A stretch of DNA of 64,000 nt from an uncultured Methanomassiliicoccales archaeon. GTDB lineage: Archaea; Thermoplasmatota; Thermoplasmata; Methanomassiliicoccales; UBA472. The position numbers and the translations under genes were made by a program. Positions 1-64,000 of the stretch are shown piece after piece (position 1 is the first letter of the stretch; the number at the start of each line of letters is the position of its first letter). Where the stretch lies: the NCBI GenBank assembly GCA_963695345.1, contig OY968769.1, positions 544,001-608,000 of the forward strand. The letters run 5' to 3'. The notes below the pieces were generated by a model that was not told the DNA's origin, did not search any database, and worked only from the letters and a program-made list of their open reading frames with translations.

Positions 1-1056
1 CCGCCGAGGTCCTGGGTATAGACACCCTGGTCCAGGGCGGTCCTGACGGCCTTGAAGATGACGTCGCCCAGGTCCCTGCGGCCCAGGTTGTCCAGCATCA
101 GCTTGGCGGCCAGTATGGTGGCTATCGGGTTGATCCGGTTCATGCCCTTGTACTTCGGGGCACTGCCATGCACCGGCTCGAACATGGAGATACCGTTGGG
201 GTTGATGTTGCCGCCTGGTGCCAGGCCCAATCCGCCGGTGACCTCGGCGAGCAGGTCGGTGATGATGTCGCCGAACATGTTCGGGGCGGCGATGACCCGG
301 AACTTGTCCGGGTTCTTCACCAGCGCCATGGTCATGGCGTCGACGTACATGTAGCTCAGTTCCACATTGGCCTGCTTGCACTTCTCGGCCCAGACGTCAC
401 GCCACAGGCCGTAGATGTTGCTGCACACGTTCGCCTTGTCGATGACGGTGATCTTCTTCTCACCGATCATCTTGCAGTAGGTCAGATTGAAATCGGCGAA
501 ACGCTCGATGTTCTTGCGGGACATCATCCCGATCTCGAAGGCGAACTCGTCCTTGGCGTCCGCATCGGCCTGGAGCTGCACCCTCATGTCATAGAGGTTC
601 CTCTTGATCTGCAAGTTCAGCTTTCCATGGCCTTCCTGGACCCGGCCGCCGGCTCCGACGTAGTAGTCCTCGGTGTTCTCCCGGAACACGTCGATGTTGA
701 AGTCCATGTCCCGCTTCAGACGGCCGAATGGCTTCCACAGCGGGGCCGGACGGTGGTTGATGAACTGGTCGAACTGGAATCGGAGCGCCAGGAGTATACC
801 TTTCTCCAGGACGCCCGGCTTGACCCGATCGTCGCCGACGGCGCCGAGATAGATGGTGTCGAACTTCTTCAACTGCTCGACGTCCTCGGTGGTGAGCAGC
901 TTGCCCGGTCCGCAGGTATCTCTCGGAGTTGATGTCCATCTCCTGGAAGTCGAACTGCACCGAGTAGTTCTCGGACAGTTTCCGCAGCACCTTCATTCCC
1001 TCGTTCACTACCTCTGGTCCGATGCCATCGCCTGGCAGTACGGCTACTTTGAACAT
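1..1056 (-). CDS. leuB: 3-isopropylmalate dehydrogenase (runs off window edge; frameshift near 915)
   Basis: N-terminus [16 protein letters not shown]; later minus-strand reading gives [10 protein letters not shown] and EPVHGSAP motifs; last gene of the leu cluster. Confidence 0.9.
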
Positions 1057-1544
1057 TTCTTTTCCTCCTTTATCTTGGCCATCAGGCCGCCCTTTTCGAT
1101 CAGGTCCTGCACGAACGGCGGGAATGGATCGAACTTCCACTGTCTGCTTCTGGGTCTCGTTGCTGATCGTCCCGATGATCGAAATCGACCGACAGGATGT
1201 CTCCTTCCTCCGCCTCGATCTTGCATTGGTCACCGGGAGCAGACCCACATTGATGGAGTTTCGGTAGAATATCCTGGCGTAGCTCTCGGCCACGACACAG
1301 GAGATGCCCATCTGCAGCAGCGCCCGGGGGGCGTGCTCACGGCTAGAACCGCTGCCGAAGTTGCGTCCGGCCACGATGACGTCGCCCTTCCTCACCATCT
1401 GTCGCCATGCCCGGCCTTACCTTCTCGAAGGCGAACGTCCCCAGACTTGTCGTTGTTGTCGCTGGTCAGGCGCTCCGCCGGTATTATCTGGTCTGTGTCC
1501 ACGTGATCCCCGAACAGCCAGACCTTGCCTTTGACTTTCTGCAT
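1044..1544 (-). CDS. leuD: 3-isopropylmalate dehydratase small subunit (frameshifted)
   Basis: [21 protein letters not shown]; [13 protein letters not shown]; [16 protein letters not shown]. Confidence 0.9.
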
Positions 1545-1549
1545 ATTGA

Positions 1550-2820
1550 TCACTCATCCTTGACATCTGAGGGCAGGGATATCTTCCCGGTCAGCGCGCT
1601 GGCCGCTACCACGGCCGGTCCGGCGAGATATACCTCGGACTCCTTGTGGCCCATGCGGCCGATGAAGTTGCGGTTGGTGGTGCTGACGCACCTCTCACCC
1701 TTTGCCAGTACTCCCATGTGCCCGCCCAGGCAGGCGGCGCAGGTCGGTCCGGAGACGAATGCGCCGGCGTCCACGAATACCTTCAGCAGTCCCTCTTCCA
1801 TCGCCTGCTTGAACACCTTGACGCTGGCGGGTACGACGATCATGCGTACCCCGGCTTTGACCTTCCTGCCCTTCATTATCTCGGCGGCGATCCTCAGGTC
1901 CTCGATCCTCCCGTTGGTGCATGAGCCCAGGAAGGCCTGGTCGATCGTCCACGTCGACATCCTTGACCAGCCTACCGTTGGAGGGCAGGTGGGGCAGGGC
2001 GACCATCGGTTCCAGTTTCGAAAGGTCATATTCCAGCGTCCGCGAGTATTTGGCCCCGTCGTCGGCGTACACCGCCTTGAAACCTTCCCGGCGGGAAGCC
2101 TTCATGAACGCGATGGTGGCGGCGTCGCAGGGGAATATCCCGGCCTTCCCGCCCGCCTCGATGGCCATGTTGCATATCGTCATGCGGTCCGAGACGCTGA
2201 CCGCGGATATCCCGGAACCTCCGAACTCCAACGTCTTGTAGGTCGCCCCGTCCACCCCGATGTCGGATATGATCTTCAGTATCAGGTCCTTGCCGCCAAC
2301 GTACTGGTTGAAACGACCCTTGAGCAGGATGTGCACCGATTCCGGCACCTTGAACCACAGCCTTGCCGGTGGCGAACACCGCCGCCGCCTCGCTCGAACC
2401 CACCCCGGTGGAGAAGGCGTTCAGCGCCCCGTAGGTGCAGGTGTGGGAATCGGCCCCGACGATCAGGCGGCCGGGGGCGGCGAACCCTTCGTCCACCATC
2501 ACCTGGTGGCATACGCCGCCCCGTCCGACCTCGTAGTAGTTGTCTATCCTCCATTTCTGGGCGAACTCGCGCATCTCCTTGGCCTGCTGGGCCGAGGCGA
2601 TGTCCTTGTTCGGGACGAAGTGGTCCGGGATAAGCACGATCTTTTCCCGCATCGGCTCGCAGCCCAGTCCCTCGAACTCCTGGAAGGCCAGGGGACCGGT
2701 CACGTCGTTGACCATGACGTAGTCCACGTCCGCCTCTACGATCTCGCCCGCGTGGGCGTCCGTCCCGGACTTCAAGGACATTATCTTCTCTGAAATGGTC
2801 TTCGGATCCTTGCCGCTCAT
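1550..2820 (-). CDS. leuC: 3-isopropylmalate dehydratase large subunit (2 frameshifts)
   Basis: [34 protein letters not shown] and [12 protein letters not shown] spread over three ORF fragments. Confidence 0.92.
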
Positions 2821-2833
2821 CTTGTTTCCTCCA

Positions 2834-4439
2834 TCATGCGCCCTTGCGGGCATAAAGCCGGTCTATGGCCTCCATGGTGGCCTCGACCGATGTGAGTACG
2901 ATGTCCGTTCCGATGCTCTTGCCGATGGACATGATACTTCCCTCCCCGTTCATCCTCAGCTTCACGGTCACCTCGCACAGCGAGTCGCTCCCTCCGGTGA
3001 TGGCGCTGAGACGGTACTCGACCAGGGTCAGTTTGTCGCTGACGGCGCTCTTTATGGCGTTCAGCGCGGCGTCCACCGGTCCGATGCCGATGTTGGAGCT
3101 CCTGCGAATGTCCCCGTCGATGTCGATCACGACCGTCGATGTGGGGGTGATGTTCATCCCGGTAAGCACGGTGAACTCCTTGAGCTTTATCTTGTGCTCA
3201 TCCCTCGGCCGGTCTGACCGAGGATGTGCGATGCCAGCGCCACCAGTTCGGCGTCATCCACGTTCTTACCGCTCTCGGCCAGCTTCTTTACCTTGTCTAC
3301 CACCTCGGCGACCTTTTCGTCCGAGATGTCGATGCCGTACTCCTTGAGCTTCTGCTTGATCGAGTGGGCCCCGCTGTGCTTCCCCAGCACTATGGTGCGC
3401 TGCATCCCGACCAGCTCCGGGCTGAACGCCTCGTAGGTGGAAGGGTCCTTGAGCACGCCATGCACATGTATCCCGGACTCGTGGGCGAAGGCGTTGTTCC
3501 CGACTATGGGCTTGTTGTCCGGGACTGGGATGCCAGTGATCCGGGAGACCAGCTTGGACGTGTATCCGATGCGCTTGGTGTCGACGTTCGTCGGAACGTT
3601 GTAGAAGGCCATCAGGCCGAGGACGACCTCCTCCAGGGCGGCGTTGCCCGCCCTTTCCCCCAGTCCGTTTACGCATACGTGCACCTGCCTGGCGCCCTGA
3701 CGCACCGCGGCCAGGGAGTTCGCTACTGCCAGGCCGAAGTCGTCATGGCAATGGATGGCCAGGGGCACCTTGGTGAACTTCATCACCTCGCGACACCAGG
3801 TATTCCATGGCCGACGGGGACATCGTGCCGACGGTGTCCGGCAGGTTGATCTTGTCCACGCCGGCCTCCTGCACGGCGATGTGCATCTGCTTGAGGAAAT
3901 CCAGGTCCGTCCTGGTCCCGTCCTCGCATGACATCTCCACGGTCAGACCGTGGGACTTGGCATACTCGACCGTCTCCACCGCCCTGGCCAGCACCTGCTC
4001 CCGGGTCATCTTGAGCTTGTGCTTCAGGTGGATGTCGGATGTGGCGATGAAGGTGTGCACGTAGTCGAGCCCGCAGTCCAGTACCGAATCGATGTCGGCC
4101 TTGGTAGATCGGGCCAGGCCGCATACCCGAGCGTTCGAGCTTGAGGGCCGCGATCTTCTTTATCGCCTCCCGTTCCCCGGCCGAGGTTATCGGGAATCCT
4201 GCCTCTATGACGTCGACCCCGAGGTCGCTCAGCGCCGAAGCTATCTTCACCTTGTCTTCGATCGAGAGCGCGATGCCCGGGGTCTGTTCTCCGTCCCGGA
4301 GGGTGGTGTCGAAGATCAGGACCTTCTTCGGCAACGAACCGGACAGTGCAAAGCTGTTGAACTGGCTGGTGTATATGCTCTTCCGGTATTCCTTGTTGTC
4401 TTCCGAGTTCTGACTATCGTTCGTTCGAAGGTCGTCCAT
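2834..4439 (-). CDS. leuA: 2-isopropylmalate synthase / citramalate synthase family (frameshifted)
   Basis: [44 protein letters not shown] and C-terminal regulatory domain GIGPVDA; SD GAGGTGG before the ATG. Confidence 0.85.
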
Positions 4440-4481
4440 TATAACCACCTCTGAAGGATTGGGTCGCAGCAATGGGTCGCA

Positions 4482-4526
4482 CTAGAGACGCAAAAGACAG
4501 TAGATACTGTTGTTGATAGCGCTCAT
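4482..4526 (-). CDS. Putative leu leader peptide MSAINNSIYCLLRL (14 aa, amber stop)
   Basis: Read by hand: ATG..TGT CTT TTG CGT CTC TAG; purine-rich AGGTAAGGA upstream; lies between the TATA box and leuA. Confidence 0.6.
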   Translation of the reverse strand: MSAINNSIYCLLRL

Positions 4527-4564
4527 TACTGTTCCTTACCTTTCGGGATAGTCAGTAACCTTCG

Positions 4565-4577
4565 TATTATATATAAT
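4565..4577 (-). promoter_or_regulatory. TATA box of leu operon
   Basis: ATTATATATAATA about 40 nt upstream of the leader ATG. Confidence 0.6.
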
Positions 4578-4681
4578 TCTTGTCGGACAAAAAATGGCAC
4601 CGGATCTAGCGCCCGATGGCACGTACTCTGTCCTCGTACCATATTTGGAAGCGGCGAGGTTCCGGCAATAGGAGGTACGGC

Positions 4682-5311
4682 TCAGACTCCCCGCCTGTCG
4701 CCCCAGATCAGCTTGTGCAGCTGCGGCAGGACCCTCACGTTCAGCTTCTTCTTGAGCACGAAATCGGCGACCGGTTCGAGGTCCAATCCCCCCACCGGTG
4801 TGAAGATGACGGTGCATTCGATCTTGTTGTCCTTCAACATCTTGGCCGCGTACATCATGTCTTCCCGGTTGGCCACGACGAACTTCAGCTGGTCGAGGGG
4901 GGATAGGAGTTCCAGATTGGTCAGGTCCATCTGTTCCGCCATTCCCGACGACGGGCATTTGATGTCCATGCTGATCATCATGTTCATCGAGCAGGGCAGG
5001 TCCTCGAGCGAGATCGAACCGTTCGTCTCCACCGAAACATGATGCCCGGCCTTTAGCAGCTCGTCGATGAGTTTCACCGATTCCTTCTGATACAGAGGTT
5101 CCCCGCCGGTCACGCAGACATGGTGGATCTCGAATTCCTTGACCCTGTCCAGTATTTCGGCTACGGACATCTCATCCCCATCCTTCTTGGAATAGGGGGT
5201 GTCGCACCACGCACATTCGAGATTGCAGCCAGCGGTCCGCACGAATACCGTCGGTGTGCCTATCAGCGTGCCTTCGCCCTGAAGCGAACGGAAAATCTCA
5301 CATATTTTCAT
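4682..5311 (-). CDS. queE: 7-carboxy-7-deazaguanine synthase (radical SAM)
   Basis: EIFRSLQGEG, CNLECAWCDT, TGGEP, ETNG, PQLHK. Confidence 0.92.
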   Translation of the reverse strand: MKICEIFRSLQGEGTLIGTPTVFVRTAGCNLECAWCDTPYSKKDGDEMSVAEILDRVKEFEIHHVCVTGGEPLYQKESVKLIDELLKAGHHVSVETNGSISLEDLPCSMNMMISMDIKCPSSGMAEQMDLTNLELLSPLDQLKFVVANREDMMYAAKMLKDNKIECTVIFTPVGGLDLEPVADFVLKKKLNVRVLPQLHKLIWGDRRGV

Positions 5312-5317
5312 GAATGA

Positions 5318-5994
5318 TCACTCGTAATCGATCTCGTCCTTGAATCCGGCATCCTCGAAGCCCTTGAGCCTGAGGAGGCAGGAATCGCACCTGCCGCATG
5401 CCTTTTCCCCGCCCTGGTAGCAGCTCCAGGTCAAGTGCAGCGGTGCATTCGAGCTTCTTGCCCAGTCGGACGATTTCCGCCTTGGTCGAACGCAATATCG
5501 GATGCTCGATCGATCGTCGGAAAGCCCTCGACGCCCGCCTTGGTCCCGACCTTGAGGACCGTTCTCGAAGGCCCGGAAGAACTCCGGCCGGCAGTCCGGG
5601 TAGCCGGAATAGTCGATGGCGTTAGCGCCGATGAATATCCTGTCCGCGTCCACGCTCTCCGCCAGACCGGCCGCGATGCTCAGGAAGATTATGTTCCTCG
5701 CCGGAACATAGGTTACCGGAATGTCGTAACCGATATCCGCCGGTCGAACCTCTTTCCGGGACCGTGATGTCGCTTCTGGTCAGCGCGCTGCGGAAACTGC
5801 TCAGGTCGAGGTCCAGGACCACGTGGTGCTTCAGACCGTAGTGCTTGACCACCGCCCTGGCCGCATCCAGTTCCCGTACATGCCTCTGGCCATAACTGAT
5901 GGTCAAGGGGACGACGTCATATCCTTCCGAGAGGGCATATGCCAGCGTCACCGTGGAATCCAGCCCGCCGGACAGCAAGTGAGACCGCTTTCAT
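5318..5994 (-). CDS. queC: 7-cyano-7-deazaguanine synthase (frameshifted)
   Basis: LSGGLDS, DYSGYPDCRPEF, TWSCY..CGRCDSC. Confidence 0.92.
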
Positions 5995-6487
5995 TTAGTA
6001 TCACCGAGAAATCGTGTGTGGCCCAGGCGCTCTGCCCCAGTTCCTCGTCTATGCCCACCTCGAGGCGGGAGACGTTCTCCGGGAAATCGACCTGTTCCAG
6101 CAATCGTAACAAGAACAGACGTGACAGCTCTTCCGCGCTGGACTCCTCCGTGTCCAGCAGGACGACGTCCTCGGCCGGGAAAACATATCGTCTTGTGGTC
6201 CGCCTTGACGAAGACCTCGTCGCCCGACGGAGACGGTGATCCGCTTCGAGTTCGCCGGTATCAGTACACGATGGTCCAGATCGTCGGCTATGTTCGCGGA
6301 GGGCCTTCTTCAGCGGAACGAAGTCCATGACCATTCCGTGCTCGCCGATGGAGCCGTGCAGCTTGATGCTGACGACGTATGAGTGCCCGTGGAGCCGACC
6401 GCATTTCTCGTGACCGGCTATGAAATGGCAGGCGGAGAACTTGACGCCCGCGTGCTCACCATCTATCTCGAGACGCATTTTATCCAT
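5995..6487 (-). CDS. queD: 6-carboxytetrahydropterin synthase (frameshifted)
   Basis: FSACHF..KCGRLHGHSY, GMVMDF, SAEELS. Confidence 0.88.
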
Positions 6488-6508
6488 TCTCTATTCCCTC
6501 CTTGCCTA

Positions 6509-7332
6509 TTAGCCTTTTCTTGTCCGCCGCGCGCCCACCGGGATTACCGCCAGGATGTCCTGCGCTTGGCCGACGGGTCGCCAAGCAATGCCGATGCCAG
6601 CGCGATGGAGTCCACGAAGGACACCTTCGCCCGGGAGGTGTCGACGAACACCTTGTCCAGGTTGACGATAGGCGCCCCCATCGACCTGCCGCCGTCCACC
6701 AGGTGCATGGTCCTGAAGATCAGATTGCCGGAGATGCCGTCCGGCGCGATGAGGAAGTTCTTGTTCTTGACCGCCTCTTCGATCAATGATCTCGCAGTGG
6801 ACTACGTCGAGGCCCTGGGCCCGGCCGATCCTGGCGACCTCCTCCGCGTCATCGATGGAACGGTCCACCATCGGCGACCTTCCCTTGTCCGATATCCTGC
6901 CTCCGGACATCACACCTATTGCCGGAACGATCCCCATCCTGCGGATCATCTTGGAGCCCAACTGCATGATCTCGACCTTCTGCTCGACGGTCCATCCCTC
7001 GTCCACCCCGACCGGGGCCAGGAAGAAGATGGAACCGCCCCGGGGCTGCATCAACGCCACCCGCAGCACATGGTCCAGACCGAAGCTCCTCTTCACCGCG
7101 GACATGGCCTCCTTGGAGTCCAGCGTGCCCCTGACGGCGGCATCGATCTCCCCTTTCTTCAAGGCCGAGCACGAGCTCCTCCGCATCGTCGAACATGCGT
7201 TGAGACGCCATACCCGCTGGCGTTGGCGATGGTAACACTGGATTCGACAGTTCTCTTCGCTGAACCTGCTCCGATGCCGATCTTCCGCTCAGTGCTTTTG
7301 GCGACCTTGAAAATGAGCTCGGGATTGACCAT
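6509..7332 (-). CDS. mtxX: Methanogenesis marker 4 / MtxX-family protein (frameshifted)
   Basis: IDAAVRGTL, FFLAPVGVDEG, MSGGRISDKGRS, APDGISGNLIFRT, FVDTSR. Confidence 0.85.
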
Positions 7333-7411
7333 GACAGAAGGTCGATGCCTCTGGCACTATTCGATTATTTTGGTTTGGCAATGGCCTTGATGGTAACAAG
7401 CAGGGAGGACA

Positions 7412-8400
7412 TCATCCCAGGATGGTGTCCATCCGATACTGTTCCCAGGTCCGTTCTCCCAGTACGATCTCCAGTTCCATCGGGTGTGATGATCGGTTTC
7501 GGATAGCGGAGGTAGTCGTCGATGGCCAGACGAGGACAGGCGGTGGAGACGTATACGTCGGCGTGGTATGGCAGCAGATAGTCGGGACGCACCTCGTTCA
7601 TGACCACGATGTTCGAACCGAAGCCTTTGGCCCGAAGCTTGTCGCTGATGTCCAGCGCCATCGACAATCGGTTCTGGCCCATCTTCGATGAGACGATTAT
7701 GAGGTACTCCTTGGCATCATGGCACCGGGCGATCGCCCCATGGCGTTGCCGCAGTATCTTGTCCTTCAATCCTTCCAGCTCCCGGACCTCGTTCATTATC
7801 GGATCGAGGACTATGACCTGCTTGTTGGTCTCGATGGCCACTTCCAGCGGATGAAAGTTCCCGCTGCCGATGTAGAGGTACTGTTCGACCTCGTGGTCTA
7901 TGTTCGTGGCCGCGGTGACGTTGCATCCGAGCACCTGTCCCTCCCGGTTAAGCCGGCTGTCCCCCATACCAACCTTGACCGTCTTGCCGTGTTCGATGAG
8001 CCAGCGTGTCGCCTCCGGCACCTGCCTGCAGATGCTGGATGGTTGTGAATATGCCTATGCGGTCCTTGAGCCTGGGTTCGGCCTTCTCCAGCAGATCGGT
8101 GACGTTGAAGTCGAAGCCGACCTCGATGAACAGCACCCGGTCGCCGATGTTCATGGACGGTATCTCGGCATGGCCGATGTGGACCAGGACGTCGCCCAGG
8201 TTACGGTAGTCGGAGTAGACGTCACAGGCCCCGTAGCATGGGTCCCCGAGGATCAGGCACTTGGCCTTGGTCCTTGACTCGATCTCGGAGGCTATCTGCT
8301 GGGCGTAGACCTTTAGGCCCTCGGGCATCTGAAGAACGACTGACCTTGCGCCCTTTCGGGTCACGAACTTGACGATGTCGTCAAAATGAAAATCGTACAT
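7412..8400 (-). CDS. dph2: Diphthamide biosynthesis enzyme Dph2 (frameshifted)
   Basis: LQMPEGLK, DPCYGACD, HIGH, GQVLGC, TACPRLAIDD. Confidence 0.92.
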
Positions 8401-8442
8401 GGGGCGCTCCTGTTCAGAAAGAGGAGCACCCATTAAAAAGGT

Positions 8443-8961
8443 TTAGTGGATGATCACACCGTTCTGCTCGATGTGCATATAGGTCGGGGTGGGCAGCTTG
8501 ATCGAAGCGCTCCACAACGCATCCTTGGCGGCCGTGAGCGAGGTTATCGGAACCCTCACGATCATCAGGATGTCGCCGGCCTGCACACGGGCAGCGGTAC
8601 CGACCGCCTTTCCGAAAGCCGCCCTCATACCGCTCGAGACACGGTCCGCGCCTGCCCCGGTGGCGAGCTTGTTCTCGCGGAGCACATGGTGCGGGTACGG
8701 CCTTATCTTCAAATGGTATCCGGTGGCACCTGCGTTCTTGGTCAGCATCCTGTTGGCCGAGATACGGGCCGCCTCTAGCGAGGTATGCCTGATCTGGCAG
8801 GGCTCCTTGGCCTTCAGTTCGATAGTTACAGCGAAGTCACCGTTCGGGACTCCCAAGTCATAGGTATTGATACGGTTGGCAGGAACTCCACCCATGTATT
8901 CCCTGCGGCAGTATGCCTGACCTCTTATCTGACGGTACATCCTTCCGGGCTTGCGTGCCAT
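8443..8961 (-). CDS. rpl10e: 50S ribosomal protein uL16 (L10e)
   Basis: MARKPGRMYR, YPHHVLRENK, GMRAAFGK. Confidence 0.96.
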   Translation of the reverse strand: MARKPGRMYRQIRGQAYCRREYMGGVPANRINTYDLGVPNGDFAVTIELKAKEPCQIRHTSLEAARISANRMLTKNAGATGYHLKIRPYPHHVLRENKLATGAGADRVSSGMRAAFGKAVGTAARVQAGDILMIVRVPITSLTAAKDALWSASIKLPTPTYMHIEQNGVIIH

Positions 8962-9145
8962 GATTAATCACCTAAATACAGTTATAACGACGGGAAGGCT
9001 AGATTAGTGTTTTCCTATATAAGATTGATGTAATGGGAACCTGCCAGTTGACCGGAGCCCTTCGATTCTGGCGCGGGCCCACATATTACCAGAAATCCGA
9101 AAAGCATCGCAACATCAATATCCTTTCGGCGACGAATGTGCACTC

Positions 9146-9610
9146 ATGGAGACCATGCTGATGATCGGAGGGGCCGACCTCCTTCCCCGGATAGAACCGC
9201 TCTGGTGCGAGCTCAGAGACCTGCATTCCTCAAAATCCGCCCATTTCTCAGACAGGGCAATGGACATGGAATTCGAATCCCGAAGACTGGATCTGTTGGA
9301 GAAATCTGTTGGGGGCCATATCCTGGTCCAGATCATGTGCCTCAATGGCGAATCAGAGACTAAGGATGTTGGCTATTGCATTTCCACCGTCGGCCTCAAC
9401 GGAATAGCGGAGATCGATTCGATCTACGTGGCGGAAGGATACCGGAACAACGGCCTGGGAGGAAAATTGATCAAAGGGGCGATGGAATGGATCGATGAAC
9501 ATGACATCAAGGAGGTCCGGTCCTCGGTCGAGTGGGGCAATGAGGATGTTCTGCCGTTCTATAAACGATACGGGTTGTATCCGAAGAGCATAGTGCTTCT
9601 GAGGAGATGA
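9146..9610 (+). CDS. GNAT-family N-acetyltransferase
   Basis: EIDSIYVAEGYRNNGLG motif A; N..LPFYKRYG motif B. Confidence 0.85.
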   Translation: METMLMIGGADLLPRIEPLWCELRDLHSSKSAHFSDRAMDMEFESRRLDLLEKSVGGHILVQIMCLNGESETKDVGYCISTVGLNGIAEIDSIYVAEGYRNNGLGGKLIKGAMEWIDEHDIKEVRSSVEWGNEDVLPFYKRYGLYPKSIVLLRR

Positions 9611-9722
9611 CCGCTTTCTGCGCAGAGTTCCCTATGAACTGCAAGGGACGGCTCTTCTTGAACAGAAGAACATTATCTCACGGTCCATCTTCCGGCCAAT
9701 AGACCACTATCGCCTTTGTCGC

Positions 9723-9866
9723 CTACCTGAACCTCAGTATCCCCATGAGAACCAGGACTATGATTGCCAGTATGACTGCCCCCAGAAGGCCGAATATAAA
9801 CCATCCGATGATGAACGCTATCACCGAACCAAGCCCGATAGCCCCCCAATTCATTGAGATTGCCAT
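9723..9866 (-). CDS. 47-aa hydrophobic microprotein (below ORF-track cutoff)
   Basis: MAISMNWGAIGLGSVIAFIIGWFIFGLLGAVILAIIVLVLMGILRFR; SD GGAGATGA; TTTATAAA at 9901-9908. Confidence 0.7.
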   Translation of the reverse strand: MAISMNWGAIGLGSVIAFIIGWFIFGLLGAVILAIIVLVLMGILRFR

Positions 9867-10148
9867 TTCTTCATCTCCGGTCATCGGTGGTTGCCCTAAC
9901 TTTATAAATTTGCCCCCACGTTAGTGACGGCCCTAATTAATTTTCATGTCGTATTATAATAATATGATGCACAATTGGAGTAGAGCTAGAATCTTATCCA
10001 TTTCTACTGTCGGAACAAATGATGTATTCATCTTGAGAAGCCCCCGCCATCATGATCGTGGTATGCAAGGCCCTACTCGCCAGCGATTTAGGGCGAGGGA
10101 AAGCTATTTGACCGGCATACACTTTCGAGGCGTTTGAAGTGAATCATA

Positions 10149-10493
10149 GTGGGCAAGAGACGCATTAGTAACAAGGAAGTGAGAGGGATCGCCAAGAAGC
10201 GCATAATGATCCTGATGTCTCTGGCCCGCATCGCCGCCATCAACGGCAACATCCCCCGCGGCAGGCGATATGTCGAGCTTGCCAGGAAGATAGCCATGCG
10301 CTCGAAGGTCCAGATGCCGAGGAACGAGCTTTGGTGCAAAGAGTGCTATCTGCCGCTCATACCTGGCCGCAACTGCCGCGTCCGCCTTCGCGACCAGCGC
10401 ATTGTCGTTCATTGCCTGGGGTGCAATCATATAAGGCGAATGCCATACATCAAAGAGAAGAAGGAGACCAAGCGATGCCCAAGCGCACCATAA
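10149..10493 (+). CDS. rnp4: Ribonuclease P protein component 4 (Rpp21)
   Basis: RRYVELARKI, CKEC..PG..RVR..CLGC zinc ribbon. Confidence 0.9.
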   Translation: MGKRRISNKEVRGIAKKRIMILMSLARIAAINGNIPRGRRYVELARKIAMRSKVQMPRNELWCKECYLPLIPGRNCRVRLRDQRIVVHCLGCNHIRRMPYIKEKKETKRCPSAP

Positions 10494-10765
10494 AGGAGAT
10501 TAAGCGAATAGGCGCGGACCTCAAGCCGACGATCCATGTCGGAAAGGACGGGGTCACCGACAGCCTGATCGAGGAGGTCAAGCTCCAGGTGAAGACCAGG
10601 AAGGTCGTGAAGATCCGGTTACTGCCCGCTTCCGGAGAAGAGAAGGATGTCATCGCTAAGGATATCTCAGAACGTTCGGGGGCCGTCCTGGTGGACGTCC
10701 GGGGCTCGATCGTTCTATTGACCCAGCAGGATTTCCTGAACGGGAAGGGTTACATAGACCTCTAG
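10475..10765 (+). CDS. yhbY: YhbY/CRM RNA-binding protein
   Basis: LKPTIHVGKDGVT..VKIR. Confidence 0.88.
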   Translation: MPKRTIKEIKRIGADLKPTIHVGKDGVTDSLIEEVKLQVKTRKVVKIRLLPASGEEKDVIAKDISERSGAVLVDVRGSIVLLTQQDFLNGKGYIDL

Positions 10766-10776
10766 GAAGGATTCAG

Positions 10777-12039
10777 ATGTTGGACGTATCGGTCATCAGG
10801 GAGAATCCCGATAAGATTAGGGAGATGCTGAAGAACAGGAACTACCCGGAAGAGCTGCTCGACAAGTTCCTGGAGATTGACAATGAATGGAGACGGCTGA
10901 TCGACGAGTCGAACCAGCTCAAGAGGAAGCGGAACGAGGCATCGCACCAGATCCCGAAGCTCAAGGGGGACGAGAAGTCGAAACTGGTCTCGGAGATGAA
11001 GGACGTGGCGACCGCGATCAATCGGATCGACGCCAAGGTCACCGAGCTGGAGAATGCCCGGAACGAAGTGGTGCTCCTCATACCCAACATCCCCGATGCC
11101 ACCGTCCCGATCGGGATCTGTTACGACAACAACCAGGCCATTAGAACGTATGGCAAGGAGCGCTCCTTCGACTTCACGCCCAAGGACCATATCCAGATAG
11201 GTGAGGATCTGGACATCATCGACTTCAACCGCGGCACCAAGATCGCCGGTAGCGGGTTCTATGTCCTGAAGGGGGACGGGGCCAGGCTCGAGAGGGCGCT
11301 CATCAACTACATGCTGGACCTGCATCACCAGCAGGGTTACAAGGAGATATTCCCGCCGGTGGTCGTCAACCGCAACGCCGTCATCGGCACCGGTCAGTAC
11401 CCGAAGATGGCGGAGGACATGTACTGGTGCGAGAGGGACGACCTGTGGCTCAATCCGACCGCGGAGGTCCCGGTCACCAACCTGCTGCAGGACGAGATCC
11501 TGGAGAAGGACCAATTGCCGATTTACTATACCGCTTACCTGCCGTCGTTCCGGCGCGAGGCCGGCCGCCACGCGGAGATGAAAGGCATCATCCGAGTCCA
11601 CGAGTTCAACAAGGTGGAACTGGTCAAGTTCGTGCATCCGGAGGGATCCTATGCCGAGCTGGAGACCCTATTGGCCGACGCGGAGGCCGTACTGGCCGGT
11701 CTGGAACTGCCATACCGCGTGCTGCTGCTTTGCACCGGGGATATGGGTTTCGCATCGGCGAAGACCTACGATATCGAGTCGCACGCTCCCGGGACGGGAA
11801 AGTGGCTGGAATGCTCTTCATGCAGCTGCTTCACCGATTTCCAGGCGCGCCGGGCCAGGATCAAGTTCCGCCCCGAACCGCACCTGAAGAGCGAGTTCGT
11901 CCATACCCTGAACGGCTCTGGCGTCGCTCTACCCCGTACCATGGTATCCGTCCTGGAGAACAACCAGCAGAAGGATGGGACGATCGTGATACCGCAAGTT
12001 CTGCGCAGATACATGCAAGGGCAGGAACTCATCGAGTAA
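10777..12039 (+). CDS. serS: Serine-tRNA ligase (canonical type)
   Basis: N-terminal coiled coil, PTAEVP, FRREAG, HTLNGSG. Confidence 0.97.
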   Translation: MLDVSVIRENPDKIREMLKNRNYPEELLDKFLEIDNEWRRLIDESNQLKRKRNEASHQIPKLKGDEKSKLVSEMKDVATAINRIDAKVTELENARNEVVLLIPNIPDATVPIGICYDNNQAIRTYGKERSFDFTPKDHIQIGEDLDIIDFNRGTKIAGSGFYVLKGDGARLERALINYMLDLHHQQGYKEIFPPVVVNRNAVIGTGQYPKMAEDMYWCERDDLWLNPTAEVPVTNLLQDEILEKDQLPIYYTAYLPSFRREAGRHAEMKGIIRVHEFNKVELVKFVHPEGSYAELETLLADAEAVLAGLELPYRVLLLCTGDMGFASAKTYDIESHAPGTGKWLECSSCSCFTDFQARRARIKFRPEPHLKSEFVHTLNGSGVALPRTMVSVLENNQQKDGTIVIPQVLRRYMQGQELIE

Positions 12040-12399
12040 GCCCAAAAACCCCTTTCCATCCTTTCTTCAAACTTACTAACGGCGTCACCTTGTTGAGGTA
12101 ACTCCCTCACGATCATGCTCCAGCGCACAGACCTGTGGCAGATTCGATCCTCGAAAACCATGTGATTTTCATCATCTGTAAAGGTCCACTTTTGGAACAA
12201 TTGCTACTCGCCGCCTTCGGTAAATTCATCCAGCCCATGATTATCCATGTGAACGATCTGTTCTGTGCCAGTTTTTTTCTGAAATTATCGGCGATCGGTC
12301 AGTCTAAGCAAATCAATGCTCCACCGATTCCCATTGTCAATTAATCAAATCTAATTTCAAAAGAAAGGAAAGAGGAATGAAAATGTTTGGGAAGAAGGA

Positions 12400-12750
12400 T
12401 TACTTCTTGCCCTTTGCCTTCTTTGCGGCTGGCTTCGGTGCCGGCTTGGCTGCTGGCTTCGCCGCGGGTTTCGCTGCCGGCTTGGCTGCCTTCTTCGGCT
12501 TCTCCTCGACCTCAACGGCCTCTTCGACCTCGCATCCGCATCCTTCGGCTTCGCCCTCATCGACGTATCCGAGGAAGTCGAACATGTCTTCCTCGAGTGC
12601 CTTCAGGACCTCCAGTGCGTCCTCGCCCTTTCCCTCTTCCAGCATGTCAATTGCCTGGGAGAGAACATCGAGCATGTCCTCCATCGAGCAGTCCAGAATA
12701 TCGAATATCTCAGGGAACGACAGTTCCATGTTCTCGTCTTCCTTTGCCAT
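12400..12750 (-). CDS. Acidic hypothetical protein with C-terminal KPAA repeat tail
   Basis: SD AGGTGA; ends KKAAKPAAKPAAKPAAKPAPKPAAKKAKGKK. Confidence 0.75.
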   Translation of the reverse strand: MAKEDENMELSFPEIFDILDCSMEDMLDVLSQAIDMLEEGKGEDALEVLKALEEDMFDFLGYVDEGEAEGCGCEVEEAVEVEEKPKKAAKPAAKPAAKPAAKPAPKPAAKKAKGKK

Positions 12751-12872
12751 ATGATTCACCTTGTTTGGAATAGTGACCCACTATAATTAATATCTCTCTT
12801 TGAGGAATCGGGGAACCTTGCCAGTCCGGTGGCGGAGGGACCCGACTGCCAAATTAATAAACCCATCAGCGG

Positions 12873-13442
12873 ATGTCATCATCAATGCCACATCAGTTCG
12901 ATGCCGGAAACAAAGGAATGCTCAAAGGCTTGCGTAGGCGAGAGGTCCAGCCAGCCGAAGAGATAGTAGAAAGGGCATCGCCTGACGCCGGAGATCTATG
13001 TGCGGACCTGGGCGCTGGAACGGGTTACATCACCATCCCCCTCTCAGCCACGGTGAGGGCAGTTGTCGCCCTTGACTCACAGCGGGAGATGCTCGACTCC
13101 CTTGAGGCAAGCCTCGAGGAGGGGCAGGGGAACAATATTTGGCCGGTGGTCGGTGAGCTTCCCGAGCTTCCGTTTGCGGACGCTTCCATGGACCGGATCT
13201 TTGTTATCAACGTCCTGCACGAATTCGAGGACCGGGACCGGCTGGTCGAGGAGATAAGAAGGGCCCTCAGGAAAGGAGGGCGGGTCTCATTGGTCGACTT
13301 CCAAAAAAGACCGACCAGCTTTGGCCCCCCGGTGGACGAGAGGATCGACATCGGCGATATCGAGGCGATATTCACCGGGTTCACGTCCTTGGAGAGCTGG
13401 AGCTTCGAGGAGTTCTACCAGTTCGAGCTCGCAAGGGACTGA
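12873..13442 (+). CDS. Class I SAM-dependent methyltransferase
   Basis: ADLGAGTG, LPFADASMDRIF, NVLHE. Confidence 0.88.
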   Translation: MSSSMPHQFDAGNKGMLKGLRRREVQPAEEIVERASPDAGDLCADLGAGTGYITIPLSATVRAVVALDSQREMLDSLEASLEEGQGNNIWPVVGELPELPFADASMDRIFVINVLHEFEDRDRLVEEIRRALRKGGRVSLVDFQKRPTSFGPPVDERIDIGDIEAIFTGFTSLESWSFEEFYQFELARD

Positions 13443-14768
13443 TCACTCAAACAGGGCTTCGTGTCCAGCGGCGTGGAATGCGTCCTGGATGCGGAATATC
13501 AGCTCGGACTTCAGCTGCCTTGCGTTAAGACTGTCGGTTACGTGGGCCCTGACCTCATACTGGATCGTACCTTTCTCGATCCCGGTGGCGATGACCTCCG
13601 CGACAGGTTCTTTCACTATACCAAGGACCTTACCGACCGCGTCACGGATCATCTTCTCGACCTCGCCATGCGAGATGGAGAAGTCCACCTCGAACCTGAC
13701 GGTTATGGCATGGGCCACCGACCTGGAGTAGTTGTAGATCTTGTCGTCTATGATCTTGATGTTGGGGAAGTCCACGAAATCGCCCTCCATGGTCTTCACC
13801 TCGGTGAACATGAGGTTCTTCTGGACCACGTCACACTCCAGGTCGCCGCCGATATTGATGCGGTCACCGACCTCGAACGGGCTGGAATCCATGATCGCCA
13901 ACCCGGCATAGATATTGCGTATCGTGGAATAGGAAAACGAGACACCTACCAGGATGACGGACGTGATGAGGATGACCAGGATCAGCCCGATCTCAGCCAG
14001 GTTGAACAGCGAGAATATCGAGAACACGATGGTGAGGAAGGCGATGGTCCATAGCGAATACCCAATGACCGTACGGAACAGGTCAATGACCTGGGGGTTG
14101 AACTTCTTGGTGCGGTACTTGAAATCCTCCAATACCTCTCCGATGAGGCGCATGACCAGGAAGATGGCGACGATGATGACGATGATGGTCCCGACCACCG
14201 TGCCGTTCTTGTTCAGGAAATCCGTGGTTGCCTGGAGAGGGTTGAGGGTAGGGATAAGGGCGATGATTATGATCAAAGTCAGGATGACGGCTATCAGGTA
14301 AACGACGTAGCTCATGATCAGGCTGGTCATCTCTTTGTTCGATCGGCTGAAGGCTGCGACCTCCCTCTTCGCCATCCGTTCCTGCTTCGCGATCCGTCTC
14401 AGGATGTGGACGATCAGCATCGCCACCAGGACGATCACCGCTATGATGATCACGTCGATGATAACGTTGAGGTACGGCGTCCACAGCCGGTCCTTGAAAT
14501 CCTGCCATACCAGGGATGCGACATACCCCGATAGGAACAGCAGAAAAATGATGATCACCGTCTTGACCATACGACCAAGGAAATAGACCACCTCGGAGTC
14601 CAGGTACTTGCCCTCCCTGGACGCCATCCTGTCGAAGGCCTTCGACACATAGGACCACACGTAGAGCGATACCACGAATATCGCCGTGACGAACAGCAGG
14701 GCCCACCCATACGTATCCATCCAAGCGTCGCCGGTGGCCAGTGGCACGTTCGACAATCCCATCAGCAT
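13443..14768 (-). CDS. mscS: MscS-family mechanosensitive channel with extra TM helices
   Basis: Multiple TM segments; PFEVGDRI..FPN..IYNYSR. Confidence 0.85.
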   Translation of the reverse strand: MLMGLSNVPLATGDAWMDTYGWALLFVTAIFVVSLYVWSYVSKAFDRMASREGKYLDSEVVYFLGRMVKTVIIIFLLFLSGYVASLVWQDFKDRLWTPYLNVIIDVIIIAVIVLVAMLIVHILRRIAKQERMAKREVAAFSRSNKEMTSLIMSYVVYLIAVILTLIIIIALIPTLNPLQATTDFLNKNGTVVGTIIVIIVAIFLVMRLIGEVLEDFKYRTKKFNPQVIDLFRTVIGYSLWTIAFLTIVFSIFSLFNLAEIGLILVILITSVILVGVSFSYSTIRNIYAGLAIMDSSPFEVGDRINIGGDLECDVVQKNLMFTEVKTMEGDFVDFPNIKIIDDKIYNYSRSVAHAITVRFEVDFSISHGEVEKMIRDAVGKVLGIVKEPVAEVIATGIEKGTIQYEVRAHVTDSLNARQLKSELIFRIQDAFHAAGHEALFE

Positions 14769-14830
14769 GTTCCTGAGTATCCTACACCGGTGATTTCTAG
14801 TTTGTTGTGGTAGTGGGAGGGAAAACAGTT

Positions 14831-17800
14831 CTATGCCGTGCTGGTCACCGACCCTTTCAGTAGCCACACGTCGACCATCGAGCCGATGCCTCGGAGCTTG
14901 ACATTCTGCAGCAGAGAGGCGGGAATGCCCGAAATCAGAACGCCGTACGTCGCCTGCGGTCTGCCCAGGTCTTTGCCCATGACCGCTCCCACGGATGCCA
15001 GGTTGACCTTGACCACCGCCGACATCTTCACCATCAACGGCGATTTGCCCAGGATGCCTGGAAGTCCGATCCTGCAGAAGGCGCTGAGACCGATCCAGGT
15101 GTTCTCGCATAGCCGTTCCACCGACAGGGACGAAAGCAGCGGGGCCATCGGGTTGAGCAGGTTCCTCATCACCTCCACGATGGCGCTCCCGAACCAGTGC
15201 AACGCCTCACGGACGAAACCGTTGGTCACGGAAAGGGACAGCCGGAAGCCTCCACCGGATGCTCCAGCCTGGTCGGTGATGCTCACCTCGACATAGACGG
15301 CGATCTCGATGATGGAGTCGATCACATAGTCAGCAAGGTTCTCCAGAAGGTTCTCGATGCTTGCCCTTATGGTGAGCGCTATGCCGTCCGCACTGGACCC
15401 TGCGGCCGTCATCAGGTCAAGGCTCTGCACCAACGCGTCGGTGATCATCTCGACGAAGGACTGGGAGGTGCTCGGGTCATACCGCCAGTGGGCATTGGCC
15501 GAGTTCTTGGTGGCGGTGCGGAACTCCCAACGGTCGGAGCCATCGAACGAACGCTGCCATGATCTCGCATCATCTTTGGTGTCCACGGTCCAGGGGGTGG
15601 AATCGATCCGTCCGCCGGAGCTGTCGCGGAGCACCACCGATTCCATGATAGGGAACTTCCCCTCGCCCTGATTGTCCAAGGCCTGTCCGGTGAATGTGTA
15701 CACCAGACGGGCGTGAGGCATGAGCAGGACATCCCCCAGGTCGTCACAGCGCTGCACCCCGTGCATGGTCTCGATTGTCCAGCCGGACAGACTCACCGCA
15801 TCGGCGGTCGGATTGAATATCTCCACCCATTCGTGTCCGGAATCGGTTCCACGAGGGTTCTGCTCATACTCGTTGATCATGACGTGGTCCATGCTGGGCT
15901 CAGCGTACTTGAAGACGAAACCGGCATCGATCGCACCCTTCAGCCCAGGGATCGGCAGGATTATGTTGGAAAGGACCTGCCCGAATCCAGGCAGGTCCGA
16001 GAGGGCCAACGAAACCTGGTCATATCGGACGATCTCGGGCATGACCACCTCGACCACGCAGTCAGCCATGATCCCTTTGATCTCGATCATGTGCTCGAAG
16101 ACGTCCATGAACGGGTCCAGCACCAGGGTCATCGTCCAGTCCTCAGATCTCAGAGTGGCGTTCGAGAGCAGCGTGAACTGGCCGTCAGGAAGCAGGCACA
16201 TCCGCGTGGTAACGGATATGGAGCTGCCCAGTAGCCCTGTCCACATGGTCATCTTCAGCAGGCTCTTGGCGGAACCCAGGGCCAGGTCGGCAACGTTGGT
16301 CTCGAGGCGGAACTTCAGGCCGAATATGTCCATGTCGCGCGAGACCGTGCCGATCTGTTCTGCAATCGCTCCGGAGATCCACTGGAATGGACCTATCAAC
16401 GCGATCCTGACGAAATCCTGAACCGAGGAGATCAACGCCTGCATCACGGAGGAGAGGGCTTTGACCACCTCGGAGCAGAAGGAGATCAGCTTTTCGATCA
16501 GACCCTGCATTGAGTCGAAGAGCCTGGAGACGCCGTCACATATCACCTTGACACCATCAACTATCCACTGCCATACCGACCGAAGCAGGTCCCCTATGTC
16601 GCCCCATAGAGTGGCGGTGGGGAGGTACTCGATCCCGGCAAGCGCCCAGCCGCTCTGCAGGGAGATCGTGAACTGGGATTCGAAAGAGATCTTATCCTTC
16701 GTGCTCGAACCGTTGAGAAGCTCGATCAGCGGATCCGAGATGGCGGACGTCAAGGCCAATGATATCGAACCCTTCAGCGATATGCCCCACTGGCTGGTGA
16801 ACGGGGTCCAGGAGCAGTTGCCGATATCCACCGAATGCTGGTTCGGATAGAGGGATGAGGAATGGTCATACTGGTAGGGCTGAACGATATCCACCGCCAG
16901 GTCGGATATCCCGTTCCGGTCGATGTTCGTGGCTATGGCCAGGCACTCTCTAATTTCCCTCCCTCCCTCTGACTGGATGGTGAAACCGGCTTCGACAGGG
17001 ATGGCGATGGTGACCCGCTCGGACCGGGCGATCTCCGAGTCGGACAGGTCCTTGAGCAGTACCAACGTGAAACGGTCCAGCATGGCCTCCAGTCCGGGTA
17101 TGACCATGAACAGCCCTTGGGAAAGCATTCGGACGTTCTCGATCAACCTGGAGTGCTCGGGGCTGGGTTCACTGAAGGTCAGGTTGAAGATCCCTCTTAC
17201 CTTCGATATCTCCAGGTCGAATCCCGAGCACAGGCGACCGTTGATCCATGAAGTGTCCTGCCGGATGATCGCGGCGGTGCTCCTGATGTTCTCTTCGTAA
17301 TAAAGGCCGTTCATATCGGGGGTGCGCGAGCTGGCATCATCGACCATTTTCCCGGCGATGACCATCACCGAGCCGTTCAGGCTGTCCGAACGGTGGAACA
17401 TCGCTTCCCAGTTGTCATCCAGATAGTTTAGGAGCGCCTCTGACATTCCATCGACGATACCGTCCAGGGTGGAGCGGTTGAAGGCACTGGCGAACCATGA
17501 TCCCTGGCCCGATATTACCCCGTTCAATGCGGAAGAGAACTGGTCAAGGTAGTTCTGCGAATCCCTTGGGTCCAGCGACATGCGCGATACCGGCAGGTCC
17601 GAGGCACTGGAGATGCCCAGGGCCACGCTCTTGACGAAGTACTGGAGCTGGGCGGCCAACTGGTGGGTCCCCTGCGAATACTGGACGTAGAACTGCTTCC
17701 ATTCCTCGAAGGTAAAGATATCCTCGACGGGAAAGTCAACGTTCACGCTTCCCGATACCCGGACCTGGACGGATTGTCCGGTATCGTTGATGAGGGTGAG

Positions 17801-19072
17801 CGAACGGGCCGGTATCACCAAACCCAGGTCAATGGCCGATTTGTGGACGAACCGGTAGCTGTCCTCGCCGTAGCCTGCCTCGGCCATCCTCCGGCCTAGC
17901 CAGGAAATGACCTTCTCCTGAACCAGGTCCTTGCCCAGGCACTTGTCGACGAGATCTGCCAGAAGCATGCTGCCTTTCTCGACCAGCTCCTCGACCCCGT
18001 TGACGATATCGATTATGCCCAGATAGTCCAACCATCGCAGGACGATCACATCCGAAGCGGCATACAGGCTTTGTGCCAGTACCGACCTTAGGTCGTAGCC
18101 GCCGGCGCCGTAGAGGCTGAGGAACAGGTCGGCCGGGTCGAGATCGCCCCCCTCGGCCAGGTCACCGATGAAGGACCTCGCCCCGGGCTGGTCACCGGTC
18201 AGGTTCAGGAGCGCCAACATGGATGGGTCGACGGTGCGGAGGTACTTCCTTTCCAGTAAAAGGGTGGCAACGTTGACGGCGTTTTCCACATCGGTCTCCG
18301 TGACGATGGAGGATGTGCCTTTCAGACCATCTCTGCTCCCCATCCCGTAGCCGTTGATGACCCTGAGCTGTGCCAGGGCGGTCAGTTCATAACGGACGAT
18401 CTTCTCGAACTCGGTGAGGCCCGATCCAAAGGCGGAGGAGAGGGCCTCGGCGCGGTTCAGCAGGAACGGGAGCGGGACCAGAATGCTGCGGCCCACTTCC
18501 ACCACCTTGGCCAGGACGTCGGAGCCGACCGAGACGTTTACGGTCATGTTCCCCGCCAGGGCGAAATAGACGGGAACGGATGAACCGGCCAGGTCGAGAA
18601 CGGTATCTGCTAGGGCGGCCGGATAGAGGTCCTGGGCCGGAAGGCGCAGGAACATCAGGGTCAGATGGCTGGTGTTGACATGGACCAGATAGGGCCCGGA
18701 TACCGAGGGATACCGGGACCCGCTGTCCTTCCGCTCGGCGCTCAGAAAGCGCTCCATCAGCTCGGTCTCGTTCCGCACCCCGGCCTTCACCTGGTCAAGG
18801 GCGATAGCGTATGCGATGTTCTCCGCCTCATCGGCCGCTTTGGCGGAAGCCAGTTCCAACCGTTTGAGGACATCCTGTGACATCGAGGCCCGGCGATCCC
18901 GCTCCCCCATCTGGGAATAGACCGCGACAGAGGCACCGGAAATGACGAGCACCAGGACCGCGGCGATCGCGAATGACATCTGACCCATCCGCGATTCGCT
19001 CAATGAACGACGACCGATCCCACGGGGCCTTCGGTGAAGAATGGTGACCTTGGCTTTCATCGCCATAGCCAC
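14831..19072 (-). CDS. Large (~1400 aa) membrane-anchored protein with lamin-tail domain
   Basis: N-terminal hydrophobic helix; VMINEYEQNP.G.DSGHEWVEIFNP...LSGW lamin-tail signature. Confidence 0.8.
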   Translation of the reverse strand: MAMAMKAKVTILHRRPRGIGRRSLSESRMGQMSFAIAAVLVLVISGASVAVYSQMGERDRRASMSQDVLKRLELASAKAADEAENIAYAIALDQVKAGVRNETELMERFLSAERKDSGSRYPSVSGPYLVHVNTSHLTLMFLRLPAQDLYPAALADTVLDLAGSSVPVYFALAGNMTVNVSVGSDVLAKVVEVGRSILVPLPFLLNRAEALSSAFGSGLTEFEKIVRYELTALAQLRVINGYGMGSRDGLKGTSSIVTETDVENAVNVATLLLERKYLRTVDPSMLALLNLTGDQPGARSFIGDLAEGGDLDPADLFLSLYGAGGYDLRSVLAQSLYAASDVIVLRWLDYLGIIDIVNGVEELVEKGSMLLADLVDKCLGKDLVQEKVISWLGRRMAEAGYGEDSYRFVHKSAIDLGLVIPARSLTLINDTGQSVQVRVSGSVNVDFPVEDIFTFEEWKQFYVQYSQGTHQLAAQLQYFVKSVALGISSASDLPVSRMSLDPRDSQNYLDQFSSALNGVISGQGSWFASAFNRSTLDGIVDGMSEALLNYLDDNWEAMFHRSDSLNGSVMVIAGKMVDDASSRTPDMNGLYYEENIRSTAAIIRQDTSWINGRLCSGFDLEISKVRGIFNLTFSEPSPEHSRLIENVRMLSQGLFMVIPGLEAMLDRFTLVLLKDLSDSEIARSERVTIAIPVEAGFTIQSEGGREIRECLAIATNIDRNGISDLAVDIVQPYQYDHSSSLYPNQHSVDIGNCSWTPFTSQWGISLKGSISLALTSAISDPLIELLNGSSTKDKISFESQFTISLQSGWALAGIEYLPTATLWGDIGDLLRSVWQWIVDGVKVICDGVSRLFDSMQGLIEKLISFCSEVVKALSSVMQALISSVQDFVRIALIGPFQWISGAIAEQIGTVSRDMDIFGLKFRLETNVADLALGSAKSLLKMTMWTGLLGSSISVTTRMCLLPDGQFTLLSNATLRSEDWTMTLVLDPFMDVFEHMIEIKGIMADCVVEVVMPEIVRYDQVSLALSDLPGFGQVLSNIILPIPGLKGAIDAGFVFKYAEPSMDHVMINEYEQNPRGTDSGHEWVEIFNPTADAVSLSGWTIETMHGVQRCDDLGDVLLMPHARLVYTFTGQALDNQGEGKFPIMESVVLRDSSGGRIDSTPWTVDTKDDARSWQRSFDGSDRWEFRTATKNSANAHWRYDPSTSQSFVEMITDALVQSLDLMTAAGSSADGIALTIRASIENLLENLADYVIDSIIEIAVYVEVSITDQAGASGGGFRLSLSVTNGFVREALHWFGSAIVEVMRNLLNPMAPLLSSLSVERLCENTWIGLSAFCRIGLPGILGKSPLMVKMSAVVKVNLASVGAVMGKDLGRPQATYGVLISGIPASLLQNVKLRGIGSMVDVWLLKGSVTSTA

Positions 19073-19110
19073 CGTGGGATTTCGCTTTAAGGGCTAAAGC
19101 TACATGCAGA

Positions 19111-19866
19111 TTACATATCCCGCCGGTTCGCTCCGTCCTTCTCGATCGCCATGCGCATGAACCGCTCCAAATGCTCGGCGATGAACGGGTTGTCCGAGAA
19201 CCCGCACAGCTCCAGATCGGGCGAGGCTATCATGGCCATTTCCCCGTCGGTAATTATATCAGTGGCCAGCAGGTCGGCCTTTCGATGAACCTCCGACGAT
19301 TCGGGGACCTTGGCCCCGGGCAAGGTGATTACCACTATCTTCACCCCCCGGTTCATCGCATCCTTGAACAGCTGACCGTGCACGCCACGTATCTCCGCGA
19401 TCACCGGAGAGGATATCATTATGGTCCGTTTGGCGGACTCGATCATGTCCCCGATCTTGGCCATGACCCTCTTCTTGTCGATTATGGTGAAGACCAGCTG
19501 AGGGGTCCCCTTCTCGCTCAGCATGCCCTTGATCGAGGCGAGCTTGTCGAACATCTCATTGAGTTCCTTGAGCGTGCGTGCCCGGACCTCCTCGACCGGG
19601 ACCGGATGATACGTGGTCGGCCGGCCGACGGTGGCGGTCACGTAATTCTTCTCTTCCAGCGAACGCAACGCCTTATACACCGAGGTTCGGGGCAGCATCG
19701 ATACGTCGGAGAGCTCATCGGCGGTGGCATGATTCTTGACCACTAGGGCTACGTAGGACCGGGCTTCATAGTCGGAGAGACCTAATTTCTCCAGAACCGA
19801 TGCGAGTTTCCTGTATTCTGTTTCAAGTTCTCGAAGGTCCAGTCGTAGAATGTCCATCAGATTCAT
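19111..19866 (-). CDS. TrmB-family transcriptional regulator
   Basis: LGLSDYEARSY..L..ATADEL..LPRTSVY..L.SL..K wHTH plus effector domain. Confidence 0.9.
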   Translation of the reverse strand: MNLMDILRLDLRELETEYRKLASVLEKLGLSDYEARSYVALVVKNHATADELSDVSMLPRTSVYKALRSLEEKNYVTATVGRPTTYHPVPVEEVRARTLKELNEMFDKLASIKGMLSEKGTPQLVFTIIDKKRVMAKIGDMIESAKRTIMISSPVIAEIRGVHGQLFKDAMNRGVKIVVITLPGAKVPESSEVHRKADLLATDIITDGEMAMIASPDLELCGFSDNPFIAEHLERFMRMAIEKDGANRRDM

Positions 19867-19875
19867 AGCATCATT

Positions 19876-19894
19876 TGTAGCTAATCAAGCTACA
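19876..19894. promoter_or_regulatory. Palindromic operator TGTAGCT-N5-AGCTACA
   Basis: Perfect 7-bp inverted repeat in the 79-bp trmB/tes divergent intergenic region. Confidence 0.65.
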
Positions 19895-19945
19895 TAAGTA
19901 TTAAATCCTTTTTCACGGTACGCTGACTATAAATCGGGGACCTTC

Positions 19946-21493
19946 ATGATAGCTAAAGAAAGTTCACTGCAAAAGGGATTGCCTAAGAAGACCGATTCCC
20001 TGTGCCCGGAGTGCAAGAAGATCATTCCGGCCACTCTGTTCGAGTCGGACGGGAAGGTTTTGATGGAAAAGACCTGCCCCGAGCACGGAAAGGTCACTGA
20101 TGTGTATTGGTCCGATGCCGAGATGTACCTCAAGGCCGAGAAGTTCGCCTATGACGGTACCGGAGTGGACAACCCGGCCATCCCGAACGCCAAGGTATGT
20201 CCGTTCGAATGCGGATTGTGTCAGCTGCACACCAGCCATACGGCGCTGGCGATCGTCGACCTCACCAACCGGTGCAATCTGAAATGCCCCATATGCTTCG
20301 CCAACGCCAACCAGGCGGGCTATGTCGTGGAACCCAGTTTTGACGTGATCGTTAAGATGATGGAGAACCTCAGGGCTCAGCGTCCGGTCAAGACCCCGGC
20401 CATCCAGTTCTCCGGCGGGGAGCCCACCATCTACCCCAAGTTCCTGGAGGTGCTGGCGAAGGCGAAGGAGCTCGGTTTCGCGCAGATCCAGGCGGCATCC
20501 AACGGCATCAAGTTCGCCGAGGACCCAGAGTTCTTTAGGAAGGCGGCAGCGGCCGGCCTGAACACCATCTACCTGCAGTTCGACGGCCTGAGGGATGATA
20601 TCTACATCGCTGCCCGGGGCCGGAAGCTGCTGGACATCAAGCTCAAGGTCATAGAGAACTGCCGCAAGCTGGAACACCCGCCGTCGATCGTCCTGGTGCC
20701 GACCATCGTGAAAGGCATCAACGACGACCAGGTGGGTGAGATATTCAAGTTCGCCCTGAAGAACTCGGACGTCATCCGGGGAGTGAACTTCCAGCCGGTG
20801 GCGTTCACCGGACGCATCAGCAAGGAAGAGCGGGAGAAGGGCCGGTATACCCTGCCCGACCTGGTCAAGGACCTGGAGAAGCAGACCGGGATGATATCCC
20901 AGAACGACTGGTACCCGGTACCCTCGGTCGTGCCGATCTCCACCCTGGCGTCGGCATTCCTGGGGGAGGAGAAGGTCACCTTCACCACCCACCCGCACTG
21001 CGGTCTGGCCACGTACCTGTTCGTCAGGGACGGCAAGGTGGTTCCGCTGACCAGGTTCGTGGACGTCGAAGGCCTGTTCAAGGAGCTGTATGAAATCTCC
21101 ATCAAGGCGGAGAAGGCCAAGATCAAGTTCCCGCTCAAGATCAAGACGCTCAACGTGCTGAAACGCCACATGGACGAGAGCAAGATGCCGGAAGGACTGA
21201 CCACCACGAGCTTCCTGAAGCTCCTGCAATCGGTGTTGGGGGACGAGTCGAAGGAGTCCCTGGCCAAGTTCTCATGGGGCATGATGTACGTGGGCGGCAT
21301 GCACTTCCAGGACGGCTACAACTATGATATCGAGAGGGTCAAGCGCTGCTCCATCCATTACGCGACCCCGGACAACCGCATCATACCGTTCTGCGCCTAC
21401 AATGGCGGACCTCTCTACCGCGACGAGGTGGAAAAGAAGTTCGCCGTCCCGATCGAGGAATGGAAGAAGACCAAGGGAAACGAATACGTGTGA
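19946..21493 (+). CDS. tes: Tetraether lipid (GDGT) synthase, radical SAM, MJ0619 family
   Basis: SLCPEC..KTCPEHG N-domain, CPFECGLC..H, TNRCNLKCPICFAN, HPHCG, RIIPFCAYN. Confidence 0.88.
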   Translation: MIAKESSLQKGLPKKTDSLCPECKKIIPATLFESDGKVLMEKTCPEHGKVTDVYWSDAEMYLKAEKFAYDGTGVDNPAIPNAKVCPFECGLCQLHTSHTALAIVDLTNRCNLKCPICFANANQAGYVVEPSFDVIVKMMENLRAQRPVKTPAIQFSGGEPTIYPKFLEVLAKAKELGFAQIQAASNGIKFAEDPEFFRKAAAAGLNTIYLQFDGLRDDIYIAARGRKLLDIKLKVIENCRKLEHPPSIVLVPTIVKGINDDQVGEIFKFALKNSDVIRGVNFQPVAFTGRISKEEREKGRYTLPDLVKDLEKQTGMISQNDWYPVPSVVPISTLASAFLGEEKVTFTTHPHCGLATYLFVRDGKVVPLTRFVDVEGLFKELYEISIKAEKAKIKFPLKIKTLNVLKRHMDESKMPEGLTTTSFLKLLQSVLGDESKESLAKFSWGMMYVGGMHFQDGYNYDIERVKRCSIHYATPDNRIIPFCAYNGGPLYRDEVEKKFAVPIEEWKKTKGNEYV

Positions 21494-21520
21494 ACGTCAG
21501 GAAGACGGAGATCTGATAAT

Positions 21521-21694
21521 ATGAAAGTCAATATCGACAAGTGCATGCATTGCGGCGCCTGCGTGGGCACCTGCCCCCAGAACGCCATATACCTCAACGA
21601 CGTCGTCCTAACGTTCAACGACAAGTGCAACCGCTGCGGGCTCTGCGTCAAGACCTGCCCGGTCGGCGCTCTCCAGTTGGAGGTGAAGGCATGA
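21521..21694 (+). CDS. 2x[4Fe-4S] ferredoxin (57 aa, missed by ORF track)
   Basis: MKVNIDKCMHCGACVGTCP...CNRCGLCVKTCPVGAL. Confidence 0.92.
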   Translation: MKVNIDKCMHCGACVGTCPQNAIYLNDVVLTFNDKCNRCGLCVKTCPVGALQLEVKA

Positions 21695-22878
21695 AGACCG
21701 ACTATGATGTGATAGTGGTTGGTGGCGGACCGGCCGGCTCTATGACCGCGCTCCACGCGGCCAAGGGGGGCGCCCGTGTCCTCATGATCGAGAAACGCCA
21801 GGAAATTGGCGCATCCCTGAGATGCGCCGAGGGCGTATCCAAGAAGGGCCTGGACGCCGTTGAGATCCCGGTGGACCGGAGATGGGTATCCGCAGAGGTC
21901 GTTGGCGCCAAGATCGTGTCGCCGAACGGGTCTGTTTTCCGCATCGACGAGAGCAGCGCCGGGGATGAGGTGGGCATGGTGCTGGAGAGGCACCTCTTCG
22001 ATAAAGCGCTGGCGAGCAAGGCGGCGCACGCTGGCGTGGAGATCAAGCTCAAGTGCAGCGCGACCGATGTCATCATGGACAAGGGAAAGGTCGTTGGCAT
22101 CAAGGGCATCGACAACGGAGAACCGTTCAAGCTTTCCGCCGGTTGCGTGGTCGCGGCGGACGGATACGAATCACAGGTGGCCAGGTGGGCTGGCATGGAG
22201 ACCAAGCTCAAGGCCGGCGACATCACCACCTGCTTCCAGTACCGCATGACCAACCTGAAGACCGAACCGGATTATTGCGAGTTCATCATCGGATCGGCCG
22301 CTCCGGGCGGCTATGTATGGGTTTTCCCGAAAGGTGACGACACGGCCAACGTCGGAATCGGCATCCTGCTCTCCAAGCTCAAGAAGCCGGGAGAGGTAAA
22401 GGCGTACCTGGACAAGTTCATCAAGAAGGACCCCCGCCTCAGCTGCGGACAGCCGCTAGAGTCGATCGCGGGTGCGGTCTCCGTCTCGGCGCCACTGGAA
22501 AAGACCGTCATGGACGGAATGATGATCGTAGGTGACGCTGCCAGGGTCATTGACCCCATCACCGGCGGCGGCATAGCCAACGGTTGCATGACCGGATTCG
22601 TGGGCGGCAAGGTTCTGGCAAAGTGCGTCGAGGCCAACGATTTCAGCGAGAAGATGCTGCTGGAGTATGACGCCGGGTGGCGCGAGGAGATGGAAGAGCG
22701 CCTATACCGGAACTGGATGGCCAAGGAGAAGTTCCTGACCCTATCGGACCAGACACTGGACAGCGTTATCGACACCCTCTCCACAGCAGGCGTGGACAAG
22801 ATGTCGGTGTTCAATATCCTCAAGGCAATCAAGGATAAGCACCCGGAACTGGTCAAGGAATTCGAGGACCTTATCTAA
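21691..22878 (+). CDS. Digeranylgeranylglycerophospholipid reductase (GGR)
   Basis: YDVIVVGGGPAGS, RCAEG, PGGYVWVFPK, GDAA..DPITGGGI. Confidence 0.92.
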   Translation: MKTDYDVIVVGGGPAGSMTALHAAKGGARVLMIEKRQEIGASLRCAEGVSKKGLDAVEIPVDRRWVSAEVVGAKIVSPNGSVFRIDESSAGDEVGMVLERHLFDKALASKAAHAGVEIKLKCSATDVIMDKGKVVGIKGIDNGEPFKLSAGCVVAADGYESQVARWAGMETKLKAGDITTCFQYRMTNLKTEPDYCEFIIGSAAPGGYVWVFPKGDDTANVGIGILLSKLKKPGEVKAYLDKFIKKDPRLSCGQPLESIAGAVSVSAPLEKTVMDGMMIVGDAARVIDPITGGGIANGCMTGFVGGKVLAKCVEANDFSEKMLLEYDAGWREEMEERLYRNWMAKEKFLTLSDQTLDSVIDTLSTAGVDKMSVFNILKAIKDKHPELVKEFEDLI

Positions 22879-22910
22879 AAAACGACCTTCCAAACATCTT
22901 CCCTATTCTT

Positions 22911-23873
22911 TTATTGAATGGTTTTTGAGGATTCCAGCATTACGCCGGGAACCCCGGTCCTGACCTTTATCGGATACCCACCCTTCCTTCTGATCACTTC
23001 GGCTACCTGGTCCGGCCGGTCCGTCAGGGCCACCATGCTCCCGCCGCCCCCGGCCCCGGTCAGCTTGGCCCCATAGGAGAGCGGAAGCGAGGCGTCGATC
23101 AGGTCGTCCAGTGCCGGGCAGGACACCCCTAGGATCGCAAGCAGCTTCTGGTCACGGGTCATCAGCGAACCGAGCTTCACCGGATCGTTGCGCCGAAGGG
23201 CGTCCCTCCCCTCGAGGGTCAGCTGACCGATCTCCTCGATCACCTCCCGGGCAAAACGGCTCTTGTCCGCGAACCGCTTGACCTTGGCCACCAGCGGCCC
23301 GGTCGCCGCGGAGATGCCGGTGAACCCGACCACCAGGCTGAGCTCCGGGACCTCGCAGTGGTGGATATCCCAGTGCCTTGAATCCTTGGCCAGTTCCCAT
23401 ATGAAATCGTCGCCTTTCACCGTGTTGACGAAGATCCCGCTGCCATGCGCACTGGTCGAGGTATCGATCGGACTGGCCCTCCCTTGGACCAATGACTCGA
23501 TCTCGAATGCGTCCCGGGCCACGTTCTTGGCGTCCAGCTTTCCCTGCATCGCCTCAATGGCGCCCAGTGCGGCGACGGATACGGCGGCGGACGATCCCAG
23601 CCCGGACCCGGACGGGAACTCCGAAGTGGTCTCGATGGCCAGCGGCCCTCCCCTCCAGAACCGGGTTGCCGCTGCCCCTACGTAGGCATGGGTCCTCTCG
23701 TTCAATGGATGTCCGTTGAGGGTGAACGCGTCCGAGGGGGTGATGGAGCACTGAAGCCTCTGATCGATGGCCACCGCTATCGCCGGCTGGCCAAAGACCA
23801 CCGCATGTTCGCCCAGGAGGATGACCTTGCCCGGCGCGGACGCCACCACGCTTAACCCCTTGCCCGTTGCCAT
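22911..23873 (-). CDS. mvk: Mevalonate kinase
   Basis: SAPGKVILLGEHAVV, PSGSGLGSSAA, GAKLTGAGGGG. Confidence 0.93.
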   Translation of the reverse strand: MATGKGLSVVASAPGKVILLGEHAVVFGQPAIAVAIDQRLQCSITPSDAFTLNGHPLNERTHAYVGAAATRFWRGGPLAIETTSEFPSGSGLGSSAAVSVAALGAIEAMQGKLDAKNVARDAFEIESLVQGRASPIDTSTSAHGSGIFVNTVKGDDFIWELAKDSRHWDIHHCEVPELSLVVGFTGISAATGPLVAKVKRFADKSRFAREVIEEIGQLTLEGRDALRRNDPVKLGSLMTRDQKLLAILGVSCPALDDLIDASLPLSYGAKLTGAGGGGSMVALTDRPDQVAEVIRRKGGYPIKVRTGVPGVMLESSKTIQ

Positions 23874-23967
23874 GGACACCTCCGCATTGGCGAATCCAGT
23901 AATAAGCATTGTCCGTCGAAGGCCAGAGTGAAAAAGGGAAGGGATTTCTGGAAAGGTGTTTGTCCGA

Positions 23968-24576
23968 TCAGTCTATGCCGTAGCGCTTTGCCGCCTCTTC
24001 CAAGGTCTCGTTCGGGGTCTTGCCCTTGAGGTCCTTGCGCTTGGCGTTCCACCATTTATCCTCGAAATCCTCCAGCGCGGCCTGCAGCTGCTCATCGTCC
24101 TCGAAGGTGTCTCCCTTCTCCTTCACGAAGTCTTCCTTGAACTTGGCCAGCAGGTCGATGTTGTTCTCCTTGTTGACGACCGTGACCGCCAGGAAATCAT
24201 CGATGTTGTCGGCGACCACCTTGGCATAGTCGGATGGTATGATGTCCATTACCAGGTCGAGGATGGCGTTGCTCAGGGTCAGGAACAGCATCTCGCGCTT
24301 GTTCTCCTCGGGCATGTCCTCCTTGGCAATGACCTCGTTAAGGCTCTCGTACCAGACATCCCTCAGAACGTAGGACCGGGGCCCGTTCTTCTCCGAGGAA
24401 TCATCGCCGCCGCAGCACTCGCAATGCTCACCGTGCTCATGGACCTGCTCCATGACCTCTTCCGCCACGGGCTTCTCTTCCACCTTCTTCACCGGTTTCT
24501 TGGCGGTGGTCTTCTTGGCGGCCGGCTTCTTCGCTGCTGGCTTGGTCTCCTTCTTCTTTGATGATGTTGCTGCCAA
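23968..24576 (-). CDS. Hypothetical protein with N-terminal KPAAKK tail and His/Cys patch
   Basis: TTG start after AGGAGAG; HEHGEHCECCG; C-terminal WWN..KDLKGKTPNE. Confidence 0.75.
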   Translation of the reverse strand: MAATSSKKKETKPAAKKPAAKKTTAKKPVKKVEEKPVAEEVMEQVHEHGEHCECCGGDDSSEKNGPRSYVLRDVWYESLNEVIAKEDMPEENKREMLFLTLSNAILDLVMDIIPSDYAKVVADNIDDFLAVTVVNKENNIDLLAKFKEDFVKEKGDTFEDDEQLQAALEDFEDKWWNAKRKDLKGKTPNETLEEAAKRYGID

Positions 24577-24720
24577 ATCGTTACTCTCCTGAAACTACAC
24601 CGGGCCGTAGAGCACGCCTCCCGAACGAACGGACAGGACGTCTGGTCTCGGTCATTATCCCGTTGTGCCTTGTTCTATCTGTGTGATTCTGAGGAGGGTT
24701 ATTAAGCTTATTGCATCACA

Positions 24721-25365
24721 TTATTCCAGTGGTTTTCTGAAAACAAAGCTGAGCCGTGATCTAAGCGCGTCCTGGCCCATTATCATCTTCTCGATCCGGA
24801 TCTCCTCGAACCCGATCTCATGCATTCCCGTGAAGAGCTCGCGGACCTCCTCGGCCAGGAAGTAATGGGTCAGCACGCCGGCGCCTCTGATGAAGGAACC
24901 AGGCTCCACCTCTTGCCCCTTTCCATAGCGCATGTCGTCCCGGGAGAACCCCTTGAAACGGACCTGGCCGCCGGGGCGGAGCACCCTGAGCATCTCTCGG
25001 GCTGATGCGACCCTTTCTTGCCGATACAGATGTTCCAGGACGTGGAAGCAAAGGACCACGTCGAAGCACCCTTCCCGGAACGGCAGCATGCCGGCATCGG
25101 CGAGCGCATACTCCTGACCGTCCGAGGAATACCTGGCCCGGCACATATCGAGCGCCACCGATGAAATGTCGATGCCGACCGCTCGGACACCGTTCATTCC
25201 AGACAGGGTCTTGCCGCTGCCGCATCCCACCTCCAGCACGGTCGCTCCAGCGGGAAGGTCTATCGAGTGCCTGGGGGCGCCCTTCCACAGGGCACCTTTG
25301 GTGGAGTACTCCCCATCCCATATCTGACACCTACGCCCCATGCTCAATTCCTCAGGCATCGACAT
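24721..25365 (-). CDS. Class I SAM-dependent methyltransferase
   Basis: VLEVGCGSGK, LPFREGCFDVV, HVLEH, RVLRPGG. Confidence 0.88.
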   Translation of the reverse strand: MSMPEELSMGRRCQIWDGEYSTKGALWKGAPRHSIDLPAGATVLEVGCGSGKTLSGMNGVRAVGIDISSVALDMCRARYSSDGQEYALADAGMLPFREGCFDVVLCFHVLEHLYRQERVASAREMLRVLRPGGQVRFKGFSRDDMRYGKGQEVEPGSFIRGAGVLTHYFLAEEVRELFTGMHEIGFEEIRIEKMIMGQDALRSRLSFVFRKPLE

Positions 25366-25449
25366 TCTCCCTGTTCGGATGCTCGGTCCGATTGAACCGG
25401 ACAAGGCCGCCAGTAAATATAAGTCGTGTCCCGCCCTCCCTTCCCTCAG

Positions 25450-26376
25450 ATGAATTCCAGGGCGGCAGAGGTTTTGCGTTGCCTGAACCAAGCGGGCATG
25501 CAGGCAAGGATCGTGCCTGCAAAGAGGGCCATCGATATCGGACGTGACATATTGTCGCTCAAGGACGAGGGTCAGCTGGACCAGGAATTGTATGACATCT
25601 ACCTATCGAAGTACAACTACGGACTTCCGGATTCCCTGCCGACGGCAAAGTCCCTTCTCGTCGTCGCAGTTCCTACTTCTGGTCTAACCATTACCTTCAA
25701 TCACCATGGCAAAGAGCACCGATGCCGGGTACCGCCCACCTATGCCAACGCGAAAGAGATCGACCGGAAGGTAAAGTCGATACTGGAGGCGGCACTGCCG
25801 GAGTGCAGGTTCGTCAAAGCCATATTGCCATTCAAGACGCTGGCCACCCGGACGGGGCTGGCGCGTTACGGGAAGAACAACATCACCTATGCGGAAGATC
25901 TTGGCAGTTTTTACAGGCTGACCGGATTCTTTTCCGATGGGGATATGGAAACGGATGATTGGCAACCCCGGGAGGTCATGGCCCAGTGCGCCGATTGTGA
26001 CCTGTGCCTCAAGGCATGCCCCACCGGGGCGATCGGCAAGGACCGCTTCCTGATCAGGGCGGACCGATGTTTGACGTTCCTCAACGAATTGCCCTCGGAA
26101 CGGGCCTTTCCATCCAGGATAAAAGCCTCCGTCCATAACGCCATAGTCGGATGCATGAAGTGCCAGGATGTTTGTCCGATGAACCGCGAACTCCTAGGTT
26201 CATACGTGGACGGGGATGTCTATTCGGAGGAGGAGACCGACTATCTGTTGAAAGGAGACTACCAGAACGACGACGCGGAGGAGATAATGGAGAAACTGGA
26301 CTGTTCCGGTCTGGACCTTGAGATCTTCCCCAGGAACCTGGCTGTCCTGCTTAAGGGCAAGGCCGATAGATCCTGA
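25450..26376 (+). CDS. QueG-like 4Fe-4S double-cluster protein
   Basis: K.LATRTGLARYGKNN, CADCDLCLKACPTGA, RCLT, GCMKCQDVCP. Confidence 0.8.
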   Translation: MNSRAAEVLRCLNQAGMQARIVPAKRAIDIGRDILSLKDEGQLDQELYDIYLSKYNYGLPDSLPTAKSLLVVAVPTSGLTITFNHHGKEHRCRVPPTYANAKEIDRKVKSILEAALPECRFVKAILPFKTLATRTGLARYGKNNITYAEDLGSFYRLTGFFSDGDMETDDWQPREVMAQCADCDLCLKACPTGAIGKDRFLIRADRCLTFLNELPSERAFPSRIKASVHNAIVGCMKCQDVCPMNRELLGSYVDGDVYSEEETDYLLKGDYQNDDAEEIMEKLDCSGLDLEIFPRNLAVLLKGKADRS

Positions 26377-26537
26377 GTCTGGACCCTAATCTTGCCATGA
26401 ATGGTACCACTCATTCTCGACGACGAACCCGGTCCGGCTGCCGGTCCAAAGAATGATTGAACGATGATCGGATGTCCGATGCTCCGGCCGGGATCGACTA
26501 GCTTCTTAAAAGAAAAAATGAAAAAAACGGAGTAGCC

Positions 26538-26942
26538 TCACTCCGTCGGTTTACCGTCGTATTCCTCTGGTTCCGCCAAAGCATCTGCCTTGGTGTGCCG
26601 GACGACCTTGTCTATGTGCTCCGGGGGCGAGTATATGGTGTAGAGCTTGAGTTCGTCCTTCTTCGATGTGTTGACGACATTGTGCCAGGCGCCGGAAGGA
26701 ACGATGACCGCCATTCCATCATGGACCTTGTGCTCCACATCGTCGATCACTACCACACCCTCTCCCGCTTCGAACCGGAAGAACTGGTCAACGGTGTCGT
26801 GAACCTCCATTCCAATCTCCTCTCCTGGTTTCAGGTTCATCAGGACCAGTTGACTGAACTTACCAGTGTATAGCACCCGACGGAAATCGCTGTTCTTCAG
26901 CGTATCTTTCTCTATATTTCCAGCAAAACCTTTTTTCACCAT
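26538..26942 (-). CDS. Cupin-domain protein
   Basis: EIGMEVH..DQFF, VPSGAWHNV, KLYTIYSPPEH. Confidence 0.88.
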   Translation of the reverse strand: MVKKGFAGNIEKDTLKNSDFRRVLYTGKFSQLVLMNLKPGEEIGMEVHDTVDQFFRFEAGEGVVVIDDVEHKVHDGMAVIVPSGAWHNVVNTSKKDELKLYTIYSPPEHIDKVVRHTKADALAEPEEYDGKPTE

Positions 26943-27069
26943 TTCAGATCACCCGTGATACTGTCCAGGGACAGTCTCCCTCAGCATCTATGACGGTCCG
27001 GTCGATATTTGTAGATAATGCATCAACGTAAATGTCGACCATTGCTTGATAATGCCTTTCAGCCTTGTC

Positions 27070-27735
27070 TTACAGCTTCTTCATGCAAGGGCCGGGACCG
27101 TTCAGCAGCGACCGGCCGTACAGGTCGATCGAGATATCGACCAGGTTCTTTTCTTCGAGCCCGACCGCCTTGACGAACTCCTGGTTCGAAAGGACGGTCT
27201 TCAGCAACCCCTGCAACGAAAATGATATTATGAGAGCCGCAGCCACCGGGTCAACGTCCGGCCGGATCGATCCGTCCTTCATCCCCGATTCGATCGCCAT
27301 GACCATTATCCTGCCGATCTCCTCGTTCAGCGATTGGCACCTGCCTTCGCTGGCAAGTGTTTTGCCTGGTTTTGGGGAGTTCGTGTCGTAGATAATGTTC
27401 GAGTATTCCGGATACCTCTTGGTGAATTCGTAGAACGAATAGCCGATGGCCCGGAACTTTTCCAGCCCGACCTCCTCCCGGTCGGCCGCCTGGCGGAACA
27501 TGTCCCGCATAGTCCCCAGCGCCTTTTCGACGATGTTGAAGTAGATGTCATCCTTGGTCTGGTAATGAAGGTAGACGGCCCCCTTGGACACGTCCGCCTT
27601 GGCGGCGATCTCATCGATGGTGGTGTTGGCGAAGCCTTTCGCAAGGAAGAGCTGTTCTGCGACCTTCAGTATCCGGTCCTCCCGTTCAGCCCTTTTCCTG
27701 ACCTTTCTATCGCTCGCCGGCTTCGCCTTCGCCAT
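27070..27735 (-). CDS. TetR/AcrR-family regulator
   Basis: LFLAKGFANTTIDEIA..ADVSKGAVYLHYQTKD. Confidence 0.93.
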   Translation of the reverse strand: MAKAKPASDRKVRKRAEREDRILKVAEQLFLAKGFANTTIDEIAAKADVSKGAVYLHYQTKDDIYFNIVEKALGTMRDMFRQAADREEVGLEKFRAIGYSFYEFTKRYPEYSNIIYDTNSPKPGKTLASEGRCQSLNEEIGRIMVMAIESGMKDGSIRPDVDPVAAALIISFSLQGLLKTVLSNQEFVKAVGLEEKNLVDISIDLYGRSLLNGPGPCMKKL

Positions 27736-27762
27736 TTCTTCAACCCACCGCTGGAACAACCT

Positions 27763-28422
27763 TTAGTAATCCGGCTTGGCCAACGGATCTGTCCCGTTCC
27801 GCCTTGCCTCCTTTTTCCATCTCCGGTTGACCATCCAGTTATACAGCCATGGAGGGGCGGTTCCCTTATTTGTCAATTCCCTTGCCTCGGGGGGGACATC
27901 CTTCCCTTGGTCTAGGGCTCCAGCCGTCATGTCCAACGCCAAGCGGAGGTTGCGTAGTATTCCTCCCCCTTCGTTAAGGTCCTGGCCTCCGATAGCGCCG
28001 CCTCCGCCCACCGCCAATCCGCCTGCCCACTGGCAGCCAATATCGCGGGCAAAGATCGAACAGATCCTGAGTGCGTATTCGTTGTGCCTGGATTCGGGAA
28101 AACCTGATTGGCATATCGCCATTAGCCTCCGTCCTTTTCCCCCGCCGATCCCGCGCCCGTTCGCCAGTTCCATGAATCGGATGGTCTGGGAGGGCAGTGA
28201 ATCGATATATAATGGGAAGGAGAGGACAATCAGGTCGGCATTCTCCATCTTGCCGAACGCCTCATTCATCAGGTTTTCGCCTTTCATGACCTGGTAGATG
28301 CATTCCTTGTCGGTCGTCCACCCTGCCCCGGAGAGCCGGTCGAGCAGATACTGGCCTACCTTGTCCGAGTTGGACCTCGAGTTCCCCGGACTGCCAACAA
28401 GAAGCAGCGCCCTTCCGCTCAT
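27763..28422 (-). CDS. Flavodoxin-like NAD(P)H-dependent oxidoreductase
   Basis: LLVGSP..SNS, FPLYIDSLP, QSGFPE. Confidence 0.8.
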   Translation of the reverse strand: MSGRALLLVGSPGNSRSNSDKVGQYLLDRLSGAGWTTDKECIYQVMKGENLMNEAFGKMENADLIVLSFPLYIDSLPSQTIRFMELANGRGIGGGKGRRLMAICQSGFPESRHNEYALRICSIFARDIGCQWAGGLAVGGGGAIGGQDLNEGGGILRNLRLALDMTAGALDQGKDVPPEARELTNKGTAPPWLYNWMVNRRWKKEARRNGTDPLAKPDY

Positions 28423-29021
28423 GCCATCACCTGCTTTAACGCGGCGGTCATCTGGACCTTGATCTCCGTTTCGTTCGACCCTTTATGCAGTACCACGCTT
28501 GACGTGTTTTCTGAATGCATGTTCAAGGAGTTCCTTATCACCAGGTCTCGGAATAGGCCCTCCTTTTCCTCATCCCTCAACGGCAGGGTGCCTATGCCGA
28601 GGAGGTTCCATCCGTTCCCGCTGCGTTGTGGGTGATGCGTCTCCCCATTGTATTTGCGGAAAAAGGGCAACAACACCGGGATGAACCGGTCCAGGCCCTT
28701 CTTGAGCTCTGAAGAGTAACCGCCGAAGGATATCGGGGTGATGAGAACGATCAGATCGGACCTGGCTATATCCGCGCATATCTTACGTTGTTCGTCGTCG
28801 TACACGCATTCCCCCGGAGTTTTGGTCCAGCAGGTGAAGCATCCGATACAGGGGGCGATCTCGATGTCCCTGAGCGTCCAATGGGTGAAATTGACACCCT
28901 TCCGCTTGAGTTCCGAATGCAACGTTTCACCTGCGATACCAGCCTCGAGGTCATCGTTCCTCGAGCCATCGAGGATTATGACCTTGGAAGTTTTTCCGTT
29001 GTAACCTTCCGTGTTCTTCAT
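28419..29021 (-). CDS. Iron-sulfur flavoprotein / flavodoxin family
   Basis: CIGCFTCWTKTPGEC..DD, TPISFGGYS. Confidence 0.85.
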   Translation of the reverse strand: MKNTEGYNGKTSKVIILDGSRNDDLEAGIAGETLHSELKRKGVNFTHWTLRDIEIAPCIGCFTCWTKTPGECVYDDEQRKICADIARSDLIVLITPISFGGYSSELKKGLDRFIPVLLPFFRKYNGETHHPQRSGNGWNLLGIGTLPLRDEEKEGLFRDLVIRNSLNMHSENTSSVVLHKGSNETEIKVQMTAALKQVMA

Positions 29022-29031
29022 TCTATCACCA

Positions 29032-29078
29032 TGACCTTTAGTCAATTATGACTTATGGTCATTAATGACTATAAGTCA
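29032..29078. promoter_or_regulatory. Three tandem TGAC-N5-GTCA boxes with 17-bp period
   Basis: TGACCTTTAGTCA at 29032, TGACTTATGGTCA at 29049, TGACTATAAGTCA at 29066. Confidence 0.75.
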
Positions 29079-29297
29079 TATTTAGTATTTCGGATGGCGG
29101 GGCTTTGCTGCGATGATCCCCTCTTCGCAACAATCCCCCATTATGGAGGTTATTCGTCGTTGGGGCCATGGATAGTGTAGTGCTGCCAGTAATCCTGTGA
29201 AGTTCGAAAAACCACAATCCTGACTTTTATCTGGCATGTGGTACGTTAAATCATCAACCAGGTATCCTTGAGGATTGCCGCGATCGAACAAATCGGA

Positions 29298-29738
29298 TCA
29301 TAGTCCGGGATAGCAGATGAGATGGTCCATCACGTAAGAGATCTCCATCTTCTCGAACCCGAGCGGCTGTATCTTCTTGTCCAGCACGGCAAGCAGCTCT
29401 TTGTCATCGGATGCTTTGATGCGGAACATGATGCGCCTGTCACCGGTGACATGAAGGATCTCCGATACGTTCTGGAGTTCCAGCAGGCCGGTCAGCGCCG
29501 ATGATTCTTTCCTTGGATCGATCTCGGCGGAAACGTAGGCGTCCGCTAGTATTCCCACCCGTCTCTCATCCACGATCGCCGAGTATCCAAGGATCGTCCG
29601 GTCCTCCTCCATCCCCTTGATACGGTCGCGGATAGTTGAAGGGGAACGCTGGAGCATCCGACCGATCTCCTCATTGGTCAGCTTTCCGTTCTTCTGCAAA
29701 AGCTGTAGGATGAGCCGGTCCAACTCGTCCTGCTTCAT
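29298..29738 (-). CDS. Lrp/AsnC-family regulator
   Basis: DELDRLILQLLQKNGK...STIRDRIK.ME. Confidence 0.9.
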   Translation of the reverse strand: MKQDELDRLILQLLQKNGKLTNEEIGRMLQRSPSTIRDRIKGMEEDRTILGYSAIVDERRVGILADAYVSAEIDPRKESSALTGLLELQNVSEILHVTGDRRIMFRIKASDDKELLAVLDKKIQPLGFEKMEISYVMDHLICYPGL

Positions 29739-29817
29739 CGGGGGATGATTGTGGTCCCGCTTTAGAAATACTTTTCCGTGGTCGTTCGATAACTGGCTTG
29801 CCATTCAGCACAAATAG

Positions 29818-30426
29818 TTATGGAATGTCGCACTTACTGCGCTGACCTATCATCTTCTTCTTTCGGAAATATGAGGCTATGAAAGAAAGCACGATCACGC
29901 CGATGACCATGACTAGGACCACGGTGGTGGCGGTTGCGCTGTCCCAATAGGCTATGAACAGCCCGCTGGCCAAAAGGATGAGCCCGTATTTCGCCGTCCC
30001 TCCGATGAGGACGTATAGCAGCGATTTCTTTAGGCTCCAGCGGCACATCGAGGCGAAGGCTCCCATGAACGGAAGCACTGGAGCGACCCGATTCACCAGG
30101 ATCATTCGTTCATCTGGATAAATGAGAAACGCTCGGAACTTGTCGACGCCTTTTTGGATCAGCTTCGGGACCTTGACCCTTTTTACGATGAAGTACAGGG
30201 TGTAGAATCCCAGGACCTCGGATACTGCGATCGTGATCAGAATGAGCACACCGAACCCGAAGGTCGATATCTGCGTCTGGTAGGCGAATATCCCCACCGT
30301 GAAGAGCTCCGGCACAGTAGGGAAAATGATGGCGTCGATGTAGAACAATAGGAATATGCAGATCAGACCGCCCAAGACATTGGCCGGGTCAAAGATGCTT
30401 ATGACTATGTCGGTGATACTTGCCAT
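29818..30426 (-). CDS. Membrane protein (DedA/VTT-like)
   Basis: About 5 TM helices; NRVAPVLP motif. Confidence 0.65.
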   Translation of the reverse strand: MASITDIVISIFDPANVLGGLICIFLLFYIDAIIFPTVPELFTVGIFAYQTQISTFGFGVLILITIAVSEVLGFYTLYFIVKRVKVPKLIQKGVDKFRAFLIYPDERMILVNRVAPVLPFMGAFASMCRWSLKKSLLYVLIGGTAKYGLILLASGLFIAYWDSATATTVVLVMVIGVIVLSFIASYFRKKKMIGQRSKCDIP

Positions 30427-30530
30427 TCCGATAAGGGGATATCACTAATTGCTACATGAGCCTAGCTACGTCCCGAACGCTCAGTTGCCTGTTTTCCGAT
30501 GACTCATTAGCTAAGGTCGACCTGTCAGGT

Positions 30531-31245
30531 TCATTTGGAACCGTATCTGCCCCTTTTCAACAGAGCCTCGGAGAGTATCATGAGATGGTCCGCGGCCATT
30601 ACCGGCAGGTCCTTCAATGGGAATAGGGCCGCCTCGGCGGCGTCATCACCGCCCTTCAATTTTCCGCCGATGGGCCTCAGATTGTACGCCAGGGTGATGA
30701 AGTGCCCCCGGGGGTCCCGGTCCGCGGCCGAGTAGACACCGACCAGGTCCAAGACTTCGGTCTTCAGCCCGGTCTCCTCCTCCATCTCCCGGACGACGCA
30801 CTCCTCCACCGTCTCACCATATTCCACGATGCCTCCAGGGAGGGCGAACATGCCTTGGAAAGGCTCCCTGCCCCTTTTGATGAGCACGACCTGATCCTCG
30901 ATCACGATGATCCCGTCGGTGGTCACCCAGGGCTTTTTCCAAAGGTTCTGCACCTGGGAAATGGCCATGCGTGACCGGGTCTCGAAACTCCTCAAGCAAG
31001 AGGTTGCCGGCCTCGGTCAGACGGACCTTCCCGTCAGGGGTGTGCTGGATAATGATGGTTCCAACGGCGTTCTCCATCGTCTGCAGCCAGACCTTCGCCT
31101 CACCCAGTGAGATGCCGACCAGCTCGATAGAAGCGTCCAGCGACCCGCTCTTCCCTATCTTCTCCAGGAGCGAGGCGCGCCGGGCGTCGATGACAACAAC
31201 CCCGTCCTTCTTCAGATTTATTTCACAATCGGTCTCTAACGCCAT
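30531..31245 (-). CDS. ModE-like wHTH fused to NUDIX hydrolase (frameshift near 30985)
   Basis: LLEKIGKSGSL...RLTEAG..LL N-terminus; GGIVEYGETVEECVVREMEEETG Nudix box; RDPRGH. Confidence 0.75.
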
Positions 31246-31310
31246 ATGGATGCACCTCCCGGACTGTATTGAGAGATAGATTAATACCACCCTTTGCTTT
31301 AGGAATCTTT

Positions 31311-32309
31311 GTGTTGAACTTACGAAAGAGGATACCCACCATAATGGACGCCGATGAGATCCTCGACAAGGCGTTCCGCAGGGCGGTCAAGATCGACGCG
31401 GAGGGAGATTCCAAGTTCGACATGATCCGTCGCAAGTCCGGGGCCCGTATCATGGCCACCGCGGATATAATTTCTACCCTTCTGATAAAGTACAACCGAG
31501 CCTTCCCGTCGCTCAACGACCGGAACGAGTTCGTTGCCGAACTGGTCAACGTCCTGATCGGGGTCGACGAGCTGAAGAAGGCCTTGTCAAAACTGGAATG
31601 GGCCGCCCAAAAGATCAGCGAACTGCAGAGAGAGTACAGCGGAAGGGTCTACCGGGCAGGCGACCTCAACGAGATGGACAACGAGCGGAAGCAGTATTAC
31701 GGCCGCATCTCATCCGTCATGCAGAGGATCGACAAGGACCTGAAATTCCTGCAGATGGCCCGCGAGGAGCTGCGGAAGGTCCCTGACTTCGACAACTCCA
31801 TGCCCGCGGTCGTCATCGCCGGTTTCCCGAACGTCGGCAAGAGCCAGCTGGTGGATAAGATCAGCACGGCCAAGCCGCAGATCGCCGCCTACCCGTTCAC
31901 CACCCAGGGCATCGGCGTGGGTCATTTCGAAAAGGGATGGAGGAAGTTCCAGATCATCGATACACCGGGATTGCTGGACCGCCCCCTGGAGGACCGCAAC
32001 GAGATCGAGCTCCAGGCCGTCCTTGCGTTGAAGCATTTGGCTGATGTTATCGTCTTCGTCCTTGACCCTTCAGAAACGTCCGGTTACTCCTACGAAAAGC
32101 AGTTGCACCTACTGGAATCGATCAAGAAATCGTTCGAAGGCATCCCGATGATCGAGGTCGAGAACAAGGTCGACCTGGTCCGCACCGACAGCGATCGCAT
32201 CAAGATCTCGGCCATGGCCGGAGAGAACTTGGACGAGCTAAGGGATGAGATCGTCAAGGTCCTTAAATCGACAGAGGCGGCGGCCCTCCCGATGGAGCCG
32301 CTGGCGTAA
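31311..32309 (+). CDS. NOG1-family GTPase
   Basis: GFPNVGKS, YPFTT, DTPGLLDRP, NKVD. Confidence 0.92.
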   Translation: MLNLRKRIPTIMDADEILDKAFRRAVKIDAEGDSKFDMIRRKSGARIMATADIISTLLIKYNRAFPSLNDRNEFVAELVNVLIGVDELKKALSKLEWAAQKISELQREYSGRVYRAGDLNEMDNERKQYYGRISSVMQRIDKDLKFLQMAREELRKVPDFDNSMPAVVIAGFPNVGKSQLVDKISTAKPQIAAYPFTTQGIGVGHFEKGWRKFQIIDTPGLLDRPLEDRNEIELQAVLALKHLADVIVFVLDPSETSGYSYEKQLHLLESIKKSFEGIPMIEVENKVDLVRTDSDRIKISAMAGENLDELRDEIVKVLKSTEAAALPMEPLA

Positions 32310-32338
32310 AACAATCTCTTGTTTCAGGGGATGCGGGA

Positions 32339-35300
32339 TTGAAGGAACTCGCCTGCAGCGACAGCATGAAGCGGTACTTCCAGGACATGTACCGCGAGAA
32401 CGACCGTTGCTATGAGATAGCGAAGCTGGCGCGCGAGCAGGGCTTCGATCCGGAAACGTTCGTGGAGATCCCCCAGGCAGAGGACCTGGCGGCCCGGGTC
32501 GAGCAACAGCTCTCCGATTGGCATGTGGAGGGGGTGGCGGAGCGGATACGTGAGCTGAGCCTCACCCATGAAAGCCGGGAGGAGGTCTCCCTGCTGGTGG
32601 CCAAGGAAGTGGCTAAATTCCCGGCCAAGACCCGAGAGGAGGCGCTTGATCGGGCGGTGCGTGTCGGTCTTTCGGTGCTGACCGAGGGGATCCTGGTGGC
32701 ACCTATCGTTGGGATAGGGGCGGTCAAGATCGGCACCAATGGTGATGGCACGGAGTATGTTTCTGTTTTCTTCAATGGACCGATCAGGGCCGCCGGCGGT
32801 ACTGGCCAGGCCATGAGCGTCCTGATCGCCGATGTCGTCCGGCGTGAATTCGGCATCGGAAAGTACGTGCCCACTTTCCAGGAGGTGGAACGGCTGAAGG
32901 AGGAGATCCCGCTCTACAAGATGAAGCAGCATCTCCAGTATCTGCCGTCGAACGAGGAGATCGAGCTGATCTACAAGAACTGCCCGGTCTGCGTGGATGG
33001 GGAGAAGACCGAGGACGCCGAGATATCTGGTTTCCGCGACCTGCCGCGCATCGGCACCAACGCGGTCCGGGGGGGCGTGGCACTGGTAATCTCGGAAGGC
33101 CTGTGCCTGAAGGCCCCGAAGCTGGAGAAGCACGTCAAGAACCTGAAGATGGACGGTTGGGACTTCATCTCGGAGTACAACAAGATGAAGAAAGGTTCCG
33201 GGGACAAGGGAGACAACAAGATCAAGCCGGACTTCAAGTACCTCAAGGACATGCTGGCGGGACGCCCGGTTCTGAGCCACCCCTCCCGGCCCGGGGGGCT
33301 CCGTCTGCGATACGGGAGAGGCAGGACCACCGGACTGGCGGCCCTCGCGGTCAGCCCGGCGACCATGCGTGCGGTCGACGATTTCCTGGCCATCGGCACC
33401 CAGATCAAGATCGAAAGGCCGGGTAAGGCGGGCGCGATAACCCCGTGCGATTCGATCGAGGGACCGATACTGCTGCTCAAGAACGGAGACCTGATCCAGG
33501 CCAACACCATGGCCGAGGCCGATGCGGTCAAATCGGAGATCGTGGAGATCGTCGATCTGGGTGAGGTTCTGCTCCCTTTCGGCGAGTTCGTGGAGAACAA
33601 CCACGTGCTGGTGCAGGGAGACTACACCATCGAATGGTACAAGCAGGAGCTCCTGGCCGCGAGCGACTGGCAGCTTCCCGATGATTGGCGGGACCCGGTC
33701 ACGTTCGAAAGGGCGCTGGAGATCTCGAAGAAGTACCAGGTACCGCTCCATCCCAACTACAACCTCTTCTGGTATGATATCAAGGTACCGGAACTGCTGA
33801 AGCTGCGCGACCACCTGCTCGATGAGGGGAGATGGATCAACCGTTCCCTGGCGGTGCGCATCGAGCCGGGTACAAAGCGCACCATGGAGAATCTGGGCGC
33901 CCTGCATACGGTCTATGGCGATGACCTCATCCTGACCAAGTACGCCTGGCCGCTGATGGCTGGGCTGGGCCTGGGGATCGAAGGGGAGCGAGTGGTCGCC
34001 ACATCGATGCTGGCCGGTGAAGGACCGCTGGATGCCGTCTCGGCAGTCGATGGGGGTGACGGTCAGGGCCAGGGCGGTGACCCGCATAGGGACCAGGATG
34101 GCCCGGCCGGAGAAGGCCAAGGAGAGGTTGCTCAGCCCCCCGCCCCACGCCCTCTTCCCCGTGGGCACGGCGGGCGGGGCCCAGCGTTTCATCGATACGG
34201 TGGCCCGTTCGGCCCAATCGGACAAGAAGGACGAGAACGGCAGGACCTTCTCCAGGAAGAAGGCGGGCGCGGTGAACGCCTCGGTAGGATTGCGGGTCTG
34301 CCCGGAATGCGGGGCCAACACCATCCTGTGCCGATGCGACTGCGGCGCCCACACGGTGCCCCGGGACAAACCCCAGGTGACCTCCATCCCGGTGGACGAG
34401 CTGTTGGAGAAGGCGGCGGAGAGGGTCAACGAGCCGATGCCGGAGAAGATCAAGGGAGTGATCGGGCTGATCTCCAAGAACCGCACCCCGGAACCGCTGG
34501 AGAAGGGCATCCTGAGGTGGAAGCACGGCATCCACGTGAACAAGGACGGCACCATCCGCTACGACATGACCGACGTGCCCCTGACCCACTTCCGTCCCCG
34601 GGAGATCGGCCTTTCGGTGGACAGGGCGAAGGAGCTCGGATACGAGCGCGATGCCCACGGCCTGCCGCTGACCGACGGAGAACAGGTATGCGAACTGAGG
34701 GTCCAGGACATCGTCCCGGCCAAGGTCTGCGGCGATTACCTGGTGAAGGTGGCCGCCTTCGTCGACGACGAGCTGGAGAAGTTCTACGGCCAGCCGCGCT
34801 ACTATAACGCCCGGACCAGGGAGGACCTGATGGGAGCGCTGGCGATCGGTCTCGCGCCGCACACCTCCGGAGGCATCCTGTGCCGGATAATCGGGTTCAC
34901 CGAGGCACATGTCTGTTACGGACATCCGTTCTTCCATGCCGCCAAGAGGCGGAACGCGGACGGTGACGAGGACAGCGTCTCCCTGCTGCTGGACGGCCTG
35001 CTGAACTTTTCCCGGGGCTACCTCCCGGATTCGCGCGGCGGCCTGATGGATGCCCCACTGGTTCTCGCCACCCGGCTGGACCCGAACGAGATCGACAAGG
35101 AGGCGCACAACGTGGACGTGCTCTGGGAATATCCCCTGGCGTTCTACGAGGCGACCATGGCCATGAAGGCCCCGAAGGAGGTCCAGGACAGCATGGACCT
35201 GGTCGGCGGGAGGATCAAGTCGCTGCTGCAGTATGAGGGCTTCGGATACACCCACGACACCAACGACATTGCGGAAGGCCCGGTCTTCAGTGCGTACAAG

Positions 35301-35879
35301 ACGCTCGGCTCGATGATGAACAAGCTCCAGGCCCAGTTCGTCCTGGCGAAGGAGATCAGGGCGATCGACAAGATGGATGTCGCGCACCGCATCGTCACCA
35401 AGCACTTCATGCCCGACCTGATCGGCAACCTGGGCGCATTCTCCGGGCAGAAGGTCCGCTGCACCAAGTGCGGCAAGATCTACCGGCGGGTGCCGCTGAC
35501 CGGCAAATGCTATTGCGGCAACAACCTGACCATGACGGTGGCCGAGGGGAGCGTCAAGAAGTATCTCAGGATCACCAAGCTGATCGGCAAGGAATATGGC
35601 CTGCCGAACTATACCAGGCAGCGCATCGGTTTGATGGAGAGCTCGATCCAGTCGATGTTCGGCGGAGAGATCGACGACGAGGACATCTCGATCGACGATT
35701 TCATCCTGGAGAAGGAGAGCGCCAAACTGAAGGGCAAGAAGAAGTCGAACATGGTCTGCTCGCTGGACATCTATGACGGGGCCGGCTGCGAGGAAGAGCC
35801 GGCATCGGAAGAGAGCATCGATGACTTCTCCGCGGAAGAACCGGAGGAAACGGACGAAAGCCCCAGGCTGGATGATTGA
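32339..35879 (+). CDS. polC: DNA polymerase D large subunit DP2 (one frameshift near 34050, no intein)
   Basis: GPIRAAGGT, GGLRLRYGRGR, RIGTRMARPEKA, HAAKRRNADGDED, C-terminal zinc finger. Confidence 0.95.
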
Positions 35880-35912
35880 GAATAGAAAAATTAGGAAATT
35901 GGTTTTAGGGGT

Positions 35913-36755
35913 TTAGGCCGCTTCCAAGGTGGAGATGAGCTCCCGGAAATCCTCGAACTTCTGTTCCAGGATCGCGAGCGCCTTTACCAGTGCCTGCTTG
36001 GCGGTGACCGAGCCGTCCGTCTCGAACTCGAACACGAACTTGTTCTTGTCGCCTTCGACCTTGACCGCCTTGCTGTTCTTGCAGACATCGACGCAGGCCA
36101 TGCACATGGTGCAGGCGGCCTCGTTGACCACCGCTACCTTTCCGTCCTTCTTGGCGAAGACCTTCTTGGGGCAGACATCGATGCAGGCGCCGCCATTGTC
36201 GCATTTGGAGAGGTCGATCTTGACGCTCGGCAGATACTTGTAGCCGACACCCGAGGTGGCCTGCCACTTGGCGTGCTTATGTCCGATGCCCAGTTCAGCG
36301 GAGGCGTAGACCAGGATGGCCTGTCCCGCTCCCAGCCTGACGATCGGGATGAGCTGGTCCTTGACCCGGTACTCCTCCGAGCCCAGCGGCTCCAGGTCGC
36401 CGGAGTACACTTCGCATGGCCCCTTCTTGTTGAGGGAGTACATGATGGTGCAGCTCGGGCATCCTTCGCCGGCGCAGGTACACGCGTCCTTGGGGACGAA
36501 CAGGCTCGGATCGGATGGGATCGGGACCAGTCCCAGCCGGTGCGACACTATCTCGTCGAACAGGGGGCTGACGCTCTCGAACTCGTTCCCTTCCTCGTCC
36601 CTTATCGGGCCGAGGTGGAACTCCACCGTCTCGATGGCCATCTTCGGGATCTCGGAGATGAGCACCCGGCGGAGCGCGTTGGCCTCCTCCGGGGTAGCGT
36701 CCGAGACCAGGAACTTGGCCTGGTGTTCGGTCATCTCGATTATCTTCACGTCCAT
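35913..36755 (-). CDS. rpoD: RNA polymerase subunit Rpo3/D with ferredoxin-like domain
   Basis: ANALRR, FDEIVSHRLGLVP, HAKW, CTMCMACVDVC. Confidence 0.95.
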   Translation of the reverse strand: MDVKIIEMTEHQAKFLVSDATPEEANALRRVLISEIPKMAIETVEFHLGPIRDEEGNEFESVSPLFDEIVSHRLGLVPIPSDPSLFVPKDACTCAGEGCPSCTIMYSLNKKGPCEVYSGDLEPLGSEEYRVKDQLIPIVRLGAGQAILVYASAELGIGHKHAKWQATSGVGYKYLPSVKIDLSKCDNGGACIDVCPKKVFAKKDGKVAVVNEAACTMCMACVDVCKNSKAVKVEGDKNKFVFEFETDGSVTAKQALVKALAILEQKFEDFRELISTLEAA

Positions 36756-36767
36756 GTTTGGAACCTC

Positions 36768-37151
36768 TTACACCCTTCTTCCCCTGCGGCCACCCTTCTT
36801 CTTGGTGCCGTCGTGCGGGACCGGAGTGACATCCTCGATGCGGCCGATCTTCATGCCGGCACGGGCCAGTGCACGGATCGCGGCCTGAGCGCCCGGACCG
36901 GGCGAGGCGGACTTGTTGCCGCCTGGAGCGCGCACCTTGACATGTATGCCCTCGATGCCCTTCTCCTTGGCGATCTCGGCGACCCTCTCCGCCGCCCTCA
37001 TGGCGGCGTACGGCGAGGATTCGTCCTTGGCCTGCTTCACGACCATACCGCCAGTGGCCTTGGTTATGGTCTCTGCACCGGTTATGTCCGTGAGCGTTAT
37101 TATTATGTTGTTGTAGCTCGCGAAGACGTTAGCTATACCCCATTTGCCCAT
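36768..37151 (-). CDS. rps11: 30S ribosomal protein uS11
   Basis: [31 protein letters not shown]. Confidence 0.97.
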
Positions 37152-37886
37152 TTACTGTGCCCCCTTGTCTGCTGGAAGATCGAGCGGAACTGCCGGCGCG
37201 TTGATGGACGCTGCGGCTGCCGCGGCCTCCTTCGGGACCTTCTTGACGAACTTCGGCTTGCCGAATCCGCCGCCGCCCCTGCCTCCGAACTTGCCGCCTC
37301 TCCTGTCCTCGAACTGCGGCTCCCTCTTGGGCTTCTTGGCGCGCAGCTCCAGGGCCTCCTGCTGCGAGATGCGCAGCGGGTGGGTGTCGTTGGCGATCGG
37401 CGAGCGGGGGTTGATGACGATCTTGTCCTCTTCACCGCGGGTGACTATGTAGCCGGGTATGGTGACCTTGCGTTCATCGATGGCGACATGGCCGTGGATG
37501 ATGAACTGGCGTGCCTGACCGGGGGTGATGGCGAATCCCTTGCGCATCACGATGGTCTGGAGGCGGCGCTCGAGCATAGACTTGGTCTGTAGACCGAGCA
37601 CATCATCGAGGGTGGCGCCCTCCATCGGCAGGAGTCCGATCCTGGCGCAGCTCGCGAGCAGGTTCCTGGCTTCCAGCTTTGCCTGCTCCTCGCCGGTCCT
37701 GGTGCGGGCCTGCAGGTCCCTGGACTGCTTTCTCAGGTCCCTTACCTGGGTCTTTGCCTTCCAAAGCTCCCTCTTGTTCTTCAGGCCGTATTCCTTTACG
37801 ACGATTGCCTCTTCCTTGATACGCTCGCCCTGCCACGGGTGGGAGGGGGTGTTAAAGGATTTGCGTGGAAATTTAGGGTCTCCCAT
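37152..37886 (-). CDS. rps4: 30S ribosomal protein uS4
   Basis: MGDPKFPRK..PSHPW, YGLKNKRELW, LERRLQT. Confidence 0.97.
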   Translation of the reverse strand: MGDPKFPRKSFNTPSHPWQGERIKEEAIVVKEYGLKNKRELWKAKTQVRDLRKQSRDLQARTRTGEEQAKLEARNLLASCARIGLLPMEGATLDDVLGLQTKSMLERRLQTIVMRKGFAITPGQARQFIIHGHVAIDERKVTIPGYIVTRGEEDKIVINPRSPIANDTHPLRISQQEALELRAKKPKREPQFEDRRGGKFGGRGGGGFGKPKFVKKVPKEAAAAAASINAPAVPLDLPADKGAQ

Positions 37887-37895
37887 GGTAACACC

Positions 37896-38576
37896 TTATT
37901 TCTTGGCTTCCTTCGGCGCAGCCGGTGCCGATTTCTTCTCTTCCTTGTCGCCACCGCCGCCCTGCTGCTGAAGCCTCTGCCTCATGACACCCAGGGTCAG
38001 TCCGGTCCTTCCGTTCGACCTTGTGCGCTGGCCGCGGACCTTCTGGCCCGTTTCATGCCTTACGCCGCGGTAGGTCTTGATCATCTTCATCCGGTTGATG
38101 TCGTCCTTCAGCATGACGTCCTGGTCGATGCCGACCACGTGCATGTCGTCACCGGTCTCGAGGTCGTTCTGCCGGTTGATGGCCCATGTCGGGGCGTAGT
38201 CGGCGTAGGTGGAGATCAGACTCTCCATCTCCTCGATCTTCTCGTCACTGACGTTACCGATCTTCTCGGTCCTGGAGACGGCCGCCTTCTTGACAATGAT
38301 GTCAGCGACGCGCTTGCCGACGCCCTTCACTCCCTGAATGGCGATGATGACCGGCTTCTCTCCGTCCAGGTCGGTGTTGACGATACGGACGATGTATTTG
38401 AAGTTGGCATTCTCATGCTTGATGATGGCCTTGGTCGGCTCCTTCTTTTCAGCAGGTTCCGCCTTTGCTCCCTTATCATCTTTCTTATGGCCATCCTTGC
38501 CCTCCTTCTTTTCCTTCTGGGGCTTCTCGGCCTTCTGCGACTCTTCGTTCTTTGGTTCTTTTTCCTTGTCAGCCAA
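37896..38576 (-). CDS. rps13: 30S ribosomal protein uS13 with charged N-terminal extension
   Basis: FKYIVRIVNTDLDG, YRGVRH..GQKVRGQRTRSNGR; TTG start after GGAGG. Confidence 0.95.
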   Translation of the reverse strand: MADKEKEPKNEESQKAEKPQKEKKEGKDGHKKDDKGAKAEPAEKKEPTKAIIKHENANFKYIVRIVNTDLDGEKPVIIAIQGVKGVGKRVADIIVKKAAVSRTEKIGNVSDEKIEEMESLISTYADYAPTWAINRQNDLETGDDMHVVGIDQDVMLKDDINRMKMIKTYRGVRHETGQKVRGQRTRSNGRTGLTLGVMRQRLQQQGGGGDKEEKKSAPAAPKEAKK

Positions 38577-38750
38577 AGGTATTCCTCCGGTGTACTGCAG
38601 ATCCAATGATTCTGAATCTCCCCTCTTTGGAGTATCGACCACGGCGCTCAAACGCGACGGGGACAGTTCCCATCTCTGGATAGGGGTCCAGTCCGGGAAC
38701 CGATCGCCCTAAGGGGCGACCGCTCCGAGCACATTAGGTGCTCTGGTAGG
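38577..38750 (-). promoter_or_regulatory. Structured 5' leader of the rps13 operon
   Basis: Consecutive hairpins between TATA box (38770-38778) and start codon. Confidence 0.5.
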
Positions 38751-38949
38751 ACTCAGTCAATCCCTAATCTATATATAAGGTTTGTCCGAGCCGGGCCATT
38801 GGTTCTATGTCGGTATCGCCTGCCCGTTATTAATCATTTCATGACTGGTCGTTCACCATATCGTGTCTTGTGACGGACCAACGAACCTTTGGTGGATGCC
38901 TGTGGCTTTTCCGCCTCAGAAGTATTAATATCCCGGAAATCAACGAATA

Positions 38950-40671
38950 ATGGATATCATGACCGATAGCGCAGAGAATGGCGGAAAGGCTCGGGCTTTG
39001 GCAGTGTTTACGGTATCCGCGTTGGTTCTGGCGTCTTTTCTCGTTCTGTTGGGTGCGGGCATCGGGCAGGCCGCCTCCCCCTCGGATGAGGCCTCGCTGG
39101 CAAGCAGATACGCTCCCACGCTGCAGTTCTCCCATGCTGAGAGGACCTACCCTTGCGACATCGAGTTCTTCGTGTCACGATGCAACCTGAACCTGAGCTC
39201 CGGGACTTCCCAGAGCTTGGCGGCTGCCGAGGGGACCTTTTCAGCCTTAGATCTCGGATCGTACAGCGGGACGTCACATTATCTGGACAACACGGTCGGC
39301 ACGAACAAGGATGACCGGATCATCAACGACTATCAGAACAGCAAGGACGAATGGACGCAGACCGTGTATTGGCATATCGGGACCTCAGGGGGCACCACCT
39401 ACATCCAATACTGGATGTTCTACGTGTTCAACGAGGGGACCTTCAACAACCATGAGGGCGACTGGGAAATGGTCCAGGTGAACCTCGATTCGACCATGAA
39501 GGCCGAGAGCGTTGGGTTCAGCCAACACAACAACGGCGTGAGCGCGGCCTGGTCGGACGTGGAGAAGAACGGAGATAGCCCCATCAGCTATGTGGCCAAG
39601 GGCAGCCATGCGAACTATCTCCGGTCATACCAAGGGAAGCTGGGGTTCGCGCAGGACGTGGTCGACGGCAGCGGCAAGAGGCTCACCCTGAGCGATTACA
39701 CCCTGGTGAGACTGGATAACTCGCTGGGATGGACCGAGTTCGCCGGCGCCTGGGGGAACTGGGGGGACCCGACCGATTCCTTCATGGGCCAGCGGGGACC
39801 GCCTGGGCCGCAGTTCCGGGTCAGCGATACCGGCACCACCATGTGGGATGGAGCGATCTGGGTTGCATCTATCTCCTCCCTGAACAACAACATGCTGACG
39901 ATAGAGCTGCTTCTCTCCTACATCTGGCCCATATTCATTGTGATCCTAGCGATACCGGTGGCCTTCTTGGTTCTCCGCATCTACAGAAAATCGAAACGGC
40001 ATGAGCTGAAGCGGCCGTATAACGAGCTGATCAATTTCCGAGGCTCGAACCTGAGGACGGCGGCGAACTTCCTGGCCATCGTCGGGATAGTGGTCGGTCT
40101 GGTATCGGCGTTCTTCCCGTACTACACCGCCTCCGCCAACGTCCAATCCGGCTCGCTGAACACCCAAGGCTATGTGGACATATTCTCCATAGACGGCTGG
40201 AACGGGGTCCGGGTGAATACGCTCGATCCGGACATGGGGGTCACCCAGCTGACCGCTGTACCGATCCCGTTTGGGGTCCTCATCCTGGCCATGGCCATAT
40301 TGTTCGTGATCGGAATGACGGCGCTGGATGAACGTAAGGTCCGCGGGAGATATCTGGGAAGAGGGGTCCGACTGATAATCCCGCTGTTCCTGACGATCCT
40401 GGCGGTGATGGCCATCGAAAGCATCCTGCCCTATGTGAACCCGGTCCCCGATTCGACATATGCCATGGACGCCCTCCGCACGATGGCCCAGAGCCCGTTG
40501 GGAGGAACATCGGGCTCGTTCGCATACCCGCCGTTCGGCACGGTCCAACTGAGATGGGGCATCGGCATCGGACTGATACTGATGGTGCTGGCTGGGGTGA
40601 TGCTGATCATCGGAGGATTGCTCCAAGGTTATGCCGTCAAGCAGGAGGGAGCCCAGACCCGGCGGACATGA
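38950..40671 (+). CDS. Vps62-like secreted domain with C-terminal TM helices
   Basis: Signal peptide; RYAP.L.F; IQYWMFYVFN..HEGDWE; YVAKGSHANY. Confidence 0.7.
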   Translation: MDIMTDSAENGGKARALAVFTVSALVLASFLVLLGAGIGQAASPSDEASLASRYAPTLQFSHAERTYPCDIEFFVSRCNLNLSSGTSQSLAAAEGTFSALDLGSYSGTSHYLDNTVGTNKDDRIINDYQNSKDEWTQTVYWHIGTSGGTTYIQYWMFYVFNEGTFNNHEGDWEMVQVNLDSTMKAESVGFSQHNNGVSAAWSDVEKNGDSPISYVAKGSHANYLRSYQGKLGFAQDVVDGSGKRLTLSDYTLVRLDNSLGWTEFAGAWGNWGDPTDSFMGQRGPPGPQFRVSDTGTTMWDGAIWVASISSLNNNMLTIELLLSYIWPIFIVILAIPVAFLVLRIYRKSKRHELKRPYNELINFRGSNLRTAANFLAIVGIVVGLVSAFFPYYTASANVQSGSLNTQGYVDIFSIDGWNGVRVNTLDPDMGVTQLTAVPIPFGVLILAMAILFVIGMTALDERKVRGRYLGRGVRLIIPLFLTILAVMAIESILPYVNPVPDSTYAMDALRTMAQSPLGGTSGSFAYPPFGTVQLRWGIGIGLILMVLAGVMLIIGGLLQGYAVKQEGAQTRRT

Positions 40672-40780
40672 ACTTACCCAAGAAGTAAATGAACGCAACG
40701 GTGCCAGGCGATGCTGGCAACCCTTGCCCTTCACGATCGAACCAACGATAGTTCGATCAGAAATGAAAATGGAAGGTGTT

Positions 40781-43459
40781 TCACCGGGAACACATCGACC
40801 GCAGCATCTCCGGCACCTTGTCGAACGTACCGTGCAGCTTTTCCGGGTCCCCGCCGCCGCCGGTGGCGTACTCCTTCTTTCCGCCGCCGCCTCCGCCGAC
40901 CAGCTTCATGATCTCCTTCAGCGCCGCGCGGCAATCGATGTCCACGTCCGCGCTCTTGGAGACGAACACCTTGGCGCTCTTCTCCCGGACGCCGATGACC
41001 GCGATGACATTGGACATCTCGGACAGCAGCTTGGAAAGCTGTTCCGGGTTCTCGTCGCCATCGGTGATGTGCACCACAGCCCGGGTATTCCCGATCATGA
41101 CCGCCGACGCGGCAAGCTGCTTCGCCTTCATCTCGGTGTAGACGCTGGCGAACTGGTCCATGCGTTTCTTCTGGTCCCGCAGCTCGTTCGACAGCCGGTC
41201 CACGTTCTCGGCGATCTTGTCCGGGGTGGTGTTCAGCCGTTCGACCAGGTCCTCGACGATGCCCTTGTCCTTCTGTATCTCCCGCACCGCCGCCATTCCG
41301 GCGGTGTACTCGATCCTGACGATCCCGTCCTGGATCCTGTGGGTCCGCCGTATCCGGACCGGGCCCACCATGCCGGTGTGGTTGCAGTGCAGACCGCCGC
41401 ACGCCTCGGCGTCCAGTCCGACCACCTCGACGACCCGTATGATCTTGCCCGGGACAGCCCCGCCCTGGTAGAGCCGGTATCCGTGCAGTTTCTCGGCCAC
41501 GTCGCGCTGCATGAACCCGATGTTGATCTTCAGGTCATCCAGGACCACCTTGTTGACGTCCCGTTCCAGCTGGTCGCGCTGCTGCACGCTGAGGTTCTCG
41601 TAATGGGTTATGTCCAGCCGCGCCTCTTCCACCGACTTATGGGCACCGGCCTGCCAGACATGGTTCCCGAAAAGGGCCCGGGCGCAGCCGTTGATCAGGT
41701 GCGCGCCGGTATGGTGCCTCATCAGCTGGAGGCGCCTGTCCTTGTCGATGTGGCCCTTGACCGTGTCGCCGATATTCGGCAACGGACCATCGATGAAGTG
41801 CATGATGGCCGTCTTGGCCTTGATGACCTTGGTCACCCGGTGTCCGTTCAGCATGCCCAGGTCCCATTCCTGGCCACCGCCCTCCGGATAGAAGGCGGTC
41901 TGGTCCAGAACGATGCCGTCATTGTAGATGGCGATGACCCTGCCCTCGAACTCGGTCAGCTCGGCGTCCTCATAGTAGAGCATGCGGGTGTTCGGCATGC
42001 TCTCCGGGAACTCCTCTTTCTTGACCGCCTCCGCCTCTGGCTTCTCGTGCTTCTTGGCGACCTGCATGTAGAAATTGTCCGGGACATCGATCTGGTCCGG
42101 GGCGAACTCCTTGGCGATCTCCGGGTTCAGGCCGTGCGAGTCGTACAGGTCGATGAGCTTGTCCAGCGCCAGCTTCTCGCCCGACTTGAGGTCCTTGGTC
42201 ATCCGGGACACCAGCTGCTTGCCCCTGCCCAGGGTCTCGTAGTAACGGCCTTCCTCGACCTGCACCAGGTTCATGATGTCGTCGCGGTTCGCGTACAGCT
42301 CGGGGAATATCGGGCCGAAGTAGTCGATCTGCTTGCTGACCATGTCCGCGAGCCGCACGTCGATGCCCAGCGTGCGTATGGAACGGAGGGCGCGCCTGAC
42401 CAACATCCGGGCGAAGTAACCTTCCCGGACGTTCGAAGGCACGACCCCGTCGTTCAGGAGCATCATCAAGGCACGGGAGTGGTCGCAGACCACGTAGATG
42501 TCCTCCAGCGGGGTCACGATCTTCATCAGCTCCTCGTAGCTGATGCCGATCCTGGCGGCGGTCATCTCCCGTATCCGCCTGACGTCGGCGGCGGTCTTCA
42601 TGTTGGTCGCACCGGCCACCTTGCTGTACTCGGTGAGCACCGGAGAATCCGATGTCACGCCCACGATGTCCTTGAGCGCCTGGAGCACCGGGCCGAAGAC
42701 CGCCTCATAGGCGGACGACTTCCCCTGGGATACCCAGCAGATGCGTTCCAGCCCGTAGCCGGTGTCCACCACGGTCATGTTCATCGGCTTGCGCCCCTCG
42801 GGCGTGTCCCGGTACATCATGAACACGAGGGTAGCCACCTCGACCCCGTCCAGGATGACCTCCACGCAGGGTCCGGCGTTCCCTCCGCCCTCCCACCACT
42901 CCTCGATGTAGCGCATCTTGCGCGGATCGGTGCCAAGGCTTTCGGTGAAGAACCGGTGGCAAAGCTCGACCGTCCGGTCCTTGAAATAGATCTCCTTGCC
43001 CTCCTTGTTGAAGGCATGGTGGGCCAGCATCTCGAAGAACGTGAAGTGCCTGCCGGTCTTTCCGACGTTGTCGATGTCGTTGAATCGCACGCAGGTCTGG
43101 GAGATGGTGAGCGGGTTGGCCGGCGGGTCGATGACCCCGTTCAGCACCCAAGGCTGGAAATCGTAGATCGATGCCTGGGTGAAGAAGACGTCGTCCCTCC
43201 AGCGGGCCACGATCGGATAGCGTTTCACGCGCCCGTGACCGTTCTCCTCCATGAACCCGAGGTAGGCCTCCCGGGTCTCGTGCAGGGTCAGGACCTTGTT
43301 CATGGGTGAGTTGCCGATGAATGTGTATTCCTCGCACGGGGGCTCGCCGCAGCTGGGCCAATCGCCGAGGCTCCAGAAATGACGCCCGCACTTGGGGCAT
43401 TGCTTCCTGATGAATCCATTGTCCAGGAAGAACTTGAGATCGAACTCTGAAGCGGTCAT
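40781..43459 (-). CDS. alaS: Alanine-tRNA ligase (archaeal type)
   Basis: HFTFFEM, VDTGYGLER, HHTGAH..ACGGLH editing site, GGGGG C-terminus. Confidence 0.97.
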   Translation of the reverse strand: MTASEFDLKFFLDNGFIRKQCPKCGRHFWSLGDWPSCGEPPCEEYTFIGNSPMNKVLTLHETREAYLGFMEENGHGRVKRYPIVARWRDDVFFTQASIYDFQPWVLNGVIDPPANPLTISQTCVRFNDIDNVGKTGRHFTFFEMLAHHAFNKEGKEIYFKDRTVELCHRFFTESLGTDPRKMRYIEEWWEGGGNAGPCVEVILDGVEVATLVFMMYRDTPEGRKPMNMTVVDTGYGLERICWVSQGKSSAYEAVFGPVLQALKDIVGVTSDSPVLTEYSKVAGATNMKTAADVRRIREMTAARIGISYEELMKIVTPLEDIYVVCDHSRALMMLLNDGVVPSNVREGYFARMLVRRALRSIRTLGIDVRLADMVSKQIDYFGPIFPELYANRDDIMNLVQVEEGRYYETLGRGKQLVSRMTKDLKSGEKLALDKLIDLYDSHGLNPEIAKEFAPDQIDVPDNFYMQVAKKHEKPEAEAVKKEEFPESMPNTRMLYYEDAELTEFEGRVIAIYNDGIVLDQTAFYPEGGGQEWDLGMLNGHRVTKVIKAKTAIMHFIDGPLPNIGDTVKGHIDKDRRLQLMRHHTGAHLINGCARALFGNHVWQAGAHKSVEEARLDITHYENLSVQQRDQLERDVNKVVLDDLKINIGFMQRDVAEKLHGYRLYQGGAVPGKIIRVVEVVGLDAEACGGLHCNHTGMVGPVRIRRTHRIQDGIVRIEYTAGMAAVREIQKDKGIVEDLVERLNTTPDKIAENVDRLSNELRDQKKRMDQFASVYTEMKAKQLAASAVMIGNTRAVVHITDGDENPEQLSKLLSEMSNVIAVIGVREKSAKVFVSKSADVDIDCRAALKEIMKLVGGGGGGKKEYATGGGGDPEKLHGTFDKVPEMLRSMCSR

Positions 43460-43528
43460 CGCCGCATTATGAGACGGTTCTTATATGAACTTTTTTCACT
43501 CGGAGCCACGCCATAACGGGAACAATAT

Positions 43529-45164
43529 CTACGCTTCCTGGCGCCCTTTCCCTTCCTTCGAGGCGGGAAGGAAAAGCTCGTCGTTGCCGGCATAATCGAC
43601 CTTGGCGTCGATGACCGCCAATTCCCTGTTCTTGAGGCAGCGCCTAAGCGTTTCCTTGAGCTCATCCGCCGTTTCCACCCGATAGCCTTTGGCCCCGAAC
43701 GATTCCGCGTACCTGACGAAGTCTGGATTGGAGAAGTCACAGCCGTAGTCCCGGCCGCAGCTCCGTTTCATCTTGACCTTGATGAGCCCGAGGCCGGAGT
43801 CATTGAATATGATCGTGACGAAGTTCGTCCCGAGCCGCTTGGCCGTTTCCAGCTCCGCCGAGGTCATCATGAACCCGGCGTCCCCCACGACCGCCACCAC
43901 GTCCCGTTCCGGACGGCAGAGCTTGGCCGCCAGTGCGCCCGGCACGCCCACCCCCATGGTGATCAGGCCGTTAGGCAGAAGCAGCGTGTTCTCCCGGCGG
44001 ACCGGATAGTTGCGGGCGAACCAGATGAGATGCGCTCCGACGTCGGGAACGACGATGTCCCCCGGACCCATCACCTCCCGGACAGCCTTCACCGCGTTCT
44101 TCGGGTTCATCCCGGCCCCGTCCGGATGGAATGAATTGAGCTCCTCCCACAAACGGTCCCGGATGTCCGAGACCCAGCCATTCTTCGGAACGCCGATCCG
44201 GTAGAGCGACTTCAGCATGTACCTCAGTCCCCCCAGCACCTGGATGTTGACGTTCAGGTTGTGCGCGTATCCGACCGGGGCTTCGCCGATGTAGACGATG
44301 GTCTTCGCCTTCCCGACATTCCAGAACTGAGGCTGGAATTCCGGCGGGTCATATCCGGCCAGCATCACCACGTCCGCCTTTTCGAAAGCGGCCAATGCGG
44401 TATCGTAATTGCGCATCCCGACGGTGTTGAGGGAAAGGGGGTCCTCGAACGACATGATCCCGGAACCCATCCAGGTATGCGCCACCGGGATGTTCCAGGA
44501 CCGGGCGAACGCCTTGAGCTCCTTTCCCGCCTCGGCGCGAACGATACCGTGGCCGGCCAGGATCAATGGCCTCTCTGACCGGCTGAGCACCTCGGCGATC
44601 CGGCTGAGCGCTGACGACTCATGCCTGGTCCGGACGATCGGGCACACCGGAATCGGCTCCTCAGGGCAGTCCTGCCTCATGACGTCCTCGGGAAGCTCCA
44701 GCATCACCGGCCCGGGCCGCTCTCGGCGGGCAGTGTCGAACGCCTTGCGTACCAGCATCGGCACCGTCGCAGGATTTCGTACGCTCAGCGACTCCTTCGT
44801 GACCGGCTTGTATAGGTTGACCAGGTCGACGACCTGCTTCTGCGGCGGGTCCATCCGGCTCTGCCCCGCCTGGCCGCAAAGGGCGATAAGCGGGAGGTTG
44901 CTGAGGATACGCGTCGGCCACCCCGTTGACCATGTTGGTGGCGCCCGGCCCCAGTGTGGACAGGCAGACCCCCGGCTGGTTGGTGAGCCGGGCCTGCACC
45001 CCGGCCATGTAGGCCGCCGAGTTCTCGTGCTTGGTCAGGATGAACTCGATCGGGGAGTCGGCCAAGGCATCCATGGTGTCCATGTTCTCCTCGCCGGGAA
45101 TGCCGAAGACACGCTGGACCCCCTCGTTCTCTAGGCAGCTGACCAACACCCTGGACGCCTTCAT
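43529..45164 (-). CDS. Acetolactate synthase-like TPP enzyme (frameshift near 44905)
   Basis: VFGIPGEEN, STLGPGATN, GDAGFMM..ELETA..ND. Confidence 0.88.
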
Positions 45165-45170
45165 GGTCTA

Positions 45171-46455
45171 TCACTCGAAAGTGTTCGCCCGGTCCCGGAA
45201 GAGCGCGTCCACGGCCTGATCGATGGCGGCCTTCACCGGTCCTTTGGCGGTGTATGATTGTATCGCATCCTCCTTCAGGTACTCCTTGGCGGGAGTCCCG
45301 ATGCTCATGCTGATCACCACATCGCAACCCTGGAGCGACCTCGGCCAGCATCTCCAGCTTTCCTTTGTGGGCATTCCCTAGCATGGCCACGTTGGGGAGA
45401 TTGTCCACCTCGATCGGTTCCATTTCCGTTATCACTGCACCCGTCCACCTGAAAGACGAAGAACTTCTTGGCCTGACCAAAATGCAGGTCCACTTCTTTC
45501 CCGGTCGTCGAGGCCACCGCCACCTTGTAGACGTTGTCTCCTTGCATCTGGACCTGGACCGGGCCCTTGAGCGGCACGTCCCTCGCCTGGCAGGTAAAGT
45601 GGGCGAATTCGGCGGACCGGTCCTCTCCGAGCAGTCCGATAGCGTCCGCCCGGCAGAAGCGGCAGTGCCTCATCTGTTTTATGTCCGGCTCGCACAGGTC
45701 CTGCAGTTTCTTCCGCTGCTCCGCCGTCGGTGCCTTGAGCTCGGCGAACTTGGTGCCCGGGACCGGTATCATCGGGATGATGTTGACGACGTACGCGCCC
45801 AGCGATTTCACCTTCTTCGCCACTTCGGGGATGTGGTCGTCGTTGATGCCGGCGACCATGACGGTGTTGACCTTGACCAGCATCCCGGCGGCCACTGCCT
45901 TCCTTGATGCCTTCCATCTGGTTCTCGATCAGCTTCGCCGCGGCCGCCTCTCCCCTTAACGTCTTTCCTTCCCAGACGACGAAATCGTAGATCTTCGCCC
46001 CGACCTTCGGGTCGATGGCGTTGACGGTCACGGTTATGAACTTGATCCCCAGCGCCTTGAGCCGGTCCACTGACGCCGGCAGCATCAGCCCGTTCGTGCT
46101 CAGGCACAGGGTCAGCTCGGGGAACTCCTGGCCGACCAGCTCCAGCGTGCGGAACGTCTCCTCGTTGGCCAGCGGGTCTCCGGGACCGGCAATGCCGATG
46201 ACGCTCAGGTATGGTATCTTTTCCTTCACGTACCGGATCTTCTCGACCGACTGCTTCGGCCGTGAGCAGTTCGCTCGTCACGCCCGGGCGGGATTCGTTG
46301 GTGCAGTCGTACTTCCGGTTGCAGTAATTGCATTGGATGTTGCATCTCGGCGCTACCGGCAGGTGCATCCGGGCAAACTTCGTATGAGCCTTCTCGGAAT
46401 AGCAGGGATGCGTATCCAGCATGGCCCTTGTTTCTGCGGTCATCTTGTCTTCCAT
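45171..46455 (-). CDS. nifB: NifB radical SAM protein with C-terminal NifX-like domain (frameshifted)
   Basis: [44 protein letters not shown], then [13 protein letters not shown]. Confidence 0.9.
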
Positions 46456-46591
46456 GTGCTCGGTTCCTCATTGGATAGGCGGGCTATTGAATACTATCGT
46501 CATTTTCTACGATGTATCTGGAACACCTTTTCGGAGGAGGCGTATCGCTTTCGGTGACATTTTTCTACTTGGTTCCGCCATCATTGTGGAG

Positions 46592-46990
46592 ATGGAAGAC
46601 GAACGGGTGATGGCGAAGCTCCTGCAGAGCATGAACGAGCACATCCCTCCGAAGAGGAAGTCGATCGCTGACATGCTCGATGAGACCGACCCGTTCTACG
46701 AGGGGAAGGACGGGAGAAGGTACAGTGTCTCCAAGGACGAGCTGAGGAAGTTGGCGTCGTTCGCCGACCCCTGGGACCTTGACCGGATCAAGATCCCCAT
46801 TCTCCTTATGACCGACACGAGCTATGGCTCCGGATATTGGAAGATCATCGGAAAGGCCGAGACGATCCTCGTCTCCCGGTTGATCGACCGGGAACCGGAG
46901 AAGGTCGACGAGATCCTCATTTTCTACCCGCAGCTGAACGACCTGCGCAGGCAGTTCCCCACGACGACCAATGCGATGTACATGCCTTGA
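46592..46990 (+). CDS. DUF61-family protein
   Basis: MNEHIP..RKSI..ML, GKDG, IKIPI, LRRQFPTTT. Confidence 0.75.
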   Translation: MEDERVMAKLLQSMNEHIPPKRKSIADMLDETDPFYEGKDGRRYSVSKDELRKLASFADPWDLDRIKIPILLMTDTSYGSGYWKIIGKAETILVSRLIDREPEKVDEILIFYPQLNDLRRQFPTTTNAMYMP

Positions 46991-47398
46991 CCGGTCGAAA
47001 GCTATCGCTGACCCATGGATTGATGAAAAACATCCAGGATATTTGTGCATGGAAGAGCTCGAACGCAACCTGTCCTTCCACCTGATTGATGGTCCGCTAT
47101 TGCGGGTCTAATGAAATTCTGAGCTCTACAATAATTCCGGAGCTCAGCGAACAACAGAACTGAAGGCAGCGCTTTCGCTGATCCATCAGATCTTCAATAA
47201 GAAAAAGATCTTTGATTATGCTAATGGAAGAATCATACGCAATTCGTGCAGTCCCACCTGTTGACTGCACGAGAATATTACTGTCTCAGGAAAAATCAAT
47301 CCCGTTCAAAACATTGTACAATTCGAAAGAGCAGTTACACTGACCTATCAAATATTGATTAAAAATTGAAAGAAATTGATTTTTTGGAAGAGTTAGGT

Positions 47399-47425
47399 AT
47401 ACGCAACCTGTGTAACGGCTAAGCC
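47399..47425 (-). other. 3' arm of pre-23S processing stem with bulge-helix-bulge motif
   Basis: GGCTTAGC-CGTT-aca-CAGGTTGCGTAT pairs with 5' arm ATACGCAACCTG-GACG-tgt-GTTAAGCC (50396-50422). Confidence 0.85.
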
Positions 47426-47464
47426 AAAGCCTACCATTGCTGGTAAGCGGACAGTGATAGCGGC

Positions 47465-50368
<2,904 letters not shown>

Positions 50369-50395
50369 CAATTCGCCGCTATCTATTTTACTGTC

Positions 50396-50422
50396 GGCTT
50401 AACACACGTCCAGGTTGCGTAT
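50396..50422 (-). other. 5' arm of pre-23S BHB processing stem
   Basis: Complementary to 47399-47425, with a 4-bp helix and two 3-nt bulges. Confidence 0.85.
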
Positions 50423-50574
50423 GATTGGTAATCACCGAATAGTCGAGAACTCTTCCAAATCTCGACCTTCTCTACCACTTCCCCGGCGAAAGGTTATTTC
50501 CCGGGTGCATTGAGCATAATTTTCACGAGCCAGATATTCTTTTTCCGGCTGCGTTGAAATCCCCATATTTGAGG

Positions 50575-50678
50575 GGATATATAAACGTTGCCATCTTCAT
50601 CGACCTTTTTATTGGCAGCGTCCTTTCTTGCCTGTTTGGGCAAGGTAACCCCCTCACCGAGGATTAGATATTTAAGGC
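50575..50678 (-). promoter_or_regulatory. Tandem rRNA promoter TATA boxes
   Basis: TTTATATA (about 50578-50585) and TTAAATAT (about 50668-50675) upstream of 23S. Confidence 0.55.
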
Positions 50679-50843
50679 TTTCTCAGAAGGGTGTTTCACA
50701 CCTTTTCTGGCCTTGCTTCATGGTTTCTACATGAGCTCGGTAGACTAACACTTGCCTAGATTAATAGGTTACGATGAGGGCGGCTATTCGAGTAACTGCA
50801 CATCCCCTCATAGCCAGGGCGTAAATGGGGGCGGTTCTCGCCC

Positions 50844-51728
50844 TTACTCGGTCGATTTGATGGCGGCCGCGATCAACTTCGGAATGACCGATATCCGGGT
50901 GGCCACGTCCACCCCCGCCTCGCTCAATCTCCGGACCTTGTCCTCGGCCAGGCCAGTACCTCTTGAGATGATCGCCCCGGCATGTCCCATTCTCTTTCCG
51001 GCAGGCGCGGTCATCCCGGCCACGAAGGACACCACCGGCATGGATAGATTCTTTAGGATGAAATCAGCCGCCATCTCCTCGGAGGCCCCGCCGATCTCCC
51101 CGATCAGCACGATGCCCTTGACATCCTGCTTCTCCTTGCACATTCTCAATGCGTCGACCATGCTGGTGCCAGTAACCGCATCCCCGCCGATCCCTATGCA
51201 AAGGGCCTGCCCTATCCCTGCGTCAGTTAACGACTGGACGACCTCATAGGTCAGGGTTCCGCTCCGGGAGACTACGCCGACCGGACCGGCCATGAATATG
51301 GAATTGGGCATGATGCCCAGTTTGATCGTTCCAGGTATGGCGATTCCGGGTGAGTTTGGACCAATGACGGTGACCCCCATGGATCTGGCATATTGCGCGA
51401 TGCGTACCGTGTCCAGCGGGGGGACATGCTCAGTCACCATGACAATGGTCTTGATACCGCCTTCGATCGCCTCGAAGGCGGCCTCTTTCGCGTGTGGGGC
51501 TGGGACGAAAATAACGGATGCCTCCGCCCCGAACTCTCTCACGCATTCATGCACCGTATCCCTTACCGGAGTCCCGTCATCCAGAGTGCCCGCCCTTCCT
51601 GGTGAGACACCGGCGACTATGTTGGTCCCGAACTGCTTCATGGCCGTGGTATGTATTTTGCCCTGGTGCCCAGTTATTCCTTGGACGATCACCGGCAATC
51701 CTAGGGTCAGGGTCAGATCGTATCTCAC
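50844..51728 (-). CDS. sucD: Succinyl-CoA synthetase alpha subunit
   Basis: VQGITG, IGPNSPG, SRSGTLTYE, GKRMGHAGA. Confidence 0.93.
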   Translation of the reverse strand: MRYDLTLTLGLPVIVQGITGHQGKIHTTAMKQFGTNIVAGVSPGRAGTLDDGTPVRDTVHECVREFGAEASVIFVPAPHAKEAAFEAIEGGIKTIVMVTEHVPPLDTVRIAQYARSMGVTVIGPNSPGIAIPGTIKLGIMPNSIFMAGPVGVVSRSGTLTYEVVQSLTDAGIGQALCIGIGGDAVTGTSMVDALRMCKEKQDVKGIVLIGEIGGASEEMAADFILKNLSMPVVSFVAGMTAPAGKRMGHAGAIISRGTGLAEDKVRRLSEAGVDVATRISVIPKLIAAAIKSTE

Positions 51729-52858
51729 TCGACCATCTCCTGTTTCAGCATGACAATCGCGGATTCCAGGTCCCGGGTGAAGGGGATCTCGGCCGTTCTG
51801 AGCATCTCCTCGGCCTTGTCCTCATTCACCCCCCTTAGCCTCACCACCATCGGTATGTCCGGGGCCGATGAGGCAATGGATTTGATGACACCCTCCGCCA
51901 CGGTATCACAGCGGGTAATGCCCCCGAAGACACTGACCAGCAATGCCTTTGGCCGCGGTCTGGACCTCTCGCCTATCGCGAGATCAATAGCGGTGGCCAC
52001 CTGGCCCGGATCGTCAGTCCCTCCCAGATCCACGAACAGCCCCCCGTGAAGCCCGTTCAGCTCCAACAAGTCCAACGTGGCCATGGTCAGTCCGGCTCCG
52101 TTTGCCACCACCGCAACCTCTCCCTCAAGCTGCACCAGGTTGACGCCGGATATCCGGGCCTCTCTTTCCAGATCGGTCAGGTCACGGCCGAGAAGCTTAT
52201 CGAACCCGTGCTGCCGGAAGCCCGCGTCATCGTTCAGGATGACCTTGGCATCCGCTGCGATCATTTCGCCATTCTCCGTGACAATAAGCGGATTGATCTC
52301 GACCAGGTCGCAGTCCTTCTGCAGGTAAAGACCCCACAGGGACCCGATGACCATTCCGAGCTGTGCCTCCATGGTCTCTTCGATGCCGAGGAATCGACTC
52401 ACTCCCCGCGTCACGTAATCCCCTATGTCGATAAAAGGTGAAAGGGGCCAGGTGGCGATCTGTGAAGTGGGGACGTTCTCGATGTCGATCCCCCCCTTGG
52501 AACTTGCCATAAGGGAAGGCACCCCCAGGCGGGGGTCGATCGTGACCGCAAGATAGATCTCGCTTTTCACCTCACGGACCATTTCCTCGATCAGGACCGC
52601 ATTGACCGGAAGCCCTTTCACTTGGATATTGAATATGTTACGCGCCGCTGCGATCGCCTCGTCGACGGTCATCGCCGTGACCACGCCCCCGGCCTTTCCT
52701 CTTCCCCCGGTGAGCACTTGGGCCTTGACCATGACCGGCATCTCCAGATGGTCGAGGCAGGAACGGATCTGGTAGAATGAATTGCATGCTTTTCCCTTTG
52801 GAACCCGGATCCCATATTGTCGGAACAGTTCCTTGCCCTCTGTCTCGTAGAGTTTCAT
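51725..52858 (-). CDS. sucC: Succinyl-CoA synthetase beta subunit
   Basis: KAQVLTGGRGKAGGV, VEINPL, NGAGLTMATLD, FGGITRCD. Confidence 0.93.
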   Translation of the reverse strand: MKLYETEGKELFRQYGIRVPKGKACNSFYQIRSCLDHLEMPVMVKAQVLTGGRGKAGGVVTAMTVDEAIAAARNIFNIQVKGLPVNAVLIEEMVREVKSEIYLAVTIDPRLGVPSLMASSKGGIDIENVPTSQIATWPLSPFIDIGDYVTRGVSRFLGIEETMEAQLGMVIGSLWGLYLQKDCDLVEINPLIVTENGEMIAADAKVILNDDAGFRQHGFDKLLGRDLTDLEREARISGVNLVQLEGEVAVVANGAGLTMATLDLLELNGLHGGLFVDLGGTDDPGQVATAIDLAIGERSRPRPKALLVSVFGGITRCDTVAEGVIKSIASSAPDIPMVVRLRGVNEDKAEEMLRTAEIPFTRDLESAIVMLKQEMVE

Positions 52859-52976
52859 GTTCTCCGATAATACAAGCGACTGGAATGGTATAACGACTTT
52901 GTCTTTTGATTATGTTAAACAAGTTGAGCAAAAGCCCCTCAAAAGTATAAATAGAGAGATTAACTTTCGAAAATTG

Positions 52977-53619
52977 ATGCCGATCCTGAGCATTGCTGGA
53001 ATGGGTCCAGATTCGAACATCTTCCTGGTTACGGGGGAAGACCCATTCGTAGTGGACACGGGAACCGGTTCCAATCACGCAAAGGTTCTGGCAAAGCTCC
53101 GCTCCCTGTCGAAGGGAAAGATGCCGAACCGCATCATACTCACCCACCGGCACTACGATCACGTCGGGGGGGCGGCCAAACTCTCCCATGAGCTGGACGC
53201 AGAAGTTTACATCCATGAGCTGGACGCAGGGGCGGTCGAGAGGGCGGACCTCCGCGCCACCGCGGCCCATTTTTACACGAGCAGGATGGACCCGGTCAAG
53301 ACCAATCACCTGAACGGGGGAGAGGTCTTCGAGACCGGCGACCATCGCTTCGAGGTGGTGCACACGCCGGGTCACACCATCGGAGGGATATGCTCTGTTC
53401 GATAGGGGCAGCGGAGACCTTATCAGCGGTGACACGGTATTCGTCGGCGGGGTCGGCCGGTGGGACCTGGAAAGCGGGAACCGCAAGGAGCTTGTGGCTT
53501 CCGTGAAAAACCTTATAGGCCTGAGTCCCAAGGCACTTTATCCGGGACATGGCGAGAGCACAGACGTCGACGTGGCCATGGTCGTCAAGGACGCATTGAC
53601 ATACCTGGGGGAAATCTAG
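52977..53619 (+). CDS. Metallo-beta-lactamase-fold hydrolase (frameshift near 53385)
   Basis: THRHYDHVGG, HTPGHT, SGDTVF, YPGHG. Confidence 0.88.
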
Positions 53620-54264
53620 ATGGAAATATTCAAGGGCATTGCAAATGACGGAAAGGTATGCGAGATACAGGACGATAAGTTTGAGATGGTGGTATCGGAG
53701 CTGCGTTCCGGTCACTTGATCGTGTATCCCACAGAGACCATCTATGGACTCGGTGCCGACCCGTTCGATGAACTGGCGGTCAAGCGCGTGTTCAAGGCAA
53801 AGAAGCGCCCTTATGATATGCCGCTCTCCATCGCGGTGAGCAACTCCCGGATGCTGGAGGAGCTGGCGTTCGTCGACGACCGCGCCCGCAGGCTGATCGA
53901 GCACTTTCATGCCCGGGCCTCTGACGCTGCTATTGCAGAAGAAGCCCGTAGTTCCGGACATGGTGTCCGCCGGTTCCCCGGAGGTCGGTATCAGGATCCC
54001 GGACCACCCGTTCGCATTGAAACTGATCGACGAGTTCGGTCCCATCATCTCGACCAGCGCCAACCTTCACTCGCAGGCCGAACCCTATCACCTGCCAGAG
54101 CGCGCTCGAGGACCTGGGCGAATCGGTCTCCATCTATGTCGATTGCGGGCCCAGCCCGATCGGCAAGCCATCCACCATCGTTCAGCTTCTCGAAGGCGAC
54201 GTCGAGGTCATAAGACCCGGGTGCGATCCCCATCGAGAAGGTCGAGGCTGTGCTACATGGATGA
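53620..54264 (+). CDS. sua5: Threonylcarbamoyl-AMP synthase Sua5/TsaC (frameshifted)
   Basis: YPTETIYGLG, AKKRP, PGPLT, STSAN. Confidence 0.9.
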
Positions 54265-55152
54265 GCATGCATTGGACTGCGTCAGGAAGGCCGGCCGTAT
54301 CGCCGGCGAAGCGCGTGAGCTGGGCGTAAGCCTGGTGGCGCCGAACGTACCCTTGGTCAAGGTGGCCGAGGAAGTGGAAGCTTACATTTATGAGAAGGGT
54401 GCCAGACTGGCATTCCCGACCAATCTCTGCATCAACGATGTGGCGGCGCACTTTTCGCCGAACCTTCACGACGACACACGTTTCTCCATACGGGGACGTC
54501 GTCAAGGTCGACGTCGGTGCGCACGTGGATGGATATATCGGCGACACTGCTGCTAGCGTCGAGGTGGGCACCAAGAACTGGACTGACCTGATCAACGCGT
54601 CGGCCCGCGCACTTACGTTCGCCACCGAGATGATCGCTGACGGAACGCCGGTGAATGCCATCGGCGGAGCCGTCGAACGCAGCATAAAGGAGTCGGGCTT
54701 CCGCCCAGTGGTCAATCTGAACGGCCACGAGGTGAAGCAGTACAACCTTCACGCCGGGCTTTCCATCCCTAACTATGATGATGGGACGACCACCAAGGTC
54801 CGAGATGGCATGACCATCGCGGTCGAACCGTTCGCCACGAACGGTGCTGGCTCTGTCGACAACGCCAAGGCCGGCAATATCTACCGCATAATTCGTGACC
54901 GGCAATTGAAGGACGCGGAGACCATGCGCCTGTTCGAGCAGATCAAGACCGAGTTCGGCACACTGCCGTTCTGCGAACGCTGGTGCCAGAAGCTGGACAA
55001 GGATGCGCCGCACCTGCTGAAGAACATGTTCCGGCACGGGGTCATCATGAGCTATCCGATGCTGCAAGGAGACGAAACACGGGATGGTGTCGCAGACGGA
55101 GCATACCCTTGTGATCGTGAAGAACCGCTGCGAGATCACCACCAAGGTGTAG
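54257..55152 (+). CDS. map: Methionine aminopeptidase type II (frameshifted)
   Basis: AFPTN, AAHFSP, DVGAHVDGYIGD, LNGH, AVEPFAT. Confidence 0.92.
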
Positions 55153-55229
55153 TCCAGCCAGTATCCGCAAGCCCGACCCCGGGCTCATAAGCTTTAATTA
55201 GCCCAGCGGCATTACGCAGGAACACTGAT

Positions 55230-55317
55230 GCGAGGGTAGCCAAGCCAGGTCAAAGGCGACAGACTCAAGATCTGTTCCTGCAGAGGTTCGCCGGTTCAAA
55301 TCCGGCCCTTCGCACCA
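55230..55317 (+). tRNA. tRNA-Leu (CAA), encoded CCA end
   Basis: GCGAGGG..CCTTCGC acceptor stem; ACAGA-CTCAAGA-TCTGT anticodon arm; long variable arm; GGTTCAAATCC. Confidence 0.96.
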
Positions 55318-55559
55318 TCTATCCGAATCCAGGCATTTCTTTTCTATTTTCAATCGGTGGGGAAATGTTCTTTGAAGTATCCAGTGGAGTTGCTCAGGGA
55401 CGTACGAGTACCGAATACAATCCCGCCAGGAACTGAAACAAAACATTTCCCCGATTGGGATGATCGGATCATTAATGGAGCAACGCCGCTCCATGGAATC
55501 ACGAATAATGCCAGACATTTCCCGAGACCGGAGACACTATATCAGAAAATGGCCTCTTT

Positions 55560-55776
55560 GGCAGCACTGGCCGTAGAGGGCTGCAGCCCCTTTACGGCAA
55601 GCGAAACCATAATGGAAACAGCGTTCAGCATGATCAGTAGGTTGTTCGGATATCGGATTGGACGCCGTTCGAAAACGGGTCGGAAAAATGAGGTCCAAGC
55701 CAAGATTGCCATGTTCAATTTATTATTGCTGGCTGGGAAAACGGTTGGTTTACAGAATTAGTTTTGCACCAGGGTC
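55560..55776 (+). mobile_element. IS5-family transposase C-terminal remnant
   Basis: ETAFSMISRLFG..RRS..RKNEV..K..MFN resembles the IS5 DDE C-terminus; followed by TIR-like TTTTGCACCAGGGTC. Confidence 0.6.
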
Positions 55777-56136
55777 GAATCGAACAGATGACTAGAGAGA
55801 TATGCAGCCGAACCCAAATGGATACTGCATTCTTGCGCACATAGTATGTCAACGAAGAAAGTTGGACCTGTTCTTCATGATCTAGCTAGAACCATCGAAA
55901 CCGATTAGCCCAACTATCGTCCTTTGACGGAACCTACACTGATCCTTTCCGGTTGTGCCACATTCGCGGTCGGGAATGTTCGTTGCTGTAAATATCCCAA
56001 GGTTATCGAAAAGTGAAGAATAATGCCAATTTCTTCTTATATATCGTTCGATCGTGTGAAGTAAGAAGACATTCTCACCGAAAATGATGTGACGTATGAG
56101 ATATGTTGTTCTTGGACAAATGTCAAGTCCTCATTA

Positions 56137-56520
56137 TTAAGATTGGACGAACTTTATATATTCCAACGATTCATCCTTCTGGAATGCCGCCAGCATCTGC
56201 TTGACCGAATCCGCTTTCCCAGAAACAAAGAACACGTCAAGGCACTTGCCATTCTTCAGGTGGGAATGGACCTGGGTGGCGATGTTCTTCTGATATTCGT
56301 GGCGTACGTCGTCGAGCTCATGATCGCCACTAGCCTTATGGACTACAATTAATATCCCATCAATATCACCGGTCAACTTTTCCCTTTCCTTGATTTCCAT
56401 TTCGGCCGATCTGAGACAAACCCGAATGGCTTCGGACCGGCCTGCCAGGCCAAGCACGCTCTGGAGCTTGTCAAGGTCCTCTAGGTTCTTCTCAGTGAGG
56501 GATACACTTATAATAGACAT
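56137..56520 (-). CDS. NikR-family ribbon-helix-helix metal regulator
   Basis: IISVSL..RSEAIR; H(EY)..HSH..C(LDV) metal ligands. Confidence 0.88.
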   Translation of the reverse strand: MSIISVSLTEKNLEDLDKLQSVLGLAGRSEAIRVCLRSAEMEIKEREKLTGDIDGILIVVHKASGDHELDDVRHEYQKNIATQVHSHLKNGKCLDVFFVSGKADSVKQMLAAFQKDESLEYIKFVQS

Positions 56521-56627
56521 ATTACGCATTGGGATGTAATTGTTAATATGATATTTATATATCACTGGTGACAAGTTAATAGCTTATGTTATATAATATG
56601 TTATTAATTAAGTGACAAGGTGGTATT

Positions 56628-57983
56628 TTGAAATTAACTCGCAAGGCACGAATAGTCGTGGCAATTGTTCTGGTAGGTCTATTGGTAATATCCGGCGGTA
56701 TTATTCTTACCAGTTCTCAGAGTACGAAACAATCAGGCAAGTTACTGGTTACGGCAAGCTTCTACCCCCTGTATTACTTCTGCAACGAGATAGGAAAGGA
56801 TAGGGTCGAAGTGAACATGCTCATCCCGGACAACGTAGAACCTCACACCTGGGAACCGGCCCCGTCCGATCTGATCAAGGTCTCAAACTCAAAGGTCCTG
56901 GTCTATAATGGCGTTAACTTCGAACCATGGATGTCGAGCTTCCTTGGCCAGGTCGATCAATCAAAAGTTAGCGTCGTTGATACCAGCGCTGGTGTGGACC
57001 TCCTCTTGTCCGACACCGTGATCTGGCCCTACGATCAGGCAGTTGCGCTTCTTGCTGACGGTCCAAATCTGTCCGCAGCTACTTCATTGGACCGGTTAAA
57101 TGCCCAGGTCGTTGAAGCAGCGCCAAGCGTTGTCACCGTCGAGATTTCCAGTGATGGATCTGGCTTTTCGGGCTACCTGCGTCTGAACCTGACCACACCT
57201 GACGATTTTAGAATCTTCATGACCAATGACACGCAGTTCGAGGTTCAGTACGACGACGGGACGACAATAACTCCAGAGCTGACGCTTGGATACGAAGACC
57301 GATATCCCTTTTTCAACAACTCGAAGTTCATGGGCATGGAGTCCGAAACCACCGGCATGTACTACATGCATTTCACTTCTGCCAGCAACCAGACCAAAAT
57401 GGTGATCGTTCAAGGCAGTGGAGAGGAAGAGGTGGAAGGAGTTGTGCACGAGCATGGAGTCAATGACCCGCACTTCTGGATAGACCCCATCTCAGCAAAG
57501 GTCCAAGTGAATAACATCGCCCACGCCCTCGAGACGGCTGACCCTGCGAATGCGACTTTCTATCAAGCGAACGCAGATAATCTAAATGATAGACTGGACA
57601 GTCTGAATCAGGAATACGTCGTGGGTTTGCAGAACCGCACTAAGAACGCGATCATAACTACCCATGAAGGTTTCAATTACTTGGCCCAGCGTTACCACTT
57701 TGATGCCTACGGAGCAGTGGGAATATCTGGAGACAACCAACCAAGCGCCCAGGATATTGCCGCCTTGGCGGATCAGGTCCGAGCCCTTGATTTGCATTAT
57801 GTCTTCAGCGAACCGGTATTCTCAGATGCGGTCATTGACACCGTTGCCAGCGAGACCGGGGCCCAGGTGCTGGTATTGGATGGAGTACATGGTCGGTCTG
57901 GTGTGCATGTCGACATGGACTATTTCCAGATCATGCGTGCCAACCTCGAAGCCCTTGAGAAAGGGCTAGAGGTAACCTCATAA
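56628..57983 (+). CDS. znuA: ZnuA-type (cluster A-I) metal-binding protein with inserted domain
   Basis: ASFYPL, EPHTWEP, DPHFWIDP, HEGFNYL. Confidence 0.88.
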   Translation: MKLTRKARIVVAIVLVGLLVISGGIILTSSQSTKQSGKLLVTASFYPLYYFCNEIGKDRVEVNMLIPDNVEPHTWEPAPSDLIKVSNSKVLVYNGVNFEPWMSSFLGQVDQSKVSVVDTSAGVDLLLSDTVIWPYDQAVALLADGPNLSAATSLDRLNAQVVEAAPSVVTVEISSDGSGFSGYLRLNLTTPDDFRIFMTNDTQFEVQYDDGTTITPELTLGYEDRYPFFNNSKFMGMESETTGMYYMHFTSASNQTKMVIVQGSGEEEVEGVVHEHGVNDPHFWIDPISAKVQVNNIAHALETADPANATFYQANADNLNDRLDSLNQEYVVGLQNRTKNAIITTHEGFNYLAQRYHFDAYGAVGISGDNQPSAQDIAALADQVRALDLHYVFSEPVFSDAVIDTVASETGAQVLVLDGVHGRSGVHVDMDYFQIMRANLEALEKGLEVTS

Positions 57984-58009
57984 ACCCTTTCCCATATTGG
58001 GTGTGTCAG

Positions 58010-58789
58010 ATGAGTGAGAAGATAGTGGAGGTTAGCGATGTCGTTGTTAAGTACGGCGGCAACACGGTGCTAGACCGGGTTTCCCTGGACGTCTTGAGGA
58101 AAGACTTCCTGGGGATCGTCGGTCCAAATGGCGGAGGAAAGACGACCCTCCTGAACGCCATCCTAGGCAACGTCAAGATCTCCTCCGGACACATTAAGCT
58201 GTTCGGCACCGAACTCAACCACTTCAAAGACTTCAATAAGATTGGATACGTCTCTCAGCATGCTATCCAATTCGATCCTCTTTTCCCAGCGACCGTCGAG
58301 GAGATAGTCCGCCTAGGGTGCCTATCCAGGAAGAGGCTGGGGAGAAGGCTAACGGCGGAGAACAAGAAAGAGGTCACCGCGGCGATGGAGCTGGTCGGGA
58401 TTATGGATATCCGCAAGAAAAAGATCAGCGAGCTATCGGGAGGTCAGAAACAGCGGATCTTTATTGCCAAGGCCCTCGTCCGTAAGCCGGAGCTGTTAAT
58501 TCTCGATGAAGCGACCAGCGGTCTGGACGTTTCTATCCAGGACAGGTTCGTTCACCTTCTGAGCCAGCTGAAAGAGGAACAGGGGGTCACGGTTATCACG
58601 GTATCCCACGACCTTTCCGGGGTCATGTGCCAAGCCAACAAATTGGCCATAATCAACAAGAGGCTTGAATTCACGGAGATAGAGGAAGGGAGCGATCCCA
58701 CTGATGCGTTGAGGGACGCCTACGGGGAGCACTTCACCTTCGTTTTCCACCACCTTAGAGATACCTGCATTGGACACGAACATGGGTAG
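58010..58789 (+). CDS. znuC: Metal ABC transporter ATPase
   Basis: GPNGGGKTT, LSGGQKQR, LDEAT, SHD. Confidence 0.9.
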   Translation: MSEKIVEVSDVVVKYGGNTVLDRVSLDVLRKDFLGIVGPNGGGKTTLLNAILGNVKISSGHIKLFGTELNHFKDFNKIGYVSQHAIQFDPLFPATVEEIVRLGCLSRKRLGRRLTAENKKEVTAAMELVGIMDIRKKKISELSGGQKQRIFIAKALVRKPELLILDEATSGLDVSIQDRFVHLLSQLKEEQGVTVITVSHDLSGVMCQANKLAIINKRLEFTEIEEGSDPTDALRDAYGEHFTFVFHHLRDTCIGHEHG

Positions 58790-58797
58790 GGAATGAA

Positions 58798-59658
58798 ATG
58801 GCTGCATCTTTCGATATCATTGCTATGTTCAGTTACGCATTCTTCCAACACGCGTTTATTGGCGGTATCTGCGCAGCGATCCTATGCTCAATACTTGGCG
58901 TGTTCATTGTCCTAAAGCGAGCGGCGCTGATCGGAGAGGGCGTGGCTCACCTTTCCTTTGGAGGAATTGCGTTAGGCCTGTTCCTGTCGATATATCCCCT
59001 GGATAGCGCATTGGTGTTGTCGCTGATCGGTATCTTTGTCATCGCATACATGCAACGCAAGAAGATCGTCTATTCAGAGATGGCCATCGGCATAATGATC
59101 TCGTTTGGGTTAGGGCTTGGCGCGGTGTTGTCCAGCCTTAAGGGTGGGTTCAATGTGGATTTGTTCTCATACCTATTTGGATCGATCCTGACCATCACGA
59201 CCGAGGATACGTATATGATCATAGGATTGTCCGCCGCCGTCCTAGCCTTCGTGCTACTGTTCTTCAAAGAGCTTATGCACATGACCTTCGATGAGCCGGG
59301 CGCAAGGCTGGCAGGCGTGCCGACAATGCTATTCGACCTTGCATTTAATGTGGTCCTGGCGATTACTGTCGTCGTCTCGATCAAGGTGATCGGGTCGCTG
59401 CTCGTGTCAGCCCTTCTGATAATACCAGCGTCCTCAGCCATGCAGCTTTCGAAATCGTTCCGCGGGACCGTTTCAATAAGCATCATATTGGGCGTTATCG
59501 CGGTGGTGCTAGGTCTCATAACTTCGTTCTTATATGATGTTGCCACCGGTGGGGCGATTGTCCTGTTTAGTATCATGATATTCCTGCTGTGCGTCGGGCT
59601 CAAGAGATTCATAGGTAATGAGGAAATTGAGGTCGTAGCCGATAAGGCTAAGATATGA
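58798..59658 (+). CDS. znuB: Metal ABC transporter permease
   Basis: GEGVAHLSFGG, YLFGSIL, TFDE..A, GSLLVSALLIIP. Confidence 0.9.
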   Translation: MAASFDIIAMFSYAFFQHAFIGGICAAILCSILGVFIVLKRAALIGEGVAHLSFGGIALGLFLSIYPLDSALVLSLIGIFVIAYMQRKKIVYSEMAIGIMISFGLGLGAVLSSLKGGFNVDLFSYLFGSILTITTEDTYMIIGLSAAVLAFVLLFFKELMHMTFDEPGARLAGVPTMLFDLAFNVVLAITVVVSIKVIGSLLVSALLIIPASSAMQLSKSFRGTVSISIILGVIAVVLGLITSFLYDVATGGAIVLFSIMIFLLCVGLKRFIGNEEIEVVADKAKI

Positions 59659-60359
59659 ACCCGGGGCTGAAGAAACGACTTTTTATTCCCTGGCGTAACC
59701 AAGAGCCCATATTAATCTCCTAAGACCGCTCAAAGCTTCAATAGTGTAAGCCTGTCGAACAGCCTCTTTTATTGGGATAAAAGCTAGCGTTTGCGCTGTT
59801 CATGGTGATGCATTCGGTGTCCGAGGGGACCATTGGTAAGGAGAGTCAGAGAAATTGAACGGCGATTGCCAGTTAAAGAAACAAATGACGAGAGTATCAT
59901 CAACAACTCATGGTGGGCGAACGGCATTCCTCTTGGTTACCAGTCTTTAACCTCTTTGTAATGAAGGACCGGGTCTCGATGATTGAATAGGTTTGTAGCA
60001 TTTGCCACTTTTATTTGTTGTTTGTTGTTGGAGTCATTCTACCATTTTTCGAAATAGTCTGATTGATAGGATGATATGTTTATTGCTTGGAGCTTGTAAT
60101 TATAATGCCAATTAATTATATATTAATAATATTAATTATTAATAGATGCTCAATATTCCAAATAATTTATGAATTATATAGCAATTGATACTAATAGATA
60201 TTATAAAATATGATATTCATAATATCATAGTGATGCCAAGACCGAACTGCAAACAGTGCATTACGAATGCACTCATGCTGACTTAGCCACCCCATCGATT
60301 TCCTCCATTTGAGTCGAACTCAGCAGTTCGGTCTTGGTAATACTTAACGAGGTTCGAAA

Positions 60360-60821
60360 ATGATAGGTAACGAGATGCTGGTACAGGCCGAAACGATCCA
60401 TAGATTCGGAATCATTGTCCATTTCAAGAGGTTAACCACACCCACTGAAATCACCCATCTGGTTGAGTTGATAATGTCAGAAATTATCTGGGATTGTAAA
60501 AGTGGCGAGTCCCGCCCTATAGGGATATTGGCCTGTCAAACTACGGCAGAAGACAGGAATATCTCTGTAAAAGTCGTTAAGCATGATGGGAGAATCGAGA
60601 TTTCCGGAGCTGTAAAGCATACGACAAACAAAATATATATTGATATCGATTTAAATATTCCGGGCTTTCCCGATTCCCTTTATTCAGACCTTATCGGTCA
60701 CGCATTCGAGCATTTTATCCCCCAGATTGGATACTTCGAGATTAAGGAGGAAGGACAAACAATAAGGTCGATGTTTGAAGGAAGGACCAATTCACGGTCC
60801 CAACCAGTCAATGTTGTTTGA
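60360..60821 (+). CDS. Hypothetical protein
   Basis: 153-aa ORF with GAGGT upstream, downstream of an AT-rich tract; no recognised motif. Confidence 0.5.
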   Translation: MIGNEMLVQAETIHRFGIIVHFKRLTTPTEITHLVELIMSEIIWDCKSGESRPIGILACQTTAEDRNISVKVVKHDGRIEISGAVKHTTNKIYIDIDLNIPGFPDSLYSDLIGHAFEHFIPQIGYFEIKEEGQTIRSMFEGRTNSRSQPVNVV

Positions 60822-60950
60822 GCGAAATGGTGGGTCACAGGTCATTTGTCTGGGCTTTCTGAGGATGGAAGGCTCGATTGACCTTTCTAATCTTGACACT
60901 CGCTCCGATAGCGTGTGTCAAACCAAAAAGCCATGCAGATTTCGATTTAG

Positions 60951-61413
60951 GAAACTGAGTTGAATAACCCGACCCAACACGCAGCCTTCTTCAGAATTGA
61001 GTACTCGACGAACATGCTTTCTGCTTCTTTCATGGCGAGGTCAGGTAGTTTCGATCTGACTTATTCGCTCACCCCCCGTTTGATGGCAGAGAACATCGTC
61101 CCCTCCTGCCATCGAACGTCATTCCTATGTCTCAGCTTCCACAGCACCTCTCCCAGGTCATTCCTCTCATGCAAAACCTTTAGCCGTGTCAGCGAGTGAA
61201 CTAGGCATTTTATATGCATGCGTTCTAGCGCAAACTGATGGCCGGTTCGATCCCTTCCCCATGGATATGATCAAAGTTGTCCAAGATGTCATCTCCGCTG
61301 TCCGCAAGCAATGGGCGATCTGGCCCGAAAGCAGGCGGAACGCCTGCTACGGACATTGCGTCGAATTCACCTCTCCTGAACTGCTTGCCAAATTCGATCG
61401 CATCGATATTCAT
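60951..61413 (-). pseudogene. Degraded IS5-family transposase
   Basis: LLADSG..DNF..GIEPAI.LR*NA ... WK..RWQEGTMFSAIKRG.SE*VRSK..MKE with internal stops; IS903-like end GTTGAATAA near 60959. Confidence 0.65.
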
Positions 61414-61560
61414 TCCCGAAAAGAGCCCACGCCCAGCCTGAGAGACCAAAAACACTAGGAAAATGGAGAATGAATTATCCAGCTGAGATGCTAGGCAAAT
61501 ACCTCAATCTCAATCGAAACCGTTAAATCAAATCGCTTCACAAAACATTTACCGATGTGA

Positions 61561-62850
61561 ATGAATACCAGAAATGTACCAGAAGATGCACTGCCCATTC
61601 TTGAGGATTTGAAGAAATTCGGCTTGATCGATGCAATCCTGGGTCGACGATCGCGAAGATTCTTTCTGGGAGCAGAAATCCCTGACGGAGTATTTGCATA
61701 CCGCTCTAAGCACGATCCATTACCGTTGACGGAGATGGAGAAGTTGCTCATCCTAACTGCATGTGGCAGCGGCAATGGATGGCATAACATGCACATCAGA
61801 GCGGAATCGTATAAGCCATTCCTATCCAACTATTCGGCGGCCGCGGGGGGCCGAACCTTCCCTTCGGCTGCGGGTTTTCACACCAGCATGACATTCTTCA
61901 CGGATGATGATGGAGTCTATGTACTCAATTGCAGGGATGCTCCATCCACCCCAAGGAATGATGACGGTTCGGTCGACTTGGAGGACAGCATGGATGGCGT
62001 AAGGAAATCCATCAAAAAGATCCAAGGGTCACGGCTGACCATTCCTAACCGACCCCCGTTTGTTGAGCCTCACAACACCTGGGTAGCTAACGGGCCGGGG
62101 TCCATGTTGGTGATACCAGTCGCAGATGTAGCCCAACATGTTCTGCTGGGACTCTGTTACCTTCTTCAGAACGGAATAGTGGTGAAGGATGACATCAACA
62201 ACCGATCTATTCCCATGATTGAGAAGTTCAAGGACATGGTTGACGTGAATAACGCTTTACCCATCACCTTCCTGGACCAACTGGCACTTCTAGAGGTTTC
62301 GGCAGAGCTTTCGACGAGTTGTTATGCCGGTGCGTTGATGCTGCAGGCCATGGGGCTCGGCGGCTGGATGTACGATGGCATTGATCCTTTCACCATCCTT
62401 GGCGCCAGCGGCGATCCCGCAGCCAAAGGTCTTGGATTCAGATATGATACCGATGAAAAGTGGCCCTATCCCAATCCGACTGGCCTTGAAGGGATCATGG
62501 AAGGGTATTGTCCTCCGCATTACAAAGATATGAGGGAGGCGGTGGAGGCTGTGGTTGAGCGCAAGTTCGGCCCGGGCGGCCCGTTCAATCCGGATTCGCC
62601 AGGGCCCTGGAAGTCGACGCGCGAAGTGCGCTCTGCGGCCCAAGTACACAGTGAGGAGTTCAGGGAATGTGTGGCGTTGCAGGCGCAATACATTTTCGAC
62701 ACATTCGGAAAATTCCCGGCGACGATACCGTCGATCATGTGTTCGGTATATCTTCAAGCTCACCATCTGGACCTTGATTTCTATGATCACTTTTTCGAGT
62801 CGGGAGCATACCTAAAGACCCACGCGGATCATATGAAAACGTGGCATTGA
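61561..62850 (+). CDS. Nitroreductase-like fold protein
   Basis: DAILGRRSRRF, GRTFPSA and LMLQAMGLGG FMN-binding-type motifs. Confidence 0.65.
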   Translation: MNTRNVPEDALPILEDLKKFGLIDAILGRRSRRFFLGAEIPDGVFAYRSKHDPLPLTEMEKLLILTACGSGNGWHNMHIRAESYKPFLSNYSAAAGGRTFPSAAGFHTSMTFFTDDDGVYVLNCRDAPSTPRNDDGSVDLEDSMDGVRKSIKKIQGSRLTIPNRPPFVEPHNTWVANGPGSMLVIPVADVAQHVLLGLCYLLQNGIVVKDDINNRSIPMIEKFKDMVDVNNALPITFLDQLALLEVSAELSTSCYAGALMLQAMGLGGWMYDGIDPFTILGASGDPAAKGLGFRYDTDEKWPYPNPTGLEGIMEGYCPPHYKDMREAVEAVVERKFGPGGPFNPDSPGPWKSTREVRSAAQVHSEEFRECVALQAQYIFDTFGKFPATIPSIMCSVYLQAHHLDLDFYDHFFESGAYLKTHADHMKTWH

Positions 62851-63226
62851 TGTCCCCTGGGCAATATTCTGAACATCCGTGGCTCCTAATGGACAGGGAA
62901 AAAATGCAAATCAACATGAGGGTCGGGAGGAAATGGCTGGAACCAATTGTGGTCGCTATTCCAGCCTCGCCTCGAAAATGGCTCACGCAGGTCATGACAC
63001 AACCGTTCAGGGATATTGCACGATGGAAGAGGACCATTACTGCGATATGCTCTGAATCGTTCGAGAGGATGATCTCCCTGAAATGATTTGAACCTCGATG
63101 AACTGGCCCGACCTGCCTGACCATTTGCCTATTCCTTTCGATCAGATTTAGAAATGGACCACTCGTCCGACCGAACAATCTCTTGGGGCATTTCCGCTTG
63201 TTTATGAAATGAGGTGGATGAATACC

Positions 63227-63829
63227 TCAAAATATCTTTTCCGCCACGTTCTTGGCCACGAAACCGTCCACAAAGCAATAGATGACGAACATGAGGATCG
63301 AGGTCAATATGCCAGGGACCACTGTCGTCAGCAACAGTTGGGGAATGGAGACCACTATCAACGCGACCAGCAACAAGAAACCGTGGGCCAGTAGTGCGGT
63401 CCACTTTGAATCCGACCTGATGTGCCAGAAGTACGAGGATAGGTTCACGTTCAGCCACCCTATGACGTAGACCAGCGCCAGCACCCCTATGATCAGGCCT
63501 ATCACAGATCCAACCGCGACCAGGAAAACCAGGACCAAAACCCACCCGATGACTATTCCGAACATCACTAGGGAGAAGACCAGTCCATGTAGGAAATATT
63601 TCTTGACATCTTCGAACGTCATGCTCTTGCTATGGATCTTGTATTGTTCAGAAACCGGTTCAACCGATGTCGGGTGCTGGACCATTTCAGGCGCAGGGGG
63701 CGATCCCTCGTTTCCCGAGTGGCCTGTGGGTATCCAACTGCCGCAGAATCTGCATTTGATGGTTGAACCATCTTTGGAACTCCCCGGCTGGCTTGTATCG
63801 ATCTCGTTCCCGCAATACGGACACTTCAT
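63227..63829 (-). CDS. Zinc-ribbon membrane protein
   Basis: MKCPYCG..CRFCG followed by about 4 TM helices. Confidence 0.7.
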   Translation of the reverse strand: MKCPYCGNEIDTSQPGSSKDGSTIKCRFCGSWIPTGHSGNEGSPPAPEMVQHPTSVEPVSEQYKIHSKSMTFEDVKKYFLHGLVFSLVMFGIVIGWVLVLVFLVAVGSVIGLIIGVLALVYVIGWLNVNLSSYFWHIRSDSKWTALLAHGFLLLVALIVVSIPQLLLTTVVPGILTSILMFVIYCFVDGFVAKNVAEKIF

Positions 63830-64000
63830 CCTTTCCCCAGGCCCAGAGCGGAGTATGATGTTTAATAAATATTCCACCTGATTAATGAATTATTACTATC
63901 AACATTCGATAGGTCATTCTCCGAAACACTATTCGAACCGAAAACGATAAATCTACAAAATAAGGACTACGGCCCCAATGGTTAGCATCAGGGTTAACGA

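Follow-up and report, generated by a model that had tools for sequence, protein, structure and literature searches.

The leuA gene of this uncultured Methanomassiliicoccales archaeon is preceded by a TATA-like box and by a short upstream open reading frame (uORF) with its own ribosome-binding region, and the whole feature, from the TATA box through leuA, is encoded on the minus strand of the window (the entire 64-kb stretch of DNA that was analysed; Table 1). The gene upstream of the leader (4682–5311) matches QueE families and is followed by a 242-nt spacer in which the leader lies. The ORFs downstream of the leader match the 2-isopropylmalate synthase, IPM isomerase large subunit and IPM dehydrogenase families, and LeuD was recognised by eye only. 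Family scores of the leu ORFs fall below the curated cut-offs because their frames are broken. Since the genome assembly is one contig of 2.56 Mb rated 85% complete and the LeuA frames of relatives are intact (~547 aa), these breaks are read from the sequences as probable assembly indels and not as decay.

An earlier note on this DNA had described a TATA box, a purine-rich ribosome-binding site, a 14-codon uORF with three Leu codons and a tandem repeat, and all of them are present at the locus. Its statement that a U-tract terminator is lacking was also confirmed, as no run of more than two U residues occurs within 22 nt before the leuA ATG of the window. The second copy of the repeat TGCGACCCA shares positions with the conserved 3' strand in the leader helix described below, and as a repeat the sequence is absent in other genera.

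Table 1. Features of the leader and of leuA in the window
Feature	Position	Strand	Basis or remark
TATA-like box TTATATATAA, leader/leuA promoter	4576–4567	minus	sequence
uORF ribosome-binding region, purine-rich, AAAGGTAAGGAAC (RNA AAAGGUAAGGAAC)	4543–4531	minus	sequence; also 5' strand of P1
Leader ORF, 14 codons, MSAINNSIYCLLRL; ATG 4526–4524, TAG stop 4484–4482	4526–4482	minus	sequence and conservation
Putative regulatory codons CUU UUG (CGU) CUC, within the conserved UGUCUUUUGCG motif	4496–4485	minus	
Leu codons CTT, TTG and CTC	4496–4494, 4493–4491 and 4487–4485	minus	sequence
P2 helix, 5' strand CAGUAAUG, takes in the uORF AUG	4531–4524	minus	RNAduplex, fold, covariation
P2 helix, 3' strand CAUUGCUG, equal to the order-wide conserved box CUCAUUGCU	4474–4467	minus	
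Outer helix P1, 3' strand, CC..AUC.UUC	4463–4453	minus	stops 1–3 nt before the leuA SD
Tandem repeat TGCGACCCA, two copies	4481–4473 and 4468–4460	minus	first copy genus-specific
leuA Shine-Dalgarno (SD) AGAGGTGG (RNA AGAGGUGG)	4452–4445	minus	sequence
leuA start and first 10 codons, ATG 4439–4437	4439–4410	minus	near-invariant nucleotides in 7 species
leuA (2-isopropylmalate synthase), frame broken in the assembly	4439–3187	minus	family match

Transcription of the leader was assessed using metatranscriptome contigs from peat (four runs), the only type of transcriptome assembly in which related sequence was found; they are 88–97% alike to the window and cover 4304–4531, from the leader into leuA. 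In three of them coverage stops precisely at 4531, which is 5 nt before the uORF ATG, and 4538–4680 is covered by none; being the RNA of relatives and small shares of the sampled words, they do not tell where transcripts start or end or how abundant they are. They fit a transcript that begins in the interval from the TATA box to the uORF and carries leader and leuA together, and by reaching upstream of the uORF ATG they argue against a start downstream of 4526, which the earlier note had named as speaking against a leader peptide. Based on the usual archaeal spacing between TATA box and transcription start and on the 20–24 nt that separate TATA box and GTG in the ilvB leaders (see below), the start is expected at about 4545–4540.

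The leuA leader ORF is conserved throughout the order

The first 100 LeuA residues were used as the query against 61 genomes of Methanomassiliicoccales, 60 of which gave a match, and the upstream DNA was read at the best leuA locus from each of 55 genomes, the order-wide sample. An ATG-initiated uORF of 12–21 codons that starts 71–121 nt before the leuA ATG was present at all 55 loci, as compared with a mean of 2.5% of shuffled leaders that gave a comparable Leu-rich uORF; this count and those that follow overstate the support because kin are not independent. At least two adjacent Leu codons occur in 55/55 leaders, with the first core Leu at codon 8–12 (median 10), and 33 of the 55 leader peptides have three consecutive Leu/Ile residues including at least two Leu. 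Leu accounts for 27.5% of the leader residues over the 55 loci. The start signals are kept as well: the A/T (TATA) run ends 34–44 nt upstream of the uORF ATG in 54/55 loci, and an SD-like motif lies 4–16 nt before this ATG in 54/55 loci with a loose motif set and in 45/55 with a strict one. The earlier note had suggested an alignment of leuA upstream regions and had regarded loss of the uORF or of its Leu codons in relatives as evidence against a leader peptide; both were kept in all 55 upstream regions.

Within the genus (7 species), hardly any change is seen between the TATA box and leuA codon 10, whereas the DNA before the TATA box cannot be aligned. Across the 55 loci, the uORF ends with TAA (25), TAG (18) or TGA (12), its frame relative to leuA varies (29/15/11), and the leader peptides diverge strongly between genera outside the Leu core. 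The Leu run is written CTT/CTC/CTA in the distant family f7 (Methanomethylophilaceae-like) and CTT-TTG in families f1–f6, where TTG and CTT together make up 157 of the 219 leader Leu codons; in the long ORFs of this genome, TTG and CTT represent 11.7% and 14.5% of Leu codons, respectively. Since Leu codon choice, ORF length and stop codon all vary, what is kept is the coding frame through the Leu codons. Comparison of the leaders thus strongly supports the reading of the uORF as a leucine leader peptide.

The CUUUUG core is kept at the nucleotide level in f1–f6 and also in the ilvB leaders, and codon identity by itself does not account for such strict conservation. The choice of minor codons could lie behind it, or an added polymerase signal, or else an RNA or DNA signal in place of codon identity.

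Read-through of the uORF into leuA was considered separately. Although uORF and leuA share a frame, interrupted by one TAG, in 7/7 species of the genus, this frame is not kept across the 55 loci, and the idea was rejected. In the read-through check, the PylS N-terminal family had no match in this genome and aragorn reported no tRNA with a CUA anticodon, two negatives that do not decide the matter.

The ilvB genes carry leaders rich in Val, Ile and Leu

Tandem ilvB (acetolactate synthase) copies are found in the same genome, outside the window, and both are preceded by a TATA box and a leader ORF. In these leaders, a GTG located 22–23 nt after the TATA box opens a 22-codon frame, the second half of which reads ...AVLLLRVDVVLLVL or ...GVLILRVSVVMTVI and is rich in Val, Ile and Leu. 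The same arrangement was found in 29 of 30 upstream regions of the family, one further locus having been dropped at a contig end. Furthermore, it was found in 9/9 loci of families f2–f6 (7 by script and 2 by eye), with tails such as ...VVIIIS, ...VGIIIR and ...GVVVVLIR, and it was not seen in three f7 loci. As the ilvB leader ORFs start 20–24 nt after the TATA box, they are probably leaderless.

A G+C-rich hairpin with visible compensatory changes begins at or just after the ilvB leader stop. MAFFT and RNAalifold gave a poor consensus on the ilvB leaders, and the compensatory changes were not countable. With Leu before leuA and Val, Ile and Leu before ilvB, the composition of the leaders tracks the product of the pathway. 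Tracking of this kind is the defining mark of attenuators that sense codons, and an untranslated element would hardly account for it.

Leu leaders extend to sister lineages

In a class-wide draw, close LeuA orthologues were found in few families outside Methanomassiliicoccales. In the sister lineages f10 and f30 of the same class, a Leu-rich uORF was identified by script at 12 of 16 loci and by eye at three more, and one f10/f30 leuA locus was cut by a contig end. A Leu-rich uORF was also found in 7/7 further f7 loci. Inspection of 17 other archaeal leuA loci (Bathyarchaeia, Methanobacteriales and others), which were unscored, revealed no such leader. Taken across these lineages, the sequences strongly support a Leu leader that extends to a class-level family and has a counterpart at ilvB. 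The proposal of the earlier note that a Leu leader peptide precedes an archaeal leu operon therefore finds support in a uORF, start signals, TATA distance and Leu core that are conserved across the order and its sister lineages.

A covarying helix spans the leader and ends beside the leuA SD

The start region of the uORF (SD1 and AUG) is complementary to a stretch downstream of the Leu codons that includes the box CUCAUUGCU. Short uORFs stop ahead of this box, and in long uORFs the box is part of the reading frame (S-L-L-stop). RNAduplex analysis of the uORF start region against the post-Leu region gave z < -2 in 41/55 leaders, with a mean z of -2.9 relative to shuffles. Covariation was then counted on 34 aligned leaders with an RNAalifold consensus. 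Among these, 75.8% of cells were paired on the consensus helices vs. 34–47% with the partners slid, and the covariation score was 0.241 vs. 0.08–0.13, a value reached by 0/500 shuffles. In the same 34 leaders, changes on both sides were observed for 9 of 10 pairs in the outer helix P1 and for 3 of 7 pairs in the inner helix. The median distance from the last paired base of the helix to the leuA ATG is 13 nt, and in 46/55 leaders this distance is 8–19 nt, indicating that the helix ends beside the leuA SD. The putative sensing codons are placed near the apex of the leader helix, the start signals of the uORF are buried within it, and the leuA SD adjoins its base.

The apical part of the leader, the Leu core excepted, is poorly conserved and therefore displays no obvious ligand pocket. 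The leader of the window has a folding z of 0.10 against dinucleotide shuffles, and its outer helix P1 is weak; as it folds no better than shuffles, the case for a structure rests on the comparison. A search of Rfam (release 15) with 4300–4800 and E up to 10 gave an unrelated lncRNA as its sole match (E = 1.3, 13.9 bits vs. a gathering threshold of 50). In addition, leuA codons 2–6 pair with the leuA SD in predicted folds (P3), and the energy of this SD:codon duplex is no better than that of shuffles or of a control coding segment, so that P3 is a possible pairing.

Folding around a masked ribosome and the output step

The effect of a stalled ribosome was modelled by masking its footprint on the leuA leaders. 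The mean unpaired probability of the leuA SD was 0.29 in the free leader, 0.29 with the ribosome masked on the Leu codons and 0.33 with the ribosome masked on the stop. When only the RNA 3' of the stalled ribosome was folded, the accessibility of the leuA SD went from 0.30 to 0.26, with a rise of more than 0.15 in 1/55 leaders. Folding with and without the stalled footprint, as suggested in the earlier note, therefore gave no SD switch across the 55 leaders. In the ilvB leaders, ribosome masking likewise revealed no SD switch, with 2/29 leaders moved each way.

A mutually exclusive antiterminator or anti-sequestor helix was not found in the leuA leaders, which have one covarying leader helix only, and a 1:4 duplex was no better than shuffles. 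A decoy model, in which the SD region of the uORF would pair with early leuA codons, was rejected separately, as this pairing was at chance level.

Oligo-U tracts are termination signals in archaea. A run of at least four U residues within 22 nt before the leuA ATG was found in 24/55 leaders vs. 5/450 background genes, all of which were taken from this genome only. Moreover, several f10 and f30 leaders have a U4–U6 run a few nucleotides after the helix. Termination is accordingly a live alternative for the output in many relatives that carry a U tract.

Proposed mechanism and alternative explanations

On this evidence, we consider it reasonably likely that the uORF is the leader peptide of an attenuator that senses Leu-tRNA and heads the leuA-leuC-leuD-leuB mRNA, and that a stalled ribosome holds the leader helix open; that the ribosome stalls, which way the switch turns and how the output is produced are what we infer. 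The RNA would start about 15 nt upstream of the uORF, and a ribosome would load on the nascent leader and reach the Leu codons at codons 11–14. When charged tRNA-Leu is scarce, this ribosome would stall inside the leader and block the long-range helix, in which the SD/AUG region of the uORF would pair with the CAUUGCU box and the stretch after it; the leader would remain open and leuA would be ON. When leucine is plentiful, the ribosome would finish and leave, and the helix would close, giving the OFF state. The closed helix would bury the start of the uORF itself, so that no ribosome would reload, and it would lie directly against the leuA SD. The decision between ON and OFF would in this way fall to the first ribosome, loaded during transcription. 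A ribosome positioned at codon 10–12 would lie within the helix, and, given the known sizes of ribosome footprints, the RNA left exposed to its two sides would be too short for the inner helix to form around it.

In the window, the OFF state is most likely poor translation initiation at leuA. The leuA SD would then be wedged between the base of the helix and the SD:codon hairpin, and in the ON state the open 3' strand would serve as a landing site for the ribosome. In relatives with a U4–U6 tract after the helix, OFF may also involve premature termination.

The earlier note had placed the switch elsewhere, with the Leu-codon segment (CGUCUCU) as an anti-SD that pairs with the leuA SD (AGAGGUG) until a stalled ribosome frees it. 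This pairing can indeed be drawn in the window (7 bp, two of them G-U), and base stems of this kind are described for Actinobacteria in PMC1262725 and for mycobacteria in 10.1101/834739. Its energy in the window is nevertheless at chance level (RNAduplex -5.8 kcal/mol, z = 0.1), and over the order the mean z is +0.34 with 0/55 leaders at z < -2, the expected number of base pairs in the ensembles being 0.00 (maximum 0.10). The codons that follow the two core Leu residues also differ between genera, and a masked stalled ribosome leaves the accessibility of the SD unchanged and does not free it, which makes this version of the switch extremely unlikely. A different possibility is that the uORF is translated without sensing leucine, acting constitutively, for example as a one-shot loader of ribosomes that links translation with transcription, or as a spacer, and that UUGCUUUUGCG reads as Leu codons only by coincidence and is a signal for polymerase pausing or termination or for binding of a protein. 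Such a role would suit the nucleotide-level conservation of CUUUUG/AUUUUG in f1–f6 and of (C/G)UUUUG in the ilvB leaders, and it would agree with the lack of a structural switch in the folds. Against it, Leu runs are retained in family f7 and in the sister lineages, where they are spelled with other codons and the motif is missing, and Val and Ile, which the ilvB pathway produces, are enriched in the ilvB leaders. Both observations are hard to explain without codon-specific sensing, and we regard a non-sensing uORF as unlikely.

The covarying helices and the near-invariant first 30 nt of leuA within the genus would also be expected of a structured RNA that is not translated, either riboswitch-like or bound by a protein, or of a DNA operator, with the ORF being incidental, and for the actinobacterial LEU element Seliverstov et al. 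preferred binding of a protein as the explanation (PMC1262725). An incidental ORF would not be expected to keep its ATG, open frame and stop in 55/55 leaders despite lengths of 12–21 codons, given the 2.5% obtained with shuffles, and the poorly conserved apex, with no obvious ligand pocket, and the Rfam result also argue against such an element, so that it appears quite unlikely. Finally, the peptide could itself be the effector, as an arrest peptide (L-L-R/H) that stalls at high free leucine or as a small protein that acts in trans. The residue after the Leu core is often R or H, and several folds suggest that opening of the leader would free its anti-SD-like 3' strand to pair with the leuA SD; stalling would then turn leuA OFF, as would suit an arrest induced by leucine. 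The peptides are, however, not conserved between genera outside the Leu core, R/H is missing in f7 and f10, and the ilvB leaders would require three amino acids to be sensed by unrelated peptides; we therefore hold an effector peptide to be very unlikely. The tRNA-sensing leader peptide thus remains the preferred reading.

Comparison with known attenuators

Several features of the leuA leader are shared with the leu, ilv, trp and his attenuators of E. coli and Salmonella. These bacterial attenuators, which are also outlined in 10.1101/834739, likewise consist of a short ORF on the same transcript directly before the first biosynthetic gene, with cognate codons at a fixed short distance from the start and a preference for minor codons. 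In contrast to them, the promoter here is archaeal, alternative 2:3/3:4 hairpins were not found, and the window has no hairpin-plus-U-tract terminator. Moreover, the main helix here buries the SD and AUG of the leader ORF itself, and its base abuts the leuA SD. The leader thus has the features expected on the sensing side of a bacterial attenuator, whereas alternative hairpins were not found.

The LEU element located before leuA in Actinobacteria is similar in having a uORF with a Leu run within a compact structure, a base stem at the leuA ribosome-binding site and no obvious terminator (PMC1262725). In the LEU element it is the Leu codons and the SD that make up the base stem, and a pseudoknot was proposed as well (Seliverstov et al., 2005). 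In the archaeal leader, unlike in the LEU element, the Leu codons lie near the apex and are unpaired with the SD, and no similarity in sequence or in Rfam was found. The archaeal leader is therefore not a LEU element, because the Leu-codon:SD stem that defines the latter is absent.

In mycobacteria, leaderless short ORFs with polycysteine form a "ribulon" in which, as in the present case, nearly all of the leader folds into one very stable duplex and several operons of one pathway are involved, and the output of these poly-Cys attenuators is translational (10.1101/834739). The probably leaderless ilvB leader ORFs resemble the mycobacterial leaderless short ORFs, whereas the leuA leader ORF differs from the poly-Cys ORFs in having its own SD. 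With respect to translational attenuation of the ermC type, the stall signal is an antibiotic in that system and would be the supply of charged tRNA in ours, and the four-segment alternative pairing of ermC was not found here.

Leader-peptide attenuation is a textbook form of regulation that relies on ribosomes trailing RNA polymerase. To our knowledge, it is considered a bacterial speciality, and no archaeal amino-acid attenuator was found in a search of full-text literature that covered a minority of the subscription journals. A passing remark in a methods paper states that uORFs regulate genes in archaea too. We judge the chances to be slightly better than even that Methanomassiliicoccales and sister Thermoplasmata share a small regulon with a Leu leader at leuA and Val/Ile/Leu leaders at ilvB, in which the sensing ORF lies in, or abuts, a single OFF hairpin. 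Because this hairpin would also lock the start of the ORF itself, the stalled ribosome itself would be the anti-attenuator. If true, this would be the first case in Archaea of amino-acid attenuation mediated by ribosomes and, with the uORF inside the OFF helix, a new design among attenuator types. It would also provide a natural reporter for transcription-translation coupling and ribosome stalling in Archaea, and it would explain how the synthesis of branched-chain amino acids is controlled in methanogens of gut and peat.

Genome scan, covariance model and LeuA extension

This genome was also scanned for uORFs with amino-acid runs under strict TATA/SD rules. The scan returned 11 candidates, among which the leuA leader alone was convincing; the ilvB leaders were missed because of their GTG starts. 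A covariance model (R1) built from the 34 leaders found one copy in this genome. In the class-wide sample, R1 matched two f1 genomes only, with 0/16 in f7 and 0/133 in genomes of other families, zeros that say little about the range because the model misses divergent f7 and f10 leaders that are visible by eye. In most of the 17 outgroup loci mentioned above, the candidate LeuA starts near the conserved domain, without a long N-terminal extension; a long N-terminal extension of LeuA was seen in the leader-bearing lineages.

ilvB leader ORFs and the third acetolactate-synthase-like gene

In the source genome, a TATA box stands ahead of each of the two tandem ilvB copies, both of which carry leaders. 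A GTG start some 22 nt after it opens a Val/Ile/Leu-rich leader ORF of 22 codons, and a G+C-rich hairpin begins at or just after the stop codon of this ORF. Across the ilvB loci (L140-L181), this layout of TATA box and GTG leader ORF is kept in 29 of the 30 upstream regions of the family and in all nine loci from families f2-f6, and was not seen in three loci of family f7. The GTG start is held within a conserved inverted repeat, CGTG-N11-CACG, just 3' of the TATA box (alignment A3, columns 3-21), which could form a small hairpin in the RNA or serve as an operator in the DNA. No leader ORF was found upstream of the third acetolactate-synthase-like gene, which another coding region directly precedes.

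Features of the window and of the source genome (G000, contig C1)
Feature	Position	Strand	Remarks
Two tandem ilvB copies with leaders	C1, near 1589135 and 1587172	minus	outside window
Third acetolactate-synthase-like gene	43535-45164	minus	in window; more distant, frame-broken
tRNA-Leu(CAA) gene	55230-55317	+	aragorn on genome; same window as leuA leader

Variation of the leuA leader among relatives

Families f10 and f30, sister lineages in the same class, also have Leu-rich uORFs, for example MPHKSNGLLILPLGLLILA. The 5' leaders of their leuA loci (L184, L190-L204) are longer, and the TATA box is placed some 70 nt ahead of the uORF. Several of these leaders show a U4-U6 tract after the leader helix and ahead of the leuA SD, which is a terminator-like geometry. 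In the leuA leaders of genus g2 (L026, L032-L034, L037, L041, and L046), the Leu pair comes after an added run of Ile/Val codons, as in MSIIIIVDGHGLLRA, which hints at multivalent branched-chain sensing.

Relation of the uORF to the leuA coding sequence

In all seven species of the genus (window 4437-4526, minus strand; L003-L008), the uORF and leuA share a reading frame, with one TAG between them; one of these species has a second in-frame TAG. This frame relation is not conserved in other genera (29/15/11). The order Methanomassiliicoccales is known for its use of pyrrolysine; neither the PylS N-terminal family nor, by aragorn on the genome, a CUA-anticodon tRNA was detected, and neither result is decisive.

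In the leader-bearing lineages, the catalytic domain of LeuA is preceded by an N-terminal extension, about 31-52 residues long and poorly conserved; it is apparently absent from most of the other archaeal LeuA loci inspected. Its first codons belong to the conserved RNA region.

The leuA, leuC, and leuB frames are each divided among two or three frames (window 3-4439, minus strand), and the ilvB copies elsewhere in the genome are likewise split. Because the corresponding genes are intact in relatives and the genome is a single contig rated 85% complete, this pattern suggests indel errors in the assembly rather than pseudogenes.

RNA contig ends and tRNA-Leu

In three of the four peat metatranscriptome runs, the RNA contigs (window 4304-4531) stop exactly at position 4531, where the inner leader helix has its 5' edge, and in one run an adapter directly follows this end. 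The shared end may mark a true 5' end or one made by processing, or be an artefact of the libraries. The tRNA-Leu(CAA) encoded in the window reads UUG, the codon favoured in the leaders.
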